Shown one piece after another: positions 1 through 64,000 of a stretch of 64,000 nucleotides of DNA (its first letter is position 1; every line of letters starts with the position of its first letter). Both the position numbers and the translations under genes were made by a program. The stretch comes from the human T2T-CHM13v2.0 reference genome, Homo sapiens, in the NCBI RefSeq assembly GCF_009914755.1, contig NC_060928.1, one strand, 5' to 3'. Under the pieces are notes generated by a model. It had not been told where the DNA came from and did not search any database. It was given only the letters and a program-made list of their open reading frames with translations.

Positions 1-2519
1 AATAAATGATTTCTGCAAAGATGGGTAATTGAGGTAACACCAGAGAAATATACACACCTACAAAATAAAAGCTAAAAAATCTTACCTTATTTCTGGGTCT
101 TTAAATGTGGTGTATAACCTGTTAGAAACATGAGTATTGGTCAAACATGCTATGATGAGCTGGTTCTTCTCACTATCTGCCTAAGACCAAAACATAACTC
201 TGGGCTTTGCAGAAATCCCTAAATGCCTCTCTAGGCTCATTCTTGCCTCTTTGCATCATAATTCACAATGCATGTGAGAAAGTTCTAATTTCTTAGTTTC
301 CCTTGGCTCACTTGTTGCATGGAGGGAGCCACCAACTGGAGGCAGCAGCCCTAGGCTGTTGGAATGGCTGCAGTGGGTCTGTCTTTGAAGTCTTACCCTG
401 CAGTTATCTCTCATTGCACCAGGCAGGCTGTAAGCAAGCCCGTTGCATGCAGCTGTCACCATTTAAGCCAGCATGCGTTTGAAGATGTGCCGCCCCTCAC
501 CCCTTGTGAGGGAAGCCAGAATAGAACAAAGTGTGGTGTTCCCATGAAATCATCTGAGTGCTTGATAAGAGTGTGAGTCTGCACCTTTTCCCCTTGACGG
601 AAGGAGGTTGGGAGAAGGGGTCAGGGAGGAGACAAAGCTCATATTACCTCCTCTTTGCAAATGTCCTACACAGGTAGCTGTAACTGCCACACTTTAAGGC
701 AGTTCTTGATGGTTCTTGTTGACAAAAGTGTGCATATGGTAGAGATGGTGATGATGGCAGTGGGAGGGAGGTGTGAGGGGAAGACAGGTCTCAGGATTTC
801 TGGTGGACTCGTCATGTGGGCCCTTACCAAGCAATTTTTCTCACCTCTTCCCTTCCTTGTTCAGAGCACAGTTGAGACCCCAAATCTTCACGCTGCTGTC
901 GAACATATGTTCTAGAGGAGTGGTGAGATAATGTCGCAGCCGTTGAGGCAGTAAGCATTGGCTGTGGTTTTTGATTTCCTCACCATGTCTTTATCACTTG
1001 ATGAATGTATTAGTCTGTTTTACCCCTGGAGTAGGAGCTAGGACATTTTTGCCATCTCTTTTTCCCCACTCCCATGCTTCATCTCTTAAAAGAAAGTGGC
1101 TGCTCAGAAGAGCACTGAATTTACCCAGACCTCCCAAACATCCCGTCAAAAGCTTCTTCCTTCTGGGTTGATTTATCTGTTGCTGCAAATATGATACCAC
1201 ACATGGAGAACTGGCGCTTGGCCTCTGAGAGCAGCTCCTTGTAACAAAACTATTTACAGGATCCAGGCAGGGGCGAGGCGCGGGCAATGCGCTGGAGGGT
1301 CCGACGTTTGCTTTCACTGACCAGCTGTCCTGCTTGGTGAGCTGCCCTTGCGGCTGACTTCACAGAGAAGCCAAGCAACCAAGAGCAAATTGCTCATTTT
1401 ACAAACAAAAATGCAGACAGTAGGAGAGCCTGTATAAGCTGAGTTACAAATTGCTGTCAGGCCTGCGTGGGCAGTTGGCAGTCAAGAATGGAGCCTCAGG
1501 TTCTCTGCCTGAGGGGAAGGAAGGGAAGATTCCTGTTATTCACACTGGAAGGACAGTGGAGGAATTCCTGGTATGAGAATTGTCCGCCTCTCTCTGCATC
1601 TGCAGACACCATGTGGCTGGCCTGTTGGTGGCCGGGGAGATTACATAAAGGGTTGGAAAGCTCACAGTCTTTGTGAAGGATAAACATCTTCCCTCTGCCA
1701 CCAAAGCAGTAGCAATTGTGGTTCCAGGATGGGAGGTTTCAAAACAAAAATAGGCCAATGCTATTGGCATTGCATTGCCTTCAACAAGATACCATCAGCT
1801 CTCATCAGAGAGCAGTTTACTAGTTTCTGGATAACCCGGGCCTTTATTCTTCCCTCCCTACTCAGGCAGAATCCTAGAAAGGAACTGAAATTTGATCTGG
1901 GCAATTTTTCTATTTGTAAGTACTTTATAGAAAAGGGTTGGCTACAGAAATGACTCGAGCTACTGACCAGAATTCAGTTTATACATGATGTGTGTCTCTA
2001 AGTGGCATTGTCCTCTTGGAGAGAATTCTGAGAGCAATCAAAAGGCTTGGCCAAGCAGGTCCTGGGTCTCTCCATCCACTCCTTTCAGCTTGAGTCCAGT
2101 GAAACCTAGAGCAGGGTTGGCTCATTCCTACTTTAGCATTTTTGGTTCTCAGAGACATCCTGTGTTCCCTCTCAAAGCTCTGGGCAATCTGAGGAACTTC
2201 TGGGACCCTCTTGCTACAAGGTGTGTCATAGTCTTGGTAAAAGTAGCCCCCAGAGTCAAGAAGTTCTCTGAGGATTAGGAACACCCAGGATGAATGGTTG
2301 TCTGAACTTGCTGATTCCAATCAGTATATAAGAGGTTGGGTGGGTACAAGGCTATTTCTGGGGAGAAATGACAGGAAGACCATGAGTCACTCATAGAACT
2401 CATACTCTTCATCGACTCTGAAACGCATCACAGAGGGAGTGTGGCACACTTCGCTGGGCTGTACACTCCAAATCTCTCAATTCACATACTTCTGTTCAAT
2501 CTGTGGTGTCAGAATGAGG

Positions 2520-2730
2520 CCAGGAGAGTTCAGGCTGCAAAAAACCTGGGTTTGAATTCTAAATTTTCCACTTAATGGATGTTGTTTATCCTTTCTGAGA
2601 GACACGCTTGTGTGATCTCTAAAATGGGGACAGTCATATCTATCTTAGAGAACTGGTGAGTACAATAAATTAGGTAAAGCTTATAAGGTCTAGCACCATG
2701 CCAGGCATATAATAAACACCCAACAAATGT
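2520..2730 (+). mobile_element. MIR SINE (degenerate)
   Basis: MIR-like motifs cctgggtttgaattct, taaaatgggga and ctagcaccatgccaggcata; boundaries approximate. Confidence 0.6.
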
Positions 2731-3269
2731 AATCTTCTCCTTTTTATCTCCTATTCTCCCATGTCCAAGATCAATTAAGAATAGGCAATGAAATATGGCT
2801 TTTTATTAGTTATTTGAGACATTAATCTTAAAGTCAAGCTAAACTAGATCAGTCTGAGAGGAAAAGAATGGGTGACATGCATAAAGCCACCCAGTAATCT
2901 CCTAGGTCTCACATCCAGCATGTGTATTTAAAGCAGAGGCTGAACAAGTGAATCAAGGGCAGCCGTGCACGCAGGTGGTTTTCATTAGGCATGGGTGGCT
3001 GTATAATTTGGAGAAGGTTCAGGGCAGGCTATCCAGTCCCATGAGGGGGATGTGGATAAAGGGTAAGGGGTAGGCCAGAGACTAACCCCTGGGGAAACGG
3101 GGTGTAGAGTAAGACTCATTCATAGGAGAAAAAGGGCAGGAACCTAATTATTGGGGAATTCGAAATCCCCTAAGACAGAGCAATTCTGACCTTATTAACG
3201 ACCTAGGAGTTTCAAATTAAAACACACACACAACTATGAAATGAGGGTGATATAGCTTTCCTATAATAT

Positions 3270-3545
3270 GTAGAAAAAGAACTTAAGATTTTATTTGACT
3301 CAGTATGAGTCAATAGTGTGATATGGCCATACATTCTGGGTAGCACTTACCAAAAGTATCATCTCTAGCTCTAGAAAGAGGACAGCCCTGCTTTGTTGGA
3401 GTGCCCAGAGACACTGAGCACATCGGTAGGTGAGCAATGAGATGAGGGGGTCGGAAGCTGACCCATGTGGTGAAGGAACTTGGGAGGTTTAGTCTAAAAA
3501 AAAAAAATCAAGAGCACTTAATACTTATCTTCGACTATCTGAAAG
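3270..3545 (+). mobile_element. L3/CR1 LINE fragment
   Basis: tatgagtcaatagtgtgatatggc and gaaggaacttgggaggtttagtct resemble the CR1/L3 3' region as recalled; boundaries approximate. Confidence 0.45.
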
Positions 3546-3549
3546 AAAG

Positions 3550-3965
3550 TGTATCAGTCAGGGCTTGTGGCTGCTAACAACAGAAATGGATTCTGTCTAA
3601 CATAGTCAAAAAAGAAAGTTGTGGGAAGGTTATTGGGTGACTTGTGGGATCATTGGAAAACTAGGGAACCTGGAGGGGAAATCACACAAGAGCCAAGGGA
3701 GGCTGGCAGCAGAAGATAGAACTGTGGTTACTTTCTAGCCCGGTTGCTGCCCCCGGGACCACCTCTACCACACGCTTGGGGCCACTGTTGCTAGGCCTTT
3801 CTCTGCTTCCACAGATAGTCTTGGACTGTCTCCCCCTGCCCCATATTACAAATCCTACTCAGAGCTTTCAAATGGCTAATGGCCATGCACTTGCTATCTA
3901 AGAGTGAGCAGAAGGAATACCCAGCCCCCTTTGGCTTCCATGGTGAGAAGTAGGGCCCTGCCTCC
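3550..3965. mobile_element. Old MaLR LTR (MLT1 family)
   Basis: Begins tgtatcagtcaggg...gctaacaacagaaa, typical of an MLT1 LTR end; highly diverged. Confidence 0.5.
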
Positions 3966-4033
3966 CTCTAAGATGTATATAATTGAGACTAATTCCAAGA
4001 GAAGGAGAGGGTTAGGGGCCTGGGCAGACATGA

Positions 4034-4494
<461 letters not shown>

Positions 4495-6339
4495 CTCAAA
4501 ATGTTTTTCTAATGAACACAATGAGGCTAACATAACTGAGCTGCTTTTGGTGGTGGTGAGTGTCTCATTCCTGGCAGAATGCAGGAGAGGGCTGGTGACT
4601 ACTTGGTGAAAATTTTCCTCTGTAATAATACATTTATAGTCATAAACCATCTAATAAAAGACCAATGCATTTATCTCTAAGTTTTTGTGTCTAAATTACA
4701 ACAGAGGAAGAGAATATTCTAGAAATTATCCTATGGATTTTAAACCCTGGACCTTAAAACAACTCACATATGCCTAGGTGCAAGTGCAGAAAAAGCAATG
4801 ACTCTCTTAAGGATGAGGGGTGGGTAAGCGAGCGGGTGGTGAGCATGTGTTTTCTTCTTCCCCAGGAGTGTATGACACTACCTAAGCCAGGCATAGGCAT
4901 ATCTGAGGTGTGGAAAGTTTCAGACTATAAAATCGGTCCCTAAAACCTCCAAAAGACTGGTAGATAGAAATGGGCTGGGGTTAGAGGAAAGGGAGAGAGA
5001 ATACTTCTATTGCTCCTGATGCCAAAGACAGATTTTCCACCCTCCTCCTGCTTCCCCATCTTCCCACCTCAAAGGGCGACACTGGCAGCTAATTGCACCT
5101 GGCACCCATGGAGTGACACTTGGGGTCATTGATGTTTGGCCATGCCTCTGCCCAGTCTCTTTACTTTGTTTGCTTGGGCCAATTTCTTCTCTGTTGCCCA
5201 TAAATATTTACAGCTCCTACATGCCCTTGCAAATTGGATTAATCTTAGCATATTTCTGGGACAGTGATGCCCCTGTCCAACCTTAGTTCTAAGGAATAGG
5301 CAGAAGCTTTTTTTTTTCTTTTTACTGAGTGAAAAGCAAAAGGGGAGAAAGAGAGAGAGAGAATGAGAGGGGAGAAATATGGGGGTGGGGTTGGAGGAAA
5401 GGGTGAAAAGAAGGGAAGAAGAAACAGAAGAAGGCAGGGAGAAAGGGAGAACAAATATGAAAATATTTTAAATGTTGGCCAAATGTCAAAGGAAATATGT
5501 GTTCAATGTTTGGGGAGCAAATCAGGAAAATGGGACTTGCTCAGGGATAGTATCAGTGCTCAGGTCACGGTTGAGATTAGGATGGGTGTAGAAATAGATA
5601 GTACCGTAATCTCAGTTCTAGAGAATGATGTCAATTACCTGAATCTTCCTCCATAGGTAAGAGAAGGAAAGAAATGTCTCACAATCCTTAGGATATTCTG
5701 GAAGTAAAAGCACTGATAAAGAAGTTTCAGAGCAAGGTTATTAGTGTGAATAATTACCATAATCATTCAGGTTTTATTTAGATTCATATGGTATCTTCGG
5801 AAGTGGAATTTTAAAGCAGTTGAACTGCCAGGCACTCCTTCCTTGCAAATTTCAAACTGCCTGAGGTTTCTATATTTTCAGATATTTACCATTTTCTGTT
5901 AAAAAAAAATGCCTTCCCTGAAATGTTGACTGTTAGCGAAATTTATCTTTTCCTTCAGTCTTCACAGGAATGTAGGCGATTAGCCACGGAGCCCTTCTCT
6001 GTCTAGCATCAGGCATCAGACGCCCAACTATACAGAGGCCATTTGAATGGAACTGCAGAATAATCTTCAGAAGAAAAAGCAAGCTCACATGAGTGGCAGC
6101 AGCCCATTGTGCTGAGTTAAAGACGCTGGAGAGAGTCTGGTTGGCGGTGGGGAGGTGTGGTGTTGATGACAATGATGGGGCCGTGGCTGGAGAGGTTAAT
6201 GTCAGTCTCACAGACCCTGTGTAATTAGTATTCCTTATTACATCCTAATTAAAGACCCTTAACATCTTAAAATTTTAAGTATTTTTGTTTTGTTAGAAGC
6301 AGAAGACATTTAAATCCTTTAAACCCAAACACTATTGGG

Positions 6340-6560
6340 AACTCCAATATATAAAACCAATAATATCCAAAATTTATATAGCATTTTCTGTGTATGAGGT
6401 TTTATTTATACTAATGTATTTAATCTCCATAACCCTATAAAAAGTATTATTGTCATCTCTACTTACAGGTGTGGAAATTGAGTAACAGAAAAATTAACTT
6501 GCCAAGATAACACAGCTAGTAAATAGTAGAGCTGTGATTTGAAGCCAGGCAGTGAACTTC
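6340..6560 (-). mobile_element. MIR SINE
   Basis: atttaatctccataaccctat...acaggtgtggaaattgag...acttgccaagataacacagctagtaaatagtagagctgtgatttgaagccagg. Confidence 0.7.
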
Positions 6561-7054
6561 AGAAATCCTTTCTGTTGATGTGGGGAGTGGAGGACTCCAG
6601 ACCCTGCCCATTTGGCCTTGCCTCGTCTCTTTTTACTCTAGAAAATGCTGTGGCTCTATCAAATACAGCTCAAAAAGCTACTCATCCAGTTCAACTCTCT
6701 CCTTTGAAAGATGAAGATATTGAGACCCAGAGAGGTAAAGTGACTTCTCTAAAATCTCACAATTAGCAAAACAAGGTTATTTACATCTTGTTCCTTAGGT
6801 TAAAGACTCACCTGATTTTTCTCTCTCTACAAGCAGATTGTGCATATTTTCTGTTGAAAAAAAAATTCCTTAAGGGTGTATAACGGCATCCTAAAGAGAG
6901 CTTAGATGGATGCAGGAATCTGATGAATGTCCAAAAGATCAAAGAGGAGCTTGGGGGAAAACCCAAAATTAACTCAATTATCTCTTGCACTTCCTCCTAC
7001 TTGTTGTATGAAGCATAGAATAAGACTAGTGCAAAGGAGACCCGTCATAAATTC

Positions 7055-7196
7055 TCATCATTCACTTATCCAGCAAATAATTATTCAGAGCCCACTATGT
7101 GTCATGAGTTGTACACACACAGGTACATACTGTGTGTCACATACTAGACACTGGGACACAGCAGAGAGTAAGTCAAGTCCCTGCCCTCATAGAGCT
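7055..7196 (-). mobile_element. L2 3' fragment
   Basis: cattcacttatccagcaaataatt...gagcccactatgtg...gtccctgccctcatagagct is the L2 3' end reverse-complemented. Confidence 0.6.
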
Positions 7197-7682
7197 GTTG
7201 GATGACATAAATGAAAAAGTCCAGGGTGATTTCAGTCTTCAGGAATGGTCTGATCAGGGCTCTGCTTTTTTCTCTCAGCCCTGGCTCTCCTCTGAGTACT
7301 AGCACCTGTGGAAGGACTAACTGACTCTACCTGGAGATGGTCTTTAGAGGGCTTTGAGCCAGTCTGTAGCCTGGCCAGCTACCTCACAGCTGTGTGTCAT
7401 TGGCCACTGCAGACCAAGTGAGAGGATGGAGGACCTAGAACAAATCCATTGCTGTTTTGGAGACGTTCTTGTCTTCCTCACGATGAATTAGAGGATTAAT
7501 TTTTTTTTAACTGTAACAATTTTAAGCTCTGTGTCTCACTTCATGTTTATGTAGTGAGTACATGTTATATCTTTCATTTCTATGGAAGCATATAGGAAAT
7601 TTTCAGGGACTGATAGCCTATGTTTCTGTTCATAAACTCACTAAGCGATGGTCTGTTGGATGAAAACTCCAATACTTGATGA

Positions 7683-7974
<292 letters not shown>

Positions 7975-8119
7975 TGGGATTTTCAGATTCAGTTCTAGAG
8001 CATGCCGATGACACAAACTTTAGTAACAGAAATGTGGTGATTAATAATGTTATATTTTAATGTGGACTAAATTATATGTAATGATGTAATCATTTTAAAA
8101 ATATTTATTGAACCATTTT

Positions 8120-8600
8120 TTGTGTTCGTTTGGAAGCTTTTGATTGCAAATAACTGAAACTGAGTTCATGGTGGCTGAAGATAGTCTGTTAAAGATAATC
8201 TGTTGGGAGGCGTAAATGGGAAAGTCCAGGGTGATTTCAATCTTCAGGAATGGTCTGATCAGGACTCTGATTTTTTACAGTTCTCTCATCTCTGGCTCTC
8301 CTCTGGGTGTTACCTTTATTTTCAGGCTGGCTTTTCTCCCGGTAGAAGAATGGCTGTCTTACTTTGCAGCTCATATTCACTCTCAGAAATTCTTCCTCCC
8401 TCTGGAAGAATTTATCCTCAAATCAGCAAACAAAGGTCTGTGCTTCACTCCTGTTGAACCAGCTTAGGTCATGTGCCTTCTTTTTCAAACCAGTCACTGT
8501 GGATAGGAAATCAGGATCATACTCCTTGGAGTTGGAGGAGAGGTAGGCAAACCCATACAAACCACAAAGCTGCTCTGCAATGGAGGGGAGGTGCGCAATG
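8120..8600. mobile_element. Old MaLR LTR (MLT1J/K-like)
   Basis: tgattgcaaataactgaaact...aagtccagggtg...cttcaggaatgg...ttaggtcatgtgcc...aaccagtcactgtg are recalled MLT1J/K landmarks. Confidence 0.55.
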
Positions 8601-8714
8601 CTGGGAAGCAACACAATTCCACTTCAAAAAATACACTGTGCTAGGCTTTGAGGTTACCACAGTGGACAATCCAGTCTAGACAAACACGCATAAACAGATC
8701 TTTAAAACATTCAT

Positions 8715-9016
8715 GGCTGAGCACGGCAGCTCACACCTATAATCCCAGCACCTTGGGAGGCTGAGGCAGGCAGATCACGAGGTCAAGAGATGGAGACCAT
8801 CCTGGCCAACATGGTGAAACCCCATCTCTACTAAAAATACAAAAATTAGCTGGGCGTGGTGGTACACACCTGTAGTCCCAGCTACTCAGGAGGCTGAGAC
8901 AGGAGAATCGTTGAACCCAGGAGGTGGAGGTTGCAGTGAGTAGAGATCGCGCAACTGCACTGCAGCCTGGTGACAAAGAGGGACTCTGTTCAAAACAACA
9001 ACAACAACAACAACAA
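8715..9016 (+). mobile_element. AluSc-like with (CAA)n tail
   Basis: gatcacgaggtcaagagat..gaccatcctggccaacatggtg; tail (caa)n; flanks aacattcat / aaattcat. Confidence 0.92.
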
Positions 9017-12000
9017 ATTCATAGCACAAGTTTGAGAGGGAGGGGGCACATGAGGTGGGGCAAAACTCCAAACTGTTGCTCTGATATTTCTAGAATGATT
9101 TCCTAGTTCACAGTACACCATGAAGGAATTGCACTGGGAGTCAGAGGGCTTGTTTATTTACACCTCCAACAAATAGACTGTGTATGAGACAGAATTAGAG
9201 GAGGTTCACTATGAGAATTTATAAGCTTTCTATTTGATTCTGCTTTAGATTTTCAGTAGGAAGCAATTAAGCATCAATAATAGAATATATTTACATATTT
9301 GGGAAAATTGATCCAGGCGATTGCTTTGTGTCTTAAACCTAAGTCTTAAGCAGGCTGCTTTTGCCTGGGCATGGCAAAGGGAAGGAGAGTGTGAGAGTGT
9401 GCCACGGAGCTATTTCTCTTGTTGTCTGGAAATGTTCTCTGCAGCACACTGTGTCTGTAGAGTTTACCAACTTGGCAGCAGGCAGGGGAGACAGGACAAT
9501 CACTAGTGAGTCCACCGCAACAGTAGGGCTGGAAGTGGGATGAGAACTAAAGGGGGAATCCTGAAAATTCAGTTTCTCACGAGTATGCCTGGGGGTATGC
9601 AGGCCCTGTCTATTCAGTAGGTACATGTTGTATATTTCATGGAAGCGTGCTCTCTTCCTGAAAATCTTTAAATTGCTGTCTGAGTAACACTTGTGAGCTG
9701 CATTTTGTAGATTTCTAAATTATATGCTGCTGTAGCATAAACAGTGATCTTTGTCTTATTCACAGTCTTAACAAAGACTCATAGAAAGACAGCACAAGAA
9801 TTTTGATGCTCTAGGGTGATAATACCAAATCTTATTCAACGAGGCCTCATAGAAGTCAGTGCCCTGTCTCTAGTCCATCATTACTACTGCTATGGCTGTT
9901 ACTGCCAAGGCAGGCACACCAATTATTTATCAGCTTATTTTGAGATTCTTGGTCAACTCTGAGAGAACTATAAAGATGTGAAAAATTAGGTATTGAGGTT
10001 GAGAGGGAAAAAAAGAAGAGTTATGCCAAATGTCCATTTTATAAAATTCCATTTAGAACAAATTGTGCATTTTTCCAATGAATCATCATTATAAAATTGG
10101 TAATTTGGTACAATGTTTCCATTTTACTAAGGGAAATAAGTACTAGTGGATCTCAGACGACTTGACAAAGGAGAAATCTTTTCAGAGAGGGGAACAGGGT
10201 TCCTTTCACTGCCTAGTGTCAGATCTTATAATCCCCCTAGTTAATAGAACTACGGATGTCCTCAAAGAAACAAAGGGATAGCATTCTGCCCTATTAAATG
10301 TGTTTCTGCATTAATCTAGGAATTGTTTGTTGATAACCAAATGCATAGCAACTATATTTAAATTTCAGAAAATTACAATTAGGTGTCTTTGAATAAAGAC
10401 GAAGAAGAAAGAAAGGAACCGAAAGCTATTAAGTGGAGCTTCTAAAGTCGTGGCTAGGTGCTATTTCAAAACAAACATGTCAGCACCATCCCAGTTAAAG
10501 TAGATCAAACCTTCCAGTTTCTTCAGGAGTTGTACTTGGAATATGAAATGGGAATTTTGTTTAGGGTTTTTCAGGTGCGATGTTTTTTAAAAATTTTGCA
10601 AGTAATATTTTCAATGCAGTTGCTTTTGAACAGGGCAGCGGGGGAAGCCAAGTTAGGTTAACAGATCAACCATAGAAAATTCAATAGGGTCTTTTGCTAG
10701 GCGAGAGGGAGCCTGTGGCTTTGCCATGTGGTCGTGCGGCTCCACCGAGTTGCTTTGCCTGTTTTGCAGGGGTTTGTGGTGTGTGGATTCACTGACACTT
10801 TGGTGGCGGGAGGCTGACGATGGCTCTTCGGCGGGCTCAGCCGGCTTGGCACAGTCTCAGCTCTGGGAAGTCCACGCTGCTTTACAAAGAGCAGGTGGGC
10901 GAGAAAGCTCAACACTGCAGGGCAGATTGTGCAGCTGTGAGAGGTGGAATTCCCCTCAAAAGGATCGGCACTGCTTTGAAAATAAATTCATCATTAAATA
11001 GAAGGATTTCTGAAGCAGTAGACGAACACAGGGCTTGATTGGTTTCAAATTAACTCTTTGTACTCATCTTTCATTCATCCTTTAAGAGAATGTCTCTGCT
11101 TTTTCCAGAGAGGTAGCACAAATAATCCTTGACATCTTTTCGAGGAGGAGAGTGGTTCGCTGGAGCACTTATGCCCCTGCATCTGCTTTCCATTCCCCCT
11201 GCATCTTGCTGCGCTCAAGCGTGGCAGGGAGGGACCCTCACTGCAATTCAGGCGCTCTGTTGTGCTTCATGTTCAGTATTTTTTTAAAAGTGGGATTTGC
11301 TTTTCCCTGGAAGGAGAGTCTAGGCTTACGCTGAAGGTTAGAGGGAAGGGTGGCATTTTCCTCTCCCCTTTCCGTGTCATCCCCTCTTTCTAGGTCAGGG
11401 TCTGCACTCCTCCCTTGGCCTCCCTCTCCCTCCTCCCTAGGAGCTAAGAATGGCCTTGCTTCTGTTCTTGCTGCTAATTTACAGCCTTTTCTCTCCCCGT
11501 GGAAAATATCTGCTAACACCGTCTTCTCTGGGGGAGACTATTTATATATCTGTTAAAAGTGTCTTTCCTCCATAAATCCCATAAACAATTAAATGCGTAG
11601 CATGATAGCCTGTGGAAACCTTTCTGGCTACTTAAGCGAAGTTTCCTAATCCTTTTCTACAGCAACCCAGACCCAAGCGCCGTGGCCCATTCATCTGCTG
11701 TTGCTCCTCAAGCACTTTGATCTCGGGGCTTCATTACAGCTCATTTCAGCATTAAGGATGATCTGAATTCATGAGCTCTTCCCTTCCTAATAAGTGCCAT
11801 TCATATCCATCCTCAGGAGCGACCACAGCTCACGGGAAACTGGTTCAAACCACACGTGAAAGAATAATGGACTAGCTTCAAACACAAGTGAAAAATGGGG
11901 TTTTTATTAACCAAATGAACCTTTGAATAAAATGCTTCATTAAATAGAGGATTCTCATTTTCAGGGCACTGTTAAATCTACCAGTTGCCATGCTGAGATT

Positions 12001-12624
12001 GGTAAGTGTGATTATTTCATTTTTTTTTTCCAGGTGGATACCCTGAGGTGGAGAAGAGACTGAATATGCCCACTGCATCCAAAGCAAGGCTGGAGCTGAC
12101 TTGAGCTTACTTGGCTTCATAAAGCTTGAACACCATAGATGCTTTTATATGTCTTTTCTGTTCGATTACTCTGGATAGAGTGTGCTACTCCTAACACAAA
12201 GCAAAACCAAACCAAAAAACAAACCTCTCTTTTTCATTTCCTTAAAGAAAAAAGAAATTTAATTTGGATTCAGATAATACCCTTATAACTTCTAAGGCAG
12301 TCAAGCAAGGAGGGGAACAGATAATTAGGAGATGATGGGAGCCAGCACAAAGCCAAATGGAAGAAAACAGGCACACAGTAAGGCGGCAAAAGCCACCACC
12401 TAATCCATTAACAGCCTGCACTATAATTACGCTTGGCTCTGGCATTAAACTGGTGAAAGCACAAAGGAGACACTATTAAAGTCTTAATTCCCACAAAAGG
12501 AAGCTCATCCTGTGTAACAGCAAGTACTGTGCACCAAAGCGGCACCTAAATGAATATTATGGCAAATTCTAATTTAGCACTTAGTAGGAGCATTCCACAA
12601 AATTGCAAAAATAAAGAGGAAGAA

Positions 12625-12893
12625 AGCTGAACGTGGTAATTCATGCCTGGAGTCCCAGCTACTCAGGAGGCTGAGGCAGGAGGATTGCCTGAGCCCAAGA
12701 GTTTGAGGCTAGCCTGGACAACATAGCAAGACTTTCATCTCTACACAAAATTATTAGCTGGATGTGGTGGCATGTACCTGTAGTACCAGCTGGTCGAGAG
12801 GCTGAGACAAGAAGATTGCTTGAGCCCAGGAGTTCAAAGTCAGCCTGGGCAACATAGCGAGACCCTGTTTCTCAAAAATAATTAGAAAAATAA
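12625..12893 (+). mobile_element. Atypical Alu dimer of two short FLAM-like monomers
   Basis: Two tandem ~130-nt 7SL-derived monomers, neither with the right-arm gcagtgagc..cactgcact insert; flanks ataaagaggaagaaa / ataaaggagaagaaa. Confidence 0.75.
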
Positions 12894-15800
12894 ATAAAGG
12901 AGAAGAAAAGACTAGGTGGTGTTTCTTTAAAGGCAGTTCTTGCTGTTGCTCTATGGGTTCACTTTCTCCCCAACCCCCAACCTTCTCAACCTTTCTCCAA
13001 CCTCTCCAGCCCTCCCCAGCCCTCCCCAGCCTGTGTCTCTGCCCTCCCCAACCCCTCATCGTCAGATGGTTTTAAGCATGTGGCTTCCTGAAAGCTGTGG
13101 GTCAGGAGGTAGCAGCAGGCCAAGTCTTCCTCCTTCGGCAGAAGGAGGAGCAGTGTGAGGTGCAAGTGGGCAGAGGCAGAGACTGAAAGTTCTTGAGGAG
13201 AACAGGTGTGAGGCCACAGGAAGCTCCACCAGGCACCTGGCTGCACAGTGACTTTTGCAGTGACAGTGCTTCAGCCTCCTTCCACGGGACCGCAGGATTC
13301 AAAATGGCATCACCTCCACTTCTGTCAATACATCCGCAAGAGGGCTAGCATTCAAATTAATGGCAGGGAGAAGATCTGCAGGATCCCCCTCACTGAGCCT
13401 TTCAATTAAGCATACTGATTAGATCTTAGATTTCCTTACCACATAAAAAGACGAAGAGTTTGCTAATGCGAGTGGTTTTTTTTCCCCCATTTTGACCCAG
13501 CCCGATGTTTTTAATTTTGCTGTACCCGGTAACCAAGTACGGATGCCGCACTGCTGCTGGAGCAGATGCAGGACACACGGGATGCTCCTTCTACCCGAGC
13601 CCTTCTCCAGGGTCAGGCCTGAGAAGTAGCACGACCTCTGCATGTTGTATTTGTCTCTGCCCATGAGGCAGTTTCAAAGGGATTACCATCAGTCCCCCTG
13701 AGAAGGGGCCATCATCTCTCTACAGTTGGCTCTTACTTCCCGCCCTGTGGACTGAAGCAGCCAGGTGGGTCAGGATTTGTACATCGTTTTTCTAGTCGTA
13801 AGTTAAGGTGCAAACAATTCCCCTTTCTACAACAGGTAAAAGAAAGAATATCAAGACGTTTATGTGTCTTTCATGACAATCACTGGAACAAACTTACTTC
13901 TCTTTCTCTCTGTGTAAGTCTTACAATGAGACTGCTTGCCAGGACATTTTCGGGCTAAATTCAAGTCCCTGGGGGGCAGATGTCTTAGAAACAGAGTTGC
14001 TGTGCCAAATATCAGCACAATGCCTTAGAGTACAAACAAATGACTTCGATCCTGAATAGAAAATCAATGTTAATAGTCTAGCTTCTTAACAGTCACTCCA
14101 AGGCCTAAATGGTTTGGTTTGATTCTACACAATTTATATGTAAAACTAATTACCAGAACTCTCTTATTTTTGCTATGTTGACTTGGCATAGGACACCTAA
14201 ATAATTAGTCATTTAAATTGGCCACAACAGGCTCAGAAAGTCTTGGGAGTGATGGGACGAATATACCCATGTCTTTGGAACTCATGATGTTGTAGGTATG
14301 CTACAAAAAACTGGAAGGACCATTTTTATCCAGTTGCTTCTGATTCCATCACAGAGAAACCATCGCAATTTGCCACGTATTTCTCCATCTTCTTTTGACT
14401 TTTGCATAATAAATGTACTGAGCGCAAGAGGTGAGGTGGGTCGGTATTATTATTAGCATTTTAGAGATGAGGAAGCTGCAACACAGAGTAGATCAACTTA
14501 GCCATGGCTATGGAAATGAACTCATATCCGAAACCTCCTAACTGCCAGCCCTAAGAAAATAGTGGTTAGGAATGGAAGTTCTGCAGTCAGGCTGCTTTAC
14601 GTAAAATGCTGGCCTTTATGTACTTAAAAAGGACAAGCTAGTCATTGTACCTCTTTGATCCTCAGTTTCCTCCTCCACAAAATGAGAGTATACTAGAACC
14701 ATCTCATCAGACTGTTGTAAGGGTTAAAGGAGATAAGGATGTGAACCTCTTAGCACAGTCAGTTTAATACATAGTGAAGAGAATATCCAATAACTTTATT
14801 ATTGTTGTTGTTACTCTGAGTACTACTACTACTGCTACTACTGATGAGGAAACTGAAGGTCAGATATTTGAGGGACTTCCATAAGGAAAGCCACACAGAA
14901 ACAGACCACAGCAAGGCCATTTTTCTCCTAGCTTTTGAACTCATTCCCTCGTAAGAACTCTTATTTCTTTTCCAAACACAAGTATGAATTCCCTCTGAAC
15001 ATCGTTGTTATTCAATTTAGTCTGTTTTCTAAGAATATACATATTTTAAAGCAGGATTAGCTGGCAGAAGCAGTCAAAAGGAGAGCTGGTTGGAGGATTC
15101 ATTCTAATACTGATTCTAACATAAAATTTAATACAGCTGAATGCATCAAAGTACAAGGGCTCTGTTTAGTTGGGTACCAAATAGTTCCAGCAAGATATTT
15201 TTACAAAGGGACACTCAAGCTGAAGCAACTTCAATCGCCCTAAAATATTATACCATTTGAGAATGAGTAGTCAGATTTGCCAGCAAACATGTCTGTAATC
15301 CTAAATCCATCACTTTAGTGGTGCTCATAGAACAAGGTCCAGATTTACTTTCCACTTGGTGTTCGTTCTGTTCATTAATTATATTCATATCTGCTTCTTT
15401 GAAGTTATTGAGACTATTGGAAAATGTAAAAGAAAGCTGTATTGATTTCAGTCTTATTATCATTCCATCTTTATTTCCTTCATCTATGAACTCTCAGGCA
15501 TGTTGAGTGACATGTGGTGGTGGGTATAGTATGTCAGGCATGGTGTAGGGCATTATCAACAGAGCCCAGGCGTCTCCAGATCTGGAGGGTTTAGATTTAG
15601 AGTGTCTGGATTGTATTCTACTAAAATCTCCACAGCCTTTCCTTTCAAAATCAATTTCAGTTGTCAAAAAAAAGGGGTGGGGGTGAGTCACTTTGAAATC
15701 ATATAGCTTATGATTATCATCTTTTTTTAAAGCTTATTACTATAATTTTTCTCCCAAGGGAGCTGAGTTGATTTATAACCCCACCCTTCTTATCTCAACA

Positions 15801-16093
15801 TGTGGCGGAGTTCAGAAGAGAATTAAAATTGGGGGATTTTTTCCCTCCAGGGAAAACTGATAGGCCATACCCCAACCTCATTTTCAAGTTCACTAGGAAC
15901 TTTTTAGCCCCTCGAATTTAGTTTAAAAATGCACATACAGCAAATAAACTCATATCTCTCCCCAAATTCACATATTTGCCCTGGGTACTTTAGAAATAAG
16001 GCCTATGAAGAGTCTTCACAACCGTGGACTGCAAACTCCACAACATTGCAAAATACACTTGGTAGAACACAACCTCATTGACAGCAAAGACTC

Positions 16094-16680
16094 TTTTTTC
16101 TTTTAACAATTTCAACTTTCGTTTTAGATTGAGGAGGTACACGTGGAGGTTTGTGACTTGGGTATATTGCATGATGCTGAGAATTGGGGTGTGATTGAAC
16201 CTATCACACAGGTGGTAAGCATAGTACCTAACAGGTAGTAAGCATAGCACCTAATAGGTAGTGAGCATAGTACCTAATAGGTAGTGAGCATTGTACCTAA
16301 TAGTGAGCATAGTACCTAATAGGTAGTGAGCATAGTACCTAATAGGTAGTGAGCATAGTGCCTAATAGGTAGTGAGCATTGTGCCTAATAGGTAGTGAGC
16401 ATAGTACCTAATAGGTAGTGAGCATTGTACCTAATAGGTAGTGAGCATAGTACCTAAGAGGTAGTAAGCACAGCACCTAATAGGTAGTGAACATAGTACA
16501 TAATAGGTAGTGAGCATTGTGCCTAATAGGTAGTGAGCATAGTACCTAATCAGTAGTGAGCATTGTACCTAATAGGTAGCCACCAGTGTCTAATGTTCCC
16601 ATTTTTATGTCCATGTGTACCCGATGTTTAGCTCCCACTTATTAATGAGAACGTGCAGTATTTGATTTTTTGTTTGTTTG
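16094..16680 (-). mobile_element. L1PA15/16-like 3' end fragment interrupted by a minisatellite
   Basis: atttcaactttcgttttagatt...gggtatattgcatgatgctgag...; resumes after the array with tttagctcccactta..tgagaacgtgcagtatttg. Confidence 0.88.
16216..16579. repeat. Minisatellite, 23-bp unit TGAGCATAGTACCTAATAGGTAG x16
   Basis: Counted directly: 16 head-to-tail units (the fourth is 19 bp), no spacers. Confidence 0.97.
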
Positions 16681-16684
16681 TTCC

Positions 16685-16797
16685 TGAAAGCAGGGATTCT
16701 TACCTGAGTTGCTCACTGTTGTATCCCAAGCACCTAGAACAGTGTCTGGCTTATAGCAGGTAATCAATACATATTTGGAAAATAAGTGAACGAATGG
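16685..16797 (+). mobile_element. L2 3' end
   Basis: tcactgttgtatcccaagcacctagaacagtgtctggc...aatacatatttg. Confidence 0.75.
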
Positions 16798-19295
16798 GGG
16801 AAATAAGAGAAAGTTGTAGTTAAGAGCCAGGGCTCTGGGATCAGAGACAGACAGACCCGAGTTCAAATGATAACCTGCCACTCATAAGCTTCGTGACCTT
16901 GCTCAGCCTGTGTAGCTACAGCACCCTCATCTGGAAAATGGGCCTAAGAAGGGGGCCCACTGTTTCAGATTGCATGAGTCCACACAAGGAGAAGACTTAT
17001 GGGCTTTTGAGAACATAAATTCTCAATAACTGGCTCATGTTCTTCTTCTTCTTGTGATTCTTCCAGATTGGTTTTGAAGGTCCCCTTAAATCCAAATATT
17101 AGCAGTTCATGAAGCATAACCTGTCTTCCAAAACTGTGCTTCACATCAACACCTAGGAAGTGACCCTCACCCTCAGTGAGGGATGAGTCCCCTGTCTCAC
17201 TCAGCGTGTTGGCAGTGGTGGGAGCAGCCTGTTCTGAGTCTCTGGGCCAGGTTTCATATCACTCCTGAACTAAGGTCTGTGTCACGTCATCCCAGGCACA
17301 GTAAAGAGAGAGGAAGAAACTATTTTCAGCTTGAATGACTGATGACCTGGGATTATTATTCTTTGGGTTCCAGGACACAGTGCTCTTATTATTTACAGAG
17401 AGCTTTCATTTATTTTTTCAATGTTGAAAGCTCATGCCAGTACGGTCGTCTGAAACCTCATGGCAGCATATATAGGAGATGATCATATTCCATTCTTGGT
17501 TCCTTTAAACAGGGTGCTACTGTTGCAGAAAGGAAGTTCCAGAGGTAACTATTCCCCTGTGACTCTAATGTGGTCAGCGAAACTGTCTTATGCAAAGTAG
17601 GCTTTGAAAAGGCTTTTGCTGGCTGAAATATAGGAGCTGCCATTCCCAGCTGCTTGTTTGTCCATCCTGGCCAGCATCCTGCTTCTCACCAGTGCCAACA
17701 GCTGATATGCCAGAAGAAGACAGATCTTTCCTTGAGCTCCCTTCCCATGAACCAAAAGAAGCATCCTTCTCCTACCTCTTAGGCCTTTTACGAATAGACT
17801 CAGGAGTGAGATGTGGGCATGGTGAAAATTGAACGACAGAAAACCACTGTAGCACACATGTGCTGGGAATGGCAATCAAAGTTTCCAGGAGGGTCTGACG
17901 ATCTGGTTTGATGGGTTCAGGGGATGAAAAATCAATTGCTTAACAGGGGTGAAGTGGGTTTCATAAGGAGGGAAGAGGGCAGTTGTAAGGCAAAAATACC
18001 TGGGGAGGGGTAGAGACCGAAGCAAATCTCCAAGTGAATGTTTTGTCCAGAGGGGACAGCCACTACTCAATTCTAACTGATGTTAGGTGTGATTCAAGCC
18101 CAGTGTGGCCAGATTTTTTTTTTCTTTCTAGAGAAGACAACAACCTTTTTTTTCTGTGAAATCTCTGAAACTGTAAATATTTGCAACATATTTATTATTT
18201 TTAAGCCATTTGTAGACCAAAGAAAACATATCTCTGGGCCTTCAGATTTCCCTGCAATAAACATTCACTCTACAATTATTTGCTGAGTACCTACGATGTG
18301 CCTGGCACTGTTTTGGGAGCCAGCAGATATAAAAATGCAAAAGACATGGATCGTGTTTTCAAATCCTTCGTTAAGCAAAGGAGAGAGACAGAAGCAGAAG
18401 CAGATGTAATAATAAGTGCTGGAATGGAACTAAAGGCTATACATCCACAGTAAAGGAAAGGGCAATCTCAGTTTCTGAGATTGGAGGTCTGGAATCACAA
18501 GAAGCGTTTTATCTCCTAGAGAGGTGGTTGCGGGGAAGGCATCAGGGAGAGAGGAAACAGCATTGCCAAAGGCATGCAGGGGAACACTGCACAGCACATG
18601 CGAAAACCAGGAGTGACCTTGTGGGGCTGCTGTGCAGGGCAAGTGGCAGGTGGGGAGGCTGGCTCTGAAAAGCCCCCACCTCCAGGCACCTTGCATTCTC
18701 CAGATCTTCGTTTTAACTGGTGGTGCCTGACTTTTCTGGGTCTCAGGTTGATCCAAGAATGGCAGAATACACTTCCATTTACCTCCGACACTCTCTGTGG
18801 AGTGTGACAGCTGAGGATCCAGGCACCATGGCAGTCTAAAAGTCTGCTGGGGACCCCCGCATGGATATGCTCTCCTTTATCCATGGCCGGCACACATCTG
18901 CAGCCGCTCTGTCTTGATTCACTGTCTGCACCTCTCATCCCATTGTAACTGTATCCGTTCAGCATCTGGGTGCTTCAATACCTATCCCTACTCAGCATCT
19001 GTTTACAGTTGAATACGTTGAATGGCAGCAGCACTGATTTCACCAACAGCTAAATTTTTAACATTAGGTAATTGGTTATCTTTCCTCAAACTTACACATC
19101 TGCCAAATCCATATGGGCGTCCTTAGTAATCTGTGAATATAATTCAGTTTTGCTGGCACTACCTAATATGGTGCCTGTCTTTTGTTTTTTAAAGACTTGC
19201 CTTTATCCTCCTAGTCTGAGTTGTACAGGTCATCAGACAACTATCCTGATTGACAGAGAGAAATATTGCCTTTTTTCTACATGAGCTGTAACTAT

Positions 19296-19492
19296 GGGGC
19301 AGCATAGCATGGTGGTTAAACTTCTGAGTCTGGTGATAGGATTCAAATCCCAGCTCCATATCTGAACCATTGTGGTCACTTTACCTCTCCATGTTTGTTT
19401 ACCATGCAGTACCTCATAGACTAAATGAGTTAATATAAGCAAAACACTTAGCACCTGACACACAGATGTATATGAGCATTAGCTATTATTAT
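19296..19492 (+). mobile_element. MIR SINE
   Basis: gggcagcatagcatggtggttaa...ttcaaatcccagctc...aaacacttagcacctgacaca...ttagctattattatt. Confidence 0.75.
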
Positions 19493-20584
19493 TAGTGATA
19501 TTATTATTTCCAATGGTCCCAAATTGATAGAGGAGAACAGCTTTTTTAAAAAAAATTATATCTTCGACTGGGCCATATCCTTCTCCAGCTCTATATTTGA
19601 ATTGTGCAATTTTTGTAGGGGAACAGAGTAGATTAGATAAGGTTTAAAAACCTTTTCTTTTAAGCAGACAGACATTCATGGGTATAGAATATTTTTTTCT
19701 TCTTTGTATTAACTGCTATGTGTAATTCTAGAATTTATCATCAAATTGGCTAGAATACGTTTTCCCTAGATTGAAGTAATAATAATCTCATTTGCCCCAA
19801 CTCCAAAGCCCTTTGAAGTTAAACATTGAGAGGAAGAATGGTGGGGCCACTCAGCAGAGATTAGATCTTGTTTTAAACACTAGCTGCTCTGAGAATAATT
19901 TCCTTAATTAATATTCACAAGATATCATACACTTGAGACTATATTTTCATGTAACCTACTTGCATGTAATTGTTCGCTAAGGCTCTTCACTTCATTTGTA
20001 TCTTCCTTTTGTGTCAGTATTCAACAAAATCATTTCCATCTAAAAGCAGTGCTGAAGGGGGTGGAGGTTCATTGGGTCTCCCCTTCCGTGTGAAAGCCAG
20101 CACACATGGGCTTTCATCTCATTTCTAAAGTTAATATTGTTTTGTGCTTATTCCTGTTCTTAACTAGATGCACATAGCTCCCAGACTTGCTCTCCTTTGT
20201 GGACTCAAGCCCTGAACATGTTCAGGTGTTGCCTTCTTGTCAGTCTCATGTTACAGGGTGAAGAGCTTATCAAAGCACCCTGGAGTGTCAACTGGCCAAA
20301 GAGTCTTAAAACCCTGAAGTAGCCACATTTGCCATCAGTAACAGCATCTGAGGGGATCAGTCTGGGTCAGGAAACCAAAGATTGTCAACTTAAAGGACTT
20401 TAGGTTATTCAGGAGTCAGCTTGCCCAAAGGTCAGTGAAAGGAGCTAAGATAACTTGGAAGGAAATCTTTCTATATGAAGCCTTGTCAGTTTTGCATATT
20501 TCTCAGAAGAAATTTAAAAATTAAAAAGTTATCTTTTACACACTTTTGTTTAAGTTTAAATAAATTTGCTAACTGTTTAAGGTC

Positions 20585-20949
20585 TATCTGTTAGTCTATT
20601 TTTTGCTGCTATAACAAAATGCGACCGGCTGAGTAAATTATAAAGAACAAAAGTTTATTTGGCTCACAGTTCTGGAGGCTGGGTAGTTCAAGAGCATGGC
20701 ACCAGCATCTGGTGAGGATCATCCCATGGCAGAAAGCAGAAAAGCAAGTGAGTGTGTGAGACAGAGAGAGAACAGGGGCCAAAATCATCCTTTTAGGAGG
20801 AGCCCACTCCCATGACGATGGCATTAATTCATTCATGAGGGCAGAACCCTCCTGATCTAATCATCTCGTAAGAGTCCCAACTTATCATACTGCCATAATG
20901 ACAATTAAATTTCAACATGAGTTTTGGAGGAGACATTCAAACCACAGCA
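20585..20949 (-). mobile_element. MaLR solo LTR (MSTC/MSTD-like)
   Basis: gctgctataacaaaat...tttatttggctcacagttctggaggctggg...tttcaacatgagttttggagg..acattcaaaccacagca. Confidence 0.85.
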
Positions 20950-21102
20950 GTCTCCAACCAGTGACTTTCCTACATTTGCAAATGCTTTTAAAGCAAAACA
21001 ACATCCTCACCTCCCTCCATATACAACAAGCAGAAATACTTTTTGCTCGCTTGTTTTGTTTTAGTAACAAGTTGGGTGCAATTTTTAAAATAGCTGACTA
21101 CA

Positions 21103-21449
<347 letters not shown>

Positions 21450-22119
21450 TCAATAATTGAGTACTTAATAGCTCTTAGAACAAATTACATTAACAATTAT
21501 AATGCTACAAAATACTTGAAAAGTATATATGGATACTATATATGTTATTGTATATGTTGAAAATGGTATATACTATATGTTTATAAAAATATACTATACA
21601 TACATACACACACATCAATGTATTCATACATATCTTTTTTTCTCCATAGATTCAGTAATTGCAAGACCAAATTTCTTTACTGCTGATAGATTGTTTATAA
21701 AGTCTTACCATGGGAGGGTGCCAAATATTTTCAAGATTATTTTGCTTTTTTTTTTTGTAACTTCCTGATTGCTATGTATAACTGAAGAAGCAGAGTATCT
21801 GCTAATAATTCTTTTTTTTTTTGAACCATTATCAATCCAGCAATCCGGAATTTGCCTGCCTGGTGGACATGATCTACACCCAGCTGACATTCATCACTGT
21901 CCAAGTTGGTATCATGCTCTGGCAAAGAGTCTGTGCTTCTTGTTGCAGGTCTCCTGAAGCTTCCCGTGTTAGACCCTGGTCTCTTTTCTGTGACAGGATC
22001 TCCTACCATTCGCCTCCATGCCTGTTGAGATAGTCCTTCCATCATTGCAGACCTGTCCAGATAAACGTTCAAATATAAAGTGCAAGATAGTTCACAAAAT
22101 AAGAAAATAAGTACTGAAA

Positions 22120-22865
22120 CTTATGCAACATTATCTGTTCAGCCTCACTCAACTGAGATACATTTCACCAACCAGATTGTCAAAGATTAAAATGTTTGAT
22201 AGCGCAAAACAGGGGAAAGTGTGGGGAAACAGGCAGTCTTCTATGTTGCTGGGGAGAGCATAATTGGTACAACCCCAGTGAAAAGCAATTTGGCAACATA
22301 ATTAGAATAATAACTGCATACGTGTTTTGACTAGTGATTCCATTTCTAAGAATGTATCCCGTAAATACATTCTCACATGAACTAGATGATGTAGCTACTA
22401 GATTATTCAATAAAGCATTATTTGTGATAGAGATTGGAAGCCACTTGGATGTTCTAGAATAAAGGGCTGGTTAAACAAACAGTGAGGTATCTGACCAAAG
22501 GACTACCATGCAGCTACAGAAAGAGAATGGGACGTTCTTTTCTGTTACGGAGGATCTCAAAGATTTCCTCATAAAGGGGGAACAAGGAAGGGTAAAAGTA
22601 TCCACTATTTAAGTGAAAAGGGTGAAAGTGTGAGTGTGAGTTGGGATATAAATACACAGTTTCCTGTATGTATACACAGCATGGTTGGAAGGATTCTGAA
22701 GGAACTAGTATACTCATTCCTAGGGTGGGGAAATAGTGTTAGGTGGCTTTGAGACAAGAAGGGAAAAGAAACTGTCACTGTATACCCTTTTTGTTATTTC
22801 AGAATTGTGAAATCTATAAAAGTATGAGCTACACAAAATAATAAATGAAATAAAATAAAAATAAA
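22120..22865 (+). mobile_element. L1ME-like 3' fragment
   Basis: Degenerate ORF2 C-terminus and 3'UTR (gcataattggtacaacc, gcaatttggcaa, attccatttctaagaat) with A-rich end. Confidence 0.65.
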
Positions 22866-25800
22866 ACCATAAACACCATATATACCTCTTGAAAGCTCAT
22901 TTGTCTGATGTACACATTATTTGAAGCATAGCAAAACTAGAGAAATTAGAGTACAGAAATAAAAGTTATTAAAGAACTTGGGAAAAATGGCTGTAAGAAT
23001 TGGAATCAGCTTCTGAAATAATAGGTCAGGGAAAGGTTTAATAACAGTCTTGAAATATCAACAAGTCAGTTGGGATGGACAATGAGTTACTGTTCTCCTT
23101 TGCTAGGTGTTAATACTAAAGTTTTGACTGAGAAAAATGTAGATGTGAAATTCCAAAGAAGTGAGGTACTAGATTATCACTTGCATATTTTCTAAAGGCA
23201 AAAAAATTTAAGAATTGCTCTACAATCAATCAGAGGTCCTGGAGATGGAAGACAGGGTTAGCTTGGCTCTGTTCTCTGGGGAAATGACGAAGACAGGAGA
23301 AGGCCGGTGAATGGCTTTGATGGTAGATTCAGGAATGTGATGCTGAATTGGAAATAAACTGCACATTAATTTCTCAGAGTAAAGGGTGCCTGAGTGTTTC
23401 TCAGGGACTAGATTAGGGCCACATAGGAGAAGAGGAGCGCACTGAAGCCTTCCCAAATCCTGCAGAAGAAGACTCCCGCTGCGGGCTCCTGAGGGGAAGG
23501 CTGCCAGAGTGGTGTGGAGGGAGGGCCCCAGGGATGGAAATCTTGGAAAGGGTGAACGTCAATCTTCTGTAAGTGCCAGACAGCACAAAGCCATCTAACC
23601 AAAGAAGGACTGTTCCACCCACTTTCCTGTCCTATCTTGCCCCTCTGTCACCTGGCTGGGGTCTGTACCAGACTAGAAGTAGGGGAGGAGGTGAGCAGAA
23701 GCTGGCCACATCCTCCTTTGCCCCCAAGGCAGGAGCCACCAACTGCAGGCCCCAGCAAGAAGGAAAGAAAGGTGAGGTCTGGTCTTCAATTGAAAATTGA
23801 AGAGTTGATTATTATCTTCGAACACATTCTCTCTGCTGATTTGAGACTTTAAGACAGCTTGTTATCTAAGAGTGAGCAGAAAAATCATGGGGCCTGTTGA
23901 ATTTTCCTCAAGTGGCAGGGGAATAAATTTTAAAAGAGACAAGATTAAAGGAAACAAAAATGTTAAAGGAGACAATTTTAATTAAGAAATAAGAATAAAG
24001 TCAAGTTTTGGTCCTCTACCACAGATCATGTGTCCAATGCTGTAGGAGATTTTTTTTCACAAAACCAAAATAGCTTAGTTTAAAGTGCATTCAGGAATAG
24101 GAAGGCAGATTGGACATCACAGAGAACTTCATCGCTCTAAATTTGCAAAATGTGAATTTGCTTACTATGTGAGATTGTGGTACCTTTTTTGTTTTTTAAA
24201 GACAAAACTTTACCAATACTATTTTCTTTTCCTTTCTTTATAAATTTTTAAAGGACATTAAAAGGTTAAAAAGAGTTGATTTAAGAAAAATTTAAAATAA
24301 AGAATAAAACAAGTAAAGAGTTGGCATAATTTGTGAAGATGGGATGTAAATTAACTTAGGAAAACACTTTTCTAAACAGGGTTGTGGAAAAGTCAGAAAA
24401 TAAAATGCTATGCAATGATATTCCAAGTTACCATTTGGAAGAATTCTGTAGAATTATCTTTAGCTAAAGTGGTTTTTTTTATGATTGGTCCAGAATAATC
24501 CATAGATTTGTAACATTCTTCAAAATGATAATTCAAATCAGTTGGATCTAAAGACAAACTCAAAATAAAGGCAGGAGGCAGCAGTGTAGAACTCAAAGTG
24601 AAAAAGGCAAAGTCTTAAAAATAAAAAGAGAAAAGTTGAAAGAACAAAAGGAAGCAAGGAAGAGAAAGAAAGAAAGTCACAAAGAAAGAGAAAGAAAGGA
24701 AGAGAAAGGAAGAAAGAAAAAAGGAGAAAGAAAGGGTTACATACAATAAGATATAGTTTGTGAGCACTCTGGGTCCTTAATTTTACTTTGATGGTTCTGT
24801 TAGCTCAGAAAACACTTCGATTTGCAATCTTGGTTTAAAATATTAATTAAGCTCTTCTGACTCCATAATTCTGGGCCTCTAATACACAGGCATTATTCAG
24901 TTTTCCCTGTTATGCATTAGAAGGTACAGACACTATGATTTTATTTAGCTAATTTCAAGATTAAAGATTTCCTTAATTGTAGTCTTCCGCTAGTTCTTTG
25001 TAGTTGTTGAAACTGCATGCTTGATTGCTCAAGGGAAAACTTGTACTATTTAAGGCCCTGTTAAGTGAAGTAAACCATGGGCTTCCACTTCTAGGAAGAT
25101 AGAGTAGATGCACTTCTCCCTGTTCCTCCCACTAAGTACAGCTAAAGGCCCTGGGCTTAGATATATGTTTGTTATATATGTAACAAACATGAGGAGACTC
25201 TGAAAGGTGGAGACAAGAAGGTAAAACTGCTAAGGGGTTCAGTACCCTAGAAACAACACAGTGGTGATGTTCCTGCCTCATACATTCTAGACTTGGAGCT
25301 GAAGAAGTTGGTAACTGGAAACATCAATGAGTACAGAAAAAAAAAAAGCCTCAACAAAAGTTAACTCTTTCTAACCAATGGACCAGGAGTAGGGCAGTGT
25401 AGCAAAGCACTAAACTTTTAGACAATGGCTGCTGTGCTCCAGCCAAAAAAAAAAAAAAACACAGAAAAAATTATGGCCCCTGCCCAATCCCCAACAGCAA
25501 GGGCTGAATGGAGAGCCTAGATTTCCACCTTTGCCAGGCTGGAATGTAATGAGATGCCCTGACTTCCAGGCAGGATATCAGAGAAGGTCAAGCAGTGAGT
25601 CACATCTTCACCACTGCCCAGACATAATGAGACCACTACCCCCAGCGGTGTCAGTGGAGGCCACAAGGGAAGCAGTAAGGACATATCCCTTTCCCTCCCA
25701 GCCTCTCGAGGCCTAGTGGGGTGGGGGTAGCAAAATTCCCACCTGTGTCCAACATAAATGAGATGCACTCCCATCTCAGGTGTCAACAGAAGCTATGAGG

Positions 25801-25904
25801 GGAACCTGGCTATGCTGTCCCACCTGGCAGTAATAAGAGTGCTCCCTCTTCCTCTGCCAAAGCAGTGTCACTGGAAGCTGAAACAGAAGGTTTAATAAGA
25901 TTCA

Positions 25905-26284
<380 letters not shown>

Positions 26285-29200
26285 TTAAAAAGAAAAAAAT
26301 CACTAATTGTACCAAGGACCAGGAAGATCTCAAATTGGACACCTGAAGACAGTCAATAGATGCCAACATTGAGAGGATAGGAATGTTAGAATTATCATCT
26401 GAATAAGATTTTTAAAGCAGCTATCATAAGAATGCTTCCATGAGCAATTATGAGCATGCTCAAAACAAATAAAAAATAGAAAGTCTCGGTAAAGAAATAG
26501 AACATACAAAGAACCAAATGGAAATTTAGAACTGAAAAACACAGTAGCCAACAACAACAACAACAACAAACAACGTGCCCAATGGGTAGGCTTAACAGCA
26601 GAATAGACGGGACAGAGGAAAGAATCAGTGAACTTAAAGATCCAACAATAGAAACTATTCAATCTGAAAAATAGAGGGGAAATAAAACAAAAAAAAAAAA
26701 ATGATGAGGGTCTCAAAGACCTATAGAACTATAAATGAAGGTCTAACATTCCTGTTGTTAGTGTTTCAGGAGAGGAGAAAGAGGACAGGGCTGAAAAAGA
26801 CTCAGAAAAATAATGGCTGAAAGTTTCCCAAATTTGGTAAAAGATATAAATCTATAGATTTCAAGAAACTGAGTAAACCTCAAGTAGGACCCCCAAAGAA
26901 ATGTATACTAAGACACATAAAACTCAAATTTCTGAAAGCAAAGCAAAGAAGCTGTGAAAAACCTTGAAAGCAACAAGAGAAAAACAGCACCTTGCCTATA
27001 AGGAAGAACACATTTCAATGAACAGCAGGTTTCTCATCAGAAACCATGGAAAACAGAAGGAATAAAAGGAAAATCATTTCACAGATTAGGAGAAACTAAC
27101 AGAATTTGTCACCAGTAGACCTACCTTAAAAGAACTTCATATAGGAAGTTCTTTAAACAGAAAAATAAGTGATGAAAGAAGGAATCTTGGAACATCAGGA
27201 AAGAAGAAAAGCAAAGGTAAAACAAAATATAGGTAATATAATGAAGTTTTCTTCTTTTGAACTTTCTAAATTATGTTTGACAGTTAAAGCAAAAAGGATA
27301 ACACTCTGACTTGCCTTGAATTGCATGTAAAGGAAATATTTCAGATAAATCTATTATACATGTTGGACAGCAAAGGAACATAAAAGGAGGTAATGGTTTC
27401 ATACTTCACTCAAACTGGTGAACCCAGATATGTAATATAAAGTATATAACCTCTAGAATACATTTAAATTAATAGAATTAATATGACAATCAATAACACA
27501 AAGATACAAGGAAAATCACCAAACACTTGGAAACCAAAACATAATTTCAGGAATATAAAATGAGATGATCACAACAAACCCTGTAGGCTACTATGAATAC
27601 CTCTACGCATAAAAATTTTAAAACTTAAATAAAAAGGACGAATTCCTTAAAAAAAAAAAACTACTAGAACTCACTCAATATGAAATAGACCCCTTGAATA
27701 GCCTCTGTTAAGGAAATTGAGTTTGTAATTTTAAAACTTCCAAGAAATAAATCTCCAAATCCAGATGGTTTCACTGGAAAATTCTACCAAGTGTTTAAAG
27801 AAGAATGAAGACCAGTTCTAAGCAATTGCTTCCAGAAAATAGAAGAGGAGGGAACAGTTCCAAATTCATTTTATGAAGCTAGTATTACCCTAATATTACA
27901 ACCAGACAGAGTAAAAGCAAAAAAAGAGAAAACTGTAGACCAATATCACTCATAACTGTAGACGCAAAAGCCCTTAACAAAATATTAGCAAATAGAAGTC
28001 AGCAATATATTAAAAGAATTACACACAATGACTAAGTGAGGTTTATTCCAAGATGCAAGGCATTTGAAATGCAATAATTAAAAAATAAATCATAATCTAC
28101 CACACTAACAAACTGAAGAAAAGAAATCCCAATTATATCAATCAATGCAGAAAAAGCATTTAATAAAATTTAATACCGTTTCATGATAAAGGCTCTTGGA
28201 CAAATAAGAATAAAGGGGAACTTCCTCAGCTTGATAGAGAATCTATAGAAAGCCTACAGCTAACATTATAGTTAATGGTGAAAGGCTCAATGCTCTTGCC
28301 CTAAGATTAGAAACAAGGTAAGGATATATACTCATCACTCTTATTCAATATAGTACTGGAATTTCTAACCAGTGAAATAAAGCAAGAAAAGGAAATGAAA
28401 GCATATGGATCAGCAAAACTGTCCCTATTTGTAGATGATATGATTGTCACTGTAGAAAATCCAAGCAATCTACGAACTATGTAGAACTAATAAATGAGTT
28501 AAGCAAGATTGCAGGATAAAGATAAACACACAAAAAAATCATTGTATTTCTCTATACTAGTCATCAACACATAGACACCAAAATTTAAAATACAATACCA
28601 TTTACAGTTACACAAAAATGTGAAATACTTGGAGGTTGAATCTAAAAAAAATGTACAGGTCTTCATGTTGAAAATTACAATATGCTGATGAAAAAATTAA
28701 TGGTTTAAATAAATTGCAAGACATACTGTATTAATGGTTCACTGGAAGACTCAACATAGTAAAGGCACCAATTTTTCTTAAATTAATATACAGGTTAATG
28801 CAATTTCTATTAAAATCCCAGCAAGATGTTTTGTAAGTATAAACAAAATTATTCTAAAATGTATACGATAAGGCAAAGGAAACAGAAGAACTAAAACAAT
28901 TTTGAAGAAGAATATGAGAGGACTCAGTCCAACCTCTTTCAAGACATTGTATAGCTACGATAAGTGGAACTGGTGTAGAGATAATCACATAGATAAATAT
29001 AACAGAACAGAAAATCCAGAGATAGTGCATATCAAATTGATTTTTGACAAAGGTGCAAAAGCAATTCAATGGAGGAACGGTAATCTTTTCAACAAATGAA
29101 GCTGGGGCAATTGGACATTCATAGGCAAAGAATAAAAAAGCCTCAGCCTGTCTCACACCTTAGACAAAAATTAATAACTCAAATGGATCACAGACATAGG

Positions 29201-29349
29201 TAAAACAAAAAATTATAAAACTTTTAGAACAAAATAGGAGAAAATCTTTAGGATCTAGCTTCAGGCAGAGTTCTTAAACTTGACACTGAAAGCATGACAC
29301 AGAAAATGAAAAATTGATAAATTGGACTTCATTAAAATTCAAAACTTTG

Positions 29350-29712
29350 TGCAGCCATAAAAAATAATGAGATCATGTCCTTTGCAGGGACATAGAAGAA
29401 GCTGGAAGCCATCATCCTCAGCAAACTAACACGGGAACAAAAAGCCAGACACTGCATGTTCTCACTCATAAGTGGGAGTTGAACAATGAGAACACATGGA
29501 CACAGGGAGGGGGATATCACACACCAGGGCCTGCGGGTGGGTAGGGGGGTAAGGGGAGGGAGAGCATTAGGACAAATACCCAATGCATGCGGGGCTTAAA
29601 ACCTAGATGACGAGTTGATAGGTGCAGCAAACCACCACGGCACATGTGTACTTATGTAACAAAACTGCACTTTCTGTACATGTATCCCGGAACTTAAAGT
29701 TAAAAAAAAAAA
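29350..29712 (+). mobile_element. 5'-truncated L1PA (PA8-like) nested in L1MC
   Basis: ttctcactcataagtgggagttgaacaatgagaacacatggacac...cttaaaacctagatgac...polyA; TSD aaaattcaaaactttg / aaaattcaaaattttg. Confidence 0.9.
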
Positions 29713-30428
29713 ATTCAAAATTTTGCTCTGCAAAAAAATTCTGTTAAGAGAGTGAAAAGACAAACTAGAGACTGGGAGAAAATATTTGCAAACTAGAAAA
29801 CCAACAAAAGATTACTATCTAAAACATAAAATGAACTCTCAAATCCAATAAAAAAATAGTCAAAAGGCATGAGGAGATATTTCACTGAGGAGGATATAAA
29901 TAGATTTTTATGATAAATAAGCACATAAAAAGATGTTCAACATCATATGCCATTAGGAAAATGCAAATTATGACCACAATGAGATTTCACTACATACCTA
30001 TTAGAATGTAGAAAATAAAAAATAGTGACAACACGAAATGCCAAAGAGGATGTGGAGTAATTGGATCACTCACACTGCTGGTGAGAATGAAAATAGTGCA
30101 GCCACTCTGAAAAATGGTCTAGTAGTTTCCTAAAAACCTAAACATGCAATTACCATATGACCCAGCAATTGTACTTCTGGGCATTTATCCCAGAGAAATG
30201 AAAATGTGTTCACCTAAAAACCTTTTTGAATGTGTATAGCAGCTTTGTTTGTAAAACCCCCAAACTGTAAGTTACTCAGATGTCCTTCAACAGGTAAATG
30301 GTTTAACAAATTGTGGTACATGCATACCATGGAACGCCACTTAGGAATAAAAAGGAGCAAACTACTAACAGATACAACCAGCTGTAAAAATCTCCAGGGA
30401 ACTATGCTGAATAAAAACAGCCAACGGC

Positions 30429-30952
<524 letters not shown>

Positions 30953-33469
30953 TTATCTGTATTAATGTCAATATCCTGGCTATGATATTATACTGTAGTT
31001 TGGCAATACGTTACCATTGGGGGAAACTGGGTAAAAGGTACACAGGATCTCTCTGTATTATTTTGTACAATTGCACATGAATCTACAAATACCTCAAAGT
31101 TTAGTTTAAAAAAAACGTAAATATCATATATGCATGCAATGTAAGCAGCAAAAATTCTGCAGGGCCACATAGCCAGCTTCAACACAGATTACCTCTGCAG
31201 AGGTAGACAAGTAGCTCTGAAGATTAGGTGGGGTTGATGAGAGGATTCTTTCTTTTCATTTTATTCCCTTACGAATCTTGTCTAAATAAATTTCTTAACA
31301 TGAGTATGTATTACTATTATAATAAAAAGGAAACAAGTTAATAGGATTTAAACATAAACCATATTAATTTCTCATTATTTAAACAGGATCTTTTCTGCAA
31401 TTTCCCGTGTACAAAAAAGTTTCTTGGCAAAACAGCCCTAGTATTTAGTAAATATATTAAGTCTTTTACAGGAGGAAAATCCTTAACTTAGTCTTTCTAA
31501 GGAGAAACTCACTCCAAAACCTTTAGCTCACAGGATCTACCCATTATAAAATACACTTTTATTCTACAAAGTGCTTCTCAGATATTTCAACCAATCTCTG
31601 ACACAAAGTACCAAAGGTGATTTAATATATGTCAGGGTCCCTTCTCTTGTTCACTAATGGGAGGGGAGGGTATAATATACACACCAAGATTCCCACACTC
31701 TTCAGCGGCAAAGAACAGGTGCCCAGCTGTCCCTGCAAAAACCCTGGCCATTAAGAACACCCCAGTTAAGGAACAGCAAAGGAAGCTGGTGCTATCATCC
31801 TGGTCCCAGGTAACCAAGAGACTGACTGTTCTTCTCATAAGAAACATTGTACCTGCTCCTGCCCTATGCGAGGCCAAGCCCTGTTGGGTATAGGTGATGT
31901 GGCCAAATGCATACAACTTCATTTATCAAGGGAAGCTGCATCATATTCTGTCTTTACACATTAGATCACTAAGTACAACTTTCTGTCATGATTCTCCATT
32001 CAAGTCACAGCTTTGGGACAAAATGTGAGGGCAGAATTTGATTCATTGTTCATGTTCACAGCAATAGGTTTGGAGTTTCCACATCTTCTGAATATTTGTA
32101 GGAAAGCTCAAGTACAAATATTGTTGGGATGCTCAAGAAAACATCTTTAAGTGAACAGAAACAGACTGTCTCCTATTGAAATTCCTTAAAGCCACAAGTA
32201 TTTTATTTTAATATGCTTCTTCCCCACAGATTTGGAATTTGGTAGCTGAATACCCAAGTGTAGGCAATGACTAAAAAGCTGACCCTGGAAAACTTGGGCA
32301 TCATTAAATTATAGGGCATCATTAAACGATACTTTGAATAATGACAATGACATGTCTTAGGCTGTGATGTCATCCTCTTTACCCAGGAGAAATGAGGAAC
32401 TAGATTAAATCAAGAATATTCTCTGATTGCTTTATTCCAACTAATCTCAAATAGTCAAAGTTACCAGTTACTGAGTATCAACTCTGTCCTGGCACTTTAC
32501 TAGTTCCTAATTTCCCGAACCATGTAAGGCAAGTGTCATGGGAGGTCTAAAGAGGAAGAAACGGTGACTCAGAAAATTGAAATAACTTGTCCAAGATTAT
32601 GCAAAGGGTAAGGCAAAGTCAGGTTTGAGCTCAGGTCAGCTGATGCCAGAGCCCACCTTCCTCATGTTCTCTGATGCCACCCCTCTTACCAACATAGTAA
32701 GCTTTAAGAGATTTGTGATGATGTCAATGATATAATATGTCACCTAGATCCTTCACTCTTTCCTCAGCTAGGAATGTAACCAACCCAAAAATTTCCTGAA
32801 AGTGGAAAACCCTGACTCCTATTTTTCACCATTTTGGTGGACAGCCTTTGGCTATGCTTTACCCACGAAAACACACATAGAGCATTTGACAAGTCTTAGA
32901 GCATTTGATCTGAAAAAAGCTCTGTAGAGAATCAGTTTCTTGGCAGAAACAGGCCTGGTAAAAAAAAAACTTGTAAACCTAATACGATGCTTATCTTGCA
33001 AGGTTTTGGTAAGAAACTAAAGTTGGAAAGGTAAATGCTACACTAAAGACCCTGCAGCCAGCTAATGGTAAAAAAGATATACACTCAGACACAGCAACCC
33101 CAAACACCAAGTGGGATGGTAATTAAATATACTGCTGAGGAGGAATCCCTGCATAGAATAATGTTCAATGACAACTTCAACCACCAGGTCCTTCCTGATA
33201 CCTCTGTGCAATATACCTTCTTCAATTTGAATACTCTGTTACTCATGCTTTACAATTTAGCAAACCCTCTCGTACACACAGTCTTCCTTGTTACAGTAGA
33301 CACTGCTATTAACTAGACAGAGTGAATGGTATTTCCTTTTACACAAAAGGAAACTGAGGTTCATGAAATTCAGTGATTTGCCTGAGGTAACAGAGCTAGC
33401 AAACAGAACTACGCCCCAAATTTATCTCTTTCTGTAATGCTAAGCTGCAAAGTAGTAATTATTGAGGTT

Positions 33470-34045
33470 GCCTGTTCTTCCTAATATTTGATTATGAAAA
33501 CTTCCTAAAATTTATTTAAAATTAACATGTTCCTTATCATAGAAATAATACATGTTTACGGTAGAAAATCTAAAAGGTATAATAAGGCAAAATAAAAGGC
33601 GCATCTGATCTCACTACCCGAAGATATCATCATTGTTAAAATTTTGTGTAAATTCTTCCAGTCTTTTATCCATGCCTATATATGCTAAAATAACAGAGCA
33701 AAGACAAAATGCGGTCATGATGTATATGCTCTTTTAAGGTCATTTTCTCTCCTTAGCATTATACGGCAAACACTTTTCCGTGTACTTCAATATTCTTTTA
33801 TGACATATTCAAGGAGGACATCATATTCTATTGCATTAATGTATCATAGCTTTATGCAGCCAATATCCTATTGTAAGGCAATATGTTGTTTTCAGTTTTT
33901 GTTCAATTGTAAGCATTGCTGTGGTTAACATCCTTATAGCTAAATTTTTGCATACATCCATGATAATTTTCTTCAAATAAATTCCCAGAACTGGAATTTC
34001 TTGGTCAAAGATCTTGCAAAATATTAAAGCATTTAAGATATATTT
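33470..34045 (-). mobile_element. L1ME-like 3' fragment
   Basis: Degenerate antisense L1 3' sequence (aacatccttatagctaaatttttgc...aaataaattcccagaactggaattt). Confidence 0.55.
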
Positions 34046-34306
34046 GTGTAGTCCAAATTAAAATTTAAGTTTGCATTTGGCATGGGATTTGCTTTAGCAA
34101 ATTTTTATACCATCTCTGAACTTTCACTAATTGCAATGTCTGTGGACTTTAATGGTAATCTTCTGAGCCAGATGATAAAACATTCACAAGATTGTTCCTA
34201 TCGTTTTACTCTGTAGTGAGTACTTTAAAGAATTCACATTTACAGAAGAAGAAAATCAGAACTGAGGTGCACAAAGCTACATTGTGAGATGTGTGAGATG
34301 TACTGT

Positions 34307-34893
34307 TGTGGACAGACCCTAGGTGGCCCCCCTTCCCCCATGATCCCTGCCCTCTACTGTTTATGCCTTTGTGTAATCTCCTCCCCTTGAGTGCAGGTGG
34401 ATCCTGGGACTTGATCCTAACCAATAGAACAGGGCAAAGGTGATGGGATGTCAAGCGTGTGATTAAGTTATGTTATAGAAGACTCCCTTTTAGCTGACTG
34501 GAGCTAGAGACTGTCCTTGTGGGCTTAATGAAGTAAGTGACTATATTGGAGAAGCCTACATGGCTAAGAAATGCAGGCAGCTCTAAGCCCTAAAGGTAGC
34601 CTCCAGCTGACAACCAGCAAGAGCTGTGCCCTGAGTCACACAGCTCACAGAACACAAGGAAATGTGTTCTACCAACAGCTTGAGTGAGTCTTGAGGTGGA
34701 TTTTTCCCCAGTCAAGTCTCTAGATAAAAATGCAGCTTGGCCAAAACCTTGATTGCATCCTTTTGATATCCTGAACAAGAACCCAGTTAGGTAGTATCCA
34801 GACTCCTGACCCATGGAAACTGCAGGTAAATGTATATTGTTTAAATTGGCTAAATTTGTGGTTATTTGTTATGCACCAACAGATAACGAATCC
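34307..34893 (+). mobile_element. MLT1E-like MaLR solo LTR
   Basis: tgtggacagaccctaggtggcccc...ctaaccaatagaa...aaatttgtggttatttgttatgca...gataacgaatcca. Confidence 0.8.
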
Positions 34894-34999
34894 ACCTACC
34901 TGCCCTGAAACCAGTGAGCTTGCATGACTTTGACTTTTACCTCTTCAGCCTATTATCACCCCGGTCTTGCATCCCCTTCAAAGTAGCCCTCCACCCACA

Positions 35000-35475
35000 A
35001 AGTGCAGTATTATCTATATGGGCTGATCCTTGGTGAGTTAACCCTTAGATCCATGCCCCATCCTTCCCAGCTGCTCTCCTATACTGGAGGGGGCTGACTC
35101 CTGCAGGAGGCATTTCCAGGCTCCTGCTTCCAGCTGAGGGTGGAAGATGAAACCTCTCTCTCCCTAAGCTCTCTGCCTTTGGTTGTGGCTGTGTATTCTT
35201 GATGGCTCCTGCCCCCACAGGACAGGCCTTCTGTGGTTCCACCCTTTGTCAGGTTGCCTCAGCTCTTGGGAGAAACTTCCACCTCCTCTCTTTGTCTCTC
35301 CAGTCTAGGCGTGGTCGTGGCTCCCATTTGTGGCTAATTTCTGGTTTACCTCTCTTTTCTTCTATTTGGCTTCTTCGGTCCTCTGACACCTATGGAACCA
35401 ACTCTCTGCATTAAATTCCCTTTGCTGTAAGCACTTAAAGCGGTTTCTACTTTCTATCAAGACTCCGGGTGACGC
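35000..35475 (+). mobile_element. ERVL-type LTR (LTR33-like)
   Basis: gggggctgactcctgcagga.gcatttccaggctcc and cattaaattccct...ggtttct resemble LTR33 as recalled. Confidence 0.4.
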
Positions 35476-35834
35476 ACACCCCACATTCTAGAGCCTGCAC
35501 CTCATTCTGCTCTGTACCGGGAGCAGCAGCATAGTACCTGGGTAATGTCAGTGCCAAACGGCACTGAGTGTGTTATATAAACAAATGATGGCTCTAGCAG
35601 TGCTTTCTGTTTAGGGGTTCTGCCAGGTGTCAGGGAAACAACAGTGAGTGGAACTGGGCCCCCATCCTTGGGGGTGCACAATCCAGGGGCAGGGAACAGA
35701 CATATAAACAAATAATTAGATCAATGTGATAACAATTACAAGAGAAGTATATTCAAAGTGGAATGGAAGAAGAGTTGGAAGAAGCCCCAGGGTGGTGGAG
35801 GTGGTAATTGGTAGGGCAGAGAAAGAGTGTTCCT

Positions 35835-35995
35835 AATTAGCTAGGCATGGTGGGGTGAGCCTGTGGTCCCAGCTACTCAGGAGGCTGAGGTGGGAAGATC
35901 ACTTGAGCCTGGGAAGTCAAGACTGAAGTGAGCCATGACTGCACCACTTCACTCCAGCTTGGGTGACAGAGCAAGACCCCATGTGAAAAAAAAAA
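35835..35995 (+). mobile_element. Alu right monomer (5'-truncated AluJ/FRAM)
   Basis: Single right arm with A tail; TSD agtgttccta on both sides. Confidence 0.9.
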
Positions 35996-37539
35996 GTGTT
36001 CCTATCAGAGGAAACAGCCTGAGCAAAAGCATGATGTCCTGGAAGAGCATAGTAGGTTCTCTTATAAGTGGGAGTAGTCACAGTGAGGTTTGCTTTTACT
36101 CAGCAACAAATTCATTTCAAAAATATCATGTAGAATTCTACCAGTCTACATGTACAGGTCAGGGCACTTTTCAGCTGCTACAGAAGGAAGTAATCTCATT
36201 TTGCCAGCCCATGGCTTTTTCTCCTTTCTTCATACCCTTCTTGCTAAAATATCTTCAGGACTAAAGCTCAATTGAATGACAGCCCCTCTGGCACTCAGCA
36301 GCCTCTCCTGGAGAGGTCTCTAAAGGCTGCAAGGGCAGGCAGTATGATAGGGTAGAAATAGAGCAGAGAGTATGGCCAAGCTATGGGCTAACAAGATGAA
36401 TTTGGGTAGACAGCCAGGTCCATCACTTATTAGCTGTGTGATTTTGGGCAAATTTCTTTACCTGTCTAGCCTCCTTTTGTGTGGATATAAAACCTACCCA
36501 GGGGAGCAGGGAAATTATCTTGTAAAGCATATTTTTACCACTGACTAAGTGCTAAGCACTGTGCTAGAGTTTATTATGCATTATCTCACTTAATCCTTAA
36601 ATAAGTCTATGAATGGGTGACTACTATTATTTCCAATTTAGAGATTTTAAACATTGAGGCTCAGAGGGGTTAAACAATGTGTCCAAAGTCACACAGCAAT
36701 TGATGGGCAGAAACTTGAAAGTCCCTGCCCCTATTGTTACTTGAATACTGCCCCATGGCAAAGCATCAGGCCCGGTGTGAGGCTTGAATTAGCAGCTCAA
36801 TAAATTTATGTTCTCTCCCTTCCCACTTTCAGAGACAAGGAAGCTGAGTTACTTTCTCCAGGCCTGATAGCACTATCCACAAGCACTAGAAACAAAATAA
36901 GAATGACAAAGAGCAAGCTACCAACTATATTATTTGCCAACAAGTTCTGAGCTTTGGAGATGAGGGTTTTTAGGGTACGAGGTACCAAAACTTCTGAAGC
37001 CAAAAGAAAGCCAAAGAATCCCAATTCCTGAGCAAACTCACATCCCCATTAAAGACAAAGGTGAGAAACAGTAACTCACTGTGCAACACCATTCTATGAA
37101 ATTCTCATCCCAGGAGAAAGAAGTTATTGTGTATATTTTATAGATGTTGACCTGAGGGCTTAACTAACTTGTTCATGTCACTGGGAAGTGTCAGAACTGA
37201 GCATGGGGACCCAGAATGAGGAAAGGCGGGGCCCTGGGCTCCTCTGCAGTTGCCATTATCATCTTCTGCTCCCCTCACTCTCTGAGCTCCTGCAAGTAAG
37301 ACCTGTGTTCAGCAGTGCAGCCTGAGGGACTGGCAGGCCTGAGTAGAATCCCAGTGAAGTGTCCTCAACTTCAAACCCTTCCCTGAGGGCTCAGGGTGTG
37401 GTGCTTTGGCAGCCTTTCTTTCTTCCTGCACTAGGATTTAGCTCTCAGAGAAAGGGGTGGGGGGAGGGGACACAGCCAGCTGCATGGGGATCAAAGACGT
37501 AAGGGCCTGGCCTGTCTGCACAAGTGCTTGTCAGCCAAG

Positions 37540-38472
37540 CATGCACACACACTACACACACACTCTACATGCATACATATCACGTTTAACATACACTCAA
37601 GCATGCCACATGTAACACACCACACACATTCACACACCACATATAACACACACACTGTGCATATATTCACATATGCCACATATGACACTTGCCTTCATAC
37701 ACACCATATGTGACACACACACCACACACACACCCCACACTCATACATATCCCATATAGCACACACTCAAACATGCCACATATAACATACACACCACACA
37801 CTCATGCACACCACATATAACTCACACAACACGCCTCATACCCTCACATTATACATGTACACCCCACACATAAATATACCACACATACACCAAATATCAC
37901 ACAGAGCAAACACACTACAGCATACACACAATACCTCACACCACTTATTGAATATGCACATACAACACACATATATGCACCACATACACCGCGTTTTACA
38001 TGGCTACATGTAACACACACTACAGAGCATTCATATCACTTTACAACCTTGTATCTCACATGCCACACACATACATGCTCAGTGCACCTATATACAGCAC
38101 ATACACACCACACATCCACATACCACATATTACCTCACACTGTCACATAGTACGCACAGAGCCCATTCACATTTATGTACCACATACACACCACACGTAA
38201 ACATACAGGCTCCACAAATGTGATAGTACACATATACCACACCTCATGCTCTTGTATGACACATATTTGCATACCACACCATTTCACACATCACAGATAG
38301 ACACACATACCACAACACCCCACACAGACACACGCTACAGACACCACACCTCACACTCTTGCATTACACACACACATACACCTTCCCACGGTCACACACC
38401 ACAGATGGACACTCATACCATACACACTCCTTCATCACATCACATACAGCATACATAGACCATACACACACA
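37540..38472. repeat. ~930-bp degenerate CA/CATA low-complexity tract
   Basis: Continuous imperfect cacacacat/acatac motifs with very few G on the + strand. Confidence 0.92.
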
Positions 38473-41008
38473 CGGCTTTCAATTCATTCACATCTAGGCT
38501 GCAGCTCCAACCCAAGAGTACCCAGTCATTGTGAGGAAAAGCCACAGACAGCCCCCCGAGGGGTTCTTTCTCTCTTCCTGGCATCATTATAGCCTCGTTG
38601 CTGGATAAATTAATTACAGAGTTGGAGAGACAGAAATCCAACTCCCACCCACCATCCCCCTGAAGTATCAACATTGTGGATCTATTTATGAACTTCCAAA
38701 TCTGGAAGGTGTGACGCGCTTTGTCACTGTGCGGCCAGCACTCTGGCAGCAGCCGGAGTCTGGCTCTTTTATGTGGTGAGAAGTTATGCCTCTCTGCTCT
38801 ACCCTTCTCCCCAGCATTCACCTGGAGTGTGTCACGATGGAGGGAACAAACGTGTGTAATGCCTGAGTCTGGAACGCGCCCAGCTATGGGGCTGCTGGAG
38901 ACCTCGGTGTGGGAAGGGAAGTGGAGTTCACTCAGGCGGACAGAGAAGAATTCTTCTTGTGGCCTTAGCTTGCTCTTTGGTTAGAGGAGGGGATTTTGCC
39001 TGCCCACGAACCAGGGGATCCAGAGATGATTGTAACCCTGTTGTCCAGTCTTCCTTGATGATTATCAGAATTGTTTAGTCTTTGCAATTATGTGGAATGG
39101 AGAAGGCCATCCCGACAGTGGCGTTGTCTTATTTGATTAATATTGTCTATGTATTCAAGATACGTGCCTTATTCAATTTGGAGGGCTCCTTCATTCAGCA
39201 AGGCTGTGCCTGGAGGTATTTCATCTTCACTGGAAGGCCATGTATAAACTATATAAACTGGTGCTCTAGTAAACCTAACTGTCTCCGCAGCAGGTTAGAT
39301 GTGAATGAAGTGGGTGGGGCAGAGAGGCTGTCATCCCAAGCCACAGCCAGGAAGGTGCCTCAGGAGGTGCGAGACAAGGGCCTCTCCCGGGGAGACGCCC
39401 CTGGGTTGTGGCTGATGCTGACAGTTTCCATCCAGTGTTTTCCTGGGTGCCGTTACTATGTTTTTTTAGCCAAAACGTTTCTGAGACCTTCCAAATTTCC
39501 CTGAGTCTGATCTCCTGGGAAAGTCAGGAGGGGCAGCAGAGGGAAAGTTCCCCTTTCTCTGTAGCTCTGCAGGCCACACGCTGCCAAAGGCGGCACGATG
39601 TCAGCCAAGGTGGGAGAATGGAGCTGAATGGTGTAGCTATTTGTTGTGTGTGGTTCAGAGCTTCAAAGCCTATTAGCTTTCATTAGGAGCCAAGTCATGA
39701 CACCAACATGATCTACATAATGCTTAATGCAGCAGCTTCCAGATTTGCCCCAAATGTGAAGTGGGTGGTCAGGGCAACCTGTGGGCTGTTGAGGGAAATG
39801 TGAGGTGTGGAAAGAGAGATGCAGGATAGTGAACAGGTAGGAGCATTTTTTTGGCAGGTGGGAGGAAATCAAAAGGAGTGTTTGAGAAATTCTTGGGGCC
39901 TCTTACGATTGCTGTCTAGCAGGGTGGTCTGGGTAACATTCAGGTCTGTAGTGGGGTAGCAGTTTGGTCAGCGACTCCCCTGAGACTAGGTTCCTTGATA
40001 AGCCATGTTCATTTCATTTCAATTCACGTTTTCTCCTAGGCCGCCTCCGCCAGCAGTAATATAAGGTTTCAATCTAATTGCCGGCTACTTGAGATGTGTC
40101 CGTCTTAGACACAGGGAGTTGGGAGGCCCACAGTGAGAAGGCAACTAGATAAGTGTTCCAGTGTGGAGCCAGCCAGATGGCTATTAAATGTCTTGTGAAG
40201 GAGCTGGGCCAGGAACCCGTAGGAGAAGGTTCCTGCCGCACAGCCGGGTCTGTGGTCACATTGCTGAATGTAGCCTCCCAAGAATTGTAGGGTGGGCTGA
40301 ATGCTCCTGCTTCCTGAGGGCGTATATGTACTATGCATCCCCTGATTTCAAGGAAAAACTCAGGAAATACGTGGTCCAAGGAGAAAGGGGCCTCAATGGG
40401 CTTTTTTGTTGTTGTGATTTTGCAAGCAATCCTGAAGTGAATGCCCACAAACTGCCCACACAATATGAATAGCAGCATTCATTTCCCAGGGCAGTGAGGC
40501 CAGAGCCAGGCCTGTTGGGAGATCCTGCCCTCCCTCAGCCTCTGGGTATCTTCAGCTCTGTGGCCACTTTCCCCTGACGCAGGTTTGGGATGGTGCAAGC
40601 CGGAGGGGATTAGCAGATACCAGGAGCTTCTTCCCTCTGATCCCTGCTCTTGGACTGTCTCCTTTCGGTCTTGGACCTTTTGCTTGGCTTCTTCACCTCA
40701 GTTTCTCTATCTATAAAATGGGGATAATGGTGTTTACTTACTTACCTCATGAGTGTTATAGGAATTAATTACTGTTTGTAAAGTACTTTGAAGATGAAAA
40801 GTGTGATGTGACATCATCATTATGATGATGAAATATCTTCCATCGTTACCGGCCAGATTCTGCCAGATTCAAGCAAACATTTCATTTTGGGTTCCAAATG
40901 AGACCTTCACAGCCACACATGCGTGAGTCAGTGCACACACACATGGTCTCACGGAATATCGAGAGGTGGAGAACAACAGAAGCCATTTTCACCTAAGAAA
41001 GCCTTCTT

Positions 41009-41417
<409 letters not shown>

Positions 41418-42731
41418 CTATCATGTATATGGTTCAGCAGGAGCAGAGCCAACCATTTCCACTTCAACCATGTGCTCACGGTACACAGCATAGATGCTAA
41501 TGATGCCTTCTTATGGATAATTTTTGTCCTTACTTTTGTGGTAGGAGAGCCATAACAGGTTGGGCATATAAAACCCATCTGCCACCTTGACTTTCACAAA
41601 GATGAAGTGCCTCTGCAAAGTTTCCTTCCATAAAAGGCCACAGAAACAAAAACATTCTCAGGATTTCAGTATCTTAAAGTATTAGATCATCCCTCTTCTC
41701 CAATGAGTATAATCTAACTTTTTGGAATGTTTAGAGGCAAAAAGTGAAATTTTGTCAAACTACCTTTTATTTGCATTCTGGTGTTGTCCTATGGCTGACT
41801 GTGGGAATGTTTTCTCATTCTTTGTCCTCATCTGGTTAAAAAACAGTGTGTGTGGCAGATTGTGTTTGTTAGTGGGGCTGAATATGTGGGGATGCTAGGG
41901 CGAGATTATTAAAGAAAGAAGGGTCTGTACTGGGGGAAGAAATCAGTTAAGTTAGAGTTTATATCTGGCCCCTGTGGTTGATTTATTTGAAAGTGTTAAG
42001 CTTCTAATGTAGCATAGGCAAAATTTACTTAAATCTAATTTTGCTATGAAAGAAAAATCGGCAACAACCCAAATTCCAGAAGATACCATTTATGATTATG
42101 CTGTTTGTTTATATAATAATCTAGATACTTCTTTTCCTAGTAGAGTAATTACATCTAGGAAGCCAGGAGGTAACTATGCGAATTACCCTGAAGGGCAGGA
42201 ACACCAGGTAGGGAACAAGCCAACTCAAATTATGTATTCAAATGGAGCGCACAAAGCTTTCCCGTTTATGGCAGATTGTGTTCTTGACATGGAGTTTGAA
42301 AATCCAAATACTGTAAGTCAAATGTGATTTCTAAATAGAAACCGTTGTGTAATAGGAAGTTAGGCCCTGGTTACAGGTATAATGGCCAATTGGTTTCTTT
42401 ATTACAAAAGTAATTCATGTTCATGATTTTTAAAACTAAATAAGAAAAAAGTATTCATAATCCTTCTGCCTAGAGATAACCACTGTTTATGTTTCAGTGA
42501 CACTGTTCTTTCAGAACTTAGATGTATGTGTTTTTTTTAAAAAATGAATAATACTGAACATAAGGTTTTATAACCTTTTAAATACATTTATTATAAAATT
42601 TTGCCACATTAATAAAATAAATTTTAGTGTGGGTTGATACAATTATAAATAAGGGTGGTACAGATTGCCATATGCATACTGGCTATGTATTTCTTAAAAC
42701 TGGAATTTCTTGTTCGTATTCCAAGCCTATG

Positions 42732-43042
42732 TTTTTTATTTTCATTTTTATTTTATTTTTTATAATTTCAACTTTTACTTTCAATGCAGGGGGTACATAT
42801 ACAGGTTTGTTACATGGGTATATTGCATGATGCTGAGGTTTGGGATGCAAATGATCTGTCACAGGTAGTGAGCATAGTACCCAATGGGTAGTTTTTCAGC
42901 CCTTGTCCCTCTCCCTCTCTCCCACTTCTTGCAGTCACTAGTTTCTATTTTTCCCATCTTTACGTCCATTTGTACCCAATGCTTAGCTCCCATTTATAAT
43001 TGAGAACATGCAGCATTTGGTTTTCTGTTCCCGTGTTAATTC
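42732..43042 (-). mobile_element. L1PA15/16-like 3' end fragment
   Basis: T-rich tail, atttcaacttttact...gggtatattgcatgatgctgagg...gtgagcatagtacccaatgggtagtttttcagcc. Confidence 0.88.
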
Positions 43043-43869
43043 ACCAAACCTGTTTTTTAAAATGGAAAGTTGATTTTATTGTCATCATAATCATCATCAT
43101 TAGTTCATTAGAGATGTTAAAAATGAAGACATTAACCTCTCGTGAGACATGTTTTCCGAATATTTGTACAATTTTTTCTTTTAACTTTTATAGCATTTTC
43201 TTTTGAAATTTTATAGCATTTTATTTTGATTTAAGAAAAAAATGTTTAAATTTTGTATAATTGTATCTATATATTCTTTATAATTTTTGCATTGGTGTCA
43301 TGCTTAGAAAACTTCTTATATCCTCAAATTATGTAAATATTCACCATTAACTTAGCCTATAACTGTATATGCACACACACACACACACACAGACACACAT
43401 TTAGTTCTGAAATTATTTGTGTATGTCTTGTGGGGAGATTAGAAATACTTGGTAATTTTTGGTAGACAGAGTCCCAGGAATGAGGAACTAATTTTTCCTC
43501 ATTTCTATTTTTTTTATTTTTTTTTCTGAGTAGGCAAAAGTAGACTTCACGTTATTTGGTTATCTGTGACCTTTCTAAGGCTTTCTTGGACTTCCATTTT
43601 ATTAGCACGTACTCCTTCCCCTTTTTAGCAATGATGTTATAAAAATTACCTGTCTTGAAACTGTATAGCCAGTTTCCTATTTGCAGAGAATTTTCACCTT
43701 CTGATCCCTCTACATGTTGCTGCTCCATGTCAACATGCCTTCAAAATCTGTTTCAGTCCTGAACCTGTTGAGACCTTGGTTTGAATCCTGAATCCATAAA
43801 ATGAAAATTTTGTCTCTTTGGCCATACTTGGTGTTTCAACAGTCCCTCGCAGAGCACTACTCTGTCTCA

Positions 43870-44087
43870 AATGCCAGATTCTACTTTTAGCTCCTATTAT
43901 CTAGCTGAGTGATCTTGAGCAACTTATTTAATCTCTCTGAGCCTCAGTTTCCTCAATTGTAAAATGGGATTAATAATAACCTTCCTTAGCTACTTCACAA
44001 CCTTATTGTGAAGATCAAGTGAGATCGTGGTTGTAAAAGTGCTCAGTAAGCTGTAAAACAATATACAAACATAAGGTGTTATTATTT
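43870..44087 (+). mobile_element. MIR SINE
   Basis: tagctgagtgatcttgagcaacttatttaatctctctgagcctcagtttcctcaattgtaaaatgggattaataata (MIR core). Confidence 0.85.
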
Positions 44088-44948
44088 CCCTTTTATTTGA
44101 CATTATAAAGGATTGAATATGGTATTATGTGTGAGTATAAAGTAATAAGGATCATTTTTAAAGTAACATGCCAGGCTATAAACATCCAAATAAGTGCAAT
44201 CCTTTCAGTAGGCCTCAAAAGAAGCCTCAAATTAACTTTTACATTGTTATGCTTGCCCAAAACCTATTTTTAACTTCCTTTGGGATAGTTGTCTTTGGGA
44301 TAGTTGCACACATTCTCCCTTGGTGGAATATTTTCTTTCTTATTTACATACTTCACCTTTTCCTCCCACCCTCCTTTTTGCCTTGAACCTCCTGCTCAGA
44401 GGAGCTGAAGGGGATAGAGGCAGTGGTAGGCAGAAAGATCTCAGGCAATGGGGCTACATGGAAGGCAGGACTAGTCTGCATGACCAGATTGAAATTGGCT
44501 GCTGGAGAGTGTCTTTTTGAGGTCCAAATCAAGAACAAGACTGGTTTTAACACAGTTTTAATCTGATGTTTGCTGTAGACCTACCTTTAGAGTACTGGTA
44601 AATCCATGACAAACAGGAATACTCAGAAAGCAGACCTTACCCTTTGCTGAGGTCTGTCTGTTCAGTCTCATCAAGAAATATCTGTAGAATTATAGAAGGC
44701 GCAATGGAATAAAAGTAAATAAACCTGAATTCTGGTTCTGGCTCTGCAATAAAGAACTAAGTGACTGAGTGATATTAGGTCCTGAGGTTTAGTTCCCTCA
44801 TTCTCCAAACAAGGAAATTGAAGGAGATGGTCTTTAAAATTATTTTATTTTACCTTGAAAATGCTAGGATTCCAAAAGCCTTCCTTGTCATGATTTTATA
44901 GAGGTACAAAACATTTCCTAGTTCTGCAACTTTGGGCAAGTTAGTTAA

Positions 44949-47729
44949 TATATTAGTCCATTTGTGTTACTATAAAGGAATACCTGGGATTGAGTAATTT
45001 ATCAAGAAAAGAGGTTTATTTTGGCTCATATTTCTGCAGACTGTACAAACAAGCATGGCACCAACATTTGCTTTACTTCTGGTGAGAGCCTCAAGAAGCT
45101 TACAATAATGGCAGAAGGTGAAGGGGGAGCCAGGGCATCACATGGTGAGAGAAAGAGAGAGAGCAAGAGAGAGAAGGGGGAGGTCCCAGACTCTTTTAAA
45201 CAACCAGATTTCCTGTGACGTTACAGAGTAAGAACGCAGCCATTACCACAAGGATGGCACCGAAACATTCATGAGGGGTCCACCCTCATGACTCAAACAC
45301 CTTCTACTAAGCCCCACCTCCAACACTGGGGAAATCATATTTTAACGTGAGACTTAGAGGGGACAAACATCCAAACCATGTAATTCTGACCCTGGGCCCC
45401 AAATAGCATGTTCTTCTCACATTGCAAAATACAATTATCCCCTCCCAATAGTCCCCCCCAAATCTTAACTTGTTCCAGCATCAACTCAAAAGTCCAAAGT
45501 CTCATTTAAGATTCAAGGCATGTTCTTTCCAACTATGAGCCTGTAAAATCAAAACAAGTTGTTTACTTCCAAGATACAATGGTGGTACAGGCATTAGGTA
45601 AATATTCCCATTCCATAAGGGAGAAACTAGCCAAAAGAAAGAGGCAATGGGCCCCATACAAGTCTGATACCCAAGAGGGCAGTTATTACATCTTAAAGTT
45701 TCAAAACAATCTTTGGGTCCATGTCCCACATCCTGGGCACATTAGTGTCCTGGACAGGTTCCCAAGGCCTTGGGCAGCTCTGCCCCCATGGCTTTTCCAT
45801 GCTGAGGTTACAAGCTGCTGGTGGCTGTGCCATTCTAGGATCTGTAGCTAGTGGCCCCATTTCTACAGCTCTACTAGGGGCTGCCCCAGTGGGGACTCTG
45901 TTTGGGGGCTCCAACTCCACATTTCCCCTTAGCACTGCCCTGGTAGAGTGTCTCTGTGGGGGCTTCATCCCCCCAGCAGGGTTTTGCCTAAGCACCTAGG
46001 CTTTTCCATGCATCTTCTGAAATTTAGGCAGACACTGCCAAGCCTCCTTCACTCTTGCATTCTGTGCACCTGCAGGCTTAACACTACATAGCAACCACCA
46101 AGGCATATGGAGGCTTGCACTTTCGGAAGTGGCAGCGTGAGCTATATCTGGGGCCCTTTAAGCCACAGCTGGAGTTGGAGCAACTGGATGCAGGGAGCAG
46201 TGTCCTGAGGCTGAGCATGGTAGCAGTGCCTTGAGCCTGGCCCTTGAAACCATTCTTCCATCCTAGGTCTCTGGGTCTGTGATAGGAGGAGCTGTCCTGA
46301 AGACTTCTGAAATGCCTTCAAGGCTTTTTCACATTGCCTTGGCTATTAGTACCTGGCTCCCTTTTAGTCATGCAAATCTCTCTAGCAAATGGATACTTTA
46401 CAGCCTGCTTCAGTTCTGCTCCTGAAAATACTCTTTTCTCTCTACCAAAGGGCCAGGCTGCAAATTTTCCAATTTTTTACACTGTGCTTCCCTTTTAATT
46501 AAAAGTTCCAATTTAAATCATTCCTTTGCTCCTGTATCTGATTGCAGGGTGTTAGAAGCAGCCACACTGCTTCTTGAATGCTTCGGTGCTTAGAATTTTC
46601 TTCCACTAAATTTCCTAAGTCATCACTCTTAAGTTCAACCTTCCACAAAGCCCTAAGACATGGACACAATGTAGCCAAATTATTTGCTAGGGCATAACAA
46701 ACCTTTACTTCACTTCCCAATAAATTCTTCTTTTCCATCTGAGACCTCATAGGACTAGACGTTACTGTCCATATTGTTACCAGCATTCTGTGGTCACAAC
46801 TACTCTAAGAAGTTCCAAACTTTCCTTTGTCTTTCTGTCTTCTTCTGAGATCTCCCAACTCTTCCAGCCTCTGCTCTTTACCCAGTTCCAAAGCCACTTC
46901 CACATTTTTAGTTCACTTTATAGCAATGCCCCACTCCTTCATAGCAATTTTCTGTGTCAGTCCATTGCTGTTACTATAAAGGAATACTTGAGACTGGGTA
47001 ACTTATAAAGAAAAGAGGTTTATTTTGGCTTATGGTTCTGCAGGCTGTATAAGCATGGCACCAACATCTGCTCGGCTTCTGGTGAGGGCCTCAGGAAGCT
47101 TACACTCATGGTGGAAGGAAAAGGGGAGTCAACACATCACATGTTGTATTAGTCCATTTTCACACTGCTGATAAAGACATACCCAAGACTGGGCAATTTA
47201 CAAAAGAAAGAGGTTTATTTGACTCACTGTTCCATGTGGCTGGGGAGGCCTCATAATCATGGCAGAAGGTGAAAGGAACATCTCACATGGTTGCAGACAA
47301 GAGAAGAGAGTTTTTGCAGGGAAACTCCCCTTTTTAAAACCATTAGATCTCATGAGACTTACTCAGTATCACAAGAACAGCATGGGAAAGACCTGCCACC
47401 ATGGTAATTGAATAATTACCTCTCACCAGGTCCCTCCCACAACATGTGGGAATTCAAAATGAGATTTGGGTTGGAGACACAGGAAAACCATATCACATGC
47501 TGAGACAGAGCCAGAGAGAAGGGGGAGGTTTCAGACCCTTTTAAACAACCAGATCTTCTGTGAATTCATAGAGCAAGAACTCACTCATTACTGTGAGGAT
47601 GGCACCAAGATAGATATTCATGAAGGATCCACCTCCACGACCAGAATACCTCCTACCAGGCCCCAGCTCCAACATTTGGATCACATTTCAACATGAGATT
47701 TGGAGGGGACACACTTCTAAACCATGTCA
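44949..47729 (-). mobile_element. Full-length MSTB-like MaLR provirus (LTR 44949-45383, internal ~45384-46952, LTR 46953-47729) inserted in a MIR
   Basis: Two homologous LTRs (gtccatt..gttactataaaggaatac...aaaccatgt), MST-int sequence between; 5-bp TSD gttaa/gctaa; MIR core split across both flanks. Confidence 0.9.
47145..47495 (-). mobile_element. THE1 (B-like) solo LTR nested in the MSTB LTR
   Basis: tgtattagtccattttcacactgctgataaagacatacc...gagacacaggaaaaccatatca; TSD catgt/catgc. Confidence 0.9.
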
Positions 47730-48049
47730 GCTAACCTGTCTGAATCTCAGTTTCATCATCTATAAACTGGGGAAAGTATCTATTTTATATATATATATAT
47801 ATGTATGTATCTATTATATATATTTATATATTATTAGACTTTTTGTAAAAACTAACTGATAAAATGTATGTGAAAACATTTGGCTCAATGCTCAATGCTC
47901 AATTTCAACAGAGTAAATGCTCAATAAACATTAGACATACTTTGTTCTTTTCATTTTATTATTCTCATGGAGGAGAATTTACTCTAAATTTTAAGTTTAT
48001 TTCATAAATATTGTCAGTATTACTATTGCTATTATTGTTATAATATCTC

Positions 48050-48970
48050 AAACTGAGACTTCTTTTCTATTCACCCTAGTTCTGTACTCCAGGGTCAGTT
48101 GGCAGCTATAGATCTGTCTTCAGCAAAAGTCTGAGCACTTCATTCTTCATCAATACTGAATAGATGCAGACTCTTTCAGATGAATCTGTGAGCTCAGATT
48201 GAGTTGCAGTAAATCTGCCAACATAAGTAATGCATTCTCTCCAAAACTTCTCTTTGTTCTGCCTTTTCAGCAGCAATCTGTTCTTCCTTTTCAATCTCTC
48301 TAGTATCGCTGTAGAAGCAGAGATCAGGTATGACTTCCCACAGGTGCTCAGGGGAAATAGTGCCACACCCAAGCAGGACCTCATAGGCCAGCAACCATTA
48401 TGTCAGATGTCAGACCCTTTTAGTGAGTACCCTCATTTTTGCACAAGATGTCAATATCCTATGCAAAACAGAGTTGAGGAATCTCTGTTACGTAGCGCAG
48501 TAGTGAGCAGGTTAGTAGCAGATGCCTTTGGAAGATATTAATATTCAGTTCACTAAAGGAGGAGGATCCTAGAAAGCTGCCTAAATGTTCTGGGAATAAA
48601 GTGTCCAACAAAACAGATGGATCCTAGGGCAGGAGCAAGCTCCAGTACAGCAGGCTGGTTAGTATACCTGGAGAATAATGGCTGCTGGGTTTTCAATTGT
48701 TACAATGGCCTGAGATTCATAAAGAACCTTCTCCAGATCCATTTTAGGTTTAATGTATAGATATCACCACTTTTCTTTTTGTGGATATACTTATCCATCT
48801 GAAAGCAAATATTGATGCCACCCAAGTAGGCTCCTGAAGAAAGGAATTTAAGGATATTCTTTTCTTTCATCTGTAGGAATCAGAAGTATTAGATACTGAA
48901 AAATTTCCCTTTAAGTTAAGCCAGTAACCAAAGACAAATCTATATGGACCTCTCTGTGAGTAATACAGAG
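48050..48970 (-). pseudogene. RPSAP34: Processed pseudogene of RPSA (40S protein SA/uS2), heavily decayed
   Basis: ORF 48194-48394 [45 protein letters not shown] matches RPSA [45 protein letters not shown]; RPSA 5'UTR taacttaaagggaaatttt on the - strand at ~48900; intronless, ATG lost, frameshifts. Pseudogene number is from recall; 3' boundary uncertain. Confidence 0.9.
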
Positions 48971-49031
48971 TGTCTTAATTGTTATTCAAAAAAGTTATTT
49001 TTTGTTTCTGTTGAAGGATCTAAACAGCTGG

Positions 49032-51509
49032 GACTCCAGCCTGGACAACAGCATGAGACTCCATCTTTAAAAAAAAATTAGCCTGGCCTCTCCCTCTCTC
49101 CCTCTCTCCCTCTCCCCTCTCCCCTCTCCCCTCTCCCCTCTCCCCTCTCCCCTCTCCCCTCTCCCCCTTCCCACGGTCTCCTTCCACGGTCTCCCTCTGA
49201 TGCCGAGCCAAAGCTGGACGGTACTGCTGCCATCTCGGCTCACTGCAACCTCCCTGCCTGATTCTCCTGCCTCAGCCTGCCGAGTGCCTGCGATTGCAGG
49301 TGCGCGCTGCCACGCCTGACTGGTTTTCGTTTTTTTTTTTTTTGGTGGAGACGGGGTTTTGCTGTGTTGGCCGGGCTGGTCTCCAGCTCCTAACCGCGAG
49401 TGATCCGCCAGCCTCGGCCTCCCGAGGTGCCGGGATTGCAGACGGAGTCTTGTTCACTCAGTGCTCAATGGTGCCCAGGCTGGAGTGCAGTGGCGTGATC
49501 TTGGCTCGCTACAACCTCCACCTCCCAGCCGCCTGCCTTGGCCCCCCAAAGTGCCGAGATTGCAGCCTCTGCCCAGCCGCCACCCCGTCTGGGAAGTGAG
49601 GAGCGTCTCTGCCTGGCCCCCCACCGTCTGGGATATGAGGAGCCTCTCTGCCTGGCTGCCCAGTCTGGAAAGTGAGGAGCGTCTCTGCCCGGCCGCCATC
49701 CCATCTAGGAAGCGAGGAGCGCCTCTTCCCCGCCGCCATCCCATCTAGGAAGTGAGGAGCGTCTCTGCCCGGCCGCCCATCGTCTGAGATGTGGGGAGCA
49801 CCTCTGCCCCGCCGCCCTGTCTGGGATGTGAGGAGCGCCTCTGCTGGGCCGCAACCCTGTCTGGGAGGTGAGGAGCGTCTCTGCCCGGCCGCCCCGTCTG
49901 AGAAGTGAGGAAACCCTCTGCCTGGCAACAGCCCCGTCTGAGAAGTGAGGAGCCCCTCCGTCCGGCAGCCACTCCGTCTGGGAAGTGAGGAGCGTCTCCG
50001 CCCGGCAGCCACCCCGACCGGGAGGGAGGTGGGGGGGGGTCAGCCCCCCGCCCGGCCAGCCGCCCCGTCCGGGAGGTGAGGGGCTCCTCTGCCCGGCCGC
50101 CCCTACTGGGAAGTGAGGAGCCCCTCTGCCCGGCCAGTCGCCCCGTCCAGGAGGGAGGTGGGGGGGTCAGCCCCCCGCCCGGTCAGCCGCCCAGTCCGGG
50201 AGGGAGGTGGTGGGGGTCAGCCCCCCACCCGGCCAGCCGCCCCGTCCGGGAGCTGAGGGGCGCCTCTGCCCGGCCGCCCCTACTGGGAAGTGAGGACCCC
50301 TCTGCCCGGCCAGCCGCCCCGTCCGGGAGGGAGGTGGGGGGGTCAGCCCCCCGCCCGGCCAGCCGCCCAATCCGGGAGGGAGGTGGGGGGATCAGCCCCC
50401 CGCCCGGCCAGCCGCCCCGTCCGGGAGGGAGGTGGGGGGGTCAGCCCCCCGCCCGGCCAGCCGCCCCATCCGGGAGGGAGGTGGGGGGGTCAGCCCCCCG
50501 CCCGGCCAGCCGCCCCGTCCGGGAGGGAGGTGGGGGGATCAGCCCCCCGCCTGGCCAGCCGCCCCGTCCGGGAGGTGAGGGGCGCCTCTGCCCGGCCACC
50601 CCTACTGGGAAGTGAGGAGCCCCTCTGCCCGGCCAGCCGCCCCGTCCGGGAGGGAGGCGGGGGGGGGGGGTCGGCCAGCCGCCCTGTCCGGGAGGGAGGT
50701 GGGGGGGTCAGCCCCCCGCCCGGCCGGCCGCCCCGTCCGGGAGGTGAGGGACGCCTCTGCCCGGCCGCCCCTACTGGGAAGTGAGGACCCCTCTGCCTGG
50801 CCAGCCGCCCCGTCCGGGAGGGAGGTGGGGGGGTCAGCCCCCCGCCCGGCCGGCCGCCCCGTCCGGGAGGTGAGGGGCGCTTCTGCCCGGCCGCCCCTAC
50901 TGGGAAGTGGGGAGCCCCTCTGCCCGGCCACGACCCCGTCTGGGAGGTGTGCCCAGCGGCTCATTGGGGATGGGCCATGATGACAATGGCGGTTTTGTGG
51001 AATAGAAAGGCGGGAAGAGTGGGGAAAAAATTGAGAAATCGGATGGTTGCCGGGTCTGTGTGGATAGAAGTAGACATGGGAGACTTTTCATTTTGTTCTG
51101 TACTAAGAAAAATTCTTCTGCCTTGGGATCCTGTTGATCTGTGACCTTATCCCCAACCCTGTGCTCTCTGAAACATGTGCTGTGTCCACTCAGGGTTAAA
51201 TGGATTAAGGGCGGTGCAAGATGTGCTTTGTTAAACAGATGCTTGAAGGCAGCATGCTCGTTAAGAGTCATCACCACTCCCTAATCTTAAGTACCCAGGG
51301 ACACAAACACTGCGGAAGGCCGCAGGGTCCTCTGCCTAGGAAAACCAGAGACCTTTGTTCACTTGTTTATCTACTGACCTTCCCTCCACTATTGTCCTAT
51401 GACCCTGCCAAATCCCCCTCTGCGAGAAACACCCAAGAATGATCAATAAAAAAAATAAAAAATAAAAAAACAAACAAACAAACAAAAAAAAAATAAATAA
51501 ATAAATAAA
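49032..51509 (+). mobile_element. Full-length SVA retrotransposon (SVA_E-like) with 56-nt 5' extension
   Basis: CT-repeat 49088-49167, Alu-like region, GC-rich VNTR ~49565-50945, SINE-R, AATAAA 51445-51450, A-tail; perfect TSD TAAACAGCTGG at 49021-49031 and 51510-51520. cagcggctcattggggatggg and ccgggtctgtgtggatagaag are recalled SVA_E diagnostics. Confidence 0.96.
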
Positions 51510-52124
51510 TAAACAGCTGGAAAGAATTTTGCTCTTATTCTTACCAAACCAGACAAACTGCAAATTTATGCATTTCCTTGAACCCATCAAGGAACTAAGG
51601 TTGCAGGGCAACCAGCTGGCTCCTAGTCTAAGGAGAAACAGGTGCCCCAGGAAGAGAAATGCATATACTGGCATACACAGGTGGATTCGACTGAACACAA
51701 GTAAAAGGAGTTCAATGGGGTGGTTGGGGATGTGGTAGAGGCCAATGGGGAGCTGGTGTAAGAATGGGAAGCTCCTTGGGGCATTGAAATTGCCTTTTTC
51801 AGGTTTTTCTCCACAAATGTCACCAGGTACTCCCAGAAAAAGAATGAAGAAAGTTAAGTTTAACAAGTTGTCCTTTGGGTGCAGCATGGAGGATGAGAAG
51901 CAACTGCTGTTGGAGGGGCAATTAACTCCACTCAGATGCTTTTCTCTCCCTTACTACTTATGGAACAGAAGCCTGATTCTGCGGAAGGATGGGCTATAAA
52001 CACTGCTGTGCTTGGGGCACTGGTGAAAACACAATAAAACTATGGGAAGGGAATAGTTAAAAAAAACGGTGGGGAGCAGCCTCTGGGCCCATAACAATAG
52101 CCTGAGATGACAAGAGCACAGAGG

Positions 52125-52238
52125 AGGACCTCTAAGATCAGAAATAAGGCAAGGCTGTTCTCTATCCCCAGTCCTATTCAATATTATGCTGTACGTTCTA
52201 GCCAGTGCAATCAATACAAAAAGAAAGAAAGGAAAGGA

Positions 52239-52290
<52 letters not shown>

Positions 52291-52478
52291 ACATAGAAAA
52301 ATAAGATTGTCTCTATTTACTCGTGTCTGTGTAGAAAATCTCAAAGAATTTACAAAACAGTTCCTAAAACTAGTAAGTTTAGTAAAGGTTGCAGAATACA
52401 AGATCACTATAAAAAAATTAAATTGTACTTCTATATACTGACAAAGAAAAAGTGAACTCCCAAGTTGAAAACATATAT
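52125..52478 (+). mobile_element. Old L1 (L1MC3-like) ORF2 fragment, left part
   Basis: taagatcagaaataaggcaagg...ctattcaatatt...gtagaaaatctcaaagaatttacaaaac...aaggttgcagaatacaagatc; continues collinearly at 62149. Confidence 0.8.
52219..52291. repeat. (GAAA)n microsatellite
   Basis: 13 perfect GAAA units at 52237-52288 plus imperfect flanking units. Confidence 0.95.
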
Positions 52479-55400
52479 GCTGGAGTGACATCAGCAAGAT
52501 GGTTGAGTACAACTCCCCCGTGCTCTTCAAAGACAGCCAGAACAATGAATAAACAATTATGTTTTAACGAAAATAACTGAGAGGGACCTCTGGAGTGCAT
52601 CATGGGAGTGACAGAAACCTGTTGAGCACAGAAACTAAGGAGGACCACATAGAGAATGTAAGAAAATGCCTGGCTTCTACCACTTCATCCCCCAACTGGG
52701 ATCAGCTGGGAACCAGGAGGAACTTCTCCCTATGGTGAGGAGGTAAGCAAAAGGATCCTAGCAATCCCCATCAGCGCCCTGGACACCTATAAACCTCACC
52801 ACTGCAGTCCTCTGCAGTTCTCACAGGCACCAAGCCCAGCTGAGGGAGCTGCCTGGAGTCCACATAGCTGTGCTTTCCACAGGGAAGGAGCTGACACTGT
52901 GCCCTCTCCCCTGTGACCCACACAGCTACTGTGCTACACTATCTTTGAACTGGAACTATGGCTGAAATGTGTCTTGCTTCAGGGGCAAGTAGCCACAGCT
53001 CCCCTTCATCCCTGAGGCTAAGCCATCACTGAACCACCCCAGCCCGGTGGCCTGACATCCACAAGTTGAGCTGCAAATAGCTATTACACCCTTCCCTGTG
53101 GAGCCAAGCAGAGGTGGAAGTGATTTGCTTACCCGTCCCTGTGCTGTCCTGGGCAGAAGCTGAAGAAAATAGTACCTTAGCTACTCAGAGAAGCCATATC
53201 TCTCTGGTACCTAAGCTGAAGCAGTGCCCTGCGTCCCTTGGAAACAGTTCCTTGACCACCCAGAATGGTCATGCACCCCAATACCTAAGTTGAAGTGGCA
53301 CGCTGCATTCCAGGGAAATGATGTCTGGGCTTCCTGGAAAAGTCATGTCCCCCAGGCCTGAGCTGAAGCAGCACATCTTCCTCTGGGAAAGGAAAAAGAG
53401 AAAAAGAAGCTCATTTTATAATGACAAAGGGATCAATTCAGAAAGCGAATATAAGAATTGTAAATACATAGGTACCAAATATAGAGGTATCCAGATATGT
53501 AAGGCAAATGTTATTAGATTTAAAGGAAGAGATAGACTCCAATACAGTAACAGTTGAGGACGTCAATACCCCACTCTCAGCATTGGACAGATTATCCAGA
53601 CAGACAGAAAATCAGCAAAGAAACATTGGATTTAAAATGCATTTTAAACCAAACGGACCTAACAGACATTTATAGAACATTTCATTCAATAGTTGCAGAA
53701 TGTACATTCTTTTCACCAGCACATGGAACATTCTCCAGGATAGAACACATATTAGGCCACAAAATAAGTCTCAACAAATGTAAAAGTATTGAAATCATAT
53801 CAAGTATCTTTTCTGACCACAATGGAATAAAACTAGAAATCAACAACAAAAGGAACTTTGGAAACTGTACAAACACATGGAAATTAAACAGCATGCTCCT
53901 GAAAGACCAATGGGGCAATGAGGAAATTAAGAAGAAACATTTAAAATTTATTGAAACAAATGAAAATACACACACAACACCAAAACAAATGGGGTACAGC
54001 AAAAGCAGCATTAAGAGGTAAGTTTATAGAAATCAACTCTTACATCAAAAGAGTAGAAAGATTTCAAATAAACAACTTAATAATGCATTTTGAGGAACTG
54101 GAAAAGCAAGAACAAACCAAACCCAAAATTAGTAGAAGAAATAATAAAGATCAGAGCAGAAATAAATAAAATTGAGACTAAAAAAATGCAAAAAATCAAC
54201 AAAAGTTTTTTTTTAATGTAAACAAATCCACACACTATTAGCTAGGCTAACCAAGAAACAAGAGAAAAGACCCAATAAATAAAATAGAAATGAAAAAGGA
54301 GATATTACAACTGATACCACAGAAATACAAAGGATCACTAGAGATTATAAGAGCAGCTGTATGATAGTAAATTAGAAAATCTAGCAGAAATGATTAAAAT
54401 GGATAAATTTCTCTATACATATTATCTGAAAAGATTAAACCAAGAAGAAATAGAAAACATGAGCAGATAAATTATAAGCAACAAGATGAATCTATAATAA
54501 AGTCTCCCATCGAAGAGAAGCCCAGGACCTGATGGCTTTACTGTGAAATTCTATCCAACTTTTAAAGAAGAAATAATACCAATTCTTCTAAAACTATTCC
54601 AGAAAATTAAAGAGGAGGGAGTTCTTCCAAACTTATTCTACAAGACCAGCATTACCCTGATACCAAAACCAGACAAAGACAAAACAACAACAAAAAACTA
54701 CAGGCCAATATCCCTGTTGAACATAAGTGCAAAAATCCTCAACAAAATCCAAGCAAACCAAATCTAGCAGCATTATTAAAAGATTATTCACCATAATCAA
54801 GTGGTATTTATCCCAGAGATTCAAGAATGATTCAACATATGCAAATCAATAAACATGATACATCACATTAACAGAATGAAGAACAAAAACTGTGTGTGTC
54901 TCAATAAATGCAGAAAAGCATTTGATAAAACTCAATGATTTTTCATGATAAAAATTATCAACAAGTTAGGTATAGAAGGAATGTATTCCAATGCAATAAA
55001 GTCTATATATGACAAACTTATAGTCAGCATCATACTGAAAGGGGAAAATGTTGAAAGCTTTTCCTCTGCAACCTGGAATAAGACAAGGAAGCCCACTTTC
55101 ATCATTTGTATTCAACAGGGTACTGGAAGCCCTAGCCAGAACAATTAGGCCAAAGAAAGAAACAAAAGGCATCCAAATTGGAAAAAAAGAAGTTAAATTA
55201 TCCCTGTTTGCAGATGACATGATCTCATATGTAGAAAACCCTAAGTTCCACCAAAAAAAATCTCTTAGGACTGATAAACAAATTCAGCAAAGTTGCAAGA
55301 TAAAAAATCAAGGAAAAAAATCAACAGGGTTTCTATACACCAACAATAAACTATCTGAAAAAGAAACCAAGACAACAACCTCACTTACAATAGCGATAAA

Positions 55401-55848
55401 AATAAATAAATAAATAAAATACCCAGGAATATGTTTAACCAAAGAGGTGAAAGATCTCTACAGAGAAAACTATAAAACAATGCTGAAAAAAGTTGAAGAC
55501 ACACACAAAAAAGGAAAGATATCCCATGTTCATAGATTAGAAGAATTAATATTATGAAAATGACCATACCACCAAAGCAATCTACAAATTCAATGCAATC
55601 CTCTATCAAAATACCAATGACATTTTTCACAGAAGTAGAAAAAATATTCCTAAAATTCATATGGAACAAGAAAAGACTGAATAACCAAAGCAATCCTGAG
55701 CAAAAACAGCAATAACAAAAATAAAAACAAAGCTGAAGGAATCACACTATCAAACTACAAAGCTGTAGTAACCAAAGCAATACGTTACTGGCAATGGAAC
55801 AAAATACAGACCCCAGAAATAAGTCCACTTATTTTCAGCCAAATGATG

Positions 55849-58800
55849 TTCTTTTTCTTTTTTGGTGGGAAGTTCATTGATTTTTACAATCAAAATTCGT
55901 CTATGAATCTGATAAAGACCTTCAGACAATTTGAAGTTTTGCAAATAAGGTTTGGGAAGCCCTCTTGTAGACCAGTTTTGTCCTCAAGTCTGTCCCCCAG
56001 AAGCCATCAGAAGTCTCCATCACCCCTGGGCTCCAGATTGCTTTTGGCCCTACTCCCAGGAGATTTGGGGGCAGGGATCTCCCTTTCCTATTCATCGTTC
56101 TCACCCCCACCCTTTTCAGCGATGGAGCTGGAGTTCCAGGCCCACGTGGTGAATGAGATCGTGAGTGTCAAGAGGGAGTATGTAGTTCAGCTGGTGCCCT
56201 GCTTCCAGGTGCCAGTGAGTCAAGTCAGGAAGAGGATGACAGGAGGGCTAATGGAGGCAGGAAGGTGGGGGATGCAGGGCCAGAGGCATGAACCCACACC
56301 CCTGCTGCCCACTCCCCATCTCCCGCTGGAAAACCCCAGTTTTTCCCCTTCCAGTTGAGCCTGAATAACACAGCGCTAAAGTCCATCATAGCTCTATTGG
56401 CGCCTGAGGGGCACTTATATTGGCCGTCATGTGTAGGGGGGCTGCTGCCCCTCCAGGCCATCAAGCGCATTGTTTCCAAGATGACACTGCTGCTGGGCTA
56501 CCTCTCTTACGCTCCTCCCTGGTGCAGGCCCTGCCCAGCATCTCCTGCAACCCGCTCCTCAGTAAGTTCTACTTCCTTACCTGGCCTTCCTGGTTTCTCC
56601 CACCTGCTGTCACCCATACCAGGGTGTTTCAGCTCAGCTCCCTGGACATCAGAGGCACAGGACCTGGCCCCTAACCATCCCACCTGCCCTCCCACCTCCA
56701 GTTTACTACATCAGCGTCCTGCTGCTGCTGCTCTTCCTCAGTGCCACAGAGATTGTGCTGCTGGCTGGGCTGCTGGCCTGGGGCAACTTTGGGGCTATGA
56801 GCAGCCCCAGACTAGTCCTGAGAGAGGAAAAGCAAGATTATGAGGATCCAGGGTCTAATCCTGAAAGTGGATGGAGGTTGAGGCACCTTCCTGGGGGTGA
56901 GGGGTAAGGAATGAGGCCTAAGTGCAGGTTGGAACAGAGAAAAACTGGCAGGTTGCCTGCCTAGGGCTGGGTGAGGTTGCTAGGTGGGTATGGCTCCTTG
57001 CACCAACCCTGCTGGCTCTCCTGTCCCTGGACTCCACCATATCCTTTCTTGTTAGAGGCAGATCTGCATCAGGGGCAAGCTTGGCCTCCCTAAAGGCCCA
57101 GGTGACCTCAGCTCTCCAAGATAACATGTTGCCTTGTGGAGCCTCTCTAAGATGGTGTTTTTTTCCATCGAAGATGGCCCGCAATGGACCAGACCCAAAC
57201 GTTCATTAACTGAGACTTTCCAGAAGGGATAGAGTCTGATGACCCCTGGGGTTCATCCTTCTGCTCATGTTGGTTGGTGGGGGGAGCCTGAAGAATGACT
57301 CCTTTCTCTGCATCTTTGCCTCATGGAAGCACCCAGAAGAATAAAGTGGTCAAAGAGAAGCTGGGCTGAGACTGTTGACCGTGACTTCTTTCTCATGTAT
57401 GTGGCCTGGGTGCTGTGCAGCCAATTCATCTTCATGGGAATTTGGATGTGAGCAGCATGCAAGTCCAACTCAGCCCCTAGAGAGGCTGTACCCCATGACA
57501 AGCAGCCAAGGCTGTAACTGCATTGGGCCTGGGTTGCAGACTTGAGGATGCAGTTTCGGTTTCCCATGGCTGGGGGTAGAGCCAAGACAGGGTCTCTGGA
57601 GAGCTGAGGAGGAAAGTCAGATCTCGTCTCTATCTCCGGAAGACCCTAAACCACCCTGAGCTCTCCCTCTGTTAGCATATAAGCAAAGAGCTTGAAATAA
57701 ACCCATCCCCAAGTGCGAGTACACCTCAAGGGTCTGTCTTCATTGAACTCAGCTATTCATTCTGATCCTAAGTAGGTAGGCCCTTACTTTTCATCCCCAC
57801 TTTTCTCCTGAATTTCTCTCCACTGTCCACCAGTCTCCCAGTCCATAGGCATGCAGCCTCACTTCTCCTTCTGCAACCATTGCTGTTTGGCCCTGGGCCA
57901 GGAGGCACTAATGCTGGGAAGTGGGAGACGGGGGCCTGGGAAGCAGGCCACAGAGGGTGGGTCAGGGCTCCTTTTCTGAATGCCTCCTAGAGAGTACTGG
58001 ACCCCAGAGGGAATGGCGAGCAGGCAGGCACTCCTGCCCCCAGTCACCTAGGGGACTCCTAGGAGATGGAACAGCCCCAGACCTCAGGTCTGTGGGCAAT
58101 GGGGAATGTGTTTTCTGCACAAAATCCAAGAGAACCTGATTGCTTTTCCCCAGGCCTTCTGACTACTCCTCTGAGAACTACCCACATTTTTGGACTGAAA
58201 AGGAAGTGCTAGTACCCATTTTTGACTGAGGCCAGAGGTAGGGCTGTTCTGCCCTCCTGCTTTTGGTACACATGAGGCAGCTGTGGGCACAGGCCTCTGT
58301 CTTCTTTCTCTCCTATCCTATTTCACAAGCTATCAGCGTCACAAAACCCAAGATGAGAAGGAACCCAGCTTTCTTGGTGAATGCTGGTTTGGTTGGAAAC
58401 ATGGGCTACGGGGAAAAAGCAGAAACCAAGACTAGAGGGCTCAGGGAGGGGGGCTCCTGGATGGGGCAGTGAAGACAAGTCTCTTTCCTAAAGGACTTCA
58501 AACTCACCCAGCCCAGAGGCAAGTTATCTGTCCAGTGACCTGGCTAGTCTGGCACAACCAGGCAGGGCTAGCGGAAGACTCAGGCAGAGGTGTTGAAAAG
58601 GTGATTGGTCATGTCATCCACCTGCTCCATGTGTATATGTACTTCTCCAGGCTCTTGGTGAAGGACATGCTGCTGAACTTGTGCCGAGAGGCCCCATAGG
58701 TTTCCTTGACAATGTTTTTTTGGGCCTGGAAAATCCTGTCCTTCTTCTCTGTGTCTGAAATAGCCCAGGCCTTTTGGATCTTGCACAGTTCTTCAAGGCC

Positions 58801-60696
58801 ATCATTGAAGCCCTTGAAACACTCCTTGATCATCTGCTGCTCCTTTTTCTAGAGTTTGACTCCTGGTTGGAACACAAGTATATTGTTCTCTGTGAAATAT
58901 TCAGTCACCTTTAGCCAGCTGCACTGGTAAGTCGGGATCTACTGCTCAATATGCTCCCAGTGGGGGTGCTCAGCAGTCTGCTGAGTCACAGCCACCAGCT
59001 AGATCAGCTCAGACTTCAGGAACTTGAGGATGTAGTTGTAGTTTTTATGCAGGAAGATGGTGCTCAGAGTTGGGTCCTCATATACCTTGGACTTGCTCAG
59101 CAAGTTCAACTGCAGGCTGCCCAGAATTTTACAGATATAGATGCTTAGCAGTCACTTGCTGAACTTGGAACCATGGCTGTGGCTGAAGAACTGGCCTCCT
59201 GGGAAGCCAGCATGTTACCCACCATCTCCTGGAAGTCCAGAAGCTGCTGCAGGAAGAGGATGACGTTGCTTGTGAGCATGGTGCCATTCTTGGGCATGTT
59301 GCATTCATTGTCGAGGTCATTTTTGATGTTATCCACAAAGTCCTCCAGTGCTTTGGCTCCAATAGACTCTAGGGAGATGATGAGGCCAGGTGATTTGTTC
59401 TTGCTGATGGCGGCCATGCCCTAGAGCACCTGGTCAAACTCAGGCTTGCTGTGCTTAGGCCCTGCGGGATGGAGAAGACAGTAAGCACCATGGAAAAGTT
59501 GTGTCAAATGATGGCCTCTGAGCAGGAGACAATACTCTCCCCTTCAGGTATCAGCCCATCCAGCACATCCTGTATCAGAGTCAAAGGTCTTCTCCTGATG
59601 GTGCTCAGCGATGATGTCAGCCAGCAACTGACACTCACTCTAGGTCAGCTTGACAAAGGTACTGACACAGTGAACGTAGGCATCAGTCTTCATGTCCACC
59701 ATCTCTCCTGGCCAGCAGCCTATGCTTGTCATTCAAGGCCTCGGACAGGTGCTTAACTTTGAAATTATTCTCTTGACCTTCCAAAGGAAGGAGGTTAGAG
59801 CATCCCTTTTCTGCAACTAAGCCATGCTTGGAATGAATACTGTTTTCAGAAGGTTTTGAGCCTTATGACATCCCTGGCCACTTGACTGGCTTTTTGGCAG
59901 GTGTCTTTTTCCTCTTGTTGGGGATAGAAGGGCAGTAGGGAATTCCAGAAAAAGAACTGTTCTTCCAGAAATACTTCTCCAGGCCTTGATGAAGCGGTCC
60001 AGCTGGCTGGAGCAAATCTTGTAGTAGACTTTCATAAATTCTTGGTTGCAGCTGTATTCCACCAGCCAGCAGGCGATGCAGATTACATCCTGGATCACAC
60101 TCTTGGGCAGGTGCTCCAGGGACATAATCTCCTGTACCTCCAGATCATCATCACCACCGATCAGATCCAGGATGAGCACAGGTGATACAAACTTATTGTG
60201 CCTGGTCATCAGGCTGCAGAGCTCAGATGTGTGTTCTGGGCTGTCTGGGCTATTGTCCTGGAAATACTCCACAGCCTTCTGAATCTTAGCCATGCTTCCC
60301 AGATACTCTTCCGGCCTACCTGTGGGGCCCTCTCTGATGATCTGCTAAGTGTCACTGGCAACATGGTAAGAGTTGATGATGTGGTCCAGGATGGATAGTG
60401 TCTTCTCAAAATTGTCTTGCAGCTGCTGCAGATTATCTGTCTGCTTGTGCACCAGGATGATGGAATTCTCCAGCTTTATATGGTAGCTCTCATATGATGA
60501 CAGGATAGACATCATGTTCTTGGTGAGCTGGTCACTTTTCTCCAGGCTGTCTTGAATATAGGACAGCACCTCCTCCTCCTGATTCAGCTTCTCTTCAATC
60601 TCTGGCAGCCAGGTGAATGCCTCCAGTGGAAGGATCATATCTGCAAACCCTATGGCTCCCACTTCCTAGTTTCACTCCTCAGCGCTCCCCACCCTG
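55849..60696 (-). pseudogene. EXOC7P1: Processed pseudogene of EXOC7 (Exo70): 5'UTR, CDS remnant 60638-58580, ~2.7-kb 3'UTR, decayed poly(A)
   Basis: ORFs EIEEKLNQEEEVLSYIQDSLEKSDQLTKNM, MAKIQKAVEYFQDNSPDSPE, IGAKALEDFVDNIKND, IKECFKGFNDGLEELCKIQKAWAISDTE, EQVDDMTNHLFNTSA* match EXOC7 collinearly with no introns, many stops/frameshifts; T-run at 55849-55863; L1 ORF2 continues on both sides. Confidence 0.96.
56120..57517 (+). pseudogene. ZACNP1: Partial intron-containing ZACN pseudogene (last four coding exons: 56120-56214, 56355-56561, 56702-~56866, ~57327-57517)
   Basis: Translations [114 protein letters not shown] match recalled human ZACN; GT-AG boundaries visible; frameshifts and premature TGA at 57449-57451. 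Confidence 0.92.
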
Positions 60697-62148
60697 CAAC
60701 TGACTATAAATAAAGGCACTAAGAGCATTCATTGGTGGGAGGGACAGTTTCTTCAATAAATGGTGCTGGGAAAACTGGATAGCCACGTGCAGAAAAATGA
60801 AACTAGAACCCTATCTCTTACCATATAAAACAATAAACTCAAAATGGGTTAAAGATTTAAATATAAGACCCAAAACTATGAAACTAGTAGGAGAAAATAT
60901 AGGGTAAACACTTAAGGACATTGGTCTGGGCAAAGAGTTTATGGAGAAGACCTTAAAAGCACATGTAATGAAAGCAAAAATAGATAAGTGGGATTATATG
61001 AAACTAAAAACTTCTGTGCAGCAAAGAAAGCAACCAACAGAGTGAAGCGACAACCTGCAGAATGGGAGAAGATATTTGCAAACTATCCATCTGACAAGGG
61101 ATTAAATCCAGAATATATAAGGAACTCAAACAAGTCAACAGCAAAATAATAATCATAATTCATTAAAACATGGGCAAATGAGCTGAATAGACATCCCTTG
61201 TAAGAAGAGATACAAATGGCCAACAGGTACATTAAAAATGCTCAATGTCATTAATCATCAGGAAAATGCAAATCAAAGCCACAAAGAGATACTATCTTAC
61301 CACAGTTAGAAAGGCTTTTATCAAAAAGATAAAAAGTAACAAATGCTGGGGAGGATGTGGAGAAAAGGGAACTCTTACATGCTATTGGTGGGAATGTGAA
61401 CTAGTACAGCCATTATGGAAAACAGTATGGAGGTTCCTTAAAAAACTAAAAGTAGAGCTAACACATGATCCAGCAATCCCACCACTGGGTATATATCCAA
61501 AGAAATATGGAGCATGTTAAAGAGATGTCTACTCTTTCATGTTTACTGCCCCAGTATTAACAATAGCTAGGATATGGACTCAGATTAATCTAAGTGTCCA
61601 TCATCAGATGAATGAATTAAAAAAAGTTACATATAGACAATTGAATACTATTTAGCCATAAAAATAACAAAGTTCTGTCATTTGTGAGAACATGGATGAG
61701 CTTCGAGGATATTATATTAAGTGAAATACACCACACAAAGATAAATATTGCACACTATCACTCATGTGAGGAAGCTAACGAAGTTATCTTGTAGAAGTAG
61801 AGAGCAATTACTAGAGACCAGGAATGGTAGAGGAAGGAGGGGATTGCCTAAGGTTGGTTAATGAACACAAAAGTAATGCTAGTTAGAAGGAATAAGGTCT
61901 AGTGAGGTCTAGTGTTCTATAGCATGATAGGTGGCTATAATTAACAACAATCTGTTGCATATGTTCAAGTAGTTAAAAGCACAGATTTTGAATGTCCCCA
62001 ATACAAGTAATGATAAATGTTTGAGGTGATAGATATTCTAATTATTCTGATTTAATCATTAGACATCGTATACATGTGTTGGAATATCACACTGTTCCCC
62101 ATGATATGTACAATTATTATGTGTCAATTAAAAATAATATAAAAGCAA

Positions 62149-64000
62149 AAAATATATATACCATTTAAAATAGCAGCAAAAGTTGTTAGATATGATTCTA
62201 TTAAAATATGTATAAGATCCGTATGTTGAAACTACAAAACTATAATGAAAGAAATCAATGAAGACCTACATAAATGGAGTGCTATGTCATGCTCAAGGAT
62301 TGTTAAGATGCCAATTTCCCCCAATTTGACCTACAGATTTAAAACAAAAATTCAAGCAGTTTTCTGTGGGTATCAAAAATGTGATTTTTAATATTGCCCC
62401 CTCCCAACCACAGAAAAGCAAAGAACTAAGATTAGCCAAACAATTCTGAAAAAAATAACAAAGTTGGAAGACTCCTATTACTGAATTCCAAGACTTACTG
62501 TAACGCCTCAGTAATCAAGACAATGTGGAAATAGGAAAATGATAGACACATACATCAATGAAAAGTGTAGAGAGCCCAGAAATAGTTGATCCACATAAAT
62601 ATAGTCAACTTATTTTTAACAAAGGTGCAAAGACAATTCAATAGAGAAATGATAGTCTTTTCAACAAATAGTACTGGAACAATTAGGGATTCATGCACAG
62701 CAAAATGAATCTCAATGTATACCTCACACATTATACAAAAATTAACTCAAAATGTATCAGACCTGAAGATGAAATGTAAAACTATAAAACTTCTGAAAAA
62801 AAAAAACATGGGAGAAAATCTGTATAATCTTGGGTTAAGCAAAGAGTTTTTAGCTACAACACCAAAAGCATAATTCCCAAGAAAAAAACAGGTAAATTGG
62901 ACTTAATCAAAATTTAAAACTCTTACTCCATGAAAGACACTACTAAGGGAATGAAAAGACAAGCAACACACTGGGAGAAAATATTTGCAAGTAATATTTC
63001 TGACAAGAATTTTATCTAGAAAATATAAAGAACTCTAAAACTCAATGATAAGAAAACAAACAACCCAATTAAAAATGGGCAAAAGATCTGAAAAGACACT
63101 ACACTTAAAAAGACATACAGATGGCAAATAAGCATATGAAAAGATGCTGAATATCATTTGTCACTAGGGAAATGCAAATTAAAACAATCATGAGATACCA
63201 CTACACATCTATTAGAATGGCTAAAATAAAAAAAATGCAATATCAAATGCTGGTGAGAAATGCAGAGCTCTCATTCATTGCTACTGGGAATGCAAAATGC
63301 TATACGACTTTGGAAGACAGTTTGGCAGTTTCTTATAGAGTTAGACATAGGCTTACCGTATACCCAGCAATCATTCTCTTAGGCATTACCTAACTGTTTT
63401 TAAATCTTATGTTCACACAAAAACTGCATGCAAATGTTTATAGCAGTTTTATTCATAATTACTCAAAACTGGAATTAACCAAGATTTCCTTCAGTAGGTG
63501 AATGGATGAACAAACTGTGGTATATCCATACAATGAAATACTATTCAGCAATGAATAGTATTTATTAGCCATTCCTTCACTCACCTGCATGGATGAGTCA
63601 CAAATGCATTTTACAAGTGAAAGAAGCCAGGGCAAGAATACACAATATAATTCACATACAATATTACATACACAATATAATTCAAACCATATGATATTCT
63701 GGAAAAGGTCAAAGTTATACGGATAGAAAACATATCAGTGGTGCCAAGAGTTTAGGGGGAAAGAGGTATTTGACTAGGGGAAGCATTGGGCATCTTTAAA
63801 GTGTGATGGAACTAATCTGTGGTACTGTGGTGGCAAATACATGATCCTATGTATTGGTCAAAACACAGAGAACTTTGCAGCACAAAGAATGAACCTTAAT
63901 GTATGCAAATAAAAAATCGACGAAGAGGTCAACAGATCTCAGGATAGACTGTAGACTCTGACAAAAGAATATAATTGTATTACAAATATATGACATAACC
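62149..64000 (+). mobile_element. Old L1 (L1MC3-like) ORF2 3' half and 3'UTR, right part, runs off the window
   Basis: ORF2 C-terminal remnant MQIKTIMRYHYTSIRMAKIK; L1MC3-type 3' sequence aattgtattacaaatatatgacataacc. Confidence 0.85.

What the first reader, a model, noticed from the sequence alone, without database searches (positions are those of the whole stretch)
55864..57701. Intron-containing ZACN fragment hitch-hiking antisense inside a retroposed EXOC7 3'UTR
Seen: one insertion bounded by a poly(A) remnant and L1 flanks is intronless for EXOC7 on the - strand, yet on the + strand holds four ZACN exons separated by introns. Known: ZACN (a Cys-loop zinc-activated channel) overlaps the EXOC7 3' end tail-to-tail at the parent locus. 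Inference: the long EXOC7 mRNA contains ZACN exons and introns in antisense, so L1 retroposition copied an unspliced half gene (all four TM-encoding exons). This is a route to exon shuffling through an antisense partner, and it makes an RNA-derived copy look like a DNA duplication. The pseudogenes are probably already annotated separately; the shared single-event origin is the point.
Basis: partly seen in the sequence, partly recalled or inferred. Interest (0 to 1): 0.85.

Follow-up and report, generated by a model that had tools for sequence, protein, structure and literature searches.

The report
EXOC7 retrocopy carrying antisense ZACN half-gene
One ancient L1-made copy of the EXOC7 messenger RNA on chromosome 4 also carries the last four exons and the introns of the neighbouring ZACN gene on the opposite strand, so three separately annotated pseudogenes are really one RNA-mediated event; it is a neat but mechanistically ordinary case.

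Summary
Window 55864-60696 (minus strand) is a near full-length processed pseudogene of EXOC7. It lies collinear with the chr17 parent locus but lacks at least 19 EXOC7 introns. It ends about 14 nt after the only AATAAA in the parental 3'UTR, followed by a 12-nt A-rich remnant. It sits inside an L1 ORF2 with a 12-bp target-site duplication at a TTTTC/AA site.

Its 2.7-kb 3'UTR part (55864-58568) matches chr17 genomic DNA in one unbroken alignment. On the plus strand this stretch holds ZACN codons about 182-412: four exons, three whole introns and part of a fourth. Homology stops at the EXOC7 poly(A) site, about 0.6 kb short of the next ZACN exon.

ZACN introns and the EXOC7-only UTR are equally diverged, at K2P 0.286 each. 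The ZACN frame is dead, but all its splice dinucleotides and its AATAAA survive.

One correction: three of the four exons encode M1-M4. The first encodes the end of the extracellular domain.

I found no paper on this locus. The mechanism follows from textbook retroposition.

The parts
55500..55851 (+). Left part of the host L1 (ORF2 region), the target of the insertion. The extent given is only what was tested.
   Evidence: The flank aligns with dispersed L1 copies L007-L033 up to 55846-55851.
55840..55851 (.). Left copy of the 12-bp target-site duplication (CAAATGATGTTC).
   Evidence: In 18 of 19 uninterrupted L1 copies compared, the two flanks overlap by 6-13 nt, most often 11-12. The L1 copies read CAACTGATTTTC followed by AACAAAGG.
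55852..55863 (-). Poly(A) tail remnant (A6-G-A5 on the - strand).
   Evidence: There is no counterpart in the parent, where the sequence continues CTTCATGATGG.
55864..58568 (-). EXOC7 3'UTR-derived part (2,705 nt), unbroken copy of chr17 genomic DNA C17 ~76977597-76980206.
   Evidence: A single HSP covers 55863-58681. MAFFT pair alignment. The stop codon TGA is at 58569-58571 on the - strand.
55864..56119 (+). 3' part (256 nt) of the ZACN intron that precedes the first copied exon. The EXOC7 poly(A) site lies inside this intron in the parent.
   Evidence: 82.5% identity over 240 aligned nt. The upstream ZACN exon is at C17 ~76976817-76977002 and was not copied.
56120..56214 (+). ZACN-derived exon (parent residues 183-223, end of the extracellular domain). 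It has a 30-nt in-frame deletion.
56355..56561 (+). ZACN-derived exon (parent residues 224-293, M1-M2). It has three 1-nt indels and one 3-nt deletion.
56702..56866 (+). ZACN-derived exon (parent residues 295-349, M3). It has a 3-nt deletion at its 3' end.
   Evidence: The 3-nt deletion was read by eye from the alignment.
57330..57517 (+). ZACN-derived last coding exon (parent residues ~350-412, M4). It has an in-frame TGA, and the original TAA is kept at 57515-57517.
57696..57701 (+). ZACN poly(A) signal AATAAA, retained.
   Evidence: the parent counterpart is at C17 76979355.
58569..60638 (-). EXOC7 coding-sequence-derived part, intronless, with frameshifts and stops. It covers RefSeq LOC124900168 and most of EXOC7P1.
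   Evidence: The ATG is at 60636-60638 on the - strand.
60639..60696 (-). EXOC7 5'UTR-derived part (about 58 nt).
   Evidence: homology to the parent runs to about 60694.
60697..60708 (.). Right copy of the target-site duplication (CAACTGACTATA).
60697..60999 (+). Right part of the host L1 ORF2. The extent given is only what was tested.
   Evidence: ORF2p residues 927-982.

Best explanation
A single L1-mediated retroposition of a fully spliced, normally polyadenylated EXOC7 mRNA produced window 55852-60696.

On chr17, EXOC7 (- strand) and ZACN (+ strand) overlap tail to tail. The only canonical EXOC7 poly(A) signal lies inside a ZACN intron, so every such EXOC7 mRNA contains the last four ZACN exons, three whole ZACN introns and part of a fourth, all as antisense sequence within its 2.6-kb 3'UTR. 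These introns are in the wrong orientation to be recognised in the EXOC7 transcript, so they stay in the mature mRNA.

L1 endonuclease nicked a TTTTC/AA site inside an older L1 ORF2 on chr4. The EXOC7 poly(A) tail primed reverse transcription, and a near full-length cDNA (4,833 templated nt) was inserted with a 12-bp target-site duplication.

The result is an intronless EXOC7 pseudogene on one strand and, on the other, a promoterless, intron-containing 3' half of ZACN (codons ~182-412). This half looks like a DNA-level duplicate but is RNA-derived. Both have decayed neutrally since.

Shown: collinearity, intron loss and retention, end points, tail, TSD, equal divergence. Inferred: the orientation-dependent escape from splicing, the TPRT steps, and the age (tens of millions of years).
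For: Collinearity with the parent. The whole-genome search finds only chr4 (the window itself) and chr17. blastn gives 20 collinear pieces, 55863-60684 <-> C17 76977591-77000299. The first piece (2.8 kb) is unbroken genomic sequence. The other 19 are adjacent in the window but separated by 0.1-3.3 kb in the parent.

Identity of the two genes. Parental exons hit human ZACN chains (8yx6/9let) over their full length, native residues 183-223, 224-293, 295-348 and 349-412; the printed exon-7 alignment is identical at all 70 residues. Exo70_C matches at E 6.5e-14 and mouse Exo70 2PFT at E 1.5e-48.

The 3' end. The parent has exactly one AATAAA and no ATTAAA on the - strand across C17 76977560-76980217, at 76977605. 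In the window the homologous hexamer (AATCAA) is followed by 14 nt and then A6GA5, where the parent has unrelated sequence.

The 5' end. The ATG and about 58 nt of 5'UTR are present.

The target site. Flanks align with uninterrupted L1 copies so that 12 nt of L1 (CAACTGATTTTC) occur on both sides. This holds in 18 of 19 copies, with overlaps of 6-13 nt. The flank encodes ORF2p residues 927-982.

No extension beyond the mRNA. Nothing but Alu and noise at E >= 0.45 matches C17 76970001-76977590. That region contains the ZACN exon for residues 123-184.

Same age for both parts. K2P values: ZACN introns 0.286 +- 0.022 (915 nt), EXOC7-only UTR 0.286 +- 0.023 (838 nt), ZACN exons 0.193 +- 0.020 (654 nt). 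EXOC7 codon positions 1/2/3 give 0.201/0.116/0.256. Sites neutral in both lineages therefore show about twice the divergence of sites constrained in the parent, as expected for one old copy.
Against: The TSD copies are only 7 of 12 identical to each other. The duplication is inferred mainly from alignment to other L1 copies, and 1 of 19 copies showed a gap instead of an overlap. The tail remnant is short (12 nt).

I had no transcript annotation for chr17. That the retrocopy end equals the EXOC7 mRNA 3' end rests on the unique AATAAA and the tail, not on a deposited mRNA.

Divergences come from one MAFFT pairwise alignment with many gaps (264 gap columns in the 2.9-kb HSP). The codon-position figures use only 11 of 19 exon pieces (1,289 nt), namely those with a single open frame, and one of these includes some 5'UTR.

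No other species could be examined, so presence or absence of the two parts together in other lineages is untested. Escape from splicing because of antisense orientation is inference, not observation.
Confidence: 0.95

Rival explanations
1. A DNA-level (segmental) duplication copied the 3' half of ZACN to chr4, and an unrelated EXOC7 processed pseudogene landed next to it, or the EXOC7 part lost its introns later.
For: The ZACN part keeps exon-intron structure, splice dinucleotides and its poly(A) signal. This is the criterion by which pseudogene pipelines call a copy 'duplicated' (PMC3491395, PseudoPipe passage).
Against: One unbroken HSP runs from the ZACN intron through the ZACN 3' end and the EXOC7-only UTR into the last EXOC7 coding exon. 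The copy ends exactly at the EXOC7 poly(A) site with an A-tail, and a TSD brackets the whole 4.8 kb. Divergences of the two parts are equal. There is no homology to the ZACN exon 0.6 kb further on.
Confidence: 0.02
2. The template was an aberrant EXOC7 transcript (read-through past the normal poly(A) site, or partly unspliced pre-mRNA), so the ZACN passenger is an accident of a rare RNA rather than of the normal mRNA.
For: I could not compare with deposited EXOC7 mRNAs. A 2.6-2.7-kb 3'UTR is long.
Against: The parent has no other AATAAA or ATTAAA on the EXOC7 strand anywhere between the stop codon and the site used. The copy ends 14 nt after that hexamer. All EXOC7 intron positions detected (19) are cleanly removed.
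Confidence: 0.03
3. A chimeric retrocopy arose by L1 reverse-transcriptase template switching from EXOC7 mRNA to unspliced ZACN RNA.
For: Two genes are represented in one insertion.
Against: The two parts are on opposite strands, and they are joined exactly as in the chr17 genome, with 0.87 kb of shared non-ZACN UTR between them. A template switch would join two sense RNAs at an arbitrary point.
Confidence: 0.005

Closest known systems
Ordinary L1-mediated processed pseudogenes (retrocopies)
   Same: Intron loss, an end at the parental poly(A) site, an A-tail, a TSD, an endonuclease-type target, a dispersed location and a decayed ORF are all present here.
   Different: The 3'UTR of the template overlaps another gene. 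The copy therefore also contains that gene's exons and introns on the other strand, and it is annotated as three pseudogenes of two parent genes.
Pseudogene-borne antisense transcripts (Muro and Andrade-Navarro 2010, PMC2984423; abstract, Background and Discussion read)
   Same: They propose that when a gene with a cis-antisense partner is copied, the partner is copied with it.
   Different: [quoted passage not shown] They do not describe an RNA-mediated copy that keeps the antisense partner's introns. This locus is not mentioned in the parts I read.
Exon shuffling by L1 3' transduction (Moran et al. 1999; recalled, not read here)
   Same: L1 machinery moves non-L1 exons to a new place.
   Different: In transduction the exons lie downstream of an L1 and travel attached to it, in sense. 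Here no L1 is attached: the L1 flanks are the target and are continuous apart from the TSD. The carrier is a cellular mRNA and the passenger is antisense, which is why its introns survive.
Engineered retrotransposition indicator cassettes (antisense reporter interrupted by a sense intron; recalled, not read here)
   Same: They use the same logic, that splicing depends on orientation relative to the transcript being reverse-transcribed.
   Different: This is the mirror image. In the cassette the intron is in sense to the carrier and is removed. Here the introns are antisense to the carrier and are kept.
Antisense exon recruitment from retrocopies (Baertsch et al. 2008, PMC2584115; passages only)
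   Same: Sequence antisense to a retrocopy can supply exons.
   Different: Those exons are novel, made from the antisense of coding sequence. Here the antisense strand carries pre-existing exons with their own splice sites and poly(A) signal.

Membership tests
L1-mediated processed pseudogene of EXOC7 | Parental introns are absent while exon order is kept | tested here: met
   20 collinear pieces. 19 junctions are adjacent in the window but 0.1-3.3 kb apart in C17.
L1-mediated processed pseudogene of EXOC7 | The 3' end is at the parental poly(A) site and is followed by a poly(A) tail | tested here: met
   The only AATAAA on the EXOC7 strand of the 3'UTR is at C17 76977605. The window has 14 nt after the hexamer and then A6GA5, which is absent from the parent.
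L1-mediated processed pseudogene of EXOC7 | A target-site duplication flanks the whole insert | tested here: met
   12 nt of host L1 are present on both sides, seen in 18 of 19 comparison copies. The two copies are only 7 of 12 identical.
L1-mediated processed pseudogene of EXOC7 | The target resembles the L1 endonuclease site TTTT/AA | tested here: met
   Uninterrupted L1 copies read ...GATTTTC|AACAAAGG at the insertion point. The consensus itself is recalled.
L1-mediated processed pseudogene of EXOC7 | Sequence identity with EXOC7/Exo70 | tested here: met
   Exo70_C at E 6.5e-14 and 3.3e-7. 2PFT at E 1.5e-48.
Unprocessed (DNA-duplicated) pseudogene of ZACN | Exon-intron structure of the parent is retained | tested here: met
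   Four exons, three whole introns and part of a fourth align with C17.
Unprocessed (DNA-duplicated) pseudogene of ZACN | Origin by DNA duplication: homology is not bounded by the ends of a transcript and extends into neighbouring exons or flanks | tested here: not met
   Homology stops at the EXOC7 poly(A) site. Nothing matches the ZACN exon 0.6 kb further on or anything else upstream. The other end continues into spliced EXOC7.
Functional ZACN (Cys-loop channel) gene copy | A complete open reading frame with an extracellular domain and M1-M4 | tested here: not met
   Only codons ~182-412 are present. There are three 1-nt indels, deletions of 30 nt and of 3 nt (twice), and an in-frame TGA. 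The three upstream exons of the RefSeq model have no ZACN homology.
L1 3' transduction | The mobilised sequence is attached to the 3' end of a co-inserted L1 | tested here: not met
   The L1 on both sides is one older element interrupted by the insert, continuous apart from the TSD.

The most novel reading that the evidence does not exclude
Antisense-passenger retroposition is a general, under-recognised route. Wherever a well-expressed gene's 3'UTR overlaps a convergent neighbour, L1 can copy ready-made exon-intron modules of that neighbour (acceptors, donors and poly(A) signal intact, as here) to new sites without any DNA duplication. If so, a measurable share of pseudogene fragments catalogued as 'unprocessed/duplicated' would be RNA-derived. 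Such promoterless cassettes could occasionally be captured as 3'-terminal exons of host genes or lncRNAs. The chr4 cassette itself might be spliced into a local transcript.
Probability: 0.3. Interest if true: 0.55.

Novelty: new variant of a known kind. Interest (0 to 1): 0.35.

Why it matters
It shows that three RefSeq records (ZACNP1, LOC124900168, EXOC7P1) are one insertion.

It also shows that 'has introns' does not prove a DNA-level origin, which bears on pseudogene classification, parent assignment and dating. By the structural criterion quoted in the GENCODE pseudogene paper, ZACNP1 would count as duplicated although it is RNA-derived.

The case documents that the long EXOC7 3'UTR overlapping ZACN was already in use in the germ line when the copy was made.

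Finally, it gives a concrete example of how convergent gene overlap lets retroposition move intact splice-competent modules. The mechanism is an expected consequence of known biology, so the surprise is modest.

Tried and rejected
Pfam on single ZACN exons, from both parent and window, gave nothing. Identity was obtained from PDB sequence searches instead.

Pfam on the L1 flanks gave nothing useful, only a noise-level hit below cut-off. The PDB search identified ORF2p.

I used per-exon frames instead, which dropped 8 of 19 pieces with more than one open frame.

Canonical AC/CT dinucleotides lie within 5 nt of every HSP edge. That is weak evidence, because such dinucleotides are common, so I do not lean on it.

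An apparent 2-residue mismatch between my exon borders and the ZACN chain numbering came from a 3-nt deletion in the window shifting my coordinate mapping. It is not a real discrepancy.

I tested whether the three upstream exons of the RefSeq ZACNP1 model are ZACN-derived. blastn and tblastn gave only noise: best E 0.003, located in an EXOC7 intron on the wrong strand.

Literature searches for this locus or for the mechanism found no description. Subscription journals and unsearched PMC articles are not covered.
Full report
WHAT IS THERE

The own-genome search shows that the window lies on contig C4 of a held human assembly. A search with the EXOC7 part (57702-60690) likewise finds only C4 and C17.

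I fetched 60 kb of the C17 locus (L034-L039) and compared it with window 55700-60900 by blastn. Twenty collinear pieces result. The first, 55863-58681 <-> C17 76977591-76980323, is one unbroken 2.8-kb alignment (73.5% identity counting 264 gap columns). The other 19 pieces (58677...60684 <-> 76980574...77000299, 73-93% identity) abut one another in the window but are separated by 0.1-3.3 kb in C17. So on the strand that reads EXOC7, the introns are gone.

Window ORFs on the - strand match Pfam Exo70_C (E 6.5e-14 and 3.3e-7) and mouse Exo70 2PFT (E 1.5e-48). They are broken by stops and frameshifts.

THE ZACN PART

In the MAFFT pair alignment, the four RefSeq ZACNP1 exons inside the insert correspond to four C17 segments with AG/GT borders. 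Their translations hit human ZACN chains 8yx6/9let over their full length. The printed exon-7 alignment is identical at all 70 residues. The hits cover native residues 183-223 (E 1.6e-21), 224-293 (E 1.5e-36), 295-348 (E 1e-30) and 349-412 (E 1.4e-40) of 412. The stretches between them align with the parental introns.

So the + strand carries codons ~182-412, three whole introns and the last 256 nt of the preceding intron, down to the ZACN AATAAA at 57696-57701.

The first exon has no hydrophobic segment (maximum Kyte-Doolittle-19 score 0.33). The other three have maxima of 1.93, 2.42 and 2.23, and the second exon aligns with M1-M2 of 5-HT3A. Three exons therefore encode the four helices, and the first encodes the end of the extracellular domain.

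The ZACN frame is dead. It has a 30-nt deletion, three 1-nt indels, two 3-nt deletions and an in-frame TGA (one 3-nt deletion was read by eye). All four AG acceptors, all three GT donors and the poly(A) signal are still there. With about 0.13 substitutions per site, keeping 14 such bases has a chance of roughly one in seven under neutrality (my arithmetic). This is not evidence of selection.

THE ENDS

On the EXOC7 strand the parent has one AATAAA and no ATTAAA in the whole interval from the stop codon to beyond the breakpoint (C17 76977560-76980217). That hexamer is at 76977605. The window has the homologous hexamer (now AATCAA), then 14 nt, then A6GA5 (55852-55863 on +). The parent continues with unrelated sequence.

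At the other end the copy contains the ATG (60636-60638) and about 58 nt of 5'UTR, with homology to ~60694. The templated length is 4,833 nt (55864-60696).

THE TARGET

Both flanks are a high-copy repeat (4371 first-look candidates, 40 scored). The right flank translates to LINE-1 ORF2p residues 927-982 (E 9e-24).

I aligned the two flanks separately to 26 dispersed copies fetched. Nineteen copies had alignments reaching both junctions. In 18 of those 19, the left flank's end and the right flank's start overlap on the same L1 by 6-13 nt, mostly 11-12. One copy showed a 10-nt gap instead. The uninterrupted copies read ...CAGCCAACTGATTTTC|AACAAAGG.... The window has CAAATGATGTTC at 55840-55851 and CAACTGACTATA at 60697-60708. 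This is a 12-bp target-site duplication, degraded to 7 of 12 identity between its copies, at a TTTTC/AA site. That site fits the L1 endonuclease preference (the preference itself is recalled).

(a) Does homology continue past the EXOC7 poly(A) site into upstream ZACN exons? A sensitive blastn (word 7, E up to 10) of the whole 64-kb window against C17 76970001-76977590 gave 224 hits. All significant ones fall in two Alu-rich stretches (76970001-76970877 and 76974682-76975344). Between 76975345 and 76977590 the best E-value is 4. That interval does contain ZACN: the ORF at L035 646-1251 matches ZACN residues 123-184 (E 2.2e-34), about 0.6 kb from the breakpoint. So the copy stops inside a ZACN intron, exactly where the EXOC7 mRNA ends.

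(b) Is there a breakpoint or a different age? No breakpoint exists, because a single HSP crosses the border. K2P distances from the pair alignment are as follows:
- ZACN introns: 0.286 +- 0.022 (915 nt)
- EXOC7-only UTR: 0.286 +- 0.023 (838 nt)
- ZACN exons: 0.193 +- 0.020 (654 nt)

For EXOC7 coding pieces with a single open parental frame (11 of 19 pieces, 1,289 nt, one of them including some 5'UTR), codon positions 1/2/3 give 0.201/0.116/0.256.

The pattern is what one old copy predicts. Sites free in both lineages show about 0.29. Sites held constant in the parent show about half of that, which is the copy's own decay.

Taking ~0.12-0.14 per lineage with recalled mammalian neutral rates of 1-2.2e-9 per year gives an age of some 60-130 million years. 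This is only an order-of-magnitude inference. The host L1 differs from its best-matching relatives by about 13-29% (identities 71-87%), which is compatible with the L1 being older than the insert.

MECHANISM

The best explanation (0.95) is a single target-primed reverse transcription of a normal, spliced, polyadenylated EXOC7 mRNA. Its 3'UTR runs antisense through the 3' half of ZACN because the two genes converge and overlap. The ZACN introns are antisense in that RNA, so the spliceosome does not remove them. This step is inferred.

Three rivals were considered:
- A DNA duplication plus a separate retrocopy (0.02) is excluded by the continuous alignment, the single bracketing TSD and the transcript-defined end.
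- An aberrant read-through template (0.03) is unlikely because the site used is the only canonical signal.
- A template-switch chimera (<0.01) is excluded by orientation and by genomic collinearity.

ANNOTATION

RefSeq lists three pseudogenes here, and all belong to this one insert. The ZACNP1 model runs from an ATG at 37216 to the ZACN-derived TAA at 57515-57517, so it is coding-sequence only. Its first three exons (37216-37295, 38620-38775, 48271-48422) have canonical splice sites but no DNA or protein similarity to ZACN. They look like predicted filler rather than ZACN sequence. I had no transcript data to say whether they are ever used.

LITERATURE

'ZACNP1' or 'EXOC7P1' appear in 0 papers. 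Seven papers hold both ZACN and EXOC7; none concerns the overlap, judging by title and abstract start. Six papers hold ZACN, pseudogene and zinc-activated. In the one I opened (PMC5650660, passages), 'pseudogene' refers to GLRA4, and ZAC is said to be functionally absent from mouse and rat.

The closest concept I found is Muro and Andrade-Navarro 2010 (PMC2984423; abstract, Background and Discussion read). They propose that a cis-antisense transcript can be copied with a pseudogene, argued mainly for DNA duplication.

Baertsch et al. 2008 (PMC2584115, passages) describe novel exons taken from the antisense of retrocopies. [quoted passage not shown] ZACNP1 breaks that rule.

Further searches found no description of an RNA-mediated copy that keeps an antisense partner's introns. 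Subscription journals are not covered.

VERDICT

It is a clean, instructive case of a known process with an unusual by-product. It is useful for annotation, but it is not a new kind of system.

Noticed in passing
window 37216-37295, 38620-38775, 48271-48422: The three upstream exons of the RefSeq ZACNP1 model have canonical splice sites. Together with the ZACN-derived exons they give a 262-codon stop-free stretch from an ATG at 37216, yet they show no DNA or protein similarity to ZACN. The model runs ATG to TAA only, so they look like predicted filler. The third lies antisense within RPSAP34.
   Followed up: partly
window 58580-60689: RefSeq LOC124900168 and EXOC7P1 overlap (60228-60530) and are parts of the same retrocopy. 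The 'intron' of LOC124900168 (59703-59757) lies within sequence that aligns to parental exons (59569-59705 and 59710-59779), so it is not an intron.
   Followed up: partly
window 57601-57646: A stretch of about 46 nt in the ZACN 3'UTR-derived part has no counterpart in the chr17 parent. It is either an insertion in the copy or a deletion in the parent. This cannot be decided without an outgroup.
   Followed up: no
L035 1605-1610 (C17 76977605): EXOC7 has a single canonical poly(A) hexamer in its ~2.6-kb 3'UTR, and that hexamer sits inside a ZACN intron. The sense-antisense overlap with the last four ZACN exons is therefore obligatory for canonically polyadenylated EXOC7 mRNA.
   Followed up: partly
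window 60218-60229 versus the parent: About 14 codons of EXOC7 present in mouse Exo70 (2PFT residues ~55-68) are missing from the retrocopy between two exon-derived pieces. This could be a deletion in the copy or a splice variant of the template. It was not resolved.
   Followed up: no
window 49113-49161 and about 50000-50840: Many staggered short hits to the same 28-30-nt parental stretches indicate tandem or low-complexity repeats inside the long masked block 49179-51519.
   Followed up: no
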